Position numbers and translations under genes: made by a program. From Thecamonas trahens ATCC 50062 (lineage: Eukaryota; Protista; Apusomonadida), in NCBI RefSeq assembly GCF_000142905.1, contig NW_013657662.1:372001-436000 (forward strand): a DNA stretch of 64,000 nt, read 5' to 3'. Of the stretch, positions 1 through 64,000 are shown in pieces. Position 1 is the stretch's first letter, and every line of letters begins with the position of its first letter. A model generated the notes under the pieces. That model was not told the origin of the DNA. It searched no databases and was given only the letters and a program-made list of their open reading frames with translations.

Positions 1-40
1 CGACAGCACGCCACACATCACCCTTGCTCTGTCGGCAGCC

Positions 41-1483
41 ATGTCCAGCCTGCTCTCGGCAGTCATTGAGACGGTAGGTGAGGGCTTTGGAAACCCAGAC
101 CTGGACCCGGCGCTGCTGCCGCCGCTCGAGCTGGAGGTGGGCAAGGTGCTGGAGTGGCTCAAGTCGCGGGAGCTAGTGCGTGACCAGTGGCGGCAGGTGG
201 CGGATATTGTGGCGGGGAAGAAGGACGCTGCGCTGGCTGCCCTCCCCGAGTCGGCCGCCACCTCGGCTACTATCAATGCGCTTGTTGACTATCCTGGTTA
301 TCTCTCGCTGTGGCGCTGTCAGGAGATGCTTTCCGCTATGAAAGAGGCCGAGGTCGAGACGCGCAACTTCCTGGGCTCCTACGGATCCGATGCCGTGTCT
401 GCCTGGCAGGACATTGTCAATCAGTATCTGGACGGCCGGGTCTATCTTGCTCGTGCAGTTCGCGCGCTAGTGGATGGCGTTCGCTACGAGCTGCCATCGC
501 TTCTGCGGTCGCTGGCCTCGGCCGATGCATCGGTCGCTCGCTTGGCCCGGGTTGAGTCGACCGCCGCTGCCGACATTGCTCGGTTTCGCAAGGAATATGT
601 CGAGATGGGCTCGCGATTCGGGCTGACGCTCAACGTGTCTGACGGTGGCGTTGGGCGCGATGCAAGTGTCGAGCGTGATGCTCTCTCCGCTTTGGCAGCA
701 AAGGTGCCGGCTGTGCTTGAGCAAGCGCTGCTGTCTGCGCTGGACGAGCGCACCCGAGTGGCGGCAGCGTCTGCAATGGCCCGCTACGGCCATCCACTCC
801 CAGTGCTCAGCTGGTTTTGCGAGCGTGTGGAGGACAGACTGATGAGCGTATCAAGTGAGCGGCTCGGGGCTCTTGCGAGCGCGATCGGGCTCGAGGTCGG
901 GGCGCTGGGCGAGTCTTCGAGCATTGGTGTGCTGTTGCGCCAGCTGCAGGTCCGCTCCGCGCTGCTCGCAGAGTTAGATGAGGTCCACGGATTTCTCGAC
1001 GAGCTGATGGGCCAGGTTCAGGAAGTCAAGGCATCCGACGACCGCGTTGCTTCCAGCATCCTCCTCTCGCAACGCCTCAACAGCGTTTCGCTCGACGAGG
1101 TGGCGGAGGAGCGCGATGCACTTGCGGTGGCGAGCCGGGCGTTTGAGGCAAAGGAGATCAAGGAGCTGCTTTTAATCGACGGCTCGCCACGATATGTGGC
1201 GCGGATCGCCGCCGAGCTGCATTCAAAGCTCTACAAGGCAGCGCAGCTAGAGGCCGAGGTGGCGACGTTTGGCGAGCAGCGAAGCGGGTTTGCGGCGTCC
1301 AAGGCCAAGACGACGGCGCTCATCAAGGCATGTGCGTGCGAGATTCGCGAGCTCAAGAACCACATCGAGGCGGACATTTCGAGCGAGTTTAACGGGCGGA
1401 TTGTCCGCATCACCGGCGTCGACCGGCTCCTTGCCCAGGCCGCGGCCGTCACGGAGTCGAGCGGGAATGCGGGGCAAAGCTAA
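41..1483 (+). CDS. CDK5RAP3: CDK5 regulatory subunit-associated protein 3 (C53, DUF773)
   Basis: 480-aa ORF. Motifs ETRNFLGSYGS..WQDIVNQY...VYLA..A..LVDGVRYELPSL and C-terminal IEADISSEFNGRIVRITG resemble C53. Confidence 0.85.
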   Translation: MSSLLSAVIETVGEGFGNPDLDPALLPPLELEVGKVLEWLKSRELVRDQWRQVADIVAGKKDAALAALPESAATSATINALVDYPGYLSLWRCQEMLSAMKEAEVETRNFLGSYGSDAVSAWQDIVNQYLDGRVYLARAVRALVDGVRYELPSLLRSLASADASVARLARVESTAAADIARFRKEYVEMGSRFGLTLNVSDGGVGRDASVERDALSALAAKVPAVLEQALLSALDERTRVAAASAMARYGHPLPVLSWFCERVEDRLMSVSSERLGALASAIGLEVGALGESSSIGVLLRQLQVRSALLAELDEVHGFLDELMGQVQEVKASDDRVASSILLSQRLNSVSLDEVAEERDALAVASRAFEAKEIKELLLIDGSPRYVARIAAELHSKLYKAAQLEAEVATFGEQRSGFAASKAKTTALIKACACEIRELKNHIEADISSEFNGRIVRITGVDRLLAQAAAVTESSGNAGQS

Positions 1484-1509
1484 AACTACGTGCTGCCCGC
1501 TGAAGCCTA

Positions 1510-3405
1510 CTACGCAATGTTGAAGACGCGGACTGCACCTGCGGTAATGGACGAGACGCCCAGGCCAAGGAGCTTGTTGCGGAGATCCGTTGTGAGCGGA
1601 ATGCCGGAGACCTTGACAGGATCCTCGTGGGCGTTGGACTCCATAAGCGTGCGCATGGTAGAGATGAGCAAGTCGTCCTGGTCGGCTTCGAGGGTGAGAG
1701 CGGCGATTTCCTTGTTCTTTTTCTTGATTTGCTTGGTGTACTTCTTGAAGGCCGAGTCATTGTCCTTCTTGGCGTCGCGCTTGTCACGCGACTTTGTCAG
1801 GGCATCGCGCTTCTCGCGGAGCTTGACCTCGAGCTTGTCGCGGTGACCTTGGACTTGGAGGACTGAGTTGCGGAGAAGATCGTTGTCGCGAGCATTGTAC
1901 GAGGTGAGGATGATGCCGGCCTGGCCAACCGAGAGCAGGTAGGCGAGGAAGAAGATTGAGTCGACAAGAGTAAAGACGGCGAGCTCGTCGAGAGCAACCG
2001 AGATGACTACGACGCGGTAGAACATGATGAGGGCAAAGATGAGGAGATAGAAGAGCGCGATGAGGACTGTCGACTCGCGAATGGTGGCCATCTCGTCACT
2101 GCCCATGTCGCGGACTTGCTCGCGGAGCAGGATCCACACCTTGAGGTTGAACGGCTTGTCGAATTTGAGCTGGAACCGGCCGCCGAGATCCTTCTTGTCG
2201 GGCGGCTTGATAAAGGCCAGCCGGTAGTCGATGGCGTCGCGGAAGAGCGGGACCGAGCCGTCGGCAAGGCCGTGGTAGAACGAGTACTTGCGAGTCCGCT
2301 CCCAGAACTCGGCCGCAGAGAGAATGACCGCAAAGACAAAGCCGGTGCCAATGATGACCATGCAGTAGATCGAGACCAAGAGGACAATGCGATCCTGAAT
2401 CACCGTCGAGCCGACAGAGCCGTAAAAGTCGCGGCCGTCGTCGTTGACGGCGCGGAAGATGGGGCCGACAAAGGCGTGGGCGACGGCGACGACAAACGAA
2501 AAGGTAGCAGTGGCAAAGATAAAGGTCGACGAGGTGAGGACCTCGGTCTGGTCGTTCATGAAGAAAACGAGCTTGTTGGTCAGCTCCTGGTAGAGCACAT
2601 CGCGATGATTCTTGTCGAGCATGTACATCAGCTGGTCAGCAGAGCAAGCTGACGAGTCGCTGAGAAACGTGCCGGATGACGACGACGATGTCGACTCCTC
2701 ATCGCCGCGCTCAAACTCGCGGCGCCGGCGGCCGCGGACCCGCTCGTTGACGCCGCGGATGATGCCGAGGGTGACGGTGATGGTCAAGTAGAGGACGAGT
2801 GGCATGAACGTTTCGGTTTTCGAGACCGAGACGTCAGTGGTGATGGCGAGAACGACGTTGGTGAAGGCGCCGACGGGGACGGCGGTGAAGAGCAGGACAA
2901 AGATGTACGACTTGAGCGGGTCGCTGTACCCGGAGCGGTTAAAGATGCGGCACGGGAGATAGACGAGGAGACCAGCGAGGATGAGCGGCGAGAAGACGAG
3001 GAAGACAAGCGAGAGGAAGACCATCCACAGGCCCTGGGCCACGTACGACGAGCGAATGGCGCGGATAAGCGAGAACTTGCGGGCGCCCTCGTCGTTGAGC
3101 CGCTTGTACGCCGAGAGGGTGAGGACCTCGAGGAGGCGGGCTTGAATAACGGGGTCGTTCCGGATCTTGGCCACGTCGGTGCCATCCTGCAGCCGATCGG
3201 CGTAGTTGATGTCGCCACCAGCGTCGTAGTTGAGCCGCGACGCAGCGACCGAGCCGACCGAGTGCTGCGGCGCGTCACCGATGACGGTATCGTCCGACAT
3301 CATGGCAAAGGTCAGATCGGACGCTGTGGTATCAAGATCGAGATCGAGATCGAGATCAAGGTCGTCATAGTCTGTCGTCGCGCCAGACGACTCGGCGTCG
3401 GACAT
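1510..3405 (-). CDS. PHTF-like multi-pass membrane protein
   Basis: Several TM segments. The C-terminal half (FDKPFNLKVWILLREQV...EDPVKVSGIPLT) resembles the PHTF1/2 C-terminus. First ATG is at 3405. Confidence 0.6.
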   Translation of the reverse strand: MSDAESSGATTDYDDLDLDLDLDLDTTASDLTFAMMSDDTVIGDAPQHSVGSVAASRLNYDAGGDINYADRLQDGTDVAKIRNDPVIQARLLEVLTLSAYKRLNDEGARKFSLIRAIRSSYVAQGLWMVFLSLVFLVFSPLILAGLLVYLPCRIFNRSGYSDPLKSYIFVLLFTAVPVGAFTNVVLAITTDVSVSKTETFMPLVLYLTITVTLGIIRGVNERVRGRRRREFERGDEESTSSSSSGTFLSDSSACSADQLMYMLDKNHRDVLYQELTNKLVFFMNDQTEVLTSSTFIFATATFSFVVAVAHAFVGPIFRAVNDDGRDFYGSVGSTVIQDRIVLLVSIYCMVIIGTGFVFAVILSAAEFWERTRKYSFYHGLADGSVPLFRDAIDYRLAFIKPPDKKDLGGRFQLKFDKPFNLKVWILLREQVRDMGSDEMATIRESTVLIALFYLLIFALIMFYRVVVISVALDELAVFTLVDSIFFLAYLLSVGQAGIILTSYNARDNDLLRNSVLQVQGHRDKLEVKLREKRDALTKSRDKRDAKKDNDSAFKKYTKQIKKKNKEIAALTLEADQDDLLISTMRTLMESNAHEDPVKVSGIPLTTDLRNKLLGLGVSSITAGAVRVFNIA

Positions 3406-3997
3406 GGTAGGGGAGGAGGAGGCAGCGAGGTGAAGCACTGGTCAGCTGCGAGCGCAGAGCAGAAAGTGCCAAGCGAACAATGCGGTGGCGAAAGGCAACA
3501 GAGGCGGACGTCTCACGAGACTGCAGGGAAGGACCGAGTGCCAGTGATACTGGCTGACGAGGCAAGTGTGGAAGAGGCAAGTCGGCAGCCGCGGACAGAG
3601 GCTGCACCGTCTGGTTTTGGTCTCGAGTCAGCGTGGGTCTTGGTCGGTTCGGCCGGCCGTTTGTGCGTTGCTTCGACTCCGTTGCTGGTGATGGTCTCCG
3701 GCCTGCTTTCTTTGCCGCTCAACGGCATGCCCGCTAGCAAGGCCAATTGCGACCATCGCGCGCAGGCTTCACCTTCCGTCGACAACGACATAGCATAGAA
3801 GGCTTCCATTGCCTGACAGCTCGTTGGGCATGACCGGTGTCGCCGTGGGCGTGCCACCGAGGCCGATGTGACATCATCGCATGCGACGGAAGGCTGGTTG
3901 TCTGCTCGGTGCGGTCATTGGTGGCTGTTTGTTATTCGCCTTGGCCAAGAGAGACACTCCACTTCCCTCCCTTTTATCTAACTCCCATCTAACAGCC

Positions 3998-5107
3998 ATG
4001 TGCGACGTCAGCAACCCCGCGATCTCTGCTGCTGTGGATGATGTCAAGTCGGACGGCTCGGCCACCAACTGGTACGTGGGTGTGGTGGGCAGGAGGGCCC
4101 GTGGTCGGGGCTGTGTGCCGCTGCTGTGGCATGCCTGAGCAGTTTTTGCCATTTCTTGCGAATTGGCCCCGCACGGCGGCATGCGGGAGGAAGGGGATGT
4201 CCATTGGGGGCGGTAGGAGGCTAGGAGCGGAGGACAAACTCACCAAGAGGTGTGTGTGGAGGGAAATAGGCTTGCGCTCGGCTACGAGTCCAAGAAGAAG
4301 CTGCAGGTTGACGCCACCGGCGAGGGCGGGTACGACGAGCTCATGGCCTTCCTCACCGACGACAAGATCACGTACGCCCTGCTGCGGCTGACCGACGGCG
4401 ACCAGGAGTCGCAGCGGATCAAGTTTGTGGCCATCACTTGGGTCGGCCAGAACGTTGGTGGCATGGCCCGCGGTCGGGTCACCGTCCACAAGCCCTCGGT
4501 CACCGAGGCCTTTGGCCAGTTCCACATCGAGCTCCGCGCTGAGGAGAAGAACGAGTGCTCGGAGAAGATCATCCGCGCCAAGCTCAAGAAGGCCGGCGGC
4601 GCCGACTACGACACCGGCTCCAACAAGGGCGGCTACAAGTCGTCGGGAGGCTCGATCAAGAAGCGTGCGCTTGAGAACTACTCCAAGAAAGAGGCCGAGG
4701 GCAACATCGGCCCGGTTGTCTACGAGACCAAGGCCCTGCCCAAGACCACTCCTGTCGATCTCTCCGGCCGCCCCATGGTTGCCCCGCCTTCCGAGGCCCG
4801 CAAGAACACCAAGGACACAATCCTTGACCGCTCCAAGTTTGAGGGCCAGGCCGATCTGGGGACGACGACGACGACGACGACGACGACGTCCGCTGCTGCC
4901 GCCCCCGAGCCGCAGCCGGAGGCCGAGGCCGAGCCAGAGGCTGAGGTTGAGGCCGAGGTTGAGGCCGAGGCTGAGGCCGAGGCTGAGGCCGAGGCTGAGG
5001 CCGAGGTTGAGGTTGAGGCTGAGGCTGAGGTCGAGGCTGAGGCCGAGGTTGAGGCTGACGCTGAGGCCGCCGATGGTGAGGAGAATGCCGAGGAGGCAGA
5101 CGAGTAG
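3998..5107 (+). CDS. Coactosin-like ADF-H protein with acidic EA-repeat tail; exons 3998-4071 and 4270-5107
   Basis: Splicing GTACGT(4072)..ATAG(4269) restores NWLALGYE. GDQESQRIKFVAITWVG and KLKKAGGADYD are coactosin motifs. Confidence 0.85.
4919..5066 (+). repeat. Coding hexamer repeat (GAGGCY/GAGGTT)n encoding EA/EV
   Basis: Visible tandem repeat in the coactosin tail. Confidence 0.85.
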
Positions 5108-5170
5108 TTTGCTTCGCCTTGATGCTCCTGGCCCGGCGATGCTTTACATAAAGTAAGCAGGTGTTAGGAA

Positions 5171-6663
5171 CTACGCATGCTGGTCGTACTGCGAAGTGAA
5201 GGCGCGATTGACCTGCTTCATGTGTGCACGGGCGACGCGGGCCGAGGGGAACAGCTGGGTGAGCTCAACGTAGGTGTCGCGGATGGTGGTTTTGGAAACA
5301 CCAGCAAGGCCATGCTTGAGGGCAACAAGCGCGGCAAGCGCGGCGGCAGCAGATCGGTCGTGGCCGTCTGGGCAGTGGAAGAGGAGGCGGAGCGGAGGAT
5401 CGTGGGCGGTGGCAGCAGCAAGCGAGTCGAGCAGTCGCGGGATGGCGCGCTCGAGAGCGTAGCGGTGCTTCTTGCCCACAGGCACGTTCAGGAAGAGCCA
5501 CCCCGGCGGCGGATGCCCATCGCAGTCAGGATTTGCAAACTGTAGTTCACCAGGCGCGAGCTCGTCCGATACATTGACGACGAGCAAGCCTGGGGTCTCA
5601 GCCTCGAGAGCAGGCCAGAGCTCCTGTGGCAAATCCGAGGTGCGTGCGATATGCATGGCGGCCGCAGTCAGCGGCGAGGCGGTCGGCTCGATCTTAAAAA
5701 CGGCAAGCCGTCCAAGTCTGCACACGACGCCGGCGTGTCAAGGGCGAGGTCGAGAGCGTGTGTGGGGCGCGTCCACGGAGCCGCAAAGAGGGTAGCGATC
5801 TCGTCGAGCGAGCGGGCATTAGGGAGGGCTGGGAGCCGGGCATGGAACGACTCGGCGTTGAGTCCGGGCGGGGCCCAGAGCTCTTCGTCGTCGGCGGCAC
5901 CTTGGATAAAAGTGTAGGTGGTGGAGAACGAGAGCGAGCTCGGCGTCAGCGCCGTAGCCCGCAACTCTTCGCGGGGCGCAGAGGCCGAGACGCAGATGAT
6001 GGGGATGAACGGGAGGGTGGCTGGATGGGTGAGAGCGGGCCACTCGGAGAGGTTGCGGTGTGTCTGAGCAACCCAAAGAACTCGCAGCGGCTTGTGCGCG
6101 AGGGCGGTTGTGAGTTGCGAGAGGTCGGCGGCGGCGGCAAGGGCATCGGCGGCCGGCGCGACACAGGCGGCCATGTCGTGGGCCTCGGATGCCGGAATAG
6201 CTGGCGGCGTGTGGAGAGCGGCGTGGGAGTTGGCGGCAGGATCCCAGCCGGCGGCGCGATTGAGGACGGCGGCCCAGAGCGGGACGGTTTTGGAGAGAGC
6301 GTCAGGTAGTGGCTTGCCGCGGCGTGTGGCGTCGACGATGAGGGCAGCGCCGGCGGCAGCGGCCTCGATGGCGACGTGGGCATTGAGCCTCCGGAGTGAG
6401 AAGGCCCACTGGCCAGTGTGGCCGTCGGTTGACTTGAAGTAGCATGTCGGCGCGCCCTGCGGCGCGTACCAGGCGCCGCAGCGGAGGTTGGCAAAGACCG
6501 GCGTGCCGTGTGGGGCGAGTTCTGCCACAGCGGCCACCCAGTCGGCGTCTGCGGCGATGGACAGGATGCGAGCAGCAAGCGAGTGGTCGGCCGAGTGGAG
6601 GCGGCGGAGGGTGGTGGAGAGCGAGGGTGTTGCAGCGGTAGCGGCGGGGGCGGAGGCGGCCAT
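5171..6663 (-). CDS. RIT1: Initiator tRNA phosphoribosyltransferase Rit1, with C-terminal DUSP-like domain in a second frame
   Basis: Motifs ANLRCGAWY, YFKSTDGHTGQWAFSLRRLN, IVDATRRGK..PDALSKTVPLW and IQGAADDEE. The C-terminal HCPDGHDRS domain lies in ORF 5171-5725, joined by a frameshift or a 59-nt intron near 5700-5777. Confidence 0.85.
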
Positions 6664-6811
6664 GACTCCTGTCGCCGGGAGAGTAGGTGGGAGAGGGGTG
6701 AGGGGACTCGGCTGGGGCTAGCGCACACGCCTCTCGCAGGACCTCGGACCAACGAGCCAGAGGGCGAGACACGACCAAGGAGTTGGCTGCAGACTGCATA
6801 GGCTGGCAGAG

Positions 6812-7090
6812 ATGGGCGAGAGCAGCGAGGTGGCGGCGTGCCTGGGGCAGCTCGAGAAGGTTCTCGAGTACCTGGCCGAGCCGGCCGACGCAGAAGCCGG
6901 CGCAAAGGTCATGGCCTTTCTCGCTGCGCATGGGCAGGCGGGCAAGACCGAGGTCGGAGGCGGGGGAGGGGCTAGCGGGAGTGTGGCGGGTGGAAAGCGC
7001 AAGGTCAAGGTCGAAGGCGGCGGAGCAAGCCGAGGCGGAGGCAGCAGCGAGGCGCCGTCGGCCAAGCGGGCCAAGCCGCTGGACGGGTGA
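6812..7090 (+). CDS. Small hypothetical protein with bipartite NLS-like motifs
   Basis: 92-aa ATG ORF between two opposite-strand genes; KRKVK...KRAK. Confidence 0.35.
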   Translation: MGESSEVAACLGQLEKVLEYLAEPADAEAGAKVMAFLAAHGQAGKTEVGGGGGASGSVAGGKRKVKVEGGGASRGGGSSEAPSAKRAKPLDG

Positions 7091-7155
7091 TCATGGTTAT
7101 TAACTTTAGAGGCCAAAGGCTCGACATCCATTGGGGTGGGAAAAGAGGGCAGGCA

Positions 7156-9231
7156 CTAGCGGAAGCCCTCCATAAGAGCGGCATCTTCGCGCTTTCCGGC
7201 TGGGCCGGATGCGGCGGCGGCGTCGAGGTCATCGTAGCCGCCCGAGGGCACGCCCGAGCCGCAAGCTGGGCGGAAGGCAAGGTAGGCAGCGAGGGCGAGG
7301 CTGAGGATGCCGAGGGTGAGGCCGATACCAAATCCGACCTTTGCTCCGATGAGGGCGGCACGGATGGTGCGCTTGAACGAGTCTGCGTCCGAGTCGGAGA
7401 TGATACCGTCGCGGTGGATGGCGAGGAGTGGCCAAACGCCCGAGGCGGCGTGCGGGAAGAAGACCTGTGTCAGGTTCGAGTTGATGCGGGTGTTGATCTG
7501 AAGCTTGAGTGAGGCCCGGAAGGCGACGCCGGTCATGGGCTCGACGTCGAGAAAGGTTGAGTCGCGGCCGTAGTCGGGAGTGAGGCCGGCGGCGCGGGCC
7601 AGTTCGGGGTCGGCGTTGAGAAAGAATGGCTTTGAGATCTCAAGCGGGATGCCGTGGGAAATGGGCTCGATGTTGAAGAGACCGTAAACAGGCGAGACAT
7701 ACTGCTCGTTCGGTTGCAACTCTGCAGGATTGAGCCGGTACTCGAAGACCTCGATGCCCTTGACCTTGGTATCGCGGACGTGGAGGATCTGCAGCGGACG
7801 CTGGATCTCCGAGACAAAGACCTCAAGCGGCTGCGGTGGTCGGATGTCGGGACCGAACGAGTGGCCGTTGGTCCCGCGGACCGGGCCAGGCGGGGTGTAT
7901 GCAGAAACCTCGGTGAGACCGTTCCACTGCAGGTAGGTGTTGAGCGCAGCGAGGTTGCCCTTGCCGGTGGCGGTGATGGTGTCGCGCTTGGTGGCGCGGG
8001 TGATGTTGGCCGATGTGTCGTTGAACTGGAGATGGGCGAGGTGGGCGATAGACGGGTCGAGAGCAGCAAGGAGCGGGTCCTCGTACTGCCACAGCCACTG
8101 CTCGACGGTGTGGGTGACGATGAGGCCGGTGCCGCGGCCTCCCTGGAAGAAGACCTGCTCGGCAAAGTCGAGGCCGCGAACGAGAATGAGGTGCTCAAAG
8201 TAGGCGGCGAGGGTGAGGACATTGTCCGGGGTGCCGAGCTCGGGCCACTTGGCGAGGATGGAGCCGATGTCCTGGCGGGCGAGGAGGCCAAGGAAGGTGG
8301 TCACAGCGGTTTCGTCTGAGATGAGGCCCGAGGCGCCAAAGAGGAGCGAATGGGTGGCGGCGAGGTCGAGCGAGATGTTGCGGACAGGCGGGGCGCGGAG
8401 CTCGAGAGAGGGCAGCGATGGGAGGTTGGCGCCGGTGATGCCGAGCGAGCCCCACTGGATCATGGCGGCGGTGGTGTTGTCCGCGTTGCCGAGGTGGCCG
8501 CCGATCTCGGAGAGTGTGATCGAAAGGAGGGTGGGCAGGAAGCCGTAGAGGAGGTTCTTCTCAGAACCGGCCTTGTTGACTGCGGCCTGGTAGAAGGGAA
8601 AGTAGTTGGTGAGGAGAACCTTGTCGAGCTGATCGTAGATGGACTGTTCCGGCACAAACGAGTACTGCGACATCTCCTTGAACGAGACCCGAGCGCCGCC
8701 ATCGAGGAACTTGGGGTCAAGCTTGACTGTGTTGCGGCGGTAGACAAACGGGCCGACGGGCTCAAAGACCGGCGCCGCGCCGGCCAGTACGTCGGGTGCG
8801 TTCGTCAGGTTGAAGAAGGTGTACGACTGGAGCTCCGAGTTGCCCGAGTGGTAGGACGAGACCCAGTTGTCATAGCCAGACGAGTTGGGCGAGTCGATGA
8901 CCACCGCATCCTGTGTGACGAGGGTGGGTGGGTGGGGGAGGGGAGGGGGGAAGTACGTGAGTGTGAGTGTGGGTGGCGGGGAGAAGGGAGAGGGTGGTTT
9001 GGTGGTGGAGGTGGCGGCGGGAGCGAGTGAGTCACGCGGCACGTCGTCAGCATGGGCCGGAGGACTGGGGACAGGAGGCAAGCGGCAGTCACCGGGGGGA
9101 CTTACGTTGATCTTCTTCTGGACGAGGTAGGGGATGAGGAGGTAGACAGTGGTGGCAGCAGCAATGAGCAGGAGTCCGGCCACGCATGCGGTGATGCCGA
9201 CAGCCTTGCGGCGAGTCTGCAGAATGTGCAT
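7156..9231 (-). CDS. CD36/SCARB (LIMP-2-like) scavenger receptor; intron 8911-9105
   Basis: N- and C-terminal TM. Motifs FFNLTNAPDVLAGAAP..VGPFVYR, GTNGHSF, FLDVEPMTG..LQIN. GTAAGT..ACAG intron removes a Pro-rich in-frame insert. Confidence 0.9.
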   Translation of the reverse strand: MHILQTRRKAVGITACVAGLLLIAAATTVYLLIPYLVQKKINVSPPGDCRLPPVPSPPAHADDVPRDSLAPAATSTTKPPSPFSPPPTLTLTYFPPPLPHPPTLVTQDAVVIDSPNSSGYDNWVSSYHSGNSELQSYTFFNLTNAPDVLAGAAPVFEPVGPFVYRRNTVKLDPKFLDGGARVSFKEMSQYSFVPEQSIYDQLDKVLLTNYFPFYQAAVNKAGSEKNLLYGFLPTLLSITLSEIGGHLGNADNTTAAMIQWGSLGITGANLPSLPSLELRAPPVRNISLDLAATHSLLFGASGLISDETAVTTFLGLLARQDIGSILAKWPELGTPDNVLTLAAYFEHLILVRGLDFAEQVFFQGGRGTGLIVTHTVEQWLWQYEDPLLAALDPSIAHLAHLQFNDTSANITRATKRDTITATGKGNLAALNTYLQWNGLTEVSAYTPPGPVRGTNGHSFGPDIRPPQPLEVFVSEIQRPLQILHVRDTKVKGIEVFEYRLNPAELQPNEQYVSPVYGLFNIEPISHGIPLEISKPFFLNADPELARAAGLTPDYGRDSTFLDVEPMTGVAFRASLKLQINTRINSNLTQVFFPHAASGVWPLLAIHRDGIISDSDADSFKRTIRAALIGAKVGFGIGLTLGILSLALAAYLAFRPACGSGVPSGGYDDLDAAAASGPAGKREDAALMEGFR

Positions 9232-9401
9232 GTGTCCGAAGTGAGGTGCCGGCGAAAGCGGCCTGGCCGCGGGCCCACCGGGCGGGAGGGATTTCGGCTA
9301 GTGGCAGGGCGGAGTGATGCGTCCAGCACGCTGGAGGGGGGGGTGGGAGGGAGGGGCTGTATCGTCAGCTTTTATCGGTGTGCTGTCGCCAGGGTGAGGA
9401 T

Positions 9402-10225
9402 TTAGCGCTTCGAGTTGGCAAGGCCATCGGTAGTGGTGGCCCGGGCGTAGGCCCAGAGGAGGAAGGGGAAGACGAGGGTGGCAACAGCCGCACCCAGGAA
9501 CTTGCCAAAGACCTCGTAGTTGCCGCCGTGGATCTTGCGGAAGAGCTGGAGCGAGTTGACCGGGAGCTCGCCGAGCGCCGAGGTGACGGCGTACTTGACA
9601 TCGGCGCCACGGGTAGGGCGGTAAGAGAGGCGGGCGCCGCCGATGGGGATGACACCCTCAAACTTGGGCACGACCACGTAGGTATGGGTGAGGTTGGCGC
9701 CGGCGGGGAGGACGGGCCACGAGACAGACGGGAGGCCGACCTTGAGCTCGAACAGCTCGTCGTTGTGCTCGACATCGTCAAGCTTGATGTCGTACGCCGT
9801 GCTGCGGATGCGAGAAGCGAGAGTGTCGGGTGGCGGTGAGAGGGTGAGTGGGGGGGGGGGGGGGAGGGGGGTGGTGAGGGATGTGGGGGGATGGAAAGAC
9901 GGGAGCGCAGGGAGCGAGAGGCAGGGAAGACCAAGAGAGCTAAGCAGAGCAGAGCTGGGCAGTAGGTGTGGCGCAGGGGCGGTAGGGCGCGAGAACGGGC
10001 TTGGCCAGCAGCGGTGTGGGCAGACAAAAAAAGAGGGGGGAGGATCGGGCGGTCGGCGACGTACCTGGAGCCGACGTTGAAGACGGTAAACTGGATGGTC
10101 ATGTCGCGGTCCTTGACGACGGTGGAGGAGAGAATGTCCTTGCGGGCAAGGAGCTGAGCACCCTCGCCGGCAGCGAGAGCGCAGAGAGCGGCGAGCACCA
10201 CGAGGCCGACAACGACAAACTTCAT
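9402..10225 (-). CDS. SSR2: Translocon-associated protein beta (TRAP-beta); intron 9802-10064
   Basis: Signal peptide, then LLARKDIL...FTVFNVGS|STAYDIKLDD and PAGANLTHTYVVVP, with a C-terminal TM. Intron GTACGT..GCAG restores the frame. Confidence 0.9.
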
Positions 10226-10492
10226 GGTCGAGTGAGGCAGCGAGGTGTGGCCGGTCGTCGTCGGAGAGGGCGAGCTCGGGCAAGGTGGCCGGTCGCCAGT
10301 CTGGTGGCACCGGTTGACGAAATGCGTCTGCTGACCAGACTCGTGTCGGATTGCTGGATTATTGAAAGTTTATTTTGGCGATGGCTTGCGGCGGGCGGCG
10401 GACGGCCGTTGGCGACACGAGCACCGGCAGCGGGTTTGTGCTTCTGGCCTCGTAGCGGCACACCGCACTGACGACAGCGACAGAGACGAAGG

Positions 10493-12370
10493 ATGGCGAG
10501 CACTCGGCGGTCGACTCGGGTGCCGTTCCTCCCGGGGAACTCGTTCACGGACCCGTCAAAGAAGCGGTTCCACAAGTCGCAGGCGCTACAGTTTACCATG
10601 GGCGGGGCGGTGCGTGTGGTGGACGACAGCAAGCCCAAGATCGGCGGCGAGCCGACGACGGCGAGCATTGCATCTGCGCGTGCGCGGGCCGGCACGTCTG
10701 CGGCGTTGTACCCAACAAGCGGAGCTGGGAACGGTGAGGCGCTGCCTGCGTGGGTGGCGTTTGACCGGCAGGTCCTTGCGTTTGACGGTTACTTTATGGA
10801 GGGCGTGACCGAGGCGCGGCACGAGGCGTACCGGGTGCGGCCGGTCAAAGTCTTCTTCTACCTGGCGGACGACACGCTGCAGATTGTGGAGCCCAAGGTG
10901 GGCAACTCGGGCCTCCCGCAGGGCACGCTTGTGCGGCGGCACAAGGTGCCGCTTGGCGAGCCTGCGGACGGGCGTTTCTACACAGTCGGCGATCTCAACG
11001 TGGGGATGGACATTGTGGTGTACGCCAAGACGTTCCGGCTCACCGGCGCCGACGGCTTTACGCGCGACTTTCTGGGCAAGCTCGGCATTGAGGTGCCTGT
11101 TGACGAGGGAGTGCCTGCGGATCCGTACATGAGCCATCGGCGGGCGGTTACTGACGGCGCGCACTCGGTGGTAGGCGGGAGCGCGAGTCTCGGCACATCG
11201 ATCGACGGGGCGGTCAAGGTGCGGTCCAACCTCCGGCAATTCCTGGAGAACGACCGCAAGGTCCTGCGGTTTTTCTGCATTTGGGATGACACGCCGTCGA
11301 TGTATGGCGACGAACGGCTGATGGTGCTCAACTACTACCTGGCGACCGACAAGGTCGAGGTCCGTGAGCAGATTCCGCAGAACTCGGGCCGCGATCCGGT
11401 GCCGCAGTTTATGAAGGCCTCGCGGCTGCCCAAGATTCCGCTCGGCCTCCCGCCAGTCGGCTCTGCGCGGGCGGAGCACGACCCGGCGCTGTACTACACG
11501 CCGGCAGACTTTCACATCGGCGAGGTTATCAACGTGTACGGGCGGCCGATGAAGATCTATGATATGGACTCGTTTACTCGCTCGTGGTACTCGGAGAACT
11601 TTGGCCTGAGCGCGGCCGACATGGCGCCGTTGCCGCCGCCCAACTCGGGGCGGACCGGCGTGGTGCTGGAGCGCGAGATCCCGCCGCCGACCGGCTACGG
11701 CTCGGAAGCCGACTCGCTGGCGTGCATGCACTCACTCATGCCGCGCCCGCCGCGGCGCGACATGGCCAAGATGCGAGCCAACGAGGGCAAGGCTCTCCGC
11801 TTTGCCGCGCAGTTTGTCGACCCGTCGCGCGTCGATCGCGACCGGCGCTTTGTCGTCTCGTTCCACCTCGCCAACGACACCGTCTCAGTCTTTGAGCCGC
11901 CGGTTCGCAACTCGGGCCGGCTCGGTGGCAAGTTTATCGAGCGCGACGAGGCCAAGAAGCCCGACGGCTCGCCGTACACGCCGGCCGACTTTTTCGTCGG
12001 CGCCGTTGTCTCGGTCCGCTCCTTCCGCTTCCTCCTCATCGACGCCGACGAGTTTGCCCTCTCGTACATGGAGGAGCGCCCGGCCGAGTTCCCGCACTCG
12101 TCGCTTCCGCACGTCATCGACAACGTCATCTCGCAGCTTGTTGCCGGCGAGGTTCCACCCGACTCGGTCATTGCCGCCTTTTCCTCGTCGGCTGCCGGCC
12201 GGAACTCGGTCGAGCCGGCCGTCTTCCAGGCATGCCTTGCCGAGCTTGGCATCAAGCTGGGTGGGCAGGAGCTGCTCACGCTCATGCGCTCGTTTGATCC
12301 CAACGGGGAGGCCCGCATCCAGTACGGCCTCTTCCTCGACGCTATCGGCATCGGCCAGGCTCAGGGCTAG
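10493..12370 (+). CDS. EFHC1: EF-hand domain-containing protein 1 / Rib72 (three DM10 domains plus EF-hand)
   Basis: PFLPGNSF.DP.K..FHKSQ, PAWVAFDRQVL.F, FLENDRKVLRF and EPPVRNSGRLGGKFIER. Confidence 0.92.
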   Translation: MASTRRSTRVPFLPGNSFTDPSKKRFHKSQALQFTMGGAVRVVDDSKPKIGGEPTTASIASARARAGTSAALYPTSGAGNGEALPAWVAFDRQVLAFDGYFMEGVTEARHEAYRVRPVKVFFYLADDTLQIVEPKVGNSGLPQGTLVRRHKVPLGEPADGRFYTVGDLNVGMDIVVYAKTFRLTGADGFTRDFLGKLGIEVPVDEGVPADPYMSHRRAVTDGAHSVVGGSASLGTSIDGAVKVRSNLRQFLENDRKVLRFFCIWDDTPSMYGDERLMVLNYYLATDKVEVREQIPQNSGRDPVPQFMKASRLPKIPLGLPPVGSARAEHDPALYYTPADFHIGEVINVYGRPMKIYDMDSFTRSWYSENFGLSAADMAPLPPPNSGRTGVVLEREIPPPTGYGSEADSLACMHSLMPRPPRRDMAKMRANEGKALRFAAQFVDPSRVDRDRRFVVSFHLANDTVSVFEPPVRNSGRLGGKFIERDEAKKPDGSPYTPADFFVGAVVSVRSFRFLLIDADEFALSYMEERPAEFPHSSLPHVIDNVISQLVAGEVPPDSVIAAFSSSAAGRNSVEPAVFQACLAELGIKLGGQELLTLMRSFDPNGEARIQYGLFLDAIGIGQAQG

Positions 12371-12432
12371 CCGAGCCCTTTGCTCATTGATTGAAGTTTG
12401 TTCACATGGCGTGTGCCGCCAGCCGGCGTAGC

Positions 12433-13946
12433 CTACTGCAGCCGGAACGCATGGATCGAAGGCAGGAGGGTGCGGACGGCGCTGGCGAGCCGTGTATAGT
12501 CGTCCATGGTGTTGTAGATATGTGCCGAGATGCGGACGTAGAGCTTGCCGTCGCGCGATTTGACCGGCACCTCGATGTTGTGCTCGTGGAAGAGCCAGTC
12601 TTGCAGCACGTCAGCCAGGACGCCGATAGGAACGTCATCGCGGCCGCCGGTCACGACCTTGTGGCCGACAACTGCCTGCGGAAGCTCGACAGTGGCCAGG
12701 CTTGTTCCGTTGTGGACCGCCGGCGGATCCAGGACGCCGGTGCCCCACTCGGCTGAGAGCAGCTCGGAGGCAGCGCGGAGGAGGCCGTGCATGTGCTGCC
12801 GGACAGCGTCAACGCCGAGCGCCTCCCACAGTGCGACTGCATACGGCAGCGTCAGTGCTGGCGCGTAGGAGCGGGTACCGTCCCAGCCAAACTTGGCGTG
12901 GAGCGTTGCTTGCGGACCGGTGTAGCCATGCGAGATGACCGGTGGTAGCACCGCGTCGCGCGCCTCCTCGCTCACCCGCTCTGGGTTGGCCCACAGGAAG
13001 CCGACGCCACGCGGTGCCGAGAACCACTTGTGGCACGAGCCGACGTACCAGTGAGAGAGACAAGCATCCGGAGTAAGCGTTAGATCTTGTGCCAGCAGGC
13101 CGTGGGCACCGTCAACCACAAGCGGTACGTCGTGGCGAGCAAAGACGGCTGCCAGCTCGTCCAGCGGCGCAACAAGCGCCGAGTTGGACGCGACGTGGTC
13201 GATGATCGCCGCCGCAGGGCGAGTCGGCGCAGCATCCATGGCTGCACTCACGGCAGCGGCCACAAACGACGGATGGAGCGAGGGGAGCGGAATGTCGACG
13301 ACGAGCGGCTCGGTCCCGGTGAGGGCACGAGCGATCTTGGGCGTCGATGCGTAGACAGACGAGAGGACAAGAATGGGTGCGCCGGGAGAAGCCGACGCAG
13401 TAGCGGCAGCAAGTGCGTTGATGGCGGTGGTCGGGTTGGGGACAAGGACCAGATCCTGCGGTGATGCGCCTACAAACGAGGCCAGTGCGTGGGTGGCATC
13501 GCCGAGCCGGCCAAACAGCTCGCGATCAAAGAAGGCGAGCGGCTGTGACGAGGCGTGTGCCTCCCACGCGGCGGCCACCTTTGCCAGCGGCGTTGCCACC
13601 CCGCCAAACGCGCCGTGATTGATAAACGTGCCCCACTTGCTGTCGATGCAGAAGAGAGACCGCAGCGCAGCCGCGGCCTCGTCCGGTGGCGCGCTGAGAA
13701 TGGCCGGCAGCGCCGTGCCGGGCGCCTCAGTGACAACCTCCGCAGCGGATGCGCCGAGTCCGGTAGCGCCGCAGCCGGCTCGTCCACCGGCGGCAGCGAT
13801 GGCGGCGGCGGCATCGGCGTGTGGCTGGCCGGATCCTGGCTCACGATGGCGTCGAGCTCGGCATACCGCAGCTGCGGATGCGCCCACGACGACGACCAGG
13901 CGACCGGAGCAAAGCCTGCGAGGGCGGTGGAGCAGCGGCGGAGCAT
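12433..13946 (-). CDS. Class V PLP aminotransferase (L-cysteine desulfhydrase / Egt2 / isopenicillin N epimerase-like); N-terminus frameshifted
   Basis: FINHGAFGG, VDGAHG, YVGSCHKWFSAPRGVGFL, RISAHIYN. A plausible presequence MLRRCSTALAG from ATG 13946 lies in an adjacent frame. Confidence 0.8.
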
Positions 13947-14084
13947 ATGTGTATGGTACGGGGGGGGGGGGGGGGGGCAAGAAGAGTTGGGTGTGTGGGG
14001 CTGGTAAGAGAACAAGGTATGTGCGTTGTGTGTGTGTGCATGTGTGTGTGAGGGGGGAGGGGGCGAGAGTAGTACGATCAACAC

Positions 14085-14275
14085 TGAAAAGCATCAAAAA
14101 GCATCAAGAAACGGGCCCAAAACTTGAAAAATAATGCTTTTATATATTTTGGTATTGAAATCTATTTATACATTAAAAATAGCACTTTAAAGTTGTAAAG
14201 ACATATTATTTTAGTTTTGCATTTATATAAGTATATAGTTAGAATTGGGAGTTGTTTTTATCGGCCAATCTTGTT
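14085..14275. other. AT-rich island
   Basis: About 190 bp of strongly AT-rich sequence in an otherwise GC-rich window. Confidence 0.8.
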
Positions 14276-14517
14276 CCTCGCACTTCACAACCCTTTCAGC
14301 CCCCCTTCTCGCGTGTGCAGCACGGCAGCATCTTACTCCTCACAATGTCTGAGCATCCTCTGCAGGTAAACTGGTCATGTGGTTGGATAGGACAGCATCA
14401 TCGTAGATGAGGAGCTAGCGTCGATAAACCTTTTTTATCGGGCATGGCGCCAACGGCGAGGTGCACAACATCTGGGAGTCGCAGTATCAGTACAAGCTAG
14501 TAGACGGCTACAAGTCA

Positions 14518-17500
14518 TCACCCGGTCGTGCGAAGACCAGAGGCAATGGCGTTGACAGTTGAGAGCAGCGGCGGCAAGACGGCGTCGGCACTGACAGAGT
14601 CGCCTGACGCCACGAGACCGCGCCAGTGCTTGAGGAGCGCGATCTGCTCGGCATGCAGCTCGCGAAGGCCGCGGTCCCGAAGCTGGACAGTGTGGTGCAT
14701 GCGCGGCCGACGGAGCGCAAGCGGAACATCGTCGTACAGAACCTGCAGCACGCTGTCGGTCCGCACAAACTCGTTGTGAATGAGAGAGCCAATGGCGTCG
14801 CGCGCGGCGTCCGACGAGACCAGCGAGCCGTAGTCGCGGACGATCGGAAGCGAGACCGAGGCAAGCGAGGCCTCGATGTTGCCGATGACGTACTGGAGGA
14901 AGGGCCAGTCACGTACAGCAGCACGAAACCGTTCAAAGTTGTGCGGCTCGGCTTCGGCAAGCTCGTGGAGAACCGTGCCGACACCGTACCACGACGGGAG
15001 ATAGACTCGCGATTGGGTCCACGCAAAGGTCCACGGGATAGCGCGCAGGTCGGCAAGCGTGCGCTGGCCGGTCCGCCGCGATGGGCGCGACCCAAACACG
15101 CCGTGCTCAAGCGCGTCAATGGGCGTGCCTTCGGAAAAGTACGTCATGAATTGTGGGTGTGAGATGAGCTCGGCGTACGCCCAATGTGCCCGCTTGGCGA
15201 GGTCCTCGACGACCGGCGCCAGCTCGTGCTCGGTACTGGCCGCGCTCGCGCCGCGGGCGGCGACGCCAGTCACGCCCGCGGTGAGCAGCTCGAGGTTGTA
15301 CGTTGCCGTCCCAACGTTCGAGTACTTGGCGGCAATCGACTCGCCTTGCTCAGTGACGCGGATGGCGGCGGCTTCGGGGCCGCCCACCGGGAGCGCGTCG
15401 AGGAACCGGTGTGTTGGTCCGGCGCCGCGTGAGACGGTTCCACCGCGGCCATGGAAGAAGACAACGTCGACACCAGCATCTGCGCACACCTGCGAGAGCT
15501 TGCGTTGCGCTACGTGGAGATGCCATTGCGACGACAGAATGCCGCCGTCCTTGCACGAGTCCGAGTACCCTACCATGACCTGGCATCGTGGCCGGTCGTA
15601 GCCGTGAATTGCTTGCTGCAGCGCAAGCGAGCGCTGTGTCACCGGATGGGCAAGAAACGCGCTCATGATCTCCGGCGACCGCTCCAAATCGCCGACGGTC
15701 TCAAAGAGCGGAACCACTGGAACTATGCATGCGTTGCCCGGCTCGGTCTTCAGCTCGCCGAGCGAGCCCGAGCCCGAGCCAAAGTGTTCGGCGAGCGTTG
15801 CTGGCGGGCCGACAAGGCCGGACTCCTTGCCGAGAACGTAAACGGCGAGCAAGTCCGAGAGCGAGCGAGTCATCGAGACGATGAACGAGCCAATACCTGC
15901 GATGCCGTGGATAGATGCGTGGCGCGCAACAACACGGTGCGCATCCAGAACAGTCTTGGCTTGCGGCGCGAGGGCGGCGTGGGGATGGGCGAGCGGGCGC
16001 AGCGAGTCCAGCTCGCGATTAAGCACCTCCACCCGACTGGCCTCGTCCCACTCGCCCGCGCTCGGTGGGAGAGAGACACCGCCGACAGAAAGAAGTGACC
16101 AAAGCGCATGCTCGTGCATTGTCGAGTTCTCACGGACGTCGAGGGCTGCAAGATGAAAGCCAAAGACTTGGACAGCACGCTCTATTGGTGCCACGTGTGT
16201 ATCGGCAATCTTGCCCGCACCGACCGCGTCGAGCGAGGCGCCCAGTATCTGCAAGTCGGCCAGCAGTTCCGCCGGCGACGTGTAGTGGAGACCCGATGCG
16301 AGAGCCTCGGCAGACGTTGGCAGCCGCAGCAGCATGTATCCAATCATCTCTCGCCACGGCTCGCCCGGATTGCGCTCGGTCGGCCAAGCCCCGGCGGGCA
16401 GGCTCTTGCGCAGCGGCGCAAGGTTCTCGTTTGCCTCGGCCAGTGCATTGAGCAGCATCGATGGCGGTGGCGCCCGACGGGCAGAGAGCGACAGCTTGGC
16501 GACTAGCTTTTCCAGTTCGGCGCGGTGGACGTCGAGTGCGCCCTGGCGCAGCTCAAGCAGCGTCTCGGCGGTCACGCTGGCTGTCACACCGGGATGCCCG
16601 TCGCGGTCGCCGCCGACCCACGAGCCAAACGAAATGCGCGGAAGGCTGCCGGGTGACCGCACGAGGGCGCCGTCAAAACCGGCGTCCTCAAATGCAGTCC
16701 GCAGCCGGGCGTCGAGCTGCGGAAGGACGGCCGGAAACTTGTGCCGGAGGTAAGCCTGGACGGCGCGGCGCTCAGAGGTGACGTCCAGTTTCTTCAGCCG
16801 CAGATCGCCAGTCCGCCACAGGATGGCGAGCGCAGCCTGGATGTCGCTAGTGATTTGGTCCTGCTCCCACTTTGTCCACACTGTCGACTCACGCTTGAAG
16901 AGTAGGAGGTATAGCTCGCGCAGCTGCTCGACCATTGTCTGGCGCTTGGCTTCAGTCGGATGCGCGGTGAGGACCGGCTCGACGTGTACCGAGGCAAGGA
17001 GCTCCGCTGCCTGAGCCGAGTTGAGCCCGCGATCGCCCAGTCGAGCAAAGACCGAGCCAAAGAGCCCGTTCTCCGCCGCCAGACCGTGCGCACCCTCGCG
17101 ATGGCGCCGGCCCTGCGCCGCGGCGTTCTCCTCCACCATGTTGAGGAGCTGAAACGAGAGCGAGAGCGCCTGAACGAGCTTGCGCCGTTGGCCGATGTCC
17201 AAGGCGGCTGAGGCCGGCGCAGCGCTATCGGCTGCGCCATTGACCCACGGCAGACGCGCCGCTACCTCGCCGTACCCGTCGGCCTTGAGGACCTCGGCAA
17301 GACGTGAGACCATGAATGTCACATCGGCCTCGACCTTGTTCTGGTCAGCCTGCCGCCGGGCTGCGGCCTCTTCCACAGGCGTGTCCGTCGCCGCCGCCGT
17401 CGCTGCTGCTGCCGCCACGGCGGAGCCCTGCCTGGCGTGGACCGCCATTCCCACAGCCTGGCACCGCGCAAGCACCCGTACCGCATGCGTCCGTACAGCC

Positions 17501-17529
17501 TGGCCTGCTGCACTTGCCACACGAATCAT
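14518..17529 (-). CDS. ppc: Phosphoenolpyruvate carboxylase (bacterial-type C-terminus) with N-terminal extension
   Basis: VLTAHPTE, SWVGGDRDGHP, QVMVGYSDSCKDGG, FHGRGGTVSRG, LRAIPWTFAWTQSR and terminal GLRTTG. Confidence 0.95.
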   Translation of the reverse strand: MIRVASAAGQAVRTHAVRVLARCQAVGMAVHARQGSAVAAAAATAAATDTPVEEAAARRQADQNKVEADVTFMVSRLAEVLKADGYGEVAARLPWVNGAADSAAPASAALDIGQRRKLVQALSLSFQLLNMVEENAAAQGRRHREGAHGLAAENGLFGSVFARLGDRGLNSAQAAELLASVHVEPVLTAHPTEAKRQTMVEQLRELYLLLFKRESTVWTKWEQDQITSDIQAALAILWRTGDLRLKKLDVTSERRAVQAYLRHKFPAVLPQLDARLRTAFEDAGFDGALVRSPGSLPRISFGSWVGGDRDGHPGVTASVTAETLLELRQGALDVHRAELEKLVAKLSLSARRAPPPSMLLNALAEANENLAPLRKSLPAGAWPTERNPGEPWREMIGYMLLRLPTSAEALASGLHYTSPAELLADLQILGASLDAVGAGKIADTHVAPIERAVQVFGFHLAALDVRENSTMHEHALWSLLSVGGVSLPPSAGEWDEASRVEVLNRELDSLRPLAHPHAALAPQAKTVLDAHRVVARHASIHGIAGIGSFIVSMTRSLSDLLAVYVLGKESGLVGPPATLAEHFGSGSGSLGELKTEPGNACIVPVVPLFETVGDLERSPEIMSAFLAHPVTQRSLALQQAIHGYDRPRCQVMVGYSDSCKDGGILSSQWHLHVAQRKLSQVCADAGVDVVFFHGRGGTVSRGAGPTHRFLDALPVGGPEAAAIRVTEQGESIAAKYSNVGTATYNLELLTAGVTGVAARGASAASTEHELAPVVEDLAKRAHWAYAELISHPQFMTYFSEGTPIDALEHGVFGSRPSRRTGQRTLADLRAIPWTFAWTQSRVYLPSWYGVGTVLHELAEAEPHNFERFRAAVRDWPFLQYVIGNIEASLASVSLPIVRDYGSLVSSDAARDAIGSLIHNEFVRTDSVLQVLYDDVPLALRRPRMHHTVQLRDRGLRELHAEQIALLKHWRGLVASGDSVSADAVLPPLLSTVNAIASGLRTTG

Positions 17530-17699
17530 TTCTTGAGTTCCTGGGGTTGCCCGCGGGAGTCGAGTGACGTGTGTGCTTGTATGTTATGCATTCGTGTGTG
17601 CTCGTGTGTGTCCGCGTGGGCATGCTGTGGCGTGCCGCATCATTCCACACACATCTCGAACACTCGCCCGCACAGTTTGGCCACATACATTGTCATTGG

Positions 17700-18668
17700 C
17701 TATGGATCAAAGGCAGCGAGAATCAGCGCCGTGGCGATAGCGGCGGCGAGAAGAACCCGGAACGAGGTCGGGAAGCGCGACGACGACGGCGGCGCCACAT
17801 GGACCATGTCTGGGAGCAGATGTGTGATGGCCATGGCGGAGAGGACGCCTGCGGCGGTGGTGAGGACCGAGCCCTGGAACACAGTGTTGCGCACAAGTCG
17901 TGCCGGGAGCAGAATGCCGAGCAAGACCCCGATGGCGTTGGACAAAGCCGACACGCCGACGAGAAGCACGTCGGCAGTCGTCACCTTGGAGTGCGCCATT
18001 GCTAGCGGGAGGGTGGTTGAAAAGCCGACAACCCCCGTGTGCGCCGCAATCGCGCCCGCCAGCAGCAGTGCTGGCGCAAGCGCCCGCAGCGCAAGCACAT
18101 ACAGCGAAACGCCTGCTGGAATGGCGTGGAGGCACACTCCGACGGTTCCGGCGTAGAGCGTCGCCCGAGGCGATCGCTTCCGCTGTGGCACACTCTCAGT
18201 CTTTGGCTCGTCCGCCCTTCCGTTCTCAAGATCAAGGGTGTTGATCGTCGGGCTGAAGCGCAGCGGTGAAGCCTCACCGACAAGCGGCGCGGACACCGGG
18301 CCTGCAGCTGCCGCTGCCGCGGTTGCCGCAGGGCATTTTGAGTGGTCGTGACCAATGTGACCGATGAGGTCGGCGACCATCATGATGAGCGCGCCGACCA
18401 CCAGTAGCCCGCCACCGAGAAGTGCGGCCCACCGTGGCGAGTCGTCGCCGTCTGTCAGCAGTTCCAGACCCTCCGGCCACATGTGTGCGAGCGAGAGGGT
18501 AAGCATGGCCCCAGCGGCAGCGGCATTGGCCAGCGCCAGCCGACCAGCGCCAGCACCACGCCCAGCCTTAGTACGGACCATCCACGGCGCAGCGGCTCCG
18601 CCAGCATACAGCAGGCCGGTCGCCAGCGCCAGGCCAACCGCAGTTGCTTCTTCTTGTGCAAACTTCAT
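17700..18668 (-). CDS. ZIP-family zinc/iron permease
   Basis: AAAGAMLTLSLAHMWPEG, His-rich loop (HIGHDH), LHAIPAG, multiple TM segments. Confidence 0.8.
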   Translation of the reverse strand: MKFAQEEATAVGLALATGLLYAGGAAAPWMVRTKAGRGAGAGRLALANAAAAGAMLTLSLAHMWPEGLELLTDGDDSPRWAALLGGGLLVVGALIMMVADLIGHIGHDHSKCPAATAAAAAAGPVSAPLVGEASPLRFSPTINTLDLENGRADEPKTESVPQRKRSPRATLYAGTVGVCLHAIPAGVSLYVLALRALAPALLLAGAIAAHTGVVGFSTTLPLAMAHSKVTTADVLLVGVSALSNAIGVLLGILLPARLVRNTVFQGSVLTTAAGVLSAMAITHLLPDMVHVAPPSSSRFPTSFRVLLAAAIATALILAAFDP

Positions 18669-18970
18669 CGCCCCCCTCCCCTTCCTCCTGTGGACTCGAG
18701 TGTGGTCGGCTCCGTGAGTGTGACTTGAGTTGGCAGTCCGATGCTTCTCTTTCGCAACACTCCGCCACATCACCACCGCTGCTCCGCCACATGCTGGCTT
18801 GCGGTCGGCGACCGCTGCTCCACCACCCTGTCAACTAAATCCAGCCCCCCCCCCCTCCCCCTTTGTTGCATTTGCTTTGATTCGACCAACTTGCTCACCC
18901 CGGGGCACCACGCTCCTCCTGCCCACAGCCCACAGCCCTTGCCAAGACCAAACACGCCACTCTACCCCCC

Positions 18971-19948
18971 ATGCCCGTGGTTCGGGTCAAGGGTACGCCT
19001 ACCTTTGCCCTCTCCTTCCCTTCCTTTCCTTTCCCTTCCCTCCTCCCTCCCCTCACCCGCCTGCTCCATCCTCACGCCCACGCAGTCTTTGCGCTCTCCG
19101 AGCTGCGCGCCAAGCTCGCTGCGCCCGCGCTTCGCCTGACCTATGGCGGCGCCACGGTAGCCGCAGATGCCGCCGGCCCTGCAGATGATGACGCAGACTC
19201 GTGCATGCTGGTGTGGAACCAGTCGTTCGAGATGAAGACCTCGTCGGGGCCATCCCCGGCGGCACCAGGCCTGGCCGGCGATGATGCCCAGCTGCTGGTG
19301 GAGCTCGTCGACGACGGTAGCGTTGTCGGTGTCGCGGCGGTCGATGTGGAGTATCTGCGCGCAAGCCACGCCGCGCTGCCACGCATCGAGCGGCGTCACA
19401 AGTACCCGCAAAAGTCCTACAAGCTCGTTCTCCTCCAGCCCGCGTCGCTGCCGTCCGGCGCGCCTGTTGCCGTCCGCGAGTCCTCGATCGCGCCGTCTGG
19501 CGCCCGCCCCGTCGCCCGCCTCAAGCTCGCACTGCAGATCTTGCTCAAGCCGTCGCGATCGTCGGCCGCCACTGTTGGCGGCTCGTCATCGGGCGCAGGC
19601 GCTTCGCTCTCGCCGCCGCCGTCGCCGAGCTCGCGCGGCCAGCATCCGCGGTCGCCGCCGCCATCGCGCTCGCCATCGTACGCTGATCTGGAGCTCGCTC
19701 TCTCCAAAGCCCACGTCCGCAATGCGCTGTTAGAAGCTCAGAACAACACACTCACTGAGCGGATCCGCAGCCTCGAGGCCGAGCTCGCCGCCGCGCAAGC
19801 CACCTCAGGCGCACCCACCGGCCCCGACCGTCCGCCGCTTGCTGCGCTTACAGCCACTTCCACCACCAACAATACTGCAGCATCGGTCAGCAAGCTCCAG
19901 CATGCGCTCGACGACCTCGAGGGTCGAGTCCACGGCCTTCTCGCGTGA
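18971..19948 (+). CDS. C2-like domain plus coiled-coil protein; probable intron 18993-19085
   Basis: GTACGC..GCAG intron gives MPVVRVKVFALSEL. VWNQSFE...LLVELVD..VVG is C2-like. Confidence 0.55.
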   Translation: MPVVRVKGTPTFALSFPSFPFPSLLPPLTRLLHPHAHAVFALSELRAKLAAPALRLTYGGATVAADAAGPADDDADSCMLVWNQSFEMKTSSGPSPAAPGLAGDDAQLLVELVDDGSVVGVAAVDVEYLRASHAALPRIERRHKYPQKSYKLVLLQPASLPSGAPVAVRESSIAPSGARPVARLKLALQILLKPSRSSAATVGGSSSGAGASLSPPPSPSSRGQHPRSPPPSRSPSYADLELALSKAHVRNALLEAQNNTLTERIRSLEAELAAAQATSGAPTGPDRPPLAALTATSTTNNTAASVSKLQHALDDLEGRVHGLLA

Positions 19949-20168
19949 GTGAATGATGGCAGCCGTGCGTCCATCCGTCGTTTCCGGCCCGTCCGCCGTT
20001 TCCGGGCGGACGTTGTGGACAGTGTTGCGGAGGGTTTCCGTTTTTTTTCCTGCACGCATTCATCAGCCACAGAACAGCAGACAGCCCGCCGTGCAACAGG
20101 GTCCACTACCTCCCCCTCCCTCCCTCCCCCCCCCCCCCCCCCCCGGAGCCTTATTGTAGCATTCCATA

Positions 20169-23100
20169 ATGTCTCGTGGGTCCGGTCGCAGAGCCTACAG
20201 TTGCTCCGCCATGGCTGTTGCTCCGGTTGTGGTTGTGCTGATGAGCCTTCTTTTCATTGTCCTCACTGTGCACCATGCTGCAGCAGCAACAGCGGTCTCT
20301 GTCCACGGCGAACCCAACAGCAAGGACAACTATGCGCAAGAGCAGGTCTCTAATGGAGTCATACTTGCTGATCCTGACAACATGGACTTTATCTCCTCTG
20401 CCAATGAGGAGATGGCGGCCGTCAACTACCTCCTTGATGTTGCCGTGACGACGACTACCGGCCGGATCTGGGTTGACCCCGCGACGGCCTCGCTCACCTT
20501 TCACGAATTCACCTCGGGCCACAATGTCATCGTCAACGTGACGTACCTGGTAGTGCCGGACTCGATGAAGGAGCTAGAGTTTGATGCCGCCGCCTGGCAG
20601 GCCGACTACTCGCTCTCACAGGCGCCAAAGGGTACTCACTCATCGTTTATCACGTTTTCCGACACTGCCGGCAGCGAGCTGGTTGTCTCGGGCACCGACG
20701 TGGCGTCGGTCATCGAGCACGCCTGGTTCAACAATGGCTTCCATGCCAACCGTGACATGTTCATCCTCTTCTTCCGCAAGCTTGTCGGTGAGTGCCCGAC
20801 TGGCTCATGTTCCGTTGACTTTTCCGGTGGCGATCCGTTCCTTGACTTTGACTACTACAATGTCTGTCCTGTTGTGGTGCTGACGGGCGGGACCGTAACG
20901 CCTGACACTACCACCGGCGGCCCCTTTAGTCCGGTCGGTAACAAGCTCTTCCTCTCGTGCGGGACCGGGCTCACGCTGTACAATGCCGATGGTGCCGATG
21001 AGGTTCTGTGCCAGTCAGACGGCACATATTTCCCTGGCACCCCGCACTGCGCACCACCGCCACCGCCACCCCCGTCGCCACCGCCACCACCATCGCCACC
21101 GCCACCACCATCGCCACCGCCACCCCCGTCGCCACCGCCACCACCATCGCCACCGCCACCCCCGTCGCCACCGCCACCCCCGTCGCCACCGCCACCCCCA
21201 TCGCCACCGCCACCGCCATCGCCACCGCCACCCCCATCGCCACCGCCACCACCATCGCCACCGCCACCACCATCGCCACCGCCACCGCCATCACCACCGT
21301 CGCCACCATCGCCGCCGCCATCGCCCCCACCGCCCCCCTCCCCTCCGCCACCGAGCCCTTGCCCAGCGCCAGCTTTCCTCGACAGCTGTGGCGTGTGCTC
21401 CGGCCCTGGCACCATCCACGTCGCCGATTCGGACCGCGATGCTTGTGGGGTGTGCTTTGGCGGCAACGCCGATCTAGATGACTGCGGTGTCTGCTTTGGA
21501 GGCAACGCCGCAAAGGACGGCTGCGGGGTGTGCTACGGCAACAACGCGACGTGCGCCGGGTGTGACGGCGTTCCATACTCGGGCAAAGTGCCCGATGTGT
21601 GCGGAGTATGCGGCGGCGACGGCTCGGGCTGCTCGGGCTGCAACTTTATCCCGATTCCGCTCGGCGGCGTGTGGTTTGACGGGTGCGGCGTGTGCGGCGG
21701 GCCGGCCGGCATCTCGACCTGCACCACGCCGTGTATTGCCAACAGTACTGCGGTCTTCGACTGCTATGGAATGTGTAACGGGACGGCATACGTCGACGAC
21801 TGTGGCATGTGCGTCGAGGGCACCACGCCCAACGAGCCCAATTCTTTCAAAGACTCATGTGGCGTGTGTTTTGGCGGCGAGGCCGCCCGCGACGCGTGCG
21901 GCGACTGCAACGGCGGCAATGCGCGCCGGGACGAGTGCGGCATTTGCAGCGGCGGAAACTCGCGGATGGATAGCTGCGGCGTGTGCTTTGGCGGCGAGCG
22001 AAGCAAGGACGTGTGCGGCGTTTGCGGCGGGAACGGATCAACCTGTGTCGGATGTGACTTTGTGCCCAACTCGGGGCTTTTGCTAGATGCCTGCGGTGTG
22101 TGCGGCGGTGCCAATGACTGCCAGCAGCGGGTTGTTCACGAAGCAGCATCCGTCTCCATGCTTGTCATTGGCGGCGCCTCACTCTGCTTCCTTCTCTTTG
22201 TTCTTGTTGTCACCATCACAGGCCTTGCCGTCCGGCGCCGTCGGTCGCGCCGCATCGGCCACATCGAGTCGAAGCGCACGTCGGCGCTTAAGAGTGCACC
22301 GGCAGGCACGGTCGTTGTCTTTATCACTGACGTTGGCTCGTCGACTCGACTGTGGGAGGACATTCCAGAAGCGATGGAGGAGGCGATGGACGTACACGAT
22401 GCCATTATTCAGCAAGTCCTCACCACTCACGGCGCTTACATTGTGCGAACCGAAGGAGACTCGTTTGTCGCGGTCTTCTCGGCGGCAAGTGCCAGCTCAG
22501 CCGTGATAGCGGCCTTGGAAATCCAGAACGAACTGACGGTGGCGGCGTGGCCGCGCGACGTCTTGTGCCACCCTGAGTGCCACACCCAAGTCATGCCGGG
22601 TCAGGATGTTGGTGTCTATGCTCTGCGCCACATCTGGCGCGGGCTTCGCGTCCGCATCGGCCTCCATGCCTGCTGCCCGCATCGCTCGTTTGACGGGCGC
22701 TCGCACCGCGTTGCGTACTCTGGCGCCGCCATGTCGCATGCTGACACGGTTGCGTCTGCCGGCACCCCGGGTCAGATTGTGTGCTCAGCCGAGACGCTGC
22801 CGCTGCTGCCAAGCCCGATGCCGTCGGGTGCAGCGGCGGCCCCGATCGGGCGCGTGGCTGAGAACAACGGGACCGCGCTCTTTGACATGTTCTGCCTCTC
22901 GGCGCCGGACAATCCGACGGCATGGCGGGCCTGTCCACCTCTTCCAGCTCTCGGTTCTTGCGCGCTTCCACACACCAAGTCCATCCTGCTCACGCCGGGC
23001 GACTCGGTCGCCAACTCGATCTCGCAGGCCTCGCTCTCGACTGGCGCCGACACCGAGAATGACACCTGCGGTATGTCCGGGACAAGCTTCGTCGTTGAGC

Positions 23101-23879
23101 CCGACTCGGCGCTGGCATCAGTGGCTGTCTCACGCTCGCCCTCGCCATCGTGCGAAAGCAGGCTGCAGTTGCATCAGCACGCCATGGCCTCGAACGCAAG
23201 CTCTTGCGAGGTGTCTGAAAGCGGCGCGCCGCAGTTGAGGACCAAAGTCACATCGCGGCGCAAGAAGAAGCGCAATCGCATCGTGCGTGAAAGCCAACCG
23301 CCGAGTTTGCACTGCATCCAGCGCAACTTTCATGTATCAATATCCAACTCGAAGTCGACCGACTCACTTGCGCCACCCAGGTTGGAGCAACTAGCGATGC
23401 GGCAGACCATCTCGCACTCGGGCGACCTGCCTGTGCTGCGCACAGAGGTCAATGACCGGATCCGCGAGTCGCTTCGAAACGCCCAACGCAAGGACAACCA
23501 CAAGGCCCGGCGTAGCCGGCGCGTCGTCCGCACCAAGCGCGCTTTGACCCGGTTTAGATCAGTTGACGCCATGTCGTCGCCCAATGGTCTCTTCAACGGC
23601 GCCGAGGCAGACCGCCGTCGCAGGATCGGTCGTAACTCGCTCTCGGTTATTTCCACCTCGGCGTTGAACCGATCTCAATTGTCATCACAGCGGCACTTGA
23701 ACCCTGCAGGAGACGCTGGACTCGACTGTCTGCAGCATCCGCCGCAGCGCTCTCGTCCCACGGCTGATGGCGTCGTCGAGCGTGGTGCGCCTGTCCACAA
23801 ACCGCTCCCTTTCAGCGCGATGCGATCGTCGCCGCATCTCTCACCCTTACCCGAGAGTAGTAATAATAGCAAGCACTAG
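20169..23879 (+). CDS. Receptor-type class III nucleotide cyclase-like protein (signal peptide, SPPPPP stalk, CGVCGG Cys-rich repeats, TM, cyclase domain)
   Basis: FITDVGSSTRLWE, RTEGDSF, GLRVRIGLH, GQIVCS. An alternative start ATG is at 20211. Confidence 0.85.
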   Translation: MSRGSGRRAYSCSAMAVAPVVVVLMSLLFIVLTVHHAAAATAVSVHGEPNSKDNYAQEQVSNGVILADPDNMDFISSANEEMAAVNYLLDVAVTTTTGRIWVDPATASLTFHEFTSGHNVIVNVTYLVVPDSMKELEFDAAAWQADYSLSQAPKGTHSSFITFSDTAGSELVVSGTDVASVIEHAWFNNGFHANRDMFILFFRKLVGECPTGSCSVDFSGGDPFLDFDYYNVCPVVVLTGGTVTPDTTTGGPFSPVGNKLFLSCGTGLTLYNADGADEVLCQSDGTYFPGTPHCAPPPPPPPSPPPPPSPPPPPSPPPPPSPPPPPSPPPPPSPPPPPSPPPPPSPPPPPSPPPPPSPPPPPSPPPPPSPPPPPSPPSPPSPPPSPPPPPSPPPPSPCPAPAFLDSCGVCSGPGTIHVADSDRDACGVCFGGNADLDDCGVCFGGNAAKDGCGVCYGNNATCAGCDGVPYSGKVPDVCGVCGGDGSGCSGCNFIPIPLGGVWFDGCGVCGGPAGISTCTTPCIANSTAVFDCYGMCNGTAYVDDCGMCVEGTTPNEPNSFKDSCGVCFGGEAARDACGDCNGGNARRDECGICSGGNSRMDSCGVCFGGERSKDVCGVCGGNGSTCVGCDFVPNSGLLLDACGVCGGANDCQQRVVHEAASVSMLVIGGASLCFLLFVLVVTITGLAVRRRRSRRIGHIESKRTSALKSAPAGTVVVFITDVGSSTRLWEDIPEAMEEAMDVHDAIIQQVLTTHGAYIVRTEGDSFVAVFSAASASSAVIAALEIQNELTVAAWPRDVLCHPECHTQVMPGQDVGVYALRHIWRGLRVRIGLHACCPHRSFDGRSHRVAYSGAAMSHADTVASAGTPGQIVCSAETLPLLPSPMPSGAAAAPIGRVAENNGTALFDMFCLSAPDNPTAWRACPPLPALGSCALPHTKSILLTPGDSVANSISQASLSTGADTENDTCGMSGTSFVVEPDSALASVAVSRSPSPSCESRLQLHQHAMASNASSCEVSESGAPQLRTKVTSRRKKKRNRIVRESQPPSLHCIQRNFHVSISNSKSTDSLAPPRLEQLAMRQTISHSGDLPVLRTEVNDRIRESLRNAQRKDNHKARRSRRVVRTKRALTRFRSVDAMSSPNGLFNGAEADRRRRIGRNSLSVISTSALNRSQLSSQRHLNPAGDAGLDCLQHPPQRSRPTADGVVERGAPVHKPLPFSAMRSSPHLSPLPESSNNSKH
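21053..21357 (+). repeat. 18-bp coding tandem repeat encoding (SPPPPP)n, extensin-like
   Basis: Units such as TCGCCACCGCCACCACCA. Confidence 0.9.
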
Positions 23880-24028
23880 CTACAGTTGGCATGATGCTGA
23901 CTATGGTTGGCCTTCTATGGTCACGCCATGCTTCAACCCCGCCCCCCCCCCCCCCCCCCCCCCCCTTCTCGCGCGCTGGCTGGTGGCTGGTGCGACCACA
24001 CCACTCCACGCCCAGCCACACGCCCACC

Positions 24029-24994
24029 ATGGTGCTCCTCCACGTCCGCAACGACGTCGAGACGCAGTTTATTGTAGAGACGACAACATCATCGTCGGTT
24101 GATGAGGCCACCCGCCTGGTCATTGAGACCCACAACGCCCGCCTCCGCCTCATGCGCCTTGCTCAGGGTAAGTGGCGCCTTGCCTGCGCGCGCCTTCACG
24201 AAGGCCTCCTCCCCTCCCCCTCTCCCTCCTCTCCTCACCTCCCCACCCTCTCTCGCGTATGCAGCGGTGGATGACCTGGCGGCGTCGGGCCCTGTCGACG
24301 TCGACGCCGAGGCGGCGGCGAGTAGCAGCAAGGGCAAGGACGAGACCGACTCTGACGACGGCGAGGCGGGCGAGACCGACGAGGCCGACGCGGCGGCGGC
24401 GGGAGCGGTCCCGCGGGTCGGCGTCCCGCCGCCCGAGGACATGGCTGAGCTGCTGCGGCGGGCAGCGGCGGATGTGCGCGACGCCATCGCTCCGGGCCTG
24501 GCCGAACGGCGGCAAGTGATGCGGATGGAGGCGCTGGCCGAAGCCGAGGAGCGGGTCAAGGGTTGTGTGGTCCTCGCCTACGGCGACGCCGGCGGCCTGC
24601 CGGAAACCGATCCGGTCCGGCTCATTCTCGACGGCAACGAGGTGCTTGACGGGACGCCGATGGCGCGGATGGTGTTTGACCCGGCCGAGGCTGTGCTGTG
24701 GTGGGCCAAGAAGCAGATGACGCGCGGGACCGACGCCGTGCTCTCGGACTTTATCGGACGAACGAGAAGACCAAGCTGGTGGTCAAGGTTCGCAAGAACA
24801 GCTCGCAGGGCGCGCCACCGCGCGACCCACCCATCTCCGAGGAGGAGCGCAAGAACATGCTTGCGTACTGGTACAAGCGCCAGGAGGAGGAAAAGGCCAT
24901 GGCCGAAGATGACGAGGACTCGTATCTTGCTTCCGAGTGGGCCAACCCGCGTGCGCTCAAGGCTAAGTTTACCGGCGTCAACATCTCGCTGTGA
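24029..24994 (+). CDS. CFAP298: Cilia- and flagella-associated protein 298 (C21orf59); intron 24168-24264, apparent frameshift near 24760
   Basis: MVLLHVR...QF, LWWAKKQM.R...LSDFIG|NEKTKLVVK, GAPPRDPPISEEERKNMLAYWYKRQEE, SYLASEWANP.ALK. Confidence 0.9.
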
Positions 24995-25074
24995 CCGTCT
25001 CGGCTCATATGGCGCGCTCTTGACCGCGCGAGTGCACGTGCCTCGCTGTGAGGCTGCGCGGGCCGTCCACCTCA

Positions 25075-25611
25075 TCATTCCAGCCGCGAGAGCGCAACTC
25101 GGGTGACGAGGCCGTCAAAGGCCGGACCCTTCTCGAGGGCGCCGGCGGCGTCGAGCACGTAGGCCTCTCCCTCGAGGAGCATGCCCGAGTTATCCCACAA
25201 CTCGGCGTGCGAAGCCGCGACAACGTTGCCGTCGTCGTCGACCATGCGCGCCGCAAACGAGTTGAAGAACAGATACGACGCCGTGTCTGGCCGGGCAAAG
25301 GTGCACGTCACGCTTGGCTGACCGTCGGAGCCCGGCTCGCCGACCTCGGCCACCGCCAGCCAGTCCTCGTTCGTCCCGCCCACCGCCGCGTACTCGAACA
25401 CGCACGCCAGCCCCGTCCCACCGCCGACCTCCACTGCCACAAACTCCAGCCGCCCATTAGGCTTGACATTGAACGGCTGCTCGGCCGTCACCGTCCCACC
25501 CATCGCCGTCTCGGCCACCACCGCCAGCACCGCCAGCCACACCGCCGCCCACACCATCACCACTGCCGCCGAGCTACCCACCCCAAACACAGTCCTGCCA
25601 CTGCCACCCAT
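25075..25611 (-). CDS. MYDGF: Myeloid-derived growth factor homolog (UPF0556)
   Basis: Signal peptide; FNVKPNG, CVFEYAAVGGTNEDW and TCTFARPDTASYLFFNSF resemble MYDGF. Confidence 0.8.
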   Translation of the reverse strand: MGGSGRTVFGVGSSAAVVMVWAAVWLAVLAVVAETAMGGTVTAEQPFNVKPNGRLEFVAVEVGGGTGLACVFEYAAVGGTNEDWLAVAEVGEPGSDGQPSVTCTFARPDTASYLFFNSFAARMVDDDGNVVAASHAELWDNSGMLLEGEAYVLDAAGALEKGPAFDGLVTRVALSRLE

Positions 25612-25881
25612 GTTCGTAGATGATATAGACTACCGGTTAACAACAGGCGCGAGGAGTGTCCAGTGTTCAGTGTCTAGTACCCCGACCACTTGGCCCCTCA
25701 ACCTCCAACCTCTGAGCTCAGGTGACTGACCCCTCCCCCCCCCTCCCCCCCCCCCCCCCTCCTCGTCACTCGACCACCGCCTGAAAAACTGTTCCACGTC
25801 TGCTGCAAGCCAACTCCCCCTCCCCCCCTACCCCCCCCCTACCCCACCCACCCCACCCCACTCCCTTACCCACCTCCAACC

Positions 25882-28800
25882 ATGGCTGCGGCGGCCCTGG
25901 CCAGCAAGGCTGCGTCCACCGTGCCGCACTTTCGGTGGCTTGGCTCGGACCACCTTTCCAAGAAGGAGCGTGAGCGCATGGCGCAGCTGTCCTCGCTGTG
26001 GCAGACTACCTTCTCCGACACAATCCCCGTCCCGCCGCTCTTTACTTCCGACGACGGCTTTGAGGTGCTGGACAACGTGTCGGCGTACGAAATGGTCGAA
26101 GGTGTGTCGGATGGCCAGCTGCGCAACGAGTTCCTCCGCGACCACGTCGTGCCGCTCATTGACAAGCTCTCCGAGTATCAGCGCAACAACACCGGCCATC
26201 GCCTCCGCGGCGCCTCGCGCAACTCACCGCGCATCCTTTTCTGCCAGTCCATGAAGGAGTGGCTCATCTCGCTGACGCGCAAGTCGCGCCGCGACATGGA
26301 TCAGGCCTTCCGCGACCAGGTCGCCGGCATGCTCACCTTTGTCGAGTCTGTCTACCGCCTCGAGGTCTTCCCGGATCCCACCATCAAGGATAAGCCGCGC
26401 ATCGAGGTCATCCTCGTCGGCGTCCTCATGCGCGGCCTCCGCCGCGACATCCTCCCGCTCATCGACGAGATGCTTGCCCACCGCTCGACCCTCTCCGAGG
26501 TCGAGAACCTCACCGCCGAAGCTGCCCAGGTCATGGTCCAGGGCATCACCTTTTGCTGCCATGTCTTCCGTACCACGCCCAACGTTGCCGACCGCTGCAC
26601 CATCGAAAACTTCCGTCATCCGCTCACCCCCAACGTCAAGCGCATGGTCTACTCGGCCTCGGGCCTCGTCCTCCGCGAGCTCTTCCGCCAGCCTACCGTC
26701 TCGCTCGCGTGGAACATGACCGATGTCGACAACCCGGGCGCCGGCGAGGAGGGCTCTTCAATCACCGACCTCATCGCCGACGCAGACTTCAACACCTATC
26801 TGTTTGTCGACGAAGACGGCAACGCCGTCATTCCAGACTCGCTCTTGCCCACCTCCAACGACACCGTCGCCGGCTCAGGCCTGCCCGACGCCAAGGCCAA
26901 GGACCTCTCGGTCCCCATTCGCTACTTTCATCAGACAAAGTTCCGCACCTTTGACCGTACCACCTCGTCGGCCGTTGCCGAGGCCGAGGACATCGACGAG
27001 TTCTGGCGTCACGACGATGGTGCCGGCGACGCCGACTGGATCGATGCCCTCGAGGACTCGGACTCGGCCGCAGGCTCCGACTCGGACGCGCCTGGCGCCT
27101 CGCGTGCTCACGACTCGCTTGACTCGGACGATGAGAGCAACTATGCCGTCGGCTCGGACGGCATCCGCTACAAGATGTCGCAAAAGGAAAAGGCCAAGGC
27201 CGAAAAGGCCTCCGCCAAGGCAAAGGCCAAGGCTGACAAGGCCCGCGCCAAGGCCGACAAGGCCGCCGCCAAGGCCGCCGCCAAGGAGGCCAAGGCCCGC
27301 GCCAAGGCCTCCGCCAAGGTTAAGAAGCTCAAAGGCAAGGCTAAGCGCAAGTACATCAACGAGCTCCGCATCGAGGACGAGAAGCGCAAGGCAAAGGTTG
27401 CAAAGGAAGAGGCCAAGGTGACCAAGCTGGAGGAAAAGTCCAAGGCTGCAGAGGTTGCTGCGCTCAAGAAGCAGCTCGACAAGCGCGACAAGGCCGTTGA
27501 GACGGTCCGCGGTAAGCGGACCGGCATCTGCGAGCTCTTCCTCATGCCCAAGAACGAGCTCGCCCTCAACGCCTTTATCAAGCTCCACGGCCTTCTCCAT
27601 CAGCTCTCCGCCATGGTCGTCCTCCTCTCGCAGACTCGCCAGCTCTTCAAGCTTGGCGGCGAGCTGCTCGTGTTTGGCCCGGCCAAGCAACAGTTCCTCT
27701 TTCTCCTCGAGTCGCTCACCTCGGTCTCGACCTCGATCAAGGAGACCATGCGCGTCATCGATGTGACGGCCTCGCGCGAGCTCCTTCTCATTGTCTCGAC
27801 CCGCTCACTTCGCGGCAAGTACCGCTCGTGGCGAAACAACTACGCCATTGCCGTCTCGGCCTACCACGACGTCCGCAAGGCGTTCTCTGTCATGCATGGC
27901 CTCATCAACTCGATCATTCGTCAGGCCGCCGTGCCCTTCAAGGAGCGCCTCATCGAGGCCCGTCGCGAGACCAACCAGTTCATTGCAGACGTCAAGTCGT
28001 TCTGCTCCCGCCTCGACACTCGCCTCCTCGACTTTGACCGCTCATCTAACACCGTTCGTCCGCGTGGCCTCCTTACCTCGATTCCGTCGTATGGCATCTC
28101 GCCCGAGGACTCGGTGCAGGCCCTCATGTCAGCTATCGATCCGGTCGTTTTGCCCTCGTTTGAGGATGCCTCGCCCACCGACGCTGTCCATACCCTCGAC
28201 TTTGCCGGCAAGATGTACTCGGACCGCGAAGTCTCGCTCATCTCCTCGCTCATCAACGCCAAGTCGGCGTCCATGCAGTCCATCTACCTTCAGGGCAACG
28301 CCTTTACCGCCCATGGTAGCACGCCGCTCATCCATGCTCTCGTTCGCTGTCCGGCCATCCGCCACCTCGACATCTCCAAGTTCCGCCTCGCAGCCGACGG
28401 ACCCGGCCGTCTCGCCTCGTGGATCTACGAGTCCAAGTCCCTCCACCGTCTCATTCTCCGCGACGTCAACTTGGACGCCAACGCCACATCGGCCCTCATC
28501 TCGGTCCTCGGCGACCTTGCTCACCTCAAGCACCTCGACCTCTCCGGCAACCAGATCTCACCGGGCGCCATGTCGCTTCTCATCCGCTTCATCGACGACG
28601 ACACGTTCCAGCTCGAAACCCTCGGCCTCGCCCGGACCACCTACCGCTCCGACTACTACGGTTTTGACTCGGAGGTTGTCGACGGCACCCCTGTCGTCGG
28701 CCTCTCCCAGCACAACGAGCCCGACGACGACGACTACGACTCGTACGATTCGGACTCGGACGTGTCCTCTTCAAGCTCGTCATCGTCGGGCACGTCATCG

Positions 28801-29871
28801 TCGAGCTCGTCCTCATCGTCGTCGGGCTCGTCGTCGTCGGGCTCGTCGTCGTCGGGCTCGTCGTCGTCGTCGTCGTCGTCAAGCTCGAGCTCGTCGGCGC
28901 CCAAGCCCAAGAAAAAGGCTGCCGCCAAGGCAACCAAGACCAAGGCCACCAAAGCTGCGGCGGCCAAGTCGGTTGTGGTCCAGAGCACAGGCGCTAGCCG
29001 TCTGCCAGCCGCCGCCCTCGCCGCCGCACCGCGGGGCCAAGTCCGCGGGCTCGCGGGCTCGTCGTCGTCGCGGCAGACTGCGCTCGCCACGCTCTCGCCC
29101 GAGTGGCTTTCGGTGTGGACGAGCTTTGCGCAGATGATGGAGCGGAACATCTCACTGCGGACGCTCATTCTCGACGACAACCTTATTCCGGAGCGCGGGC
29201 TCACCGACCTTTTCACCGCGCTCACCGGCGGCAAGGCAGGCATGCGGCTGACCGGCCTCTCGCTCGAGTCGCTGGAGATTGGGCGGCCCAACTCGCCGCT
29301 GGTCACCAAGCTCGGCTCGGTCCTGCGCCAGTCGACTTCAATCACTGCCCTCAACCTGGCGGCCAACAGCATCACCGACGACGCCTTCCGCATCCTCGCC
29401 ATGGCCATCTCCGACAACTCGGGCTCCAACTTGGCGTACCTCTCGCTTAACGACAACGTGCTCTCGGACGCAGGCATGACCTATCTTGCCACCGCCATCA
29501 CTAACTCGCGCTTTATCTCCATCTCGCTGGAGGACAACCCCATCGGCGACGCAGGCATCAAAGCCCTTGCGCCAGCCGTCGCCGAAAAGTCGTCTATGCG
29601 CTACCTGCATCTCGGCAACAACGGCTTGTCCCGCAAGGGTCACAAGGCCGTCGAGAAGCTCTTCTCCTCGCACCCCACCCTTTCTCGCGACATGGTCTTC
29701 AACACCGATGCAAGTCCCGGCACCACCGCCGTCGCCAAGCGCTCGCGGACCGCCGATCTCGCTGCAGGCGACTCGCGCCGCGGCTCCGAAGTCGTCGCCA
29801 TCGACGAGACCGGCATGGCGCACTCGTCGAACATGCAGCCCGAAGCCGGCCATAACTGCGTCTTGCAGTAA
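25882..29871 (+). CDS. Large RNI-like leucine-rich repeat protein with C-terminal CaaX
   Basis: LRR motifs (LKHLDLSGNQI, LNLAANSITD, LSLNDNVLSD), Lys/Ala coiled coil, Ser-rich tract; ends CVLQ. Confidence 0.8.
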   Translation: MAAAALASKAASTVPHFRWLGSDHLSKKERERMAQLSSLWQTTFSDTIPVPPLFTSDDGFEVLDNVSAYEMVEGVSDGQLRNEFLRDHVVPLIDKLSEYQRNNTGHRLRGASRNSPRILFCQSMKEWLISLTRKSRRDMDQAFRDQVAGMLTFVESVYRLEVFPDPTIKDKPRIEVILVGVLMRGLRRDILPLIDEMLAHRSTLSEVENLTAEAAQVMVQGITFCCHVFRTTPNVADRCTIENFRHPLTPNVKRMVYSASGLVLRELFRQPTVSLAWNMTDVDNPGAGEEGSSITDLIADADFNTYLFVDEDGNAVIPDSLLPTSNDTVAGSGLPDAKAKDLSVPIRYFHQTKFRTFDRTTSSAVAEAEDIDEFWRHDDGAGDADWIDALEDSDSAAGSDSDAPGASRAHDSLDSDDESNYAVGSDGIRYKMSQKEKAKAEKASAKAKAKADKARAKADKAAAKAAAKEAKARAKASAKVKKLKGKAKRKYINELRIEDEKRKAKVAKEEAKVTKLEEKSKAAEVAALKKQLDKRDKAVETVRGKRTGICELFLMPKNELALNAFIKLHGLLHQLSAMVVLLSQTRQLFKLGGELLVFGPAKQQFLFLLESLTSVSTSIKETMRVIDVTASRELLLIVSTRSLRGKYRSWRNNYAIAVSAYHDVRKAFSVMHGLINSIIRQAAVPFKERLIEARRETNQFIADVKSFCSRLDTRLLDFDRSSNTVRPRGLLTSIPSYGISPEDSVQALMSAIDPVVLPSFEDASPTDAVHTLDFAGKMYSDREVSLISSLINAKSASMQSIYLQGNAFTAHGSTPLIHALVRCPAIRHLDISKFRLAADGPGRLASWIYESKSLHRLILRDVNLDANATSALISVLGDLAHLKHLDLSGNQISPGAMSLLIRFIDDDTFQLETLGLARTTYRSDYYGFDSEVVDGTPVVGLSQHNEPDDDDYDSYDSDSDVSSSSSSSSGTSSSSSSSSSSGSSSSGSSSSGSSSSSSSSSSSSSAPKPKKKAAAKATKTKATKAAAAKSVVVQSTGASRLPAAALAAAPRGQVRGLAGSSSSRQTALATLSPEWLSVWTSFAQMMERNISLRTLILDDNLIPERGLTDLFTALTGGKAGMRLTGLSLESLEIGRPNSPLVTKLGSVLRQSTSITALNLAANSITDDAFRILAMAISDNSGSNLAYLSLNDNVLSDAGMTYLATAITNSRFISISLEDNPIGDAGIKALAPAVAEKSSMRYLHLGNNGLSRKGHKAVEKLFSSHPTLSRDMVFNTDASPGTTAVAKRSRTADLAAGDSRRGSEVVAIDETGMAHSSNMQPEAGHNCVLQ

Positions 29872-29935
29872 AAAGAAAGCTTCTCAATCAGGCGCCACGC
29901 AATGGTTATGTTCATTATGCGCTGGCTGCAGCTCC

Positions 29936-32058
29936 TCACGTCTGGAAGAACGCCAGCGGTTCAAACGCATGGTCCGACCGCGGAAACTCGTCATCGCCGT
30001 CTGCTTCAAGTCGGACCGAGGCGGTGACGACATTGTGGCTCGGCGCTGAGCGCAGAAGCTTGTCAAATAGCGAGTTGCACGACGGAACAAGGATGTGACC
30101 AGCCGGCTTGAGTGATGCGAGCATGTCGTGGACCTTGACCGTAAAGACAAAGGTGAAGCGGAGCGGACGCGCGATCGGAACCACCCGCAGGTCGAGAACC
30201 AGTACCAGCGTCCGGCGGTCGCCCTTGCCCGACGGCGTTCCACCGAGGAGCTTTGAATCAAGTCCTGGCGGCCAGTACAACAGGATGCGAAGATTGTTCA
30301 TCCGCACCCGGTCGGCCAGCGACGTCGCAGAAACCACGACTGGCACCATCCGCTTGGCATCAAACGACGCAGTCTCTGTATCGTAGGTGGCAATGTATGC
30401 GCCCAGAACCGACGACGCTGACAGCCGCGCCACAAGGAGCCGCGCCGGTGTCGACGACTGCTGGATAGAAATAAGGACTCGGATGAACCGCTGCGCCTCC
30501 TGTCGCAGGGCGTAGACCGGGAGCCCGGCGGCGGTCTGGACCGATGCGCGCCGGGCCCGAGCGCTCATGGCCGCTGCCGCCAGTTTTGCCCGCGGCGACC
30601 GCGGAGCCTGAAGCATCGGCTCAGCCAGTGAGCCTTTGCGGACCAGCTTGCGGACCTTGCGCGCTGAGTCGACCTTGCAAGGCACACGTCGGATGGCGCC
30701 CTTGCCCGGGCTCGGACGCTCGCATAGATCAAACCGCGCCGCGAGGAGCAGGTGCACAAAGGTTGAGCCGAGGCCTTCGCTCGGATACACCCGTAGCAGC
30801 GTGATCGGCTGCGGGTACTTGGGCCGTGCGTACTTGCGGAGGCTAGCTGTCGGGTACGTGTGGTTGATCGGGAACCAGCCGCGCGAAGCCGGGCGGGCCA
30901 GCAGATGCCCGTAGCCCCAACCGTCAGCGCGGCTCTTGGTCATCACCACCGTTGCCCCAAAGACTGTCAGTGAGAGATCGTCGAGATGTCGTGAGACAAA
31001 CAGCGATGTGACCGTCCGCTTCCGTCCCGGTCCCGGAGGGATCTCAACCTCGCCCCGCGCTTTGCGCTTCACCGGCGCCGGCACCCGCATCGCACGAAGC
31101 ACGTAATGCTCCATGTCAAAGAACATCTTGGTGACAAGCGAGCCACGCCGTGCCGACTCGGGCACCGCCGCCACCGCCAAGTCTAGCTCCTCCGGCAGAG
31201 TCATCGGCAGGCTCATGGGCTCGACAAAATGGTCCTGTTGGCTTGCTCCGCTCTCTGGCGTCGCCGCCTCCCACGACGAAACCGCCGAGCTTGGCGTATG
31301 CAGCCCATCCGTTGCCTCATTGCTGGAGTCTGAATCCGAGTCCGAGTCCGAATCAAGCGCAATGACTTCGTTCTTGGCAATCATCGGCGACGACGGGCCA
31401 GCCGTGCCCGCGTCGGCACTTGAGCCTGTCGAGTGTGAGCTTGAGCTCGAGCTCGAGCTTGAGTTGGAGTCCGAGCTCGAGTCCGAGCTTGAGCCCGAGC
31501 TTGAGCCCGAGCTTGAGCTTGAGCCCGAGCTCGAGTCCGAGCTTGAGCTCGAGCCAGGGCTTGTGACCGAGCCCGTGCCTGAGTTTGGCTGCAGCAGACG
31601 GGCCGACTCAGTGCCGGATCCAAGGCCAGAAGCTCCAGCCACCGCTTCGCTGCTCTTCACCGCCGAGCCATCCGCAACCGCCCCGCCTCCTCCAACTGGC
31701 CCACCTGCACCAGTCGCATCGCCATCCCCATCCCTAGCCCCATCCCCAGCCCCAGCCGCAGCGCTACCTGTCCTTGCCGCACCTGCCGCCAGCCCGTCAC
31801 CGCCAGCCCGGCCACCGCCACCGCCACCGACAGTCTGCTCTTGCACCTTGGACGCCAGCACGCTCGTTGCGACTTGAGCCTCTTGCCGAGTCGAGCCTTG
31901 TGCGCGCGTGTGTGAGTGTGTGGCAGCTGGGGAGAGGAGGGCAAGCCACCAGGGCTGGCAGGGGAAGGCGTGCATGGCCCTCGCGTGACTGTCAGGACTG
32001 TGTCCATGCGGGACGGCCCCAGGCCGGCGATCAATGCCTTGATCAAGGCGGCGATCAA
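29936..32058 (-). CDS. SH3-like domain protein with Ser-rich linker; 5' end uncertain
   Basis: DDLSLTVFGATVVMTKSRADGWGYG.....RGWFPINH fits the SH3 consensus. Confidence 0.55.
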
Positions 32059-32193
32059 GCCCGCCCGTGATCGCGAGAGCTGTCCGAGTCAACGGCCGCC
32101 TCAACCTCAACCCCCAACCACACCACTCCTCCCCATCCTGCCCCACCGCACCACACCGTACCCCCCTTCCCCACGGCGCACGAGCCATCCACC

Positions 32194-33762
32194 ATGCTGG
32201 AGTCAGGGAGACTAGCGTCCCGGAGGTCGGTGACGTTCAAGCCTCCGCTGTCGTCCTTGCCGTCGGCAAGCTCGCTGGTGCCGACCGGCTCGGCAGTCTC
32301 GCTCGCCCGCAGCGCGTCCATGGCCATGAGCGATGATGCTGACGACGGTGAAGCCCACCTGCCAGCCCCGGCTCTGCAAGCGCTGGAGAAGACGGCAGTG
32401 GAGCGGTCAGTTGACGATATTGCCGCCATTCTCGCCATCTGCGAGTCGTTGCCGGCGGTGAGCAAGTATCCTCGCCACACCCGCCGTGAGCTCGCCCGTC
32501 GCATGGTACTCGTCCGCTACGCCGCTGGAGAGGTCGTCTTCTACGAGGGCGATGAGCCCGACGGATATCGCATCATCCTAGCCGGATCGGTCTACGGCAT
32601 GAAGCAGTCGGCCGATGCTGCAGCCGCTGCAGCCGCCGCAGGTGTCGTCGCCCTGGCTGACGGGCCGGTCGAGGGCATCTCTATCGAGCCATCGGCTCCG
32701 TCGGCCGCCGACCCGCCTGCAGACAAAGGCGGAGTGCCGGCGCCGCGGCTCAAGCGCGGACGCGCTATGGAGACCTTTTCGCAGATCATCTTTACGCTCC
32801 GCGCCGGTGACGGCTTTGGTGAGGGAGCCATGCAAAAGGTGTCGTCGTGGGACGATGACTCCTTGCCCGGTACTTCTGGTGTGGAGGAGCACAAGCGCAA
32901 GTTCGGCGTCCGCGGCGCAACCATCAAGTGTGCCGAGCCGACAGATATCTTGCTCGTCTCGCTCAACGATTACGTTCAGATCCTCGAGCTGGCCATGCAG
33001 CGGGATCTCGAGGAGCGAGTCGAGTTCCTCTCACAGCGCCCGCTGTTCTACGGCTGGTCGTCGAGCCGCATGAATCAGCTGGCAAAGTGCATGACCATCG
33101 AGAAGTTTCTTCCCAACAAGCCCATCATCCTGCAGGGCTCCGAGGGCAAGTTTCTTTGGATGATCCGCGCCGGCTCGGTTAAGATCGTCCGCGAGCTCAA
33201 GGTCGGCATCTCGCGCAAGACTAGCGAGCCGGTCCGCAAGTTCCTCCACATTGCCACGTTGGGCGTCGGCGAGTTCTTTGGTGAACTCGCCATCATCCAC
33301 AACGCCCCTCACTCGGCCTCGGTCCTCGCAGCCTCCAAGTGCGTCGTCTACAAGCTACCCAAGCCCGAGTTTACCAAGTTCATCGTCGACAAGGCCCTCG
33401 AAATTGTCCAGCTCACCTCGGCCAACTACCCATCCGACGCTGAGCTCCTCGCTGCCTACCGCGAGCAGCTCACCTGGGAGCGCTACAAGTCCCGCGTCGT
33501 CGAGCGTGTCCTCTCCAGGAAGCGCACACGCCGCGAGTTGCAATCGTACTCCAACCCCACCCTCCGTGGCTTCCGCTCGCCGCCATCGCTCCCCTCGCGC
33601 GGCTCGCCTACTCGTCCGCCGTCGCAACTGCACAACGCCGTCGACATCCGCGCTGCAAGCCCGTCATCCTCTACTCTCCCCGGCCGCCGCCTCCGGGCCT
33701 CGTCACCACCTTCCCGTCGACAGCCCTCCACCAAGCCAGCAAGATCCACCACATGGAAGTAA
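32194..33762 (+). CDS. Tandem cyclic-nucleotide-binding domain protein
   Basis: GEVVFYEGDEPDGYRIILAGSV...GDGFGE and IILQGSEG...GEFFGELAI. Confidence 0.85.
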   Translation: MLESGRLASRRSVTFKPPLSSLPSASSLVPTGSAVSLARSASMAMSDDADDGEAHLPAPALQALEKTAVERSVDDIAAILAICESLPAVSKYPRHTRRELARRMVLVRYAAGEVVFYEGDEPDGYRIILAGSVYGMKQSADAAAAAAAAGVVALADGPVEGISIEPSAPSAADPPADKGGVPAPRLKRGRAMETFSQIIFTLRAGDGFGEGAMQKVSSWDDDSLPGTSGVEEHKRKFGVRGATIKCAEPTDILLVSLNDYVQILELAMQRDLEERVEFLSQRPLFYGWSSSRMNQLAKCMTIEKFLPNKPIILQGSEGKFLWMIRAGSVKIVRELKVGISRKTSEPVRKFLHIATLGVGEFFGELAIIHNAPHSASVLAASKCVVYKLPKPEFTKFIVDKALEIVQLTSANYPSDAELLAAYREQLTWERYKSRVVERVLSRKRTRRELQSYSNPTLRGFRSPPSLPSRGSPTRPPSQLHNAVDIRAASPSSSTLPGRRLRASSPPSRRQPSTKPARSTTWK

Positions 33763-34002
33763 AGACAGAATCTCCCCGTTCTGGTCGGCAGTTTATGTTT
33801 CCCGCCGCCATCGCTCACCATTCGCGTGCAGGTGGCTTGCCATCGATTATAGACGCTCAGGTGAGTGTGGGCGCCGCCGCCAAGCGCGACTCGTCAGCCA
33901 CAGCTCTCGTCCCCCCCCCCCATCCCCCCCCCTCCCCATCACCCTCCCAGCCCCTCCACACCACGTTGCATACCCCATACGCATCAGATACGACCTGTGT
34001 GC

Positions 34003-35595
34003 ATGAGCCGCAATCAGTTGCCGTCGTGGGAGGCTGGGCAAGGCGGCCGGCAGAGCGAGCGGCGTGGGCGGCGAGTCGGGCGGAGGAACTCGGTGTTCTC
34101 GGAACACTCGACCGACTCGTGGCCATCCGAGCCGCACAGGTCGTCATCATCGTCATCATCTGCACACGGCTCGGTCCCTGGTGAAGACGCACCCAATCCG
34201 ACCGGAACCACCCATCGGGCGCTTCTGGATGTGCCCACAGACTCGTCCGATGATCTTGCCCCACGCTCGGCGAGCGTGTCGTCCAGCTCGTCGGCTGCTT
34301 CCCGAAGCAGATCGCGGCGGAGAGGCAGGCATCGCTCGTCGCGCTCTCATGAGCGGTCGCGGCGGGTTGGTGATCGTGGGAGATCGTCGCGATCATCACG
34401 TCGGCGTGAGGCTAGGCGGGAGGCGAGGGCTCGGCAGTCGCAGCGACGCGAGAGGAGGCGGCGCGAGCGGGCGGAGGTCAGGCCTACTGCCAGACGGCGC
34501 GAGCCAGACATGGACATGGCCACCGCACTGGCCATTGTGCGTGCACGAGAGGGCCCTCCAGCTCAGCAATTCATGCCGTCGATTGACTTTCTCCGCCGCA
34601 TGCAGGGCGACCGAATCGGCGTCTTTGTCGCCAAGTTTCACGTCTGGCTGGCGAGCCTGGTGTGCTCGTGGTCGACGCTAGGCATCATCGAGTTTGTAGA
34701 GAACGGCGGGAACTACTTTGGGTCGCTGAGTAACGCCATCACCACCGTCATTTTTGTGATTGTCGCGCTCGGGTATGTCGTTTACGGCGGGTGGGCAGCG
34801 CGGCGGCGGTATGTGGGGCATCTTGCAACCTGGCTCGTGATCAACGTTATCATGACTGTGGTGGTAGGCATCATGGTAGCGGGCGTCATCTTTGTTATGT
34901 TTGCTTTTATCAAGTTCTCTGTTTCGAGCTTGGTCCGATCTGTGGTCGGAGCGTGGATTATGATCTCGACGGTGACGACGATGCTGTTGGTGGTCCGGAT
35001 CCGGAACATGGCGCTCGCCCACCTGCGGCTGGCGAACCATGTCCGGCGGCATGGCGAGAACGCGGTCATGGATCCGGGCTTGGAGGCGTTGGAGCCGCCG
35101 GAGCAGCCGCTCCCGATCGAGGCGGTCGAGCTTGCGCCGTCGGACGATTCGAACCTGGCAAACTCGGACTCGGAGAACAACGAGTGCGTCATCTGCCTTG
35201 ACGCCAAGCGCAGCACTATGTTCCGCGACTGCTCACACAAGGTCTGCTGCATGGAGTGCGCGTCCAAAATCCGAACCTGTCCCATCTGCCGCGCGCCGAT
35301 CGCCACCATTGTTCACTACCAGCGCCCCGAGGGCCAGCAGCGCGCCAAAGCAGCAGCCAACTCGGACCTGGACCACCAGCGGTCGTCTGGCCTCGCATCA
35401 CCGAGCCCACAGCCGGCCAGTCTTGGAACAGGCACCGGCACCGGCTCCGCCGATGGTGTGACAGCGTTTGCGCCTGCGCCGCCGGATGCGTTTCCAGACT
35501 CGACGCTGTCGTCGTCGGGCTCGCTCGGCGGCGGCGGGCCGCAAAGAGCGGTGCGGGATCCGAGCTCGTCAGAATACTCATACTCGTCACTCTAG
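34003..35595 (+). CDS. Four-TM protein with C3HC4 RING finger (E3 ligase)
   Basis: CVICLDAKRSTMFRDCSHKVCCMECASKIRTCPICR; first ATG at 34003. Confidence 0.85.
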   Translation: MSRNQLPSWEAGQGGRQSERRGRRVGRRNSVFSEHSTDSWPSEPHRSSSSSSSAHGSVPGEDAPNPTGTTHRALLDVPTDSSDDLAPRSASVSSSSSAASRSRSRRRGRHRSSRSHERSRRVGDRGRSSRSSRRREARREARARQSQRRERRRRERAEVRPTARRREPDMDMATALAIVRAREGPPAQQFMPSIDFLRRMQGDRIGVFVAKFHVWLASLVCSWSTLGIIEFVENGGNYFGSLSNAITTVIFVIVALGYVVYGGWAARRRYVGHLATWLVINVIMTVVVGIMVAGVIFVMFAFIKFSVSSLVRSVVGAWIMISTVTTMLLVVRIRNMALAHLRLANHVRRHGENAVMDPGLEALEPPEQPLPIEAVELAPSDDSNLANSDSENNECVICLDAKRSTMFRDCSHKVCCMECASKIRTCPICRAPIATIVHYQRPEGQQRAKAAANSDLDHQRSSGLASPSPQPASLGTGTGTGSADGVTAFAPAPPDAFPDSTLSSSGSLGGGGPQRAVRDPSSSEYSYSSL

Positions 35596-37125
35596 GCGTC
35601 AGGCGCGGCAGCGGACTCGGCGGCCTTGACAGCGTCATCGGTGGCAAGGGCGATCTTGGCCATGGTGGCGGTGAGCATGGCGTTCTGGCCGAGATGAGCG
35701 GCGAGTTCCATGGCGGCGCGCCAGGCGGTCGGATCGTCGTCCTCCAGCGCGGCAGCCTTGGAGGTAAGGATGACGCCACGGATCTCGTCGAGGTCAGCGT
35801 CACCAAGGACTTCGAGCGCGGTGTCCCAGTGGGCCTTGGCGGCCTCGGCATCGCGGGAGACGAGGTAGGTGGCGCTCCCGAGGTGGTTGTACACAAGCGG
35901 GTGGAGCGGGTACTTTTCGCACGCCTCCTGGGCCATGGCGGCGTAGGCGGCGGCGGCCTCGGCACTGTCCTCAGCGTTGTCCTCGAGCTCGTCAAGCTCC
36001 TGCAGCGCCTCGTAAATACCGTCAGTCATGGTTCCGTCGGCGACGCAACTGGCGAGCCAGGCCAGCGCCTGGGCCGAGTGCCAGCCCGGAGCCAGCTCCT
36101 GGGCGCGTTCAAAGGCAGCCTTGGCTCCGGTATAGTCGTGCTGAACGAGGCAAAGCCGGCCGGTGTGGTAGTGGGGATCCGGGTTGTGGACGTCGATCTT
36201 GGCGGCGAGCTCGATGAGCCCAGCGGCGTCGTCGTACTCGCCCTCGGCCATGGTCTCGTGGAAGCCCTGCATAAAAATCTCTGCTGCAGGAAGAGCAGGG
36301 CGGTTGCGCTGGTACTTGAAGCCAATGCGGACACCGCCGCCTCCGGCGCGAATGACTTCCAGTGCGTCGTCCACCTCAAGCTCGTCGGCTTCGTCGGGAG
36401 CGCCGCCCTGGCCAAAGACAAGGACGACGATGCGGTTCTTCGGCCAGCCAGCAGCCACAGCATCACCACGGGCCCTAGCCGCCACCGCCGACTCGGGCGC
36501 ACCGATGTCGTCGAGGACATCGCCCATGGCCCGCGAGACATCGGCGGCCTCGTCCCACTCACCGGCGTGGAGCTTGCAGAGGAAGAGCGAGTTCATGGCA
36601 TCGAGCACATCCTCCATCAGACCGGCAGCCTTGAGGGCCTCAATGGCCACATCGAGATGACGCACAGCCGAATTGATCTTCCCACCAGCAAGCAGGGCGT
36701 TGGCCAGAGCCACCCGAGCCTGCATCAGCACCCTCTCCGCGTCATCGGGTAGCGGAGCCGCCGCCACCAGAGCCTTCACCGCCTTGTCGAGCATCACCGC
36801 CGCCTTGAAGTACGACTCTTGCCGCAGCAGGCCCATGGCCTCCGAGTACATGACCTAGATCAGAGATGAGACGGGATAGGGTGAGTGTGAGGGGGCAATC
36901 GGAGGGAGAGGGAAGGGGGTGATTGGAGGGGGCAAAGGGGGGGCGGGGGCGTGGGAGAGGGGGGATGGCCCGTGCTCGACCCCCCCGGGCAGGGGGAAGG
37001 GGCAGCATGGATGTGTGCGCGGGCATGGGTATGAGTGTGCAAGAGGAGGGACGTACGAGGGCCTCGGTCACCTCCTGGGCCAACTCGTGGGTGACTGTGG
37101 TTGCGTTGTCGGATGAGGCTGCCAT
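35592..37125 (-). CDS. TPR-repeat protein; intron 36855-37056
   Basis: Exon 1 MAASSDNATT..EAL, then GTACGT..CTAG. TPR-like segments such as HYHTGRLCLVQHDYTGAKAAFERAQELAP. Confidence 0.75.
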
Positions 37126-37421
37126 GGTGTCTGGGTGGGGGTGGGGTGGGGTGGGGCGGCAGTGGCAGTGGCAGTGGTCTTGGCAGAGGCGGCGGGGGTG
37201 GTCGTGGGTGCGAGGGTTGGGGGATTCGAGATCGGGGGGGGGGGGGGTGGGACACGGGGTGGAGATGATGGTTGGAGAAAGTTGATCTTAGGGGCTCTTG
37301 GTGGTTGTGCTTGTGGTGGCGGTAGGATGGGTAGGAGGAGGTGAGAGGAGCTGACGAGGGAAGGGTGCGCGCGCAAGTGACCGATGGGGATAAGGGCGGA
37401 TACAGCGGGTGCACTTTCAAC

Positions 37422-37504
37422 GACGGCATGGCGAAATGGTAGACGCGCTAGCTTAGAAAGCGTGTGTCCGAGAGGACGTGGAGGTTCGAGTCCTTCTGCC
37501 GTCG
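37422..37504 (+). tRNA. Class II tRNA, anticodon AGA (Ser), tRNA-Leu-like body; weak anticodon stem, possible pseudogene or chimera
   Basis: Acceptor GACGGCA/TGCCGTC; anticodon at 37455-37457 in loop TT-AGA-AA; stem CTAGC/GCGTG only 3 of 5 paired; T-arm GGAGG-TTCGAGT-CCTTC. Confidence 0.65.
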
Positions 37505-37512
37505 ATCAGAGT

Positions 37513-37542
37513 GGTGCCGCCTTTGGGTGGTGCCTTCGTTTT
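37513..37542 (+). terminator. Hairpin plus T-tract after the tRNA, repeated after every copy
   Basis: GGTGCCGCC-TTTG-GGTGGTGCC followed by TTCGTTTT. The last copy has a TTCG loop. Confidence 0.6.
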
Positions 37543-37614
37543 GGCTTCGTCACAACCCTCGCGGTGGCAGCGCCGACAGCGATAAGAGGCACCGAAGGCG
37601 ACAGATCTTTCAAC

Positions 37615-37698
37615 GACGGCATGGCGAAATTGGTAAACGCGCACGTTTTGAAAGCGTGTATCAGAGATGATGTGGAGGTTCGAGTCCCTCTGCCGTCG
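37615..37698 (+). tRNA. Class II tRNA, anticodon TGA (Ser), tRNA-Leu-like body
   Basis: Anticodon stem CACGT/GCGTG fully paired, TGA at 37649-37651. Variable arm TATCA-GAGA-TGATG. One A-C mismatch in the T-stem. Confidence 0.75.
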
Positions 37699-37808
37699 AT
37701 CAGAGCGGTGCCGCCTTTGGGTGGCGCCTTCGTTTTGGCTTCGTCACAACCCTCGCGGTGGCAGCGCCGACAGCGATAAGAGGCACCGAAGGCGACAGAT
37801 CTTTCAAC

Positions 37809-37892
37809 GACGGCATGGCGAAATTGGTAGACGCGCCTGCTTCGAAAGCACGTGTCCGAGAGGACGTGGAGGTTCGAGTCCTTCTGCCGTCG
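37809..37892 (+). tRNA. Class II tRNA, anticodon CGA (Ser), tRNA-Leu-like body
   Basis: CCTGC-TT-CGA-AA-GCACG (4 of 5 pairs), CGA at 37843-37845. Variable arm TGTCC-GAGA-GGACG. Intact A and B boxes. Confidence 0.75.
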
Positions 37893-38002
37893 ATCAGAGC
37901 GGTGCCGCCTTTGGGTGGCGCCTTCGTTTTGGCTTCGTCACAACCCTCGCGGTGGCAGCGCCGACAGCGATAAGAGGCACCGAAGGCGACAGATCTTTCA
38001 AC

Positions 38003-38086
38003 GACGGCATGGCGAAATTGGTAGACGCGCCTGCTTCGAAAGCACGTGTCCGAGAGGACGTGGAGGTTCGAGTCCTTCTGCCGTCG
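38003..38086 (+). tRNA. Class II tRNA, anticodon CGA (Ser), tRNA-Leu-like body; identical to the previous copy
   Basis: Same sequence as 37809-37892; CGA at 38037-38039. Confidence 0.75.
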
Positions 38087-38205
38087 ATCAGAGCGGTGCC
38101 GCCTTCGGGTGGTGCCTTCGTTTTGGCTTCGTCACAACCCTCGCCCGCAAAAGGCGACCAGATGGCAAGGAAAGACGCCGTGTTCACAACAACTTGGGCT
38201 CAGGA

Positions 38206-41169
38206 TCACATGTTGAGCGACTCAAAGAGCGCAAGCATGTCCTTCACGGACCGCTTGCGCACCGTCGACTCGGCGGCGGCAACAGCAGCCTCGTCACGTC
38301 GCTCGGCAAGCGTCCGCGGCTTGAGAGGAGGCTGGGGACGCCGGGAAGGAGAATCTTCTCCGGGTACTTCGCTTGCTTGGTCCAAATTCGACGCAGCTGG
38401 AGGTGACGATGATGACGATGATGATGATGATGACGATGGAGATGATGACGACGACGACGACGACGACGATGACGATGACGATGCCGCAGTCGATGGCGTG
38501 GCCGATCGTGCCAATGAAGTGGGCGAGGTCGGATGAGACCGATCTGCTGGGCGGAACACGTCGTTGATGTTAGGACGCGGTGGACGCGGCGGGCGGGTCG
38601 GTGCAGCTGGGGCAGTGCGGGATGCGTTTTGTGCGGCGGCAAGCGCACGGAGCGACCGCGCCGACTCGCGCAGCGCTGCCATGGTCCGCGACTGCTGCTG
38701 CGCTGCCGCAATCGAGATTCGCCGCTGGCCGCCGATCTTGACAAACTCGGCAGACATCTCCTCCTCCACATCAACGACCGAGATGCGGCGCGAGCGGCGG
38801 CCGGGGAGCTGCGGCGAGCCCGGCCGCGACGGCGGCAGCGGCAGGACAACCGGTGGTGCAAACTCGGGATTGTCCCAGCCATCCTTGGCGGGCGCGTCGT
38901 CAAACTGGTTTTCCAGCTCAAACACCACACGCGAGAACGGAGGGCGGTCCTTAGCATAGTACGCCGCACACGCCAGCGCCAGCGCCATGAACGCCTCGGG
39001 GGTTGACTTGGGCGCAGCCGCTCGAACGTTGGCAGCATTCAGTTCGAAGCACTCCATCGGCTTCCGGCAGATCTTCGGATCCGACGGCTTGAGCCGGGTA
39101 ATCAGCTCCACGAGTACAATGCCAAAGGAAAAGACATCAACCGCAAGGTCGTAGTTCTCCCCAAGCGTCAGCTCGGGCGCCATCCACTCATCTGTTCCAC
39201 ACATTGTCATCCGCCGCAGCTTGCGCTTCGAGTTGGGTGTCAGCTTGGCGTCGCCGGGCGTCGGCACCTCTTCCATCACCTTGGCAAAGCCAAAGTCAGC
39301 GACCTTGCAGTGGAACTCGGCGTCGACCAGCACGTTGGCCGACTTGAGATCACGGTGCATCATCGAGTTGTCGTGCAGGTACTCCATCGCAGACGCAATC
39401 TCAAACGCAAACCGCAGCCGCAGCTTCCACGACAGATCCGCCGATGTGTTCTCGATCCATGTCTCGAGGTCATTGTTCGGCACCAGTTCGGTGAGAACCC
39501 AGAGGCCAGCCGAGCCGGCCGAAGTGACGCCAACAAACCGCAGGATGTGCGGATGAACAAGCTGCTTGAGGATGGCGATCTCGCGCTTGAGGAAGGTCTT
39601 TGTCTGTTCGTCTTGCGGGAGAGCCATCTTCTTGACCGCCACAGTCTCTCCACGGTACTCGCCGCGATAGACCTTGGAGAACATGCCCTTACCCAGCTCC
39701 TCAAACAGCTCCACCTCATCCTCGCGTATGAGCCACTCGTCATTCCCGGCGTAGACATCTGTCTCGGCCTGGGCCGATGTGTCTTCGGGGGAACACGGAG
39801 CACGAGCTTCAACATCGGCATCCGACGACGGCGAGACCAGCGGCGAGTTGTTTGCAGACCGCGTGGCCGTCTCGAGTGCAGTGTGGAGCAGCGGCTTCAT
39901 CGCCGACCGGCGACGCGACTTGCGGCGCGAGTTTTGGATCATGCCCACTCGCCCGAGCGGGTTGGCCGACGACGACAGCATGACCGAGACCCGCCGGCCG
40001 GACTCGAGCTGCAGAAACTCGGACGAGTTGCGCTCCTCAGCGTCGATGACTGAGATGCGCCGCGAAGCCCGCCGCAGTGCCTTGGCCTCTTCCGCTCGCA
40101 GCGGCACTACAGGCTCCAAGACTGGCGGCGTGTAGTCGGGCTCGTCCCACCGCTCGACAGCCGCGGCGTCGTCAAACTGGCCCTCTAGCTCGTACACCAC
40201 ACGCGAGAACTCGGGCCGGTCCTTTGGATAGTATGCCGCGCAGGCAAACGCCAGATCCATAAACATCTCTGGTGTATCGTCCGGCGACGCCAGCAGCACT
40301 CGTGACTTGTTGAGCTCAAAGCACTCCATCGGCGTCCGACAGATCTTCGGATCCGACGGCTTGAGCCGGGTGATCAGCTCCACGAGTACAATGCCGAACG
40401 AGAAGACGTCGACAGAGAGGTCGTAGTCCTCGCCTAGCGTCAACTCGGGCGCCATCCAGTCGTCTGTTCCGCACATCGTCATCCGCGCGCTGTCCCCGCC
40501 CCCAGTATCGCCTAGAACCTTGGCAAAGCCAAAGTCAGCGACCTTGCAGTGGAACTCGGCGTCGACCAGCACGTTGGCCGACTTGAGATCACGGTGCATC
40601 ATCGAGTTGTCGTGCAGGTACTCCATCGCAGACGCAATCTCAAACGCAAACCGTAGCCGCAGCTTCCACGACAGATCCGCCGATGTGTTCTCGATCCATG
40701 TCTCGAGGTCATTGTTCGGCACCAGTTCGGTGAGAACCCAGAGGCCAGCCGAGCCGGCCGAAGTGACGCCAACAAACCGCAGGATGTGCGGATGAACAAG
40801 CTGCTTGAGGATGGCGATCTCGCGCTTGAGGAAGGTCTTTGTCTGTTCGTCTTGCGGGAGAGCCATCTTCTTGACCGCCACAGTCTCTCCACGGTACTCG
40901 CCACGATAGACCTTGGAGAACATGCCATGACCTACCCCCTCCCCCAACACCCCCATCCATAGCAACTTCATAAGTGTCCTGCTGTCTGCCGTGTCCCCTA
41001 CCCTCCCACCGTTGCTTGGCGTGGGCATGGGCGGTGGCTCAGGTGCCACCACCCCCCCGTCGACCCCCCGCCCCCACCCCCCCCACCCCGTCCCCATGTC
41101 CATACCCAGCTCTTCAAACACATCCACCTCATCCTCTGTAATGAGCCAGGGGTCGGGCGGGACGTCCAT
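38206..41169 (-). CDS. Dual-domain tyrosine-kinase-like (LIMK/TESK-like) protein kinase; intron 40932-41105
   Basis: Two complete kinase domains (G.GMFSKVY, VAVKK, HRDLKSANVL, DFG, CGT..WMAPE). GTATGG..GTAG intron restores ELGHGMF. Confidence 0.9.
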   Translation of the reverse strand: MDVPPDPWLITEDEVDVFEELGMDMGTGWGGWGRGVDGGVVAPEPPPMPTPSNGGRVGDTADSRTLMKLLWMGVLGEGVGHGMFSKVYRGEYRGETVAVKKMALPQDEQTKTFLKREIAILKQLVHPHILRFVGVTSAGSAGLWVLTELVPNNDLETWIENTSADLSWKLRLRFAFEIASAMEYLHDNSMMHRDLKSANVLVDAEFHCKVADFGFAKVLGDTGGGDSARMTMCGTDDWMAPELTLGEDYDLSVDVFSFGIVLVELITRLKPSDPKICRTPMECFELNKSRVLLASPDDTPEMFMDLAFACAAYYPKDRPEFSRVVYELEGQFDDAAAVERWDEPDYTPPVLEPVVPLRAEEAKALRRASRRISVIDAEERNSSEFLQLESGRRVSVMLSSSANPLGRVGMIQNSRRKSRRRSAMKPLLHTALETATRSANNSPLVSPSSDADVEARAPCSPEDTSAQAETDVYAGNDEWLIREDEVELFEELGKGMFSKVYRGEYRGETVAVKKMALPQDEQTKTFLKREIAILKQLVHPHILRFVGVTSAGSAGLWVLTELVPNNDLETWIENTSADLSWKLRLRFAFEIASAMEYLHDNSMMHRDLKSANVLVDAEFHCKVADFGFAKVMEEVPTPGDAKLTPNSKRKLRRMTMCGTDEWMAPELTLGENYDLAVDVFSFGIVLVELITRLKPSDPKICRKPMECFELNAANVRAAAPKSTPEAFMALALACAAYYAKDRPPFSRVVFELENQFDDAPAKDGWDNPEFAPPVVLPLPPSRPGSPQLPGRRSRRISVVDVEEEMSAEFVKIGGQRRISIAAAQQQSRTMAALRESARSLRALAAAQNASRTAPAAPTRPPRPPRPNINDVFRPADRSHPTSPTSLARSATPSTAASSSSSSSSSSSSSSPSSSSSSSSSSSPPAASNLDQASEVPGEDSPSRRPQPPLKPRTLAERRDEAAVAAAESTVRKRSVKDMLALFESLNM

Positions 41170-41243
41170 CTCGGGCTACCAGTCTTGAACGGTGACGGTG
41201 TTGAGTCGAGTGCTACTGCCTTCTCAAACTGGTCGTCTGTCTG

Positions 41244-41485
41244 GCAAAGGTTGCTCACCGAACGTCTCTCGCCTGCTGCTGTCGTCGCGCGCGCCATCAG
41301 CGTCACTGGCGCGATTCTGCTCTCGGTTGCCGCCTTTGGGAAGTTACCCACTTCTTGCAGCATCTTGCAGCTTGCTCGCCTTGGTGGCCTTGCAAAGGTT
41401 GCTCACCGAACGTCTCTCGCCTGCCGCCTGTCGTCGCGCGCCATCAGCGCTACGGGCGCGATTCTGCTTTCGGTTGTCGCCTTTC
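41244..41485. repeat. Imperfect ~93-bp direct repeat, two copies, period ~148
   Basis: GCAAAGGTTGCTCACCGAACGTCTCTCGCCTG...GGCGCGATTCTGCT.TCGGTTG.CGCCTT at ~41244 and ~41392. Confidence 0.8.
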
Positions 41486-41705
41486 TCCATGACGGCGGAC
41501 AAGTGGAGGTTACCGACATACTTGTGGCATGTCACAGTTTGCCGAGGGCAAGCGATGAGGGGCACAGCGAGTTTGCGCGCGGCCTTGCCGGCGTGCGCCT
41601 TGATCGCGATCTACCAGCGGTTGGGGCGGCAGGTGCAGTGGCATGTACAGCCACGACAGAGCCAGACAACGCTCTAACCAGGCATAGCTGCAATAACGGG
41701 GCCAA

Positions 41706-41936
41706 TCACGAGCCACTTGCGTAGATCATGACAAAGGCGATAAAGGTGAGGATGGCGGAGACGATGACGACACCGATGACAGCCGGGAAGGCCAAAGCGT
41801 AATAGACATCGGGAAAGAATGATCTCAGGGTATGATCTGGATCCACAAAGGGGAGCAAGAACAACCAAACTGCATAGTATACCATCCCTGCACCCATCAC
41901 CGCCAGCATGGTACTCCCCACAGCCTGATTGTTCAC
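41706..41936 (-). CDS. DPM2: Dolichol-phosphate mannosyltransferase subunit 2; last exon, 5' exon in or beyond the gap
   Basis: YYAVWLFLLPFVDPDHTLRSFFPDVYYALAFP; preceded by a TTAG acceptor. Confidence 0.85.
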   Translation of the reverse strand: MNNQAVGSTMLAVMGAGMVYYAVWLFLLPFVDPDHTLRSFFPDVYYALAFPAVIGVVIVSAILTFIAFVMIYASGS

Positions 41937-41974
41937 CTAATCTCCTTCCCCCCCGGGAGGCTCGATACGGGGAC

Positions 41975-42256
41975 NNNNNNNNNNNNNNNNNNNNNNNNNN
42001 NNNNNNNNNNNNNNNNNNNNNNNNNNNNNNNNNNNNNNNNNNNNNNNNNNNNNNNNNNNNNNNNNNNNNNNNNNNNNNNNNNNNNNNNNNNNNNNNNNNN
42101 NNNNNNNNNNNNNNNNNNNNNNNNNNNNNNNNNNNNNNNNNNNNNNNNNNNNNNNNNNNNNNNNNNNNNNNNNNNNNNNNNNNNNNNNNNNNNNNNNNNN
42201 NNNNNNNNNNNNNNNNNNNNNNNNNNNNNNNNNNNNNNNNNNNNNNNNNNNNNNNN
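41975..42256. other. Assembly gap (N run)
   Basis: Run of N. Confidence 1.
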
Positions 42257-42446
42257 GCGGTGTCCGCCCCTCCCCCCTCCTCCTCCTCCTTCCTCCCTCT
42301 CAGACGCCCATACCATGGCTCTGTAGGTACACTTCAGTAGTATACCAGCGACAGGTGTGGCTACTGTGGTTGTTGTCCTGTCCTGTGTGGTCTGTGGTCT
42401 ATGGTATGTTCACTCACTCCACAGTGGTGCATCACCAGCCACCAGC

Positions 42447-42527
42447 CACCATCACCATCACCATCACCATCACCATCACCATCACCATCACCATCACCAT
42501 CACCATCACCATCACCATCATCACCAT
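42447..42527 (+). repeat. (CACCAT)n microsatellite
   Basis: About 13 tandem hexamers. Confidence 0.95.
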
Positions 42528-42722
42528 CGCAACCACACCGAACATCCTAAGATCAAGACGTATCTCAAGCATCACAAGTCAAACATCCCCCATCTCCGCC
42601 CCGATCCCATCCGACTCACTGCCTCCTCCTGTCTCGTCCCCGCCCCTTACACCGCCATCGCATCGCACATCGCTCTCTCTCTCTCCCCCCCCCCCCCCCC
42701 TCCTCTCTCATTTGTCGGCAAC

Positions 42723-44360
42723 ATGCTTTTCGCACTGGCAACCTACTTTGGCTACGGCCTTGGGCTCTGCCTGGTGGCGCTGGTCATCCACGTCCTCTCC
42801 CAGCCTGACCCATACTCGTTCTCTCTCGATACCTACTTCCGCTTCCGCAACTGGTCCCGCGAGGTCTCCCTCCGTCCTAATTCTGTGGTCTATCCCGAGT
42901 CGGTGGCCGATGTGGTAGCAGTGGTCAAAGAGACTCTCGCTGCCGGCTCTTCCCTCCGCGTTGTTGGTGCCGGTCACTCGTGGAACGATGCCATGGCTTC
43001 ATCGACCACTATGGTCTCGCTCGATCGCATGGATGCCATTCTCAACATTGTGTGGCTCGACAACGGTGATGCCTTTGCCAGCGACGACGACGGCGTGCTC
43101 TCGGCCGATGATTCGCTCTTTGACTCGGACGACGACTCGCTCGGCGTCTTTGTTCCCGACGGCGTCGGCGACGACCTCCCTGTTCCCGAGTGGAGCGAGG
43201 CCTCTCACGAGCTGGATGCTTTGCTGCTGGCTGCCTCCGACCTCCCGCCGTGCTCCATCCACTCGGCCGATGCTGTGGCGCACGTCACTGTCGAGGCCGG
43301 CATCCGCTTCCAGGCGCTGCAGGATGCTCTCGCCGAGCAAGGCCTCGCCTTTGCCGCCCTGCCCTCGGTCGCCGCCCAGTCTGCTGGCGGTCTCATTGCT
43401 ACCGGCACCCACTCCAACGGCCCGGGCCACCAGAACCTCTCCAACTACGTTGCCGCCGTCGAGATTGTCGACGGCGCGGGCAACGTCCGGGTCGTCACAA
43501 ACGGTCCATCGTGCGACGACGCGCGCTGGTTTGACGCCGTCCGCCTCTCGCTCGGCTCGCTCGGCATCATCACCAAGATCACCTTTGAACTCGTCCCGCT
43601 CTTTAAGCTCACCAAGATCGAGCACCCCGTCTCCTGGGACTATGTCCTCGACCATGTCGACGAGCTCATCGAGTCCGAGGAGTTTTTCAAGCTGTGGACC
43701 TTTCCGCGAACAGGCGTCACCCAGCTCTCTGTCTACCGGCGGACTGATCCGAGCGTGCCGTCGACCACGGGCCTTGCCAGCTACCTCGAGAACGTAGTCA
43801 TTCAGCAGTACGTCGTCAATGCCGTCCTGTGGGCCACCTCGTGGTTCCCGTCCGTCATTGGCCCAACCATGCGGTGCCTCACCGCCATCCTCGGCGAGCG
43901 TGTAGCCGTCGATCGCTCCGACGCTCTCTTCAACATCCCGGTTCTCATCCGCCACTTTGAGCTCGAGATTGCCTTTTCGGTCGAGTCGGCCAGGCAGGTC
44001 TTGGACGACCTGCTCGCCGAGCTTGAAGCCTCGGACCTTGCGTTCAACATGCCACTCGAGATCCGCTTTGTTGCCGCCGACCAGCTGTGGCTCTCCAACA
44101 ACTACTCGCGCGCCGCCATCCACATCACCGCTTGCCTCTACGGCCTCGATCCCAAGCCGTACTACGACCTCTTTGAGGCCTTTGCCGCCCAGCGCGGCGG
44201 GCGGCCGCATTGGGGCAAGTACTTTACCCATGATGCGGCTCAGCTGGCTGCGCTCTACCCGCGCTGGGACGAGTTCCAGGCTGCGCGTGCAGCCTTTGAT
44301 CCGCACCACGTTTTTGCCAACGACTGGTCCTCCCGCGTCCTCGGCGAGCCCCGCGCCTGA
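42723..44360 (+). CDS. L-gulono-1,4-lactone oxidase / D-arabinono-1,4-lactone oxidase family flavoprotein
   Basis: FRNWSR, VVGAGHSWN, GGLIATGTH, SLGSLGIIT, PLEIRFV, GGRPHWGK; N-terminal TM; ATG at 42723. Confidence 0.88.
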   Translation: MLFALATYFGYGLGLCLVALVIHVLSQPDPYSFSLDTYFRFRNWSREVSLRPNSVVYPESVADVVAVVKETLAAGSSLRVVGAGHSWNDAMASSTTMVSLDRMDAILNIVWLDNGDAFASDDDGVLSADDSLFDSDDDSLGVFVPDGVGDDLPVPEWSEASHELDALLLAASDLPPCSIHSADAVAHVTVEAGIRFQALQDALAEQGLAFAALPSVAAQSAGGLIATGTHSNGPGHQNLSNYVAAVEIVDGAGNVRVVTNGPSCDDARWFDAVRLSLGSLGIITKITFELVPLFKLTKIEHPVSWDYVLDHVDELIESEEFFKLWTFPRTGVTQLSVYRRTDPSVPSTTGLASYLENVVIQQYVVNAVLWATSWFPSVIGPTMRCLTAILGERVAVDRSDALFNIPVLIRHFELEIAFSVESARQVLDDLLAELEASDLAFNMPLEIRFVAADQLWLSNNYSRAAIHITACLYGLDPKPYYDLFEAFAAQRGGRPHWGKYFTHDAAQLAALYPRWDEFQAARAAFDPHHVFANDWSSRVLGEPRA

Positions 44361-44363
44361 GCC

Positions 44364-46643
44364 TCACCGGGACGCCGCGATGATGGCCTGCGACAGCGTC
44401 TCGCACCACGCGTCCCGCTCCTCAACCGTCGCCGCCGACAAGTAAAACGTTTTCCGAGTATCGGTGACGGCAAATGACGTCGCCGCACGCCCATCCTTGA
44501 ACGTCTCAATCGTCGAGTTGGTGTGCAGCAGCGTCGCACCCTTGAGCAGGACCTGGCCCTTGGCCTTATTGAACGCCGGCGCCTCCGGGTTCTGCTCATC
44601 TACAAAGTAGTAAAGGACGCGCCCGTCGGCCGAGAGAGTCACCCAGCGCGGCGCCCACACGTGTCGAATGTCTGACCGCCGATCCAGCCAGCCGTGCTTG
44701 GAAAAGCCCGAGCCGACCTCGCTCGTCGAGTGGGTGCCCAGTACCTCAACAGCCGAAGTTCCGCTAGCACCGGGCGTCGACCCGCTTGCGCCGGCCTCAT
44801 CGTTGGTCGCGAGCCCGGCACTCGCTCCAGTATGTGGCGTGAACGTCATGTCCAGGTGCAGCCGCCCGCTCTCGGTGTTGTGGAGCGAGATCCAGTGCTG
44901 GCCCTGCAGCTCCGAAACAATCGTCGCAATGTTGATGACAGCGTCACCAAGCGGCTTGTCGCGCCCGATAGTCTCCTTCTCGTTGACCATGATGAACAGC
45001 TGCTGGGTGGCCACGTCGTCGACGGCAATGTGGAACGTCTCCTCCCACACAGGATCCGACGTCTTTTTCTTGACTGCCGACGAGTGGACCTCGTCGCCGA
45101 CGCGGAATACCACGTACGGGTTGCACGTCGGCTTTTTGCCCAGAATCAGCGACTTGGTCGTGGCAATCGAGTCGCCCTTGATGAGTCGAACCGAGAGCAC
45201 GCCTGGCTGAGCAACCTCGGCCAAACACACTTCCATGTTGAGCGAGATCTGGATCTCGCCAGAGCCCGCCTGCTCGAGTGGAATCCACTTCGTCACTTCG
45301 AGGACAGGCTCCGCAGGCTTGACGGGCCCAAGCTCGGACGCGGCAGCCTCGGCCACGTACGCCTCTGACTCGGCCTCGGCCTTACCCTTGTGGTTGGAGG
45401 CGAGGCCGGGATCGCTCCCCACCGGCAGCGCCGACGCGTCGTCGAGCGTCATGCTGTCGGCCGGCACACTTGTCGTGCCCAGCGATGCGAGGTCAGCCTT
45501 GGCCGCCACGCTCACTGACTTCTTGACGCGGTAGGTGTCCACTTCGGCCTGCAAGCCGACGGTGGCCGTCCCCAATAGCGTGTTCTTCAGCAGCCGGTCT
45601 TCATCGTAGACCTCGAGGAAGAGTGAGAGCGGGCGGACGTCGGTGATGTAGAACACAAAGCTCTCGTTCCACACAGGGCCCAACGCCGACTGAATCACTC
45701 GGGTCTTGTGCTGCTCACCCTCGGCACCGAGGCGGAGGACGACAAACGGGTCCGACGTGCCAGATGAGTCGACGCCTTGTAGCGCCCGTCCGCCACGGAT
45801 GGTCACAACCAGGCGCTTGCGGACAAGCTCATCGGGCGTGGGCACCGCCCAGTCGGCAACGTCGTAAGTGTACCGCTTCGGCCACGACATCATGTCGGCC
45901 ACACCGTTAGTAATGAGCGAGCGGAGCCAGCCCGAGAGCGCCGGCACGCCCAGGAGGTCGACGCCCTTGAGCGGCTTGATGGTCACATCGATGTCGGGCT
46001 TGCCTAGGAACGACACATGGCAGATCCGGACGTAGTTCTCGGTGTCAATCGTTATGATCAGCCGGACCTTGCCCACAATCGACAGATCTTTGATAGAGAT
46101 CGGGATCTTGAGGAGACCCATCTTGGCCGAGGCCACCGACACGCCGCCGCCACGATACTCCAGATCCAGATCGAGCTGAAAGGTATCAAACTCGGCAACC
46201 GCGTCATGGCAGTCGGCCGAACAGCGATGAACACGAACTGATTTGATGTACGGCGCCCGCTTTCCGAGCTCAAAGCGGGAGAACCGAAACTCGGAGCAGC
46301 CGGGCGGCTTGTAGTACTCGAGCCACGGATCGAGCGTCTCGCGCATGTACTCATCAAACGCAATGTGCGAGACATTGAAGATGCGCTGGAGCACCACATT
46401 GAGCCACTCCACCGACTCGAGCCGTGACTCTTCAAACTTGAGATCCATCAGCGATGCCGCCTGCCTTTGCAGAGCCCGCTCGCCGGCCAGCTGGCCCGAC
46501 CTGGCCAGCCACGCCAGGCTCCCACCCACCAGGACAACTAGCCACAGCCATGCCGTCGACGACTCTATCCACCGTCCGAGCACAAAGGCCACAACCACAA
46601 GGCACGCGCCCACTTTCGGGCTGTGAGCGAGGTCGGTGTTCAT
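44364..46643 (-). CDS. Extended-synaptotagmin-like protein: TM hairpin, SMP, two C2, PH
   Basis: ESVEWLN..L (SMP); DSSGTSDPFV and PVWEETF (C2); KHGWLDRRS...WAPRWVTL...EERDAWCETL (PH). Confidence 0.85.
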   Translation of the reverse strand: MNTDLAHSPKVGACLVVVAFVLGRWIESSTAWLWLVVLVGGSLAWLARSGQLAGERALQRQAASLMDLKFEESRLESVEWLNVVLQRIFNVSHIAFDEYMRETLDPWLEYYKPPGCSEFRFSRFELGKRAPYIKSVRVHRCSADCHDAVAEFDTFQLDLDLEYRGGGVSVASAKMGLLKIPISIKDLSIVGKVRLIITIDTENYVRICHVSFLGKPDIDVTIKPLKGVDLLGVPALSGWLRSLITNGVADMMSWPKRYTYDVADWAVPTPDELVRKRLVVTIRGGRALQGVDSSGTSDPFVVLRLGAEGEQHKTRVIQSALGPVWNESFVFYITDVRPLSLFLEVYDEDRLLKNTLLGTATVGLQAEVDTYRVKKSVSVAAKADLASLGTTSVPADSMTLDDASALPVGSDPGLASNHKGKAEAESEAYVAEAAASELGPVKPAEPVLEVTKWIPLEQAGSGEIQISLNMEVCLAEVAQPGVLSVRLIKGDSIATTKSLILGKKPTCNPYVVFRVGDEVHSSAVKKKTSDPVWEETFHIAVDDVATQQLFIMVNEKETIGRDKPLGDAVINIATIVSELQGQHWISLHNTESGRLHLDMTFTPHTGASAGLATNDEAGASGSTPGASGTSAVEVLGTHSTSEVGSGFSKHGWLDRRSDIRHVWAPRWVTLSADGRVLYYFVDEQNPEAPAFNKAKGQVLLKGATLLHTNSTIETFKDGRAATSFAVTDTRKTFYLSAATVEERDAWCETLSQAIIAASR

Positions 46644-46781
46644 GCCGGTGGCGGGGGGGCAAGCGTGAGGTGGTGACAAGCGTGAGGTGGCCAGGACGCG
46701 GGGGGGGGGACGCCTCGCTCGGTTGCCTGGTACCTCGCACATGCGACAGGCACAGCGTTTGGGGGTATTGTCATCAGTTTA

Positions 46782-48614
46782 TCACCAACGGGCACGCAGA
46801 CTGGCTTCACGGTGATGAATCTTGAGGCGGGCATTGCGCCTACTGCCGCTGATGTCGTCGTCTTGCCCGCCAGAGTGGCGCGGGTTGTTGGCGTGGATGC
46901 GGGTGGTGCGCGGCAGCTGCGGGACTGTGCTCGGGGCGCGTGTGGGCGATGCGCCGGAGAGTCGAGCAAAGGTCGAGGGCGCCCGCGGCGCAGAATGTGT
47001 GGGACGGGCCCGCGGTGGGTAGGCCGCGGTACCGGGCGCGGCCTGGAGGTTGGCGTACAATCGCGAGAGCGAGACGTACGACGGGGCGGCGTCGGCAGAG
47101 TCAACGGCGGCGCCGCGGACGGCAAGACGGTTGTCTGAGCCGTTGTTGATGGCCGCCAGCGTGTGCAGCCCCTCCGAGTCCGAGTCCGAGTCGGTGTCGC
47201 CAAACGTCACGTTGTGGATGTGCGAGCAATCGGGCGGGCCGCCGCGGGCCGACCGCCGCAGCGACCGCGCGCGCCGCAGGAACAGCCCGCCGCGCACCAC
47301 AGTGGCGTCGTACGGGTCGTCTGGCACGCTGCATGCAGGCCTTCCTTGCGGCGGAGCACAGTACCGCGCCCCAAAGTGGCGATGCATGAGAAAGTGCAGG
47401 TGGTCGGCCAGTTCCCTGGCCTCCTCCGGTTTGGCCACACCGGGCCGCGCTCGCACGTTCTCGCGGACAGAGCCTGAGAACAGGGCGTGCGGCTTGTAGA
47501 TGCGGAGGACCATGCTTGAGCCATGCGACGAGCGCTGCTGGGTTGCCTCTCGGATGGAACGGCCGCCCGCCGGCGCCACCGTCGAATTGTCATCGTCGAG
47601 CCATAAAAATGCGTCCTTGGCTTCGTCCTTGGCCACCGGCGCCACCGCCAGCGGCTCAAAGTCAGCTGATGACGAGCTTGAGCTCGAGTCCGAGCTCGAG
47701 CCCAAGCCTGGCGATCCATCGCCAGACGTAGAGCGCTCTGATGACGACGACATGATGGCAACCGGCCTCTTTGGCGTTGGCTTGACTTTGCGCTTCTTCC
47801 GCGCAACAGGTGACCGGCCCGGGCTATGCGCCTGCGCAGCTTGTGGCTCAGGCTTGACCGTAGGCGCATGCGGTACAAACAGAAACTCGCCCGGCAAAAA
47901 GATGTTGAACAGGTCGTCAGTCTGTGGCAGGCGGCGTTTGCGTGATAAGTGAGCAGGCACAGCGCTGCCGTTCTCACCCGCTGCGGAGCTTTCTGTTCGA
48001 CTTCCTTTGGTCGAAGCTGTTGCCTTCAGGCCATCGACCGCCTTCTTGCGGACACGGCGCTTCTTGCGGATGACGCGCTTGATGGAAACGGCGCCGCGGA
48101 CAATGTCGAGCGTCCGCTGCTTTTTGCGTGGCGGTCCTCGAGGCAGCGGTGCTTTGGGGAGGAGAAGCTTGGACGATGGTGCAGTCACTGATCCGGCGTT
48201 CACGGCCTCGCCTTCTGAGCTGCATGACATGATGAGGCTTGCGTCGTCACATGACGAGCTCAACTCGCTCTCACCATCGCTCTGAGCAGAGGGAGCAAAG
48301 AGCGCCGACGGCGAGAGCGCGGTCCCGCTACGGTTGCCGTAATGCGACTGTGCAGCGTGAAAATGCTTGGGATCAACCAGAACCGAGTTGTTGACGACGG
48401 CAATGGGGTAGTTGCCTGAGCTCTCCCGCGCCAGAGCCATGATTCTGTCGCCGACTCTCGAGAACATGCCACGGAGCTCCGGTGAAGAATGCTCAATGTT
48501 CCGAGTGAGAAGTAGCCGTGGCAAGACTGAGAGCTGGATGCCGCGCGGCCCAGCACCAGCCACCATCTCCATCACCTGCCGCATGACATCGGCCAGGACC
48601 GAGTCGTCCTCCAT
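46782..48614 (-). CDS. Hypothetical low-complexity protein with basic NLS-like clusters
   Basis: Long ORF from ATG 48614; no recognised domain. Confidence 0.55.
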   Translation of the reverse strand: MEDDSVLADVMRQVMEMVAGAGPRGIQLSVLPRLLLTRNIEHSSPELRGMFSRVGDRIMALARESSGNYPIAVVNNSVLVDPKHFHAAQSHYGNRSGTALSPSALFAPSAQSDGESELSSSCDDASLIMSCSSEGEAVNAGSVTAPSSKLLLPKAPLPRGPPRKKQRTLDIVRGAVSIKRVIRKKRRVRKKAVDGLKATASTKGSRTESSAAGENGSAVPAHLSRKRRLPQTDDLFNIFLPGEFLFVPHAPTVKPEPQAAQAHSPGRSPVARKKRKVKPTPKRPVAIMSSSSERSTSGDGSPGLGSSSDSSSSSSSADFEPLAVAPVAKDEAKDAFLWLDDDNSTVAPAGGRSIREATQQRSSHGSSMVLRIYKPHALFSGSVRENVRARPGVAKPEEARELADHLHFLMHRHFGARYCAPPQGRPACSVPDDPYDATVVRGGLFLRRARSLRRSARGGPPDCSHIHNVTFGDTDSDSDSEGLHTLAAINNGSDNRLAVRGAAVDSADAAPSYVSLSRLYANLQAAPGTAAYPPRARPTHSAPRAPSTFARLSGASPTRAPSTVPQLPRTTRIHANNPRHSGGQDDDISGSRRNARLKIHHREASLRARW

Positions 48615-48899
48615 CCTTTGCGCGCGAGCTGTCCGAGCCTTGGGGGAGGGGGGGGCACAGAGAGTACGAGCTTTGACCACCGCCACCGCCACCCCGCTTC
48701 CTGGCTCGATGCAGCTGGTGGTGGGGCGGGGCGGGAGGGAGGGAGAGAGGGAGGGAGTGGTGTGTGTGCGGTGTTTCCTTGCACAGAGGTATGGTGGGTT
48801 CGTCCTTGGCTCCACCGAGTCGCCGTCCTGCGCCGCCAGGACTGAGCCTTGTCATGACCAAGGCGTTGAGCGTGTTGTAAGTGATATACCTATCTTGTC

Positions 48900-49549
48900 A
48901 TGGCTCTTCTGCACCAGTACCTGCACCAGACTGTGTCTGTTATCACCAATGATGGTCGTGTGCTTGTGGTATGCTACGTGGGGGAGCGGGGGGGGGGGGT
49001 CAGGAAAAGGCCTTGGCTGTGGCGACTGCAGCGGACTGATCGTGGCCGTGATCAACTTGGCTGCGGTGGCGCAGTGGCTCTTGGCGGGGAAGGGGGAACG
49101 CAGGCTAGGGAAAGAAGGAAGGCAAACAGATGAGACTCACCACATTGATGCGGGCGCGGGCGAATGCTGAATGTGGGTCTGTGGGCGGGGCAATAGGGGG
49201 TGCTCAAGGCCTTTGACCAGGTGACCAACGTGGTGCTCGACGAGTGCCACGAGCGGGTGTACTCGCTCGATGCTGGTGTCACCACCCTCCCGCTTGGAGT
49301 CTACATTCTCCGTGGCGACAATGTGTACGTCCTCGCCATGCTCTTGATGTGTGCCCTAACTGTTCTCCTCCCCCCTTCCTTCCCTCCCCCTCGCTGCTTA
49401 GCCTCTATCACTCACACTCTGTCTTGCTATTGGACGACGAGTCGGACAGGGCCATGATTGGGGCAATCGATGAAGAGCTGGACGCGAGCCTGGATCTGTC
49501 GCAGATCCGAGCAGCACCGCTGCCGCCCATTGTGCACACACTGATGTGA
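48900..49549 (+). CDS. LSM8: U6 snRNA-associated Sm-like protein LSm8; exons 48900-48968, 49197-49324, 49450-49549
   Basis: Spliced product reads TVSVITNDGRVLV|GVLKAFDQVTNVVLDECHERVYS...LGVYILRGDNV|AMIGAIDEELDASLDLSQIRAAPL. Confidence 0.93.
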
Positions 49550-49811
49550 GAACTGCGGCTGCTCCGTTTTTTCCCCGTGCATGCAGGTCGGCTATACGGC
49601 GGGCGAGGAACCTTGGTTCCATCAGCAGACGACGCGCGCTGCCGAATTCATGCGAAGTGGGCACCGCAGCGGTTTCAGGGAAAGGATGCCAGACTCGGAG
49701 GCGGTTCGCTGGAAGCTGGTGCAGGAGGGGACAAAACCAGCTCCGATACTGGCGGGATGGCCGTCGCATCGGTAGGTACACATCCCAAGAGTAGATCGGC
49801 AATTGATCAGC

Positions 49812-50258
49812 ATGGCCCAGCTCGAAGCAACCGACGACGCGATCGAGGCGTTCAACTCGCTGCGGCGAGCCGGTGGCGGCGCGTTTGTGACTTTGGTGCT
49901 CGGCGAGAGCATCACTCTCGGTGAGACGCACCTGCCCGGTCCGGACGGGCAGACGATGGCGTACGAGGAGTTTGTCAACTCACTCCGCGACGACACGCCG
50001 CGGTTCATCTTCTACAACTTTGCCTTTGAGACGACTACCGGTGGCTCACGGCTCAAGGTCCTGCTTATCAAGTGGGTGCCTGGGCGGACGACGCGGGTTG
50101 ACAAGATGCGGTACTCAATGTGGTCGTCGTCGGTCAAGGCGGCCTTCAAGGGTGCGCACTGCACCGTCCAGGCCAATGGCGTCGATGACCTCGACTACCT
50201 CACCGTCCTCGAGCGGGCGGCCAAGTTTGAGCGCGATCCAGTCGTCGGCCTCGCTTAG
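49812..50258 (+). CDS. ADF/cofilin family protein
   Basis: YEEFVNSL..TPRFIFYNF, KVLLIKWVP...DKMRYS, VQANGVDDLD. Confidence 0.88.
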   Translation: MAQLEATDDAIEAFNSLRRAGGGAFVTLVLGESITLGETHLPGPDGQTMAYEEFVNSLRDDTPRFIFYNFAFETTTGGSRLKVLLIKWVPGRTTRVDKMRYSMWSSSVKAAFKGAHCTVQANGVDDLDYLTVLERAAKFERDPVVGLA

Positions 50259-50423
50259 ACTTGTACTGCATCAACTGCGTGTTGTACCAGACCAATGAAC
50301 TTGTTTGTCTTTCCGTATCACTCGCTACCGCCGTGTGTATGGCTGTGGAACGGTACGCTGAGCTGTGGGCGGGCACCAGGCGGTGTGGACACAGACGGAC
50401 CTCGCCACTCTTGACTCTTCTAC

Positions 50424-51086
50424 ATGGCCATGGCGTCTGGAGAGCAGAAGCAGCAGCTGGCAGCAGCCTTCAAGGTCTTTGTCCAATACGCTGGTGCATC
50501 TGCAGGCAACCTGTCCAAGGAGGTACGTGGCGTGTCCCCGTCCCGCCTCCACCACCTGACCCCCCCCTCCCTGTCCCCCTTGTCCGCCTTCTCGGGCTGC
50601 CTTCTCGCGGCCGAACAACACGTAGGGCGTACTGTGGACAGCAAGTGGCATGTGACTTATGTGAGTGTGTTTGTATGTGTGGCGATGGTGGGGTGGTGGT
50701 GGGGCGATGGTTGGTGGTGCCGGTGGGGGTGATGGTGATGGCGCTGGCCATGTCGATGATTGGGTGATGGTGCTGCGGATGATGTCGATGATGTGATGAA
50801 CGTCGATGGCGGGGTCATGGTGGGGCGATGCATGGAGCAGGACTGTGCCAAGGTCTCGCCTGTGCTGGAGGAGATGTATGATGAAATCAACACCAACAAG
50901 TCGGACACCATCACCAAGCGCGAGTGGCTCGAGTACTGGACCAACTACCCCGAGTTTGAGAAGAACGATATCGTCACGCCCATCGTCTCGCTGGCAAAGT
51001 CTTGCAAGGAAGAACTGCTGCGCAACGAGCGCGAGACGTACCGCCAGAAGGAGGACGATCCGTGCTACTTTCCTGGTCTCGAGTAG
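50424..51086 (+). CDS. Small EF-hand protein; intron 50523-50840
   Basis: GTACGT..GCAG joins NLSKE|DCAKV; EF loop NTNKSDTITKRE. Confidence 0.75.
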
Positions 51087-51202
51087 TTCACATCGCTACG
51101 TCACGTTGGCGTTGAGCTCTTTGTGGTCTTACTCGCCATGACGGAGCTCGGGCTGAGACAGCGCGGGAGACCGCAATTGCCTTGGCTGGTGGAAGGAGAT
51201 AC

Positions 51203-51937
51203 TCAGGCCTCGACGGGTGCTGCTATGGGATTGAACTTGTAGAGCGCATCAAAGACACGAAAGGTGATGCGGGGCGGGAGCTTCTTGTCGACAAAGGTCA
51301 TCCACTTTGAGTCAATGTCGAGCGGATCGGTGATCAAGACAATGACCACCGACGGGACAAAGCCATTGTCGCTCCCCATCCCCAGTCGCATCTTCTCATT
51401 CATCGCCGAGCCAAGGATAAGCCCCACCGAGGGTGCGTTCAACTCGTCATCCACCTCCACACATCCATTAACCCGTGCCCGAATGGCCTCGAGTACTGCC
51501 TGCGGATCAAAGCCATCGCCATCACTCGCCCGACTTTGTCCGCCATCATCATCCCCATCGCCTTCTCCACCACGACTCTTCCCAGAATGCCAAACACGAA
51601 ATGCCTGCGCAAGGCTCTTGACCATACCACACACCCTCATCTCCACCTTGCCTGCGTCCGCGTCCGCCATCAGCTCGGTCCGTCCCACTGCAGCCATGAT
51701 GACGTCAACGAGAGCTGTCACGACAAGTACGTCCAAGCGCTCCCACCCCCCCCCCTTACCCCCTTGCGCACGCACGCTTTCCGTTTCCCGTTTCTCCATC
51801 TGCTCGCGCTCCCTGTGACTGAATGAAAAAGGAAGGTTCGGTGATGGGTCGGTGGTCGGCGGGTTGGCTGGTCGGTTGGTCGGCTGTCTGCCAAGCGACT
51901 CGAAACGCAGCCTTGGTCCTCGGTGCTTATCGCTCAT
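51203..51937 (-). CDS. Hypothetical protein; 5' structure uncertain
   Basis: Globular-looking ORF with no recognised domain. Confidence 0.45.
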   Translation of the reverse strand: MSDKHRGPRLRFESLGRQPTNRPANPPTTDPSPNLPFSFSHREREQMEKRETESVRAQGGKGGGWERLDVLVVTALVDVIMAAVGRTELMADADAGKVEMRVCGMVKSLAQAFRVWHSGKSRGGEGDGDDDGGQSRASDGDGFDPQAVLEAIRARVNGCVEVDDELNAPSVGLILGSAMNEKMRLGMGSDNGFVPSVVIVLITDPLDIDSKWMTFVDKKLPPRITFRVFDALYKFNPIAAPVEA

Positions 51938-52041
51938 CTCATCCTTTGTGGCGCGAGAGGAGAAGAGAGAAGGGGAAGTCGACGGAGCTTGTGGTTGGAA
52001 GTTAGGGAAGGTAATCACGTGTGAGCTGGTGGGGGGGGGGC

Positions 52042-53186
52042 ATGGCTGCATTGCCTCCTTCGGTGTCTGTTGTTCCGCAAGGTGGTTGCCCGGCAGGTGA
52101 TGATGACATCGAGCTGCCGCTGCTGGCGGTGGCCACGCAAAGCTCGCGATTTGCTTGGACTGGGCCGCGGAATGGCAACAGGGGGACAGATCGTAATTCT
52201 GACAATGACAGGGCTGCGTCCAACGAGGGTGGACTCAGCGGGGAGCAGAGTCAGATGGGGTTGGAACCGAGGAGGAGCTGGCTGCAGGTGCCGGAGCGCT
52301 GGCGCGGTATCGCGACGGCTTATGGGTTGCCATCAACACCCGCCGGATGATCAAGGCTCTGGTTGGCTGCGGACTCTTGACTTGGATCGTGACCTGGACC
52401 ATGGCGTTTTCGATCGGCTATGCAGATGGCGGGGCAGTGTTCGCGCTGTCCATGCCGCCTGCCATGCTGGTGGTGAGCTACTGCCTGATCTGGGGCACGA
52501 TTGCTCGCGAGGCTGACTCGGACTCGCGAATCGGAACAGCAATGTGCGTCCTTGGCCCGCTGATGGTGGCGATCATGGTCGGCGGCGCATATCTCACCTT
52601 CTGGATTTCGACATTTTTGGCGGTCTATCGCGGCCCGTTGCCGCAGGCCAGAAGCGCCGAGATGCAGGCCATGCTCTCGCCGTCTGTGGTTTGGGCCGAT
52701 CTGGAGCCGTCGTCATACGAGGTCCTGACCAAGTATCGTGTCCGCGTTCGGTTCAAATCGGGCAAGCAAAAGGGGAAGACTCATTACGCTATGGCGCCTT
52801 TGGTTCCTGCCTGTCCTCCTCCCGGGTGTAGCGGTGTGCGGACGGTGGCCTTGTGGGTCGTCGGCTGCCCGACATCGAGTTGCCAGGCAAGAGTCCCGGC
52901 CATCACCGGGATGACCAACCACCTCAACCTCGGCCGGCGCGACATCCACACCTTTGTTCCGACCTCCAACAGGTTTGGGCGTGGAATCTCGGCTGCAACA
53001 GCAAAGTTTGACAACATGACGGTGGCAGCAACCGACATGGCCGTCTTTGAGCTCACCGATCTCACTCGGGTCCGCAGGCAGCTAGCGCTGGTCGGCTTTC
53101 TTGTCCCAGGTATTCTCCCCATCCTTGCGTTTGGGTGCTGCTGGCGGATCTGGAAGGCAGCGTCCGACCCGGAGCCAGAGTTCTAG
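52042..53186 (+). CDS. Hypothetical membrane protein; probable frameshift near 52346 joining the upstream ORF
   Basis: ORF 52347-53186 has about four TM segments. Upstream ORF MAALPPSV...PSTPAG abuts it in the -1 frame. Confidence 0.55.
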
Positions 53187-55344
53187 CTGGCGGGGACGGC
53201 TCCGCGGCGAGCGATGCGCATGGCCTCGCGCTGTTCCTCGGGCGAGACGATGCCGTTCTTGGACTCACCGTCGACGCCGATGTAGGTGCTGGAGACCGGC
53301 TCGAGAGTGTCCCAGTTGAATTGGAAGCCGCAGCCGCCTTTGCGCACGGCATCGACGATGGAACCGTGTGCATTGTTGCCACAGAGGATGACATTGCAGC
53401 CCGAGACGCGCTCGATGCTTGTGCCGCAGCACGGGCAGCGCTTGCCGGTCCGGCTCAGCGCGGTGAGCGTTGCTTCGTCGACATCGGCGCCCTCAGCGCA
53501 GGCATGGAGCTCGTCAGGCGCGACGAGTACGTGGCACTCGACGCAGACAAGGGCGCCGCAGCGGCAAATGCCCGGGCGGATGACACGGCGGCGGTCAGTG
53601 CCGTCGGTGCCGACCCGCAGCGAGTATTCGGGCTCGCGGTGGAGGAGTACGTTGCCGCACTCGGCTGGGCATGCAAAGAGCAGCGCCTCGCCAGCGGCAC
53701 GGCGCTGCTCGCGGATAACCCGCAGTCGAATGTCGTCTGATATGACGGCCCGGCGAGCAAGAAAGGTCAGCGTCTTCTCCTCGATGCGCCCGGTGACCGG
53801 CAGCTCGGCGCCGGCGTCGGCGCGGCATTGCGGACAGTAGGCCGGAAACTGGCCAAGCTCGAGCATCGAGTCAAGCGAGCGCTCGATGCAGTCTTCGCAG
53901 TAAAAATGATCGCATGTAGTGGCCAGTCCGTACTGCGCTGGGCCCCAGCAGATGAGACAAACAACGTCGTCGTCGAGGACCGGCGGCGCCTGCAGCGAAT
54001 CGACCCACTGCGAGGTCCGCCCGCTGCCGCGGCACATCCAACAGACTTGCTCAAGCTGCAGCGCGGTCGATGGACCGGCGTCATCGGTCGAGCTGCAGCT
54101 GGATGTCGGTGAGTCCGGCGCAACCTGACCCGAGTTGGCACGGACGAGCGAGGGAAAGTCGATCGAGCCCGCAGGAGTGAGCGCAACCCGAGTCGTTTTG
54201 TTGGCGCGCATGCCTTCGGCGTCGATGACGGCAGTGAGTTTTCCCTCGCCCTTGCACACTCCGCACGGAGCATCCGAGCCGAGCTCGAACAGCTGGTTCC
54301 GCTGCATCTCTAGCGCCGCTGAGCCAGGCGGGACCAGGTGGGTGATGTCGTCGAGCTCGACGGTCTCAGGCTCAAGTACGTTGAGGACGGCGGCGTCGCG
54401 CTCGATGGCGTCAATGATGTGCTGCAGCTGTCGAAGCACTGGGCTTGAGGCCGGGTCCAAGCCGGCCTCGGACGCCAGGGCTGCCAGCTCGCGAGCGCGA
54501 TCGAGCTCCATGTCTTCGTGAGCCTCGGCCAGGAGCTCGCGGACGAGATCGGCCAGCTGGGCTTCGGCCCGGCCAACAATTGCTCCTGGACTTGGCCTGC
54601 CGGCACTAGCCGCATGTCGCTGACAGCCTTGAGCCACTTACGGAGGCAATCTATATCCCGCGCCGCCGCGGCCTGTCCGAGCTCGTCGTAGACTTGGATG
54701 TGGATCCGCTCCGCGAGCTCGACGACAATATCCTCAACCTCGGCTGCCCGTGGGCTGGACCTAGCCATTGCCACCATGTTCATAACACTCTCGGATGAGG
54801 GCGGTGGCTCGCGAGTGGCCTCAGCGGCCAGACACTTGCGCAACGCAGCGACGACCTCATCGTCATCGTGCGACAAGCCAAAGCTGAGGGCAACAGCATT
54901 CGCCCGCTTCAGCTGATTAAAAGTCAGCGGCCTATCCCACAACAACAAGTTGACAGTCGCTCTCCCTGCGATCTCGATGAGCTCTGCCACCTGAGGATCG
55001 TTGTCGGCGAAGCCCTGGCGCGGAGCGATGGCGTTGATGACAGCGCTCCTGGCAAGCTCCAAGGCATCAATGAGCGGCTCAGCATCGATTTCTATCCCGA
55101 TTTCCCCCAGTTCTTGGCAGCATCCCTTCAGCTGCTCTTCTGCTGCCTCTCTCCGTCGGCTGGCCTCTGCCAAAGCCTCCCTGGCCCTGGCGACCAAGCG
55201 ATGGCCTGGCGGAACACCGGCGGCCTCTGCCGCCGCCAGAGCTCGGGTCAGCGTCCCGACTCGACCAGCCAGCACAGCATGTTGTAGCCTCTGATGCGCA
55301 GCCGCATGTGTTTCCACCCGTGCCCTCAGTGCCGCGTTGCCCAT
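53183..55344 (-). CDS. RBR (RING1-IBR-RING2) E3 ubiquitin ligase; apparent frameshift near 54571
   Basis: CLICW..CDHFYCEDC..CPQC; FACPAECG..CRCG..CVECH; KRCPCCGTSIERVSGCNVILC. N-terminal helical part lies in ORF 54310-55344 and starts MGNAA. Confidence 0.85.
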
Positions 55345-55555
55345 GCTTGGCCTCGGCTCGTTGGCCCTGTCAAGACCGGAGTTGAGTGTCGAGTGGCAGT
55401 CGGAGGGACGGGCGGAAGGAGGGGGACGGGAGATGATGAGGCGGAAGGGGGATCGGGCAGATTAGTGTGTTTGCTTCCTATGTCCATGTGCTTGCTTATC
55501 AGCTAGTGTATTGACGACGACCCGTCGCACACGAGTGGTGATGGAAGCGGTGAGA

Positions 55556-56461
55556 TCACTGTGGCGAGGCCGGGCTCATGTTTCGGGGTGACGCGCGCGA
55601 GGTCGTGACCTTGCTGCGTTCGCGGTGTGCCTTTGCCTCTTGGGAGAAGACCTTTCTTGCGTTCTGGGCGAGCATGATCTTAGCCCGCACCACAGGCCTG
55701 GACTTGTTGGGCAGGATCTTGCCTTGCCGCTTGTGCACGTGCTTGATCGTGCCCTTTGCACGGACCCAACCAGCGCTGTTGATGGACCGCAAGATTGGAT
55801 CGGTATTGTCGACAAACGAAAAGAACTTCATCATGCTAAACTGCGCCCCGAATCGCTCATCAGGCACATATCGAAGATGCTTGTCAGCGGCGGACATTGC
55901 AGGCGCAGGGACGTGCTCGACGAGGAGCGAGACTTGCACCTCGTTCTCAGAAGTGTCGAGGAAGAGATATGCAAGTGTGCCCTCGATCGTCACCTTGGCC
56001 ACAAACGGCAAGTTGCGGTGTGACTCTTCCTGCCGGAAAATGTTGAGCAAAGTGCCTGCATCCGGCCCGACGACCCGCAGCTTGTCGGCCCGACGAAGCG
56101 CAGCAGCCATCCAAGGCTGGCTCACCACATTGAAGGCGAGTGACGGTCGCTGACAGACACGATGGCGATCCTCTCGAAAGACATCGACAGGCATGCCCCT
56201 CCTGTCCACAAGGTGCACTCGCAAGTGCGTGGCTGCAAACGGCTCCGGGTTTGCCAGCTCAATTACTCGATTCGTCACCGAGTGTGACGTCGACTCGGCC
56301 TTTGTCGAAGTCGGCATGCTCAACATCTCCACCACGGGCGCGGGCTGTGGGTTCCCCTTTGAGAAAGATTTCCTCATGCCCTTGACATTGTGTTTCTCAA
56401 AGGCCAAGCTTTTAGAAAAGGTAATTTGCCTGTGCTGGCTCTCGATGTCCATACCAGGCAA
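55556..56461 (-). CDS. Hypothetical protein
   Basis: About 300-aa ORF with no recognised domain. Confidence 0.5.
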   Translation of the reverse strand: MPGMDIESQHRQITFSKSLAFEKHNVKGMRKSFSKGNPQPAPVVEMLSMPTSTKAESTSHSVTNRVIELANPEPFAATHLRVHLVDRRGMPVDVFREDRHRVCQRPSLAFNVVSQPWMAAALRRADKLRVVGPDAGTLLNIFRQEESHRNLPFVAKVTIEGTLAYLFLDTSENEVQVSLLVEHVPAPAMSAADKHLRYVPDERFGAQFSMMKFFSFVDNTDPILRSINSAGWVRAKGTIKHVHKRQGKILPNKSRPVVRAKIMLAQNARKVFSQEAKAHRERSKVTTSRASPRNMSPASPQ

Positions 56462-56712
56462 GGAGAGCGAGAAGAGTGTGGCGAATACCGAAATGCTCGA
56501 CGCGTTCCTCCTTCGCCGTTTTTTTGTTCCTCCACGACGTCACACCAAACTGCAACCGCCCGATTGCACTTTTGGCCTTAGATTTGCACTCTCGCGAGGA
56601 GATAAAACAGCACCGCGACCGCCTCCAATAGCGCTTCCCTACCTGCGGTATCACACATCATTACCTGGTCCCTCATCAATCGCACGTACGTCGCAGTAAG
56701 AACAACAAAACA

Positions 56713-57810
56713 ATGGTCAAGGCCCGCACCAAACCCACGTCGCGTGGCCGTGCCCCAAATCAGGGGAAGCGCAACATGTTCGGAAAGGTGATGCGAGTCC
56801 TTTTCCCCCACACCATGGACAAGGCCACGAGGACCGCGCGGAAGGCGGCGCTCACTAAGGCCATTATGGCGAAAACCAACGGCATGCCCGCTGCAACAAT
56901 CGACCAGCTCACACTCGGCTTGCGGTCCCTTCTTGCCGCAGACTCGTCGCTCCCGGCCAGGACGACTAGCACCCTCCTGACTCCAGATGTCAGCGCAGGC
57001 ATCGTCCAGGGATACGCATTCGAGCCGAGCGTCCGAGTCGTGGGCGAAGTCTCCCGGCCTGACAAGAACCACGACCTCCGCCGCGCGGCCGGCATGGAGG
57101 CAGTCATCACCACCGGCCGCGTCCCCATCGAGAGGTTTGTGGCCGAGGCTTCCGTTCGTCACCATCGCGCCAACCACACCAAAGTCAAGCGCGAGAAGAA
57201 GAAGTCTGCTAACGCTGGTAAGAACGACATGGCCATCGAGATTAGCCTGGCGCCAACCGTCGAAGAGGTCAAGTCAACAATCACGACCATCGCCAACAAC
57301 TTCTCAGGCCGAGCCCAGAAGATGCGCGACACAAGCTCGGGTGTGCAGCATGACGTGATGCCGCAACAGGTTGTGCCAACGACACCACCTGCTGCCCCGT
57401 ACGAGCCCATGCCCAACGACGTCTCACTCATGCAGACTCTCCTGGCCTCGCCTTGCCCAACACACGGCCCCGCCCTGCTTGCCGTGGGGATCCCGGGCTT
57501 GGAAAATGACGTTCCAGGTGTGTGGCCCATGAACATCCAGCAGATACTCCAGACGCCACCATCGCCAAGCCCGACGACAGCGTCCGTTGCCTCTACGGCA
57601 GTGGCTACGCCAACGTGTCAGGGAACATCCCCGCCACTCCTCGACTTTTCGATGAGTACAAATGTGGAGGGGGCATGCAATGACCTGGGACTTCTTCCCG
57701 AGATGGAGGTCACCACCGATAACAGCGTCTTCGACATCAACGACGAGCCGCTCTACTTTGCTTCTCATATCAACATTGACAAGGTGTATGGGCTTACCTC
57801 GCCTCAGTGA
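56713..57810 (+). CDS. Hypothetical protein (basic N-terminus, acidic Pro/Thr-rich C-terminus)
   Basis: 365-aa ORF with A-rich start context (AAAACAATGG). Confidence 0.6.
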   Translation: MVKARTKPTSRGRAPNQGKRNMFGKVMRVLFPHTMDKATRTARKAALTKAIMAKTNGMPAATIDQLTLGLRSLLAADSSLPARTTSTLLTPDVSAGIVQGYAFEPSVRVVGEVSRPDKNHDLRRAAGMEAVITTGRVPIERFVAEASVRHHRANHTKVKREKKKSANAGKNDMAIEISLAPTVEEVKSTITTIANNFSGRAQKMRDTSSGVQHDVMPQQVVPTTPPAAPYEPMPNDVSLMQTLLASPCPTHGPALLAVGIPGLENDVPGVWPMNIQQILQTPPSPSPTTASVASTAVATPTCQGTSPPLLDFSMSTNVEGACNDLGLLPEMEVTTDNSVFDINDEPLYFASHINIDKVYGLTSPQ

Positions 57811-58720
57811 GCGCTTGCAAGCGAGTTACAAGATCGTCCAGCGTGTGGATAACACAATCTTTCTCAACAAAGGGCGGAACCGCCTTACGGGCGTCTGTGC
57901 GGTGGATGAGGAGAGGGGAGAAGCCCGGTGCCGCAATTGCACCATGGTAGTCAGCCATGGAGTCTCCCACATGCAGCGCAGTGATGACTTCATCATCGCT
58001 GTCGGCATCATGCCACGGCAAACCGAGGTCGGCGGCGGCGTCAGCGGCGCGGGTGGCTGCGACAGCGAAGATGGCCGGATCTGGCTTGGGCGCTTTGACC
58101 GAGTGCGAGTCGACCACAAAGTCAAAGAACTTGGCCAGATCGAGCGAGGCGAGGGTGTCGTTGACCTTGGACGTCATGTTGGTAACGACACCAAGGATCG
58201 GGCGGGCACCAGTCGCCGGCAGCCTGATCTCCCGCAGCTCGCGAAGCGCAGGTTCAACATCGGGGTACATGGCATAGGCACCCGAGGTAGTAAAGTGCGT
58301 GACCAGATGATCAAACAGGCCGTCATTGATAAGGAGGCTGTTGATGGAGCCCAGAGCAGCATGGGCCGAGAGCGAGTCCGGGACAAGACCAGCATCATGA
58401 GCAGCATGGACCCCGTTCTCAAAGGTAGCACTCACCACCTCCCACCACCATCCATGATGATCAAGACCAGCTTCAGCACCAAAGTTGGGCAGTGACGCAT
58501 CAGTCGCCTTGTACGCCGCAAAAAAGGCAGTATCGAGCAGTGCAATGACCTCGGGTTGCCTCATCCACCAAAGTCGACTTGGCTCAGCGGTTGCCATGGC
58601 CTCGCCATAGTGACTCCCCACAGAGGCGCAAATGTAGGCCAGCGTGTCAGAGAAGTCGAGTGTCACCATCTGCACACGTGACAGTGCTCCGTTGCACGCC
58701 CACGTGCTAGCCCTTGCCAT
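57794..58720 (-). CDS. HAD-superfamily hydrolase (HDHD3/REG-2-like)
   Basis: VTLDFSDTL, LGVVTN, KPDPAIF, LHVGDS..DYHGA. Confidence 0.85.
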   Translation of the reverse strand: MARASTWACNGALSRVQMVTLDFSDTLAYICASVGSHYGEAMATAEPSRLWWMRQPEVIALLDTAFFAAYKATDASLPNFGAEAGLDHHGWWWEVVSATFENGVHAAHDAGLVPDSLSAHAALGSINSLLINDGLFDHLVTHFTTSGAYAMYPDVEPALRELREIRLPATGARPILGVVTNMTSKVNDTLASLDLAKFFDFVVDSHSVKAPKPDPAIFAVAATRAADAAADLGLPWHDADSDDEVITALHVGDSMADYHGAIAAPGFSPLLIHRTDARKAVPPFVEKDCVIHTLDDLVTRLQALTEAR

Positions 58721-58898
58721 GGGGTACCGGGCAAGAAGGGGGGGCGTGAGGTGGTGGTGGTGGTGTGGGCGGTGTGGGCGGTGTGGGCGGCGGGCGACGA
58801 GCGCGGCGGCGGTCGGCAAACATGGCTCGATCAGAGTTTGAATTGGTGTTGATGTGATCTACAGGGTGGTGTGGTTGAGGTTGTAGGGGGGGCTGTGA

Positions 58899-59438
58899 TT
58901 AGTCAAGCGGCTTGGTGCGCTTGCCGGGACGAGGATTGAGGGAGGCGGCATCGACCTCGGGCTCCTCACCCTCGTCGTCCATCGGCACGGCGGTTGAAGA
59001 TGCTGATACACTGCTGGCGGTTGTTGGCGTGTCTTCTGCGCGGCGCTTCGTCCGCGGGTGCTGGACATGACCGGCAACAAAGATGGCATCGCCGTGGAGC
59101 GGGTGGCCTGCGATCGCTACCGACTCGGACTCGCCGCTGCCACCCGACTTCAGCATGTACCGCGGCTCGTCGGCGGCAAGTTCCGACGACACTGCTCCGG
59201 CGCCGTCGGACAGGTATCGCACAGTGCGTCCGTTGATGACAGTCTCCATCATCGAGGTACCCTTGGGCAGGCTCTCGGTCCACGACGGCGAGTAGATCTG
59301 CTCGTCGTCCATCGGAATCGCCTCCTCAGCAGCCGCAGCCGATGGCGACGGCAGCGCATCAGGAGTGACCTGGAAGTTTTCACCCTGTCTGGTGTGAAAG
59401 TTGACCGTGTTTCCCTCGCCAGTAATGTGGCTTTCCAA
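58899..59438 (-). CDS. Hypothetical protein (partial or last exon)
   Basis: 179-aa ORF with coding-like composition and a C-terminal KRTK; start not resolved. Confidence 0.4.
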   Translation of the reverse strand: MESHITGEGNTVNFHTRQGENFQVTPDALPSPSAAAAEEAIPMDDEQIYSPSWTESLPKGTSMMETVINGRTVRYLSDGAGAVSSELAADEPRYMLKSGGSGESESVAIAGHPLHGDAIFVAGHVQHPRTKRRAEDTPTTASSVSASSTAVPMDDEGEEPEVDAASLNPRPGKRTKPLD

Positions 59439-60314
59439 GCCGCGCTGCTTCCGCTCGTACGTCAGCTCATTCGACTCTGCATCAGCCCGTTTCGTTCCCG
59501 ATGCGTAAGATCAGCTACCTCCCTCCCTACCTCCTCCTCCCCCCCCCACACACACACACCTGCAACTCTCTGATCTACTTACCCACCACGGTGGCCTGCG
59601 CCTGTCCGACCTGTGCGCTCTGCAAGTTCTTCAGCTTGGCATCCAGCCCTGCACTCGCAGCCGGAGCAGCCATGGCCACACATCCAAATTGCAACCCCAG
59701 CCACGATCACAGTCACGCGTTGCCATCACCATCGCCATCACCATCGCCAAGCCCCGTCATAGTCACGGTCACGGCCACGGTGACGGTCGTGATCACCCAC
59801 CCCATCACCATCACCATCATCATCCCGCTTCGCCCATATGAGTCCACGCCCGCACCAATCCCTCACGCCGGAATCCCAGCCTACATCCAACATACGCGCC
59901 AGGATGGAGTTGGCCTCGCTCTGGGCCAATCGACTCTGTCCAGCTGCCGCAGCCTGGCTGCTCGAGCTCGCCGCCGAGCTCCTTGCACGCTCCGAGAGCC
60001 GCTGATGGGCGTAGGGATCCATATCAAGGTCAAGAACACACAACTGCTCCTCTGTTACGGTGTGGTTTGTGCCGTCTTGTCAACCTGGACAGTGCTTGAG
60101 TTGTAGTAGGCTTGGCTGGCGAGAGGTGTGTGCTCCGGTGTGTTCAGGAAGGTGAGCCCGCCGGCGGCCGACGAGGAGTACACGCCGGCGCTGGGGCAAT
60201 TGGCTGGAGTCGCGGCGTTGGTGACCAAGCAGCCTGATCCAGGTACTGTTAAGGCCTAAAAGCAAGTCGGTGGACAGACTACAAGAGGCTGGACGCGTGG
60301 TGTTTATCATTGCT

Positions 60315-61739
60315 CTACATGACAGGGCCAAGGTCGGCAAAGTAGCGGACAGCTTGGATGGCCTTGTTCTGCGAGATGGCGTAGACCGGGTCGACGGGCT
60401 GGAGGAGATTGAACGGCGAGCCAACAATGGTGAGCGATCCATCCGAGTTGTGCTGTGCCACAGAGAGGCCCGCCAAATTGTAGCATGTGTGGTAGTAGTC
60501 TGCATACCGCTCGGGCTTGTCCCGCAGCCCGCCACGCGGCTGCTGCGCAGCTACCAGGATGTAGTCCTGCAGCGCCTCCTGCGAGAACAGATGGCTGCCG
60601 CCGCGGACGAACCGGGCCTCAACAACCTCGCCGGGTGCGATGCTCTGTGGCGGTGCGTACATGGTTCCGACCTCATAGACAGAGTCGGCGCCGTGCGAGA
60701 GTGCCCAGGCCGCCATCGGCGGCACCGCGCCCTGCCAGAACGAGTAGCAGCCGTCGACAAGCTTGTTGGTCCGACCCTGGAACCCGCCCTCGACCCGCAT
60801 CTGCCGCGAAGCCACCCAGAACAGCAGCGGCTCCATCCGCAAAAGATGCGTTGAGCCCACGAGCAGCATCGCCGCCAGGCCGCAGTACGTGTAGCCGCCG
60901 TGCGGCTCGCTGCCGGGCAACGCGCCGATGCCGCCATCAAAGCCCTGGCACGATGCCACAAACTCACCGACCCCGCGCCGGAGCTCGTCGTCCAAAATGC
61001 CGGTAACGCTTGCCACATGAACAGCACAGTAAGAAGCACGAGTGTCGACCTCGCCGTCGTGGTGCATGCAGAACGCGCCACACTCTGCCTTGAGCGAGAG
61101 CAGCCACGACCGCAGCGCCGGACGGTCGATGACCTCATAGGCCTCGGGCGAGCCGACAATCGAGAGCGCGCAGACAGCTGCATAGGTTGGCGCCAGATGC
61201 GCCAGCTGGCCTGGCCCGCCGGCAAAGCCACCGTTTGGATCCTGGCAGTGGCTGAGGAACGAGATGACGCCGGCCTCCAGATCCTCCCCAAGCGGCGCGC
61301 CCATCAGATCCAGCGCGTTGAGGCACCAGTACACGATCCACGGCCGGGATGCGTCCAGCGTCTGATAGCCTGCACCAAGCCGACCCAGACCCCTCCGGAC
61401 AAAGCCCTCATGTCCGCCCTTATTGAGCACCATAGCCTCCACCGGCAGCCGACCCTCATCATCGCCCAGACCTCGAGTCGCCGAGCGAGTCCCAAAGCCA
61501 TCTTCATCCCCATCAGAAGCAGAAGCCACTTTCGACTCATGTGCAACGTCCAAACCCATAGCAGCACGTGCTAGTGCTACGAGGTGATCTCGCTCACAGT
61601 CTGGCGTGGGTGATGGGACGTAGTTGTCCAGCAACTCGACCACCGACGCCTCCACTCTCTGTTGCTCACGCGAGCTGTGTGAGGGCCAATGGTCATCATT
61701 GAACACAACCTCGTCCGCTCCTGCTCCCGTGCGAAGCAT
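60315..61739 (-). CDS. FNTB: Protein farnesyltransferase beta subunit
   Basis: LDASRPWIVYW, GGFAGGPGQLAHLAPTYAAV, GEVDTRASYCA, HGGYTYCG, GFQGRTNKLVDGCYSFWQ, DYYHTCY. Start at 61739 is tentative. Confidence 0.93.
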   Translation of the reverse strand: MLRTGAGADEVVFNDDHWPSHSSREQQRVEASVVELLDNYVPSPTPDCERDHLVALARAAMGLDVAHESKVASASDGDEDGFGTRSATRGLGDDEGRLPVEAMVLNKGGHEGFVRRGLGRLGAGYQTLDASRPWIVYWCLNALDLMGAPLGEDLEAGVISFLSHCQDPNGGFAGGPGQLAHLAPTYAAVCALSIVGSPEAYEVIDRPALRSWLLSLKAECGAFCMHHDGEVDTRASYCAVHVASVTGILDDELRRGVGEFVASCQGFDGGIGALPGSEPHGGYTYCGLAAMLLVGSTHLLRMEPLLFWVASRQMRVEGGFQGRTNKLVDGCYSFWQGAVPPMAAWALSHGADSVYEVGTMYAPPQSIAPGEVVEARFVRGGSHLFSQEALQDYILVAAQQPRGGLRDKPERYADYYHTCYNLAGLSVAQHNSDGSLTIVGSPFNLLQPVDPVYAISQNKAIQAVRYFADLGPVM

Positions 61740-62112
61740 GTAGTCGAGGCGCGAGGGAACGGTGTGGTGGAGAGGAGTATGACTAGGTGTCAAGGTAAGC
61801 GGGGAGTGGCGTGGGGGGGTGACTGTCCCATCCCCCTTCCCCGTCTCGACTGCTCGCCCGGCTCGGCTGGCGGTCGTCACATGTACTCGCTCGCTCTCGC
61901 TCGATCTCGCCAGAAAGTCACCGTCCAGGCTGAAAGGGGGGGGAGGAGAGGGGGGGGAGTGTGTGTGTTTGGGCCGTACGGATAGTTGGTACGGGATGGA
62001 GGGATGTTGTATGCTGTTGTGCATCGGCACGTTGTTGGTCTTGATCTGTTGCCTAGAGGGCGTGATGAGGTGAGCCGGGTGAGGCCAGGAGGGCCCTATG
62101 CTGTGGCATTGC

Positions 62113-62814
62113 TCATCTGGGATCGATGGCGGCGTAGTTGTCAGGAAGCGCGAGGTCGTAGCCGGCCAGGATGGCAACGCGGGGGTTGAGTAGGTCGCGG
62201 AGTTTGCGGAGGCGGGCGAGGTGGCCCTCGATCCGCGCAACGCGGGGATCTTTGTCGGCGTCCGACGCACTTACGCCATCCTTATCGGCAGCAGCCTTGC
62301 CATAGACAGCGCGGCCAAGGACAGCTAGCTCATTGACACCAAACCGGCGCCACAGCGGCGATGGCTGGATGAGATACAACCGGATGCGGGTGATGGCCGG
62401 CTGCGGATCAGGCAGGCGACAGCTGATTACCTTTGTCAGCGGTGAGGCAGACATGGAATCGTCTGCACCCTCTCCATCAGCGGATCTGGGCGCCACCACA
62501 AGAATGATCCAGGCCTCGGCATCAGTCTCGAGATGGGGATCGGCCATGAGCTTGACGACATCCATATCAATCCAACGATCATCAGCCACTTCATCATCGC
62601 CAGTATCATCATTTGCCCGAAGATACGAGAGTCTCAACGCGGCGGTGTAGTAGTTACGAAAGGCGATGACGGCCAGCGCCGCCGAGCTCTCCTTCAGCGT
62701 CAGCTCCTGGTACACCGGACATGGACGGCTTCCTGGCGGAGCAAAGACCTGTGGATGGAGAACAAAGCTCAAGTCAACAACCTCGAGCCCATCCTCTCCT
62801 TCTCCTGTACTCAT
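62113..62814 (-). CDS. NICN1: Nicolin-1-like (tubulin polyglutamylase complex subunit)
   Basis: IAFRNYYTA, LMADPHLETDA, IRLYLIQPSPLWRRF. Confidence 0.8.
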   Translation of the reverse strand: MSTGEGEDGLEVVDLSFVLHPQVFAPPGSRPCPVYQELTLKESSAALAVIAFRNYYTAALRLSYLRANDDTGDDEVADDRWIDMDVVKLMADPHLETDAEAWIILVVAPRSADGEGADDSMSASPLTKVISCRLPDPQPAITRIRLYLIQPSPLWRRFGVNELAVLGRAVYGKAAADKDGVSASDADKDPRVARIEGHLARLRKLRDLLNPRVAILAGYDLALPDNYAAIDPR

Positions 62815-63829
62815 CCCCTTCTTCTTCAGCCGTAGTCACGTGCCTCGGCCTCAGCCCTAGCTCTTGCCCGCTCGTCGAGGCCGGTGTGGTCTCGGTTCGA
62901 CTGGTTGAGCTGGTCGGCCACCACACCGACGTCCGATCAGATTGGCCTCACAGTAGGATAGGATTGAGCCAGCTAGTGCTTGACTATGCCTCATTTTTGC
63001 CAATCTCTGCCATCATCATCATTGCGCACGAGTCCTCATCGCCTTGAAGTACAGAGCAAGCGAGTGAGAGCAGCTGAGCCCACTCTTCCCCGCCCCACAC
63101 ATTGCCCTCCCCCCCCTCTATTCCGACTCCGATCTTCTCCTCCATCTTCTCCATCCCCGTATCCCTGCATGTGTGATTCCCTCTTTTGCGATCGATCATC
63201 CAACCATAACTTCATTCCCCAGCTCTCCAGCTCGCTTCCTCGACTGGCTTCCTCGCTGGCGTGCGCGCAAGCGCTTGGTCGCCGGCTACCTGACAGCCAC
63301 CCAAACGCGCCTTCTTCCCCTCTCCAAACTCCAGTCCGACACCTGGCTCCCCGTCCCAGGCCCACCATGACCACAGAAGCCTCCCGCTGTCTCGTACGTA
63401 TATCCATTCCCACCTATACCTATGTCTATCCCCTAATCCAAGCCTCAAGCTCATTCCCTACATACACAACACCTCCTTATGTGTGTCTGTCTGTCTGCAT
63501 ACATGATGACGCTTGGGGCGTTGATCACCTGGTTGATCACGTAGGGCTGATCGATCACCGGGTTGATCACCCGCCCTCCCCCGCGCCCCCGCCACTCCCT
63601 CATACTCTCAAACTCCCTCTCCCCCACCCCCCCCCCTTCCGACCCATGCACCACCCACTAACCCCTTCCTCCTTCTCATCTCCTTCATCTCCTTTACTCT
63701 CTCTCATCGCTCAGAACCGGAGTCTGGCCTCGCTCCTCGCCAGACAACCTGGCCGAAAGGCCTCGTCGGCGGGGGAAAGTGGTCACAGCGAGCTGGTACG
63801 CACGCGTGCCTAGGCCACTGACCCAAGAG

Positions 63830-64000
63830 TCCGCCCCCCTTCCCCCCCCCTCCCCTCCCTCCCTCCTCTCCCTCCCTCCCCCCCCCCCCCCGGCCCCCCC
63901 TACTCCCAGCCTACCACTCCCACCGCCCACCGCCCACCGCCGCCCCCTTCCTTCCCCCTTCCCCTTCCCCTCCCCCCCCCCTTCGCCTGCCCCCTTCCCT
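63830..64000. repeat. C-rich low-complexity tract
   Basis: Poly-C/CT runs up to the window end. Confidence 0.85.

Follow-up and report, generated by a model that had tools for sequence, protein, structure and literature searches.

A second family of serine tRNA genes with a bacterial tRNA-Leu-like body in Thecamonas trahens

A tandem array of tRNA genes in the genome of the apusomonad Thecamonas trahens ATCC 50062, a marine flagellate, combines serine anticodons with a body resembling bacterial tRNA-Leu, which raises the question whether its products insert serine or leucine at UCN codons and how they came to stand in this genome. The array lies in a window of 64,000 nucleotides (contig NW_013657662.1, positions 372,001 to 436,000 of the forward strand), the whole stretch of DNA that was analyzed. 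An earlier, sequence-only reading had taken the genes for a Leu scaffold equipped with Ser anticodons. Our analysis indicates that these are probably four Pol III-transcribed serine tRNA genes of a second structural family, which would be charged with serine, decode UCN codons and have their likeliest origin in an exchange of the apusomonad lineage with giant viruses.

Using ARAGORN, we found four tRNA-Ser genes on the plus strand with the anticodons AGA, TGA, CGA and CGA. All of them scored between 44 and 52 bits against Rfam RF00005 and thus above the 29-bit cut-off for a tRNA cloverleaf. Together with the repeat analysis by TRF (Table 1), this upholds the description of four class II tRNAs at a spacing of 194 bp given in the sequence-only reading, and the same is true for its list of common traits: the acceptor stem GACGGCA/TGCCGTC and the D arm are common to all copies, as is a variable stem of 4 bp closed by a GAGA loop, and CCA is not encoded in any of them. 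The variable region of 15 nt represents the long variable arm of class II tRNAs, and its stem is kept by three compensatory pair changes; in the UGA copy it reads ATCA/TGAT, fully compensated in comparison to GTCC/GGAC in the remaining copies. The weakest copy is AGA, with the lowest Rfam score and two adjacent mismatches in the anticodon stem (U28.U42 and A29.G41, pair counts).

A fifth member of the family, which we call type 2, carries a GCU (AGY) anticodon and is located on an unlinked contig, so that the genes found comprise AGA, UGA and two CGA copies in the array together with GCU. This gene also helped to define the discriminator base. ARAGORN places an 8-bp acceptor stem followed by an A discriminator, a register that is feasible in the array copies alone, where a C at position -1 is able to pair with G73 and leaves an A unpaired. 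As a -1 base able to pair with G73 is absent from the fifth gene and from the viral relatives described below, the conserved reading is a 7-bp stem followed by G73.

Table 1. Features of the tandem array (positions in the window) and location of the unlinked fifth gene (position on contig C62).
Feature	Position	Strand	Details
Tandem array	37414..38144	+	194-bp period, 3.8 copies, 94 % matches (TRF)
Array unit			Upstream TATA-like box, tRNA, trailer hairpin, T-run, ACCCT element (sequence, flank table)
TATA-like box ATAAGGG	37390..37396	+	32 nt upstream of tRNA 1 (sequence)
TATA-like box GATAAGAGG, units 2-4	37581-37589, 37775-37783, 37969-37977	+	Begins 34 nt upstream of tRNA
Type-2 tRNA-Ser(AGA), 83 nt	37422..37504	+	Rfam 44 bits; ARAGORN
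Type-2 tRNA-Ser(UGA), 84 nt	37615..37698	+	Rfam 52.2 bits
Type-2 tRNA-Ser(CGA), 84 nt	37809..37892	+	Rfam 50 bits
Type-2 tRNA-Ser(CGA), second copy, 84 nt	38003..38086	+	Rfam 50 bits; 0/84 differences to 37809..37892
3' trailer with stable hairpin	37505..37538; repeats 37699-37732, 37893-37926, 38087-38120	+	After each tRNA
Putative Pol III terminator module	37539..37559	+	TTTT 37539-37542, 12-nt spacer, ACCCT 37555-37559
TTTT recurrences	37733-37736, 37927-37930, 38121-38124	+	
Type-2 tRNA-Ser(GCU)	C62:26596-26678		Fifth gene

To assess constraint on the cloverleaf, we compared the four distinct sequences that stand for the five type-2 genes (the two CGA copies are identical). Double compensatory changes were found at six base pairs, and 94.8 % of the cells were paired, in comparison to 31-51 % in slid controls. 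Between units 2 and 3 there are 12 differences in the 84 tRNA positions and none in the 110 spacer positions (Fisher p = 2.7e-5). Three of the four distinct genes have mismatched pyrimidines at pair 28:42. Judging from this covariation, the cloverleaf of the array is maintained by compensatory changes and the genes are real tRNAs under constraint.

Each unit of the array also bears putative host-type Pol III signals. The upstream box is intact in each of the units, and native tRNA-Ala(AGC) genes have a similar box at an equal distance from the tRNA (flank table). The B box GGTTCGAGTCC is perfect in the array tRNAs. Downstream, the ACCCT element follows exactly 12 nt past the T-run in every unit, as is likewise the case in most native tRNA genes of the genome. 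The terminator of the array consists of just T4 and is positioned 34 nt past the 3' end of the tRNA, in contrast to 0-7 nt in most native genes. The preceding trailer hairpin folds with -17.5 to -22.8 kcal/mol (z -3.5 to -4.9), and an equivalent hairpin is present behind the fifth gene.

These signals bear on the question whether DNA from a bacterium or virus was attached to a eukaryotic contig by mistake. The bacterial-like body would fit such a contaminant or misassembly, and no single Logan contig spans the whole array. Nevertheless, the chance of this is close to negligible, as the ACCCT element at 12 nt is specific for this genome and accompanies a host-type upstream box in every unit, the GC content of the array is like that of its surroundings, CCA is unencoded and the AGA anticodon is a eukaryotic trait. 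Moreover, the junction of the unique upstream flank with tRNA 1 and its spacer is present in Logan DNA contigs, both of the organism itself and of an estuary sample, and the fifth member of the family is found on a separate contig. The neighbouring genes on the contig are eukaryotic. Two metatranscriptome contigs in Logan overlap the array as well; carried-over DNA is a possible source of these, and they have no bearing on transcription, ends or CCA.

Besides type 2, the genome encodes a normal eukaryote-type set of tRNA-Ser genes (type 1) with the anticodons AGA (with an intron), TGA, CGA (two copies) and GCT. Both types have identical anticodons and equal numbers of copies found, and T. trahens ATCC 50062 thus possesses two parallel tRNA-Ser sets. 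The eukaryote-type D arm GGCCGAGTGGTTAAGGCG is present in the type-1 genes and absent from the type-2 genes, in line with the earlier statement that the array tRNAs are unlike ordinary eukaryotic tRNA-Ser. Because they lack this D arm, the type-2 genes stand outside the ordinary tRNA-Ser sequence family, even though they carry the Ser identity elements. In six ORFs of the window, serine accounts for 9.5 % of the codons, and UCG is the commonest serine codon (49 %). Adjoining the type-2 GCU gene is a tRNA-Leu(CAA) gene that groups with tRNA-Leu genes of a virus-like contig (L182) in an ML tree (99/96). A reading of its D arm as bacterial tRNA-Tyr-like was rejected; it is a variant of eukaryotic tRNA-Leu(CAA), with a similar native copy on contig C1.

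As every serine anticodon is already covered by type 1, the array could be what is left of a captured foreign tRNA cluster that has lost its function and is decaying, or could have arisen by recent tandem amplification of such a remnant, and would then contribute nothing to translation. The short and displaced T-run, the mismatches at 28:42 and the weak AGA copy are in agreement with this idea. We nonetheless consider it unlikely: the six compensatory pair changes have kept the cloverleaf, and it is the tRNA bodies that differ between units, not the spacers, the opposite of neutral decay. In addition, all four serine anticodons have been retained, CGA is doubled in line with codon use, the GCU copy is unlinked, and no unit has lost the upstream box or the ACCCT element at its host-type distance.

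The doubled tRNA set coincides with an enlarged set of seryl-tRNA synthetases. We identified three SerRS genes, on contigs C40, C24 and C63. The C40 enzyme is of the cytosolic type, the C24 enzyme is of the mitochondrial type and has a presequence, and the C63 enzyme is divergent, with an intact tRNA-binding N-domain and neither an N-terminal extension nor a presequence. As cox1 was not found in the assembly, the latter appears to lack a mitochondrial contig. A relative of the C63 enzyme with 46 % identity is encoded on marine contigs among eukaryote-like neighbours. The idea of a viral enzyme was rejected, with giant-virus SerRS being just 28-36 % identical to it and no closer than cellular SerRS. 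The co-occurrence of a doubled tRNA-Ser set with an extra synthetase is unusual, and the type-2 tRNAs could be the preferred substrates of the C63 SerRS in a partly separate serine system or serve a particular purpose, e.g. import into mitochondria, translation specific to stress or infection, or a role of Ser-tRNA outside the ribosome. Such a dedicated second serylation system appears doubtful to us, since the C63 enzyme and the type-2 tRNAs are linked solely by their common genome, viral SerRS is as distant as stated, and the contigs bearing the 46 % relative carry no type-2 tRNA. Furthermore, an AGA/UGA/CGA/GCU set with A34 corresponds to the cytosolic need and exceeds the mitochondrial one, and eukaryotic SerRS accepts class II tRNAs with G73 in varied contexts (PMC9976931). 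We see only a slim chance for two cytosolic systems, in which the ordinary SerRS would serve type 1 and the C63 SerRS the virus-related type 2. If true, the C63 SerRS and type 2 would form a natural, partly orthogonal synthetase-tRNA pair of foreign origin in a eukaryote, perhaps as a back-up for an attack on the standard tRNAs or synthetase, e.g. by tRNA-cleaving defence or viral enzymes.

To judge how leucine-like type 2 is, we combined a census of bacterial motifs, a blastn search against E. coli and a phylogenetic tree. The genes have the body of a bacterial-type tRNA-Leu with the D arm GGCG(A/G)AAT(T)GGTAGACGC, A15:U48 and the T loop GGTTCRAGTCC. In E. coli, tRNA-Leu genes were the sole matches (77-80 % identity over positions 8-76), and 117 of the 120 bacterial loci with the type-2 D arm and T loop are tRNA-Leu, with one further locus holding a second Leu gene. 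Both results bear out the assignment to a bacterial tRNA-Leu kind of scaffold made in the sequence-only reading. The likeness of copy 1 to E. coli tRNA-Leu(CAG), which had been pointed out there, is real, with a D-arm run through GCGCTAGCTT and a run across the variable and T arms common to copy 1 and annotated E. coli tRNA-Leu. As far as these comparisons reach, the body of type 2 is a scaffold that is specific for leucine within Bacteria, but not everywhere.

The positions that decide about identity point to serine. All 118 readable bacterial tRNA-Leu genes of the census have A73, in contrast to G73 in all five type-2 genes and in the viral relatives, and instead of a leucine anticodon (NAG, YAA) all five genes have serine anticodons. 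In eukaryotes, serine identity is determined by G73 and a large variable region independently of the anticodon, whereas LeuRS requires A73; an exchange of A73 to G73 converts leucine to serine identity, and for the LeuRS of E. coli and of Haloferax, G73 is an antideterminant (PMC9976931). Type 2 therefore shows no swap between identity elements and anticodons of different amino acids, as N73, the main discriminating element of class II tRNAs, and the anticodons both belong to serine. The family covers the UCN box (AGA, UGA, two CGA copies) as well as the AGY box (GCU), which are linked by serine identity alone, and the GCU member thus argues for serine.

Leucylation of type 2 by LeuRS is conceivable on account of the Leu-like core, or of an A74 left exposed as discriminator by an 8-bp stem, and leucine would then be inserted at UCN codons either constitutively or conditionally. 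The C at -1 of the array copies would permit such a stem. Metagenomes contain Leu-bodied tRNAs with A73, CCA and serine anticodons, which indicates that such molecules occur in nature, while about 100 further matches to the D arm with an NGA anticodon loop are false positives, those read being bacterial tRNA-Leu(UAA) with an intron right after U34. For type 2, however, leucylation is highly improbable: G73 is conserved and blocks LeuRS where tested (PMC9976931), the -1:73 pairing is missing in the GCU copy and the viral relatives, the GCU member is sensible for serine alone, and the native LeuRS substrates of the genome are eukaryote-type tRNA-Leu with A73. As the gene dosage matches that of the normal set and UCG is as frequent as described, the leucine load would also be very heavy. 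Finally, in a viral array one and the same body carries leucine anticodons with A73 and serine anticodons with G73. The viral pairs, G73 and the GCU member speak against the proposals of leucine insertion at serine codons, conditional mistranslation or an antiviral codon swap; the other option named in the sequence-only reading, recruitment as tRNA-Ser with G73, is consistent with everything tested.

To trace the origin of type 2, we searched for its closest matches. These are tRNA-Ser genes on metagenomic contigs of giant-virus-like character, where they form part of dense tRNA arrays (505-kb IMG/VR UViG 3300027828_000445; JADMIO011197716.1; loci L237/L313, L182 and L259). With 78-84 % identity to these viral-array tRNAs, type 2 ranks highest of all host tRNAs. 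The 505-kb contig, which is listed as viral in IMG/VR, encodes 35 tRNAs, ORFans, a Ras GTPase, DHFR-TS, DUF5891 and DUF5770, and one of its proteins is labelled 'viral metagenome'. In one giant-virus-like array, tRNA-Leu (A73) and tRNA-Ser (G73) adjoin each other and have the type-2 D arm in common. The viral-array tRNA-Ser genes agree with type 2 in G73, the D arm, the lack of CCA and the AGA/UGA/CGA/GCU isoacceptors, and the tree groups the two at moderate support; their acceptor stem reads GACGGCG/CGCCGTC compared to GACGGCA/TGCCGTC. The organization differs, as the viral genes are spaced by 3-60 nt in polycistron-like arrays of 12-35 tRNAs in AT-rich DNA, whereas the GC-rich type-2 genes have a host-type promoter box and terminator each and comprise Ser members only (plus perhaps one Leu). 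A dense multi-isotype array on a viral genome is thus not what we see in T. trahens, where the Ser-only array is placed between eukaryotic genes. A search for an endogenous giant-virus element, run without a positive control, matched no NCLDV capsid gene in the T. trahens genome, which counts against the viral link.

The ML tree recovers type 2 as monophyletic (99/92), outside the native class II tRNAs and within a group of array tRNA-Ser (84/85); its alignment has just 80 columns, and many of its rows were chosen by the D-arm motif itself, which favours this grouping. In AU tests, uniting type 2 with the native class II tRNAs as a whole was rejected (p = 0.008) and uniting it with type-1 tRNA-Ser was rejected at the borderline only (p = 0.051), while a grouping with the viral arrays was allowed (p = 0.7) and bacterial tRNA-Leu alone fitted as well (p = 0.53). 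We infer that type 2 is not derived from the native class II tRNAs. A tRNA-Ser with the type-2 D arm on a probably archaeal contig makes a non-viral source possible. The word foreign in the sequence-only reading is plausible, with the qualification that viral-array tRNA-Ser genes come closest to type 2 and that the archaeal-looking tRNA-Ser has its D arm as well.

Altogether, the type-2 genes are most likely working, naturalised serine tRNAs of foreign ancestry. If they are expressed, SerRS would charge them with serine, A34, presumably edited to inosine, would read UCU and UCC, UGA would read UCA and CGA would read UCG, and the type-2 genes would double the tRNA-Ser gene dosage of the normal set. 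The likeliest origin is a transfer, in one direction or the other, between the apusomonad lineage and giant viruses, because the acceptor stem, G73 and the body are common to type 2 and viral-array tRNA-Ser. Captured genes may later have acquired host-type promoter and terminator signals and been amplified in tandem.

We know of no report of a eukaryote in which one amino acid is served by two full nuclear tRNA sets of different structure. Our findings suggest that, with a G as discriminator, a class II scaffold reserved for leucine in Bacteria is able to function as a serine tRNA. If so, type 2 would be a natural counterpart of A73G experiments, with a change of identity by scaffold capture. 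The origin of viral tRNAs is an open question (PMC11946776), on which the link between type 2 and the viral arrays bears; it may exemplify the movement of tRNA genes between a protist and giant viruses, followed by fitting with host Pol III signals. With five genes and three SerRS, this small system could be used to explore the tolerance of eukaryotic SerRS towards foreign cores and might supply natural orthogonal class II pairs. It also calls for caution, as the likeness of a scaffold alone is insufficient for calling mistranslation.

In comparison to known systems, type 2 shares with eukaryotic cytosolic tRNA-Ser the long variable arm of class II, G73, A36-A37-A38 in the UCN isoacceptors, the AGA/UGA/CGA/GCU set, the unencoded CCA, Pol III A and B boxes and host-type flanks. 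It differs in the D arm, GGCGAAAT(T)GGTAGACGC instead of GGCCGAGTGGTTAAGGCG, in A15:U48, in the GAGA-looped 4-bp variable stem and in the 34-nt hairpin trailer before the terminator. With bacterial tRNA-Leu, e.g. E. coli tRNA-Leu(CAG), it has the D arm, variable arm, T arm and A15:U48 in common, but not the discriminator, the anticodons, the acceptor stem, CCA or the genetic context, which is that of eukaryotic Pol III. Natural class II tRNAs in which body and anticodon disagree include tRNA-Ser(CAG) of the yeast CUG clade. Nematode nev-tRNAs are a further case (PMC3333845). As in type 2, the anticodon is no guide to identity in these class II tRNAs, because SerRS and LeuRS ignore it; in contrast to type 2, where G73 and the anticodons both indicate serine and only the neutral scaffold is Leu-like, their identity elements and anticodon are in conflict. 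A further parallel is human tRNA-Leu A73G, in which a class II body of the Leu type accepts serine after the change of its discriminator to G (PMC9976931). Those are engineered single mutants studied in vitro, whereas type 2 is a natural family of several genes and anticodons, known from its sequence, and may represent a natural example of an A73G-style conversion.

ARAGORN called four tRNA-Ser genes on the + strand of the window, with the anticodons AGA, TGA, CGA and CGA, and the Rfam tRNA model scored them at 44-52 bits against a cut-off of 29 bits. Tandem Repeats Finder resolved positions 37414-38144 into a 194-bp unit present in 3.8 copies with 94% matches. These results and the sequence itself confirmed the description made in the sequence-only reading, namely four class II tRNAs with serine anticodons, 194-bp spacing and no CCA. 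All four copies have the acceptor stem GACGGCA/TGCCGTC, the D arm GGCGAAAT(T)GGTAGACGC, a variable arm with a 4-bp stem and a GAGA loop, and the T loop GGTTCGAGTCC; CCA is encoded in none of them. The window corresponds to C18:372001-436000 in the 28.7-Mb assembly of T. trahens (about 63% GC), and the ORFs beside the array code for proteins of eukaryotic kind: a dual protein kinase, a C2/SMP/PH protein and a cNMP-binding protein. Upstream of the array there are 14 consecutive G residues (37240-37253). Downstream, at 38404-38483, roughly 80 bp of imperfect (TGA/TGACGA)n repeat fall within the 3' portion of the kinase ORF, which is on the other strand.

Location of the tRNA and seryl-tRNA synthetase genes discussed here (C, contigs of T. 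trahens; L, individual loci; type 1, eukaryote-type tRNA-Ser; type 2, Leu-shaped tRNA-Ser)
Feature	Location	Strand	Remarks
Array tRNA 1 (AGA), type 2	window 37422-37504	+	ARAGORN, Rfam
Array tRNA 2 (TGA), type 2	window 37615-37698	+	ARAGORN, Rfam
Array tRNA 3 (CGA), type 2	window 37809-37892	+	ARAGORN, Rfam
Array tRNA 4 (CGA), type 2	window 38003-38086	+	ARAGORN, Rfam
tRNA-Ser(GCT), type 2	C62:26596-26678		G73
tRNA-Leu(CAA)	C62:26217-26299	+	L047:18-100
tRNA-Ser(CGA), two genes, type 1	C57
tRNA-Ser(TGA), type 1	C59
tRNA-Ser(GCT), type 1	C23
tRNA-Ser(AGA), type 1	C25, about 90300-90480	-	L043; canonically placed intron (after position 37), about 100 nt long
SerRS, cytosolic type	C40		strong match to cytoplasmic SerRS structures, E 1e-151
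SerRS, mitochondrial type	C24		best match mitochondrial SerRS; presequence-like N-terminus
SerRS, divergent	C63:168662-169909	-	L048:481-1830; best PDB match E 1e-74
35-tRNA array	505-kb contig		viral per IMG/VR; loci L235, L237, L287, L313
22-tRNA array	L259
Five class II tRNAs	L182, AT-rich 77.5-kb contig
tRNA-Ser(CGA), metagenomic	L177 (Ga0233431_1000680), 8206-8289	-	G73

The array type differs from the organism's ordinary tRNA-Ser, since eukaryote-type genes (D arm GGCCGAGTGGTTAAGGCG; type 1) with all of its anticodons are also present. The tRNA-Leu genes (CAG, AAG, TAA, CAA) are likewise eukaryote-type and carry A73. Outside the array, the unusual body was found once, in a tRNA-Ser(GCT) gene with an identical acceptor stem, and a covariance model of these five genes (type 2) revealed no sixth member in the T. 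trahens genome. Two parallel tRNA-Ser sets thus exist with equal found counts (AGA, UGA, two CGA and GCU each), these being lower bounds, as the tRNA searches scored the best candidates only. The C25 gene is the sole eukaryote-type tRNA-Ser(AGA) found, and its intron is unusually long for a tRNA.

The type-2 genes bear several signs of function. Compensatory double changes were observed at six base pairs among the four distinct sequences (the variable stem contributing three, the anticodon stem two and the T stem one), and 94.8% of the cells are paired, compared to 31-51% with partners slid by 1-3 columns. Between units 2 and 3, 12 of the 84 tRNA positions have changed but 0 of the 110 in the spacer (Fisher p = 2.7e-5), contrary to what neutral decay would produce. 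An unusual feature is that three of the four distinct genes have a pyrimidine mismatch at pair 28:42. The flanking signals are of the host type: in almost every native tRNA gene, the tRNA is followed within 0-7 nt by a T-run and exactly 12 nt after that by ACCCT, and ACCCT lies at exactly this distance past TTTT in all four array units. Nearly all of about 50 tRNA loci in the genome (L001-L047, L292-L312) carry the motif exactly 12 nt past the end of the T-run, the usual order being T-run, GC, about 10 nt and (C/G/A)ACCCT; ACCCT is a genome-wide element downstream of tRNA terminators in T. trahens. Upstream, a TATA-like box (GATAAGAGG starting at -34; in unit 1 ATAAGGG at -32) matches that of the native tRNA-Ala(AGC) genes in kind and distance. 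It is also unusual that each array tRNA is set apart from its short T4 run by a 34-nt trailer predicted to fold as a stable hairpin (-17.5 to -22.8 kcal/mol, z -3.5 to -4.9). The unlinked type-2 GCT gene has an equivalent trailer, and hairpin trailers also occur at a few native tRNA genes (His, Ala-TGC).

Contamination or misassembly is ruled out by these host-specific signals, by the second locus on C62 and by assembled contigs of public runs, the form in which read evidence was considered. Positions 37292-37614 are contained in one DNA contig of the organism's own runs, and estuary-metagenome DNA contigs cover 37250-37701 and 37977-38089, together joining the unique upstream flank to the first array units. 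RNA-library contigs from a subsurface metatranscriptome (37432-37694) and a polyA seawater metatranscriptome (37297-37516) overlap the array but are no proof of its transcription, because DNA carry-over is possible and contigs do not reveal ends.

The proposed likeness of the body to bacterial tRNA-Leu was upheld by three comparisons. In a blastn search of 5,426 E. coli genomes with a CGA copy, the best matches listed were tRNA-Leu alone, at 75-80% identity over positions 8-76. Aligned with array copy 1, an annotated E. coli tRNA-Leu is nearly identical in the D arm through GCGCTAGCTT, the variable arm and the T arm. Finally, a scan for the D arm and T loop in one genome per bacterial or archaeal species gave at least 120 loci; 117 of the 120 listed were tRNA-Leu and three gave no call. 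The 118 genes read from them (one locus holds two) cover five Leu anticodons, all have A73 and none is a tRNA-Ser. In the AGA copy (37448-37464), the anticodon stem combines a 5' strand (CTAGC) identical to that of E. coli tRNA-Leu(CAG) with a 3' strand identical to that of the neighbouring UGA copy, and two adjacent mismatches result; this arm may be a gene-conversion chimera or the trace of an anticodon shift.

With a Leu-like body and Ser anticodons, the genes had been proposed either to be recruited as tRNA-Ser through G73 or to insert Leu at Ser codons. G73 is the discriminator in the register common to the five type-2 genes and their relatives. The 8-bp register of ARAGORN, with an A discriminator, needs a C at position -1 that is confined to the homogenised array spacer; this position is A in the GCT gene and the viral relatives. 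Eukaryotic serine identity depends on G73 and a large variable region independently of the anticodon, a change from A73 to G73 turns Leu into Ser identity in several contexts, and G73 counteracts LeuRS in E. coli and Haloferax, where tested (PMC9976931). Moreover, UCN and AGY anticodons within one family make sense only for serine. In six ORFs of the window, Ser accounts for 9.5% of codons and UCG for 49% of Ser codons, in line with the presence of two CGA genes in each set; this codon use would also make a Leu-charging family at equal gene dosage very costly. Based on G73, the union of UCN and AGY anticodons and the codon load, we read the type-2 genes as serine tRNAs, presumably charged with serine, in support of recruitment; insertion of Leu at Ser codons is very unlikely. 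Better candidates for such decoding, in bacteria or phages, are tRNAs at seven metagenome and viral loci (L209, L248, L290, L183, L257, L271, L205), since these combine a bacterial tRNA-Leu body and the anticodons AGA, TGA or GGA with the leucine discriminator A73, unlike the array genes. Several of them encode CCA, and L290 lies on a viral contig.

T. trahens has three SerRS genes; one SerRS of the genome shows 100% identity to an entry under the name Thecamonas trahens ATCC 50062. In the divergent C63 enzyme, the N-terminal tRNA-binding domain and the class II core are intact, and there is neither an N-terminal extension nor a presequence. Its best relative (46% identity) is encoded on marine contigs with eukaryote-like neighbour genes, and the viral SerRS genes compared were no closer. 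A connection with the type-2 tRNAs is pure conjecture.

Scanning metagenomes for the type-2 D arm followed by an NGA anticodon loop yielded 26 genuine tRNAs with serine anticodons. About 100 other hits were false positives; those read, many from soil and freshwater (among L171-L285), were bacterial tRNA-Leu(UAA) genes with an intron directly after U34. This intron begins with GAAA, contains a conserved core of the TTGAGC type and is presumably the group I intron known from tRNA-Leu. The closest relatives occur in dense tRNA arrays that show eukaryote-style traits, namely short class I tRNA-Tyr and the A34 anticodons AGA, AAG and AGC. The 22 kb around the 35-tRNA array encode ORFans, a Ras-family GTPase, a DHFR-TS fusion, DUF5891 and DUF5770 proteins, a GIY-YIG nuclease and an endonuclease VII-like protein, and one of these proteins is filed in UniRef under 'viral metagenome'. 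The giant-virus-like nature of this contig is well supported, short of proof because no capsid or polymerase gene was seen in these 22 kb. Within the array, the same Leu-like D arm is found on adjacent tRNA-Leu (A73) and tRNA-Ser (G73) genes, so one scaffold serves both identities, with differences in N73 and the acceptor stem.

Among 49 distinct host tRNAs, type 2 has the highest identity to the array tRNAs (78-84%), compared to 66-71% for type-1 Ser and 60-75% for most others. In a maximum-likelihood tree of 71 class II tRNAs, with anticodon and N73 columns removed (80 usable columns; many rows themselves chosen on the D-arm motif), type 2 is monophyletic (99/92) and nested among array tRNA-Ser (84/85). 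Type 2 and bacterial tRNA-Leu fall within one well-supported clade (98/99), with type-1 Ser and native Leu outside. Joining type 2 with all native class II tRNAs was rejected (AU p = 0.008) and joining it with type-1 Ser alone was borderline (p = 0.051); placement with array Ser (p = 0.7) or bacterial Leu alone (p = 0.53) fits. The tRNA-Leu(CAA) gene on C62, which lies at a distance of about 300 bp from the type-2 GCT gene and has a 57-nt trailer ahead of its T-run, groups with the two L182 tRNA-Leu genes (99/96) rather than with its native CAA counterpart on C1. Two adjacent host genes therefore each have their nearest relative on the virus-like L182.

Exchange with giant viruses, in one direction or the other, is the best-supported candidate for the origin of type 2. 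Caveats are the few columns and motif-picked rows, a search without positive control that found no NCLDV capsid gene in the T. trahens assembly, and the L177 tRNA-Ser(CGA), which has the type-2 D arm on a prokaryotic, probably archaeal contig (33% GC; SecDF, AglB/STT3), so that the Leu-like scaffold is not Leu-specific outside Bacteria. Type 2 is not a new genetic code and bears on the evolution of tRNA identity and on the origin and fate of viral tRNAs. Judged from its sequence, it constitutes a second, complete family of tRNA-Ser genes built on a Leu-type core, equipped with host Pol III signals and amplified in tandem. It is related to the giant-virus arrays, in which the closest tRNA-Ser genes combine the acceptor stem GACGGCG/CGCCGTC with G73 and lack CCA.
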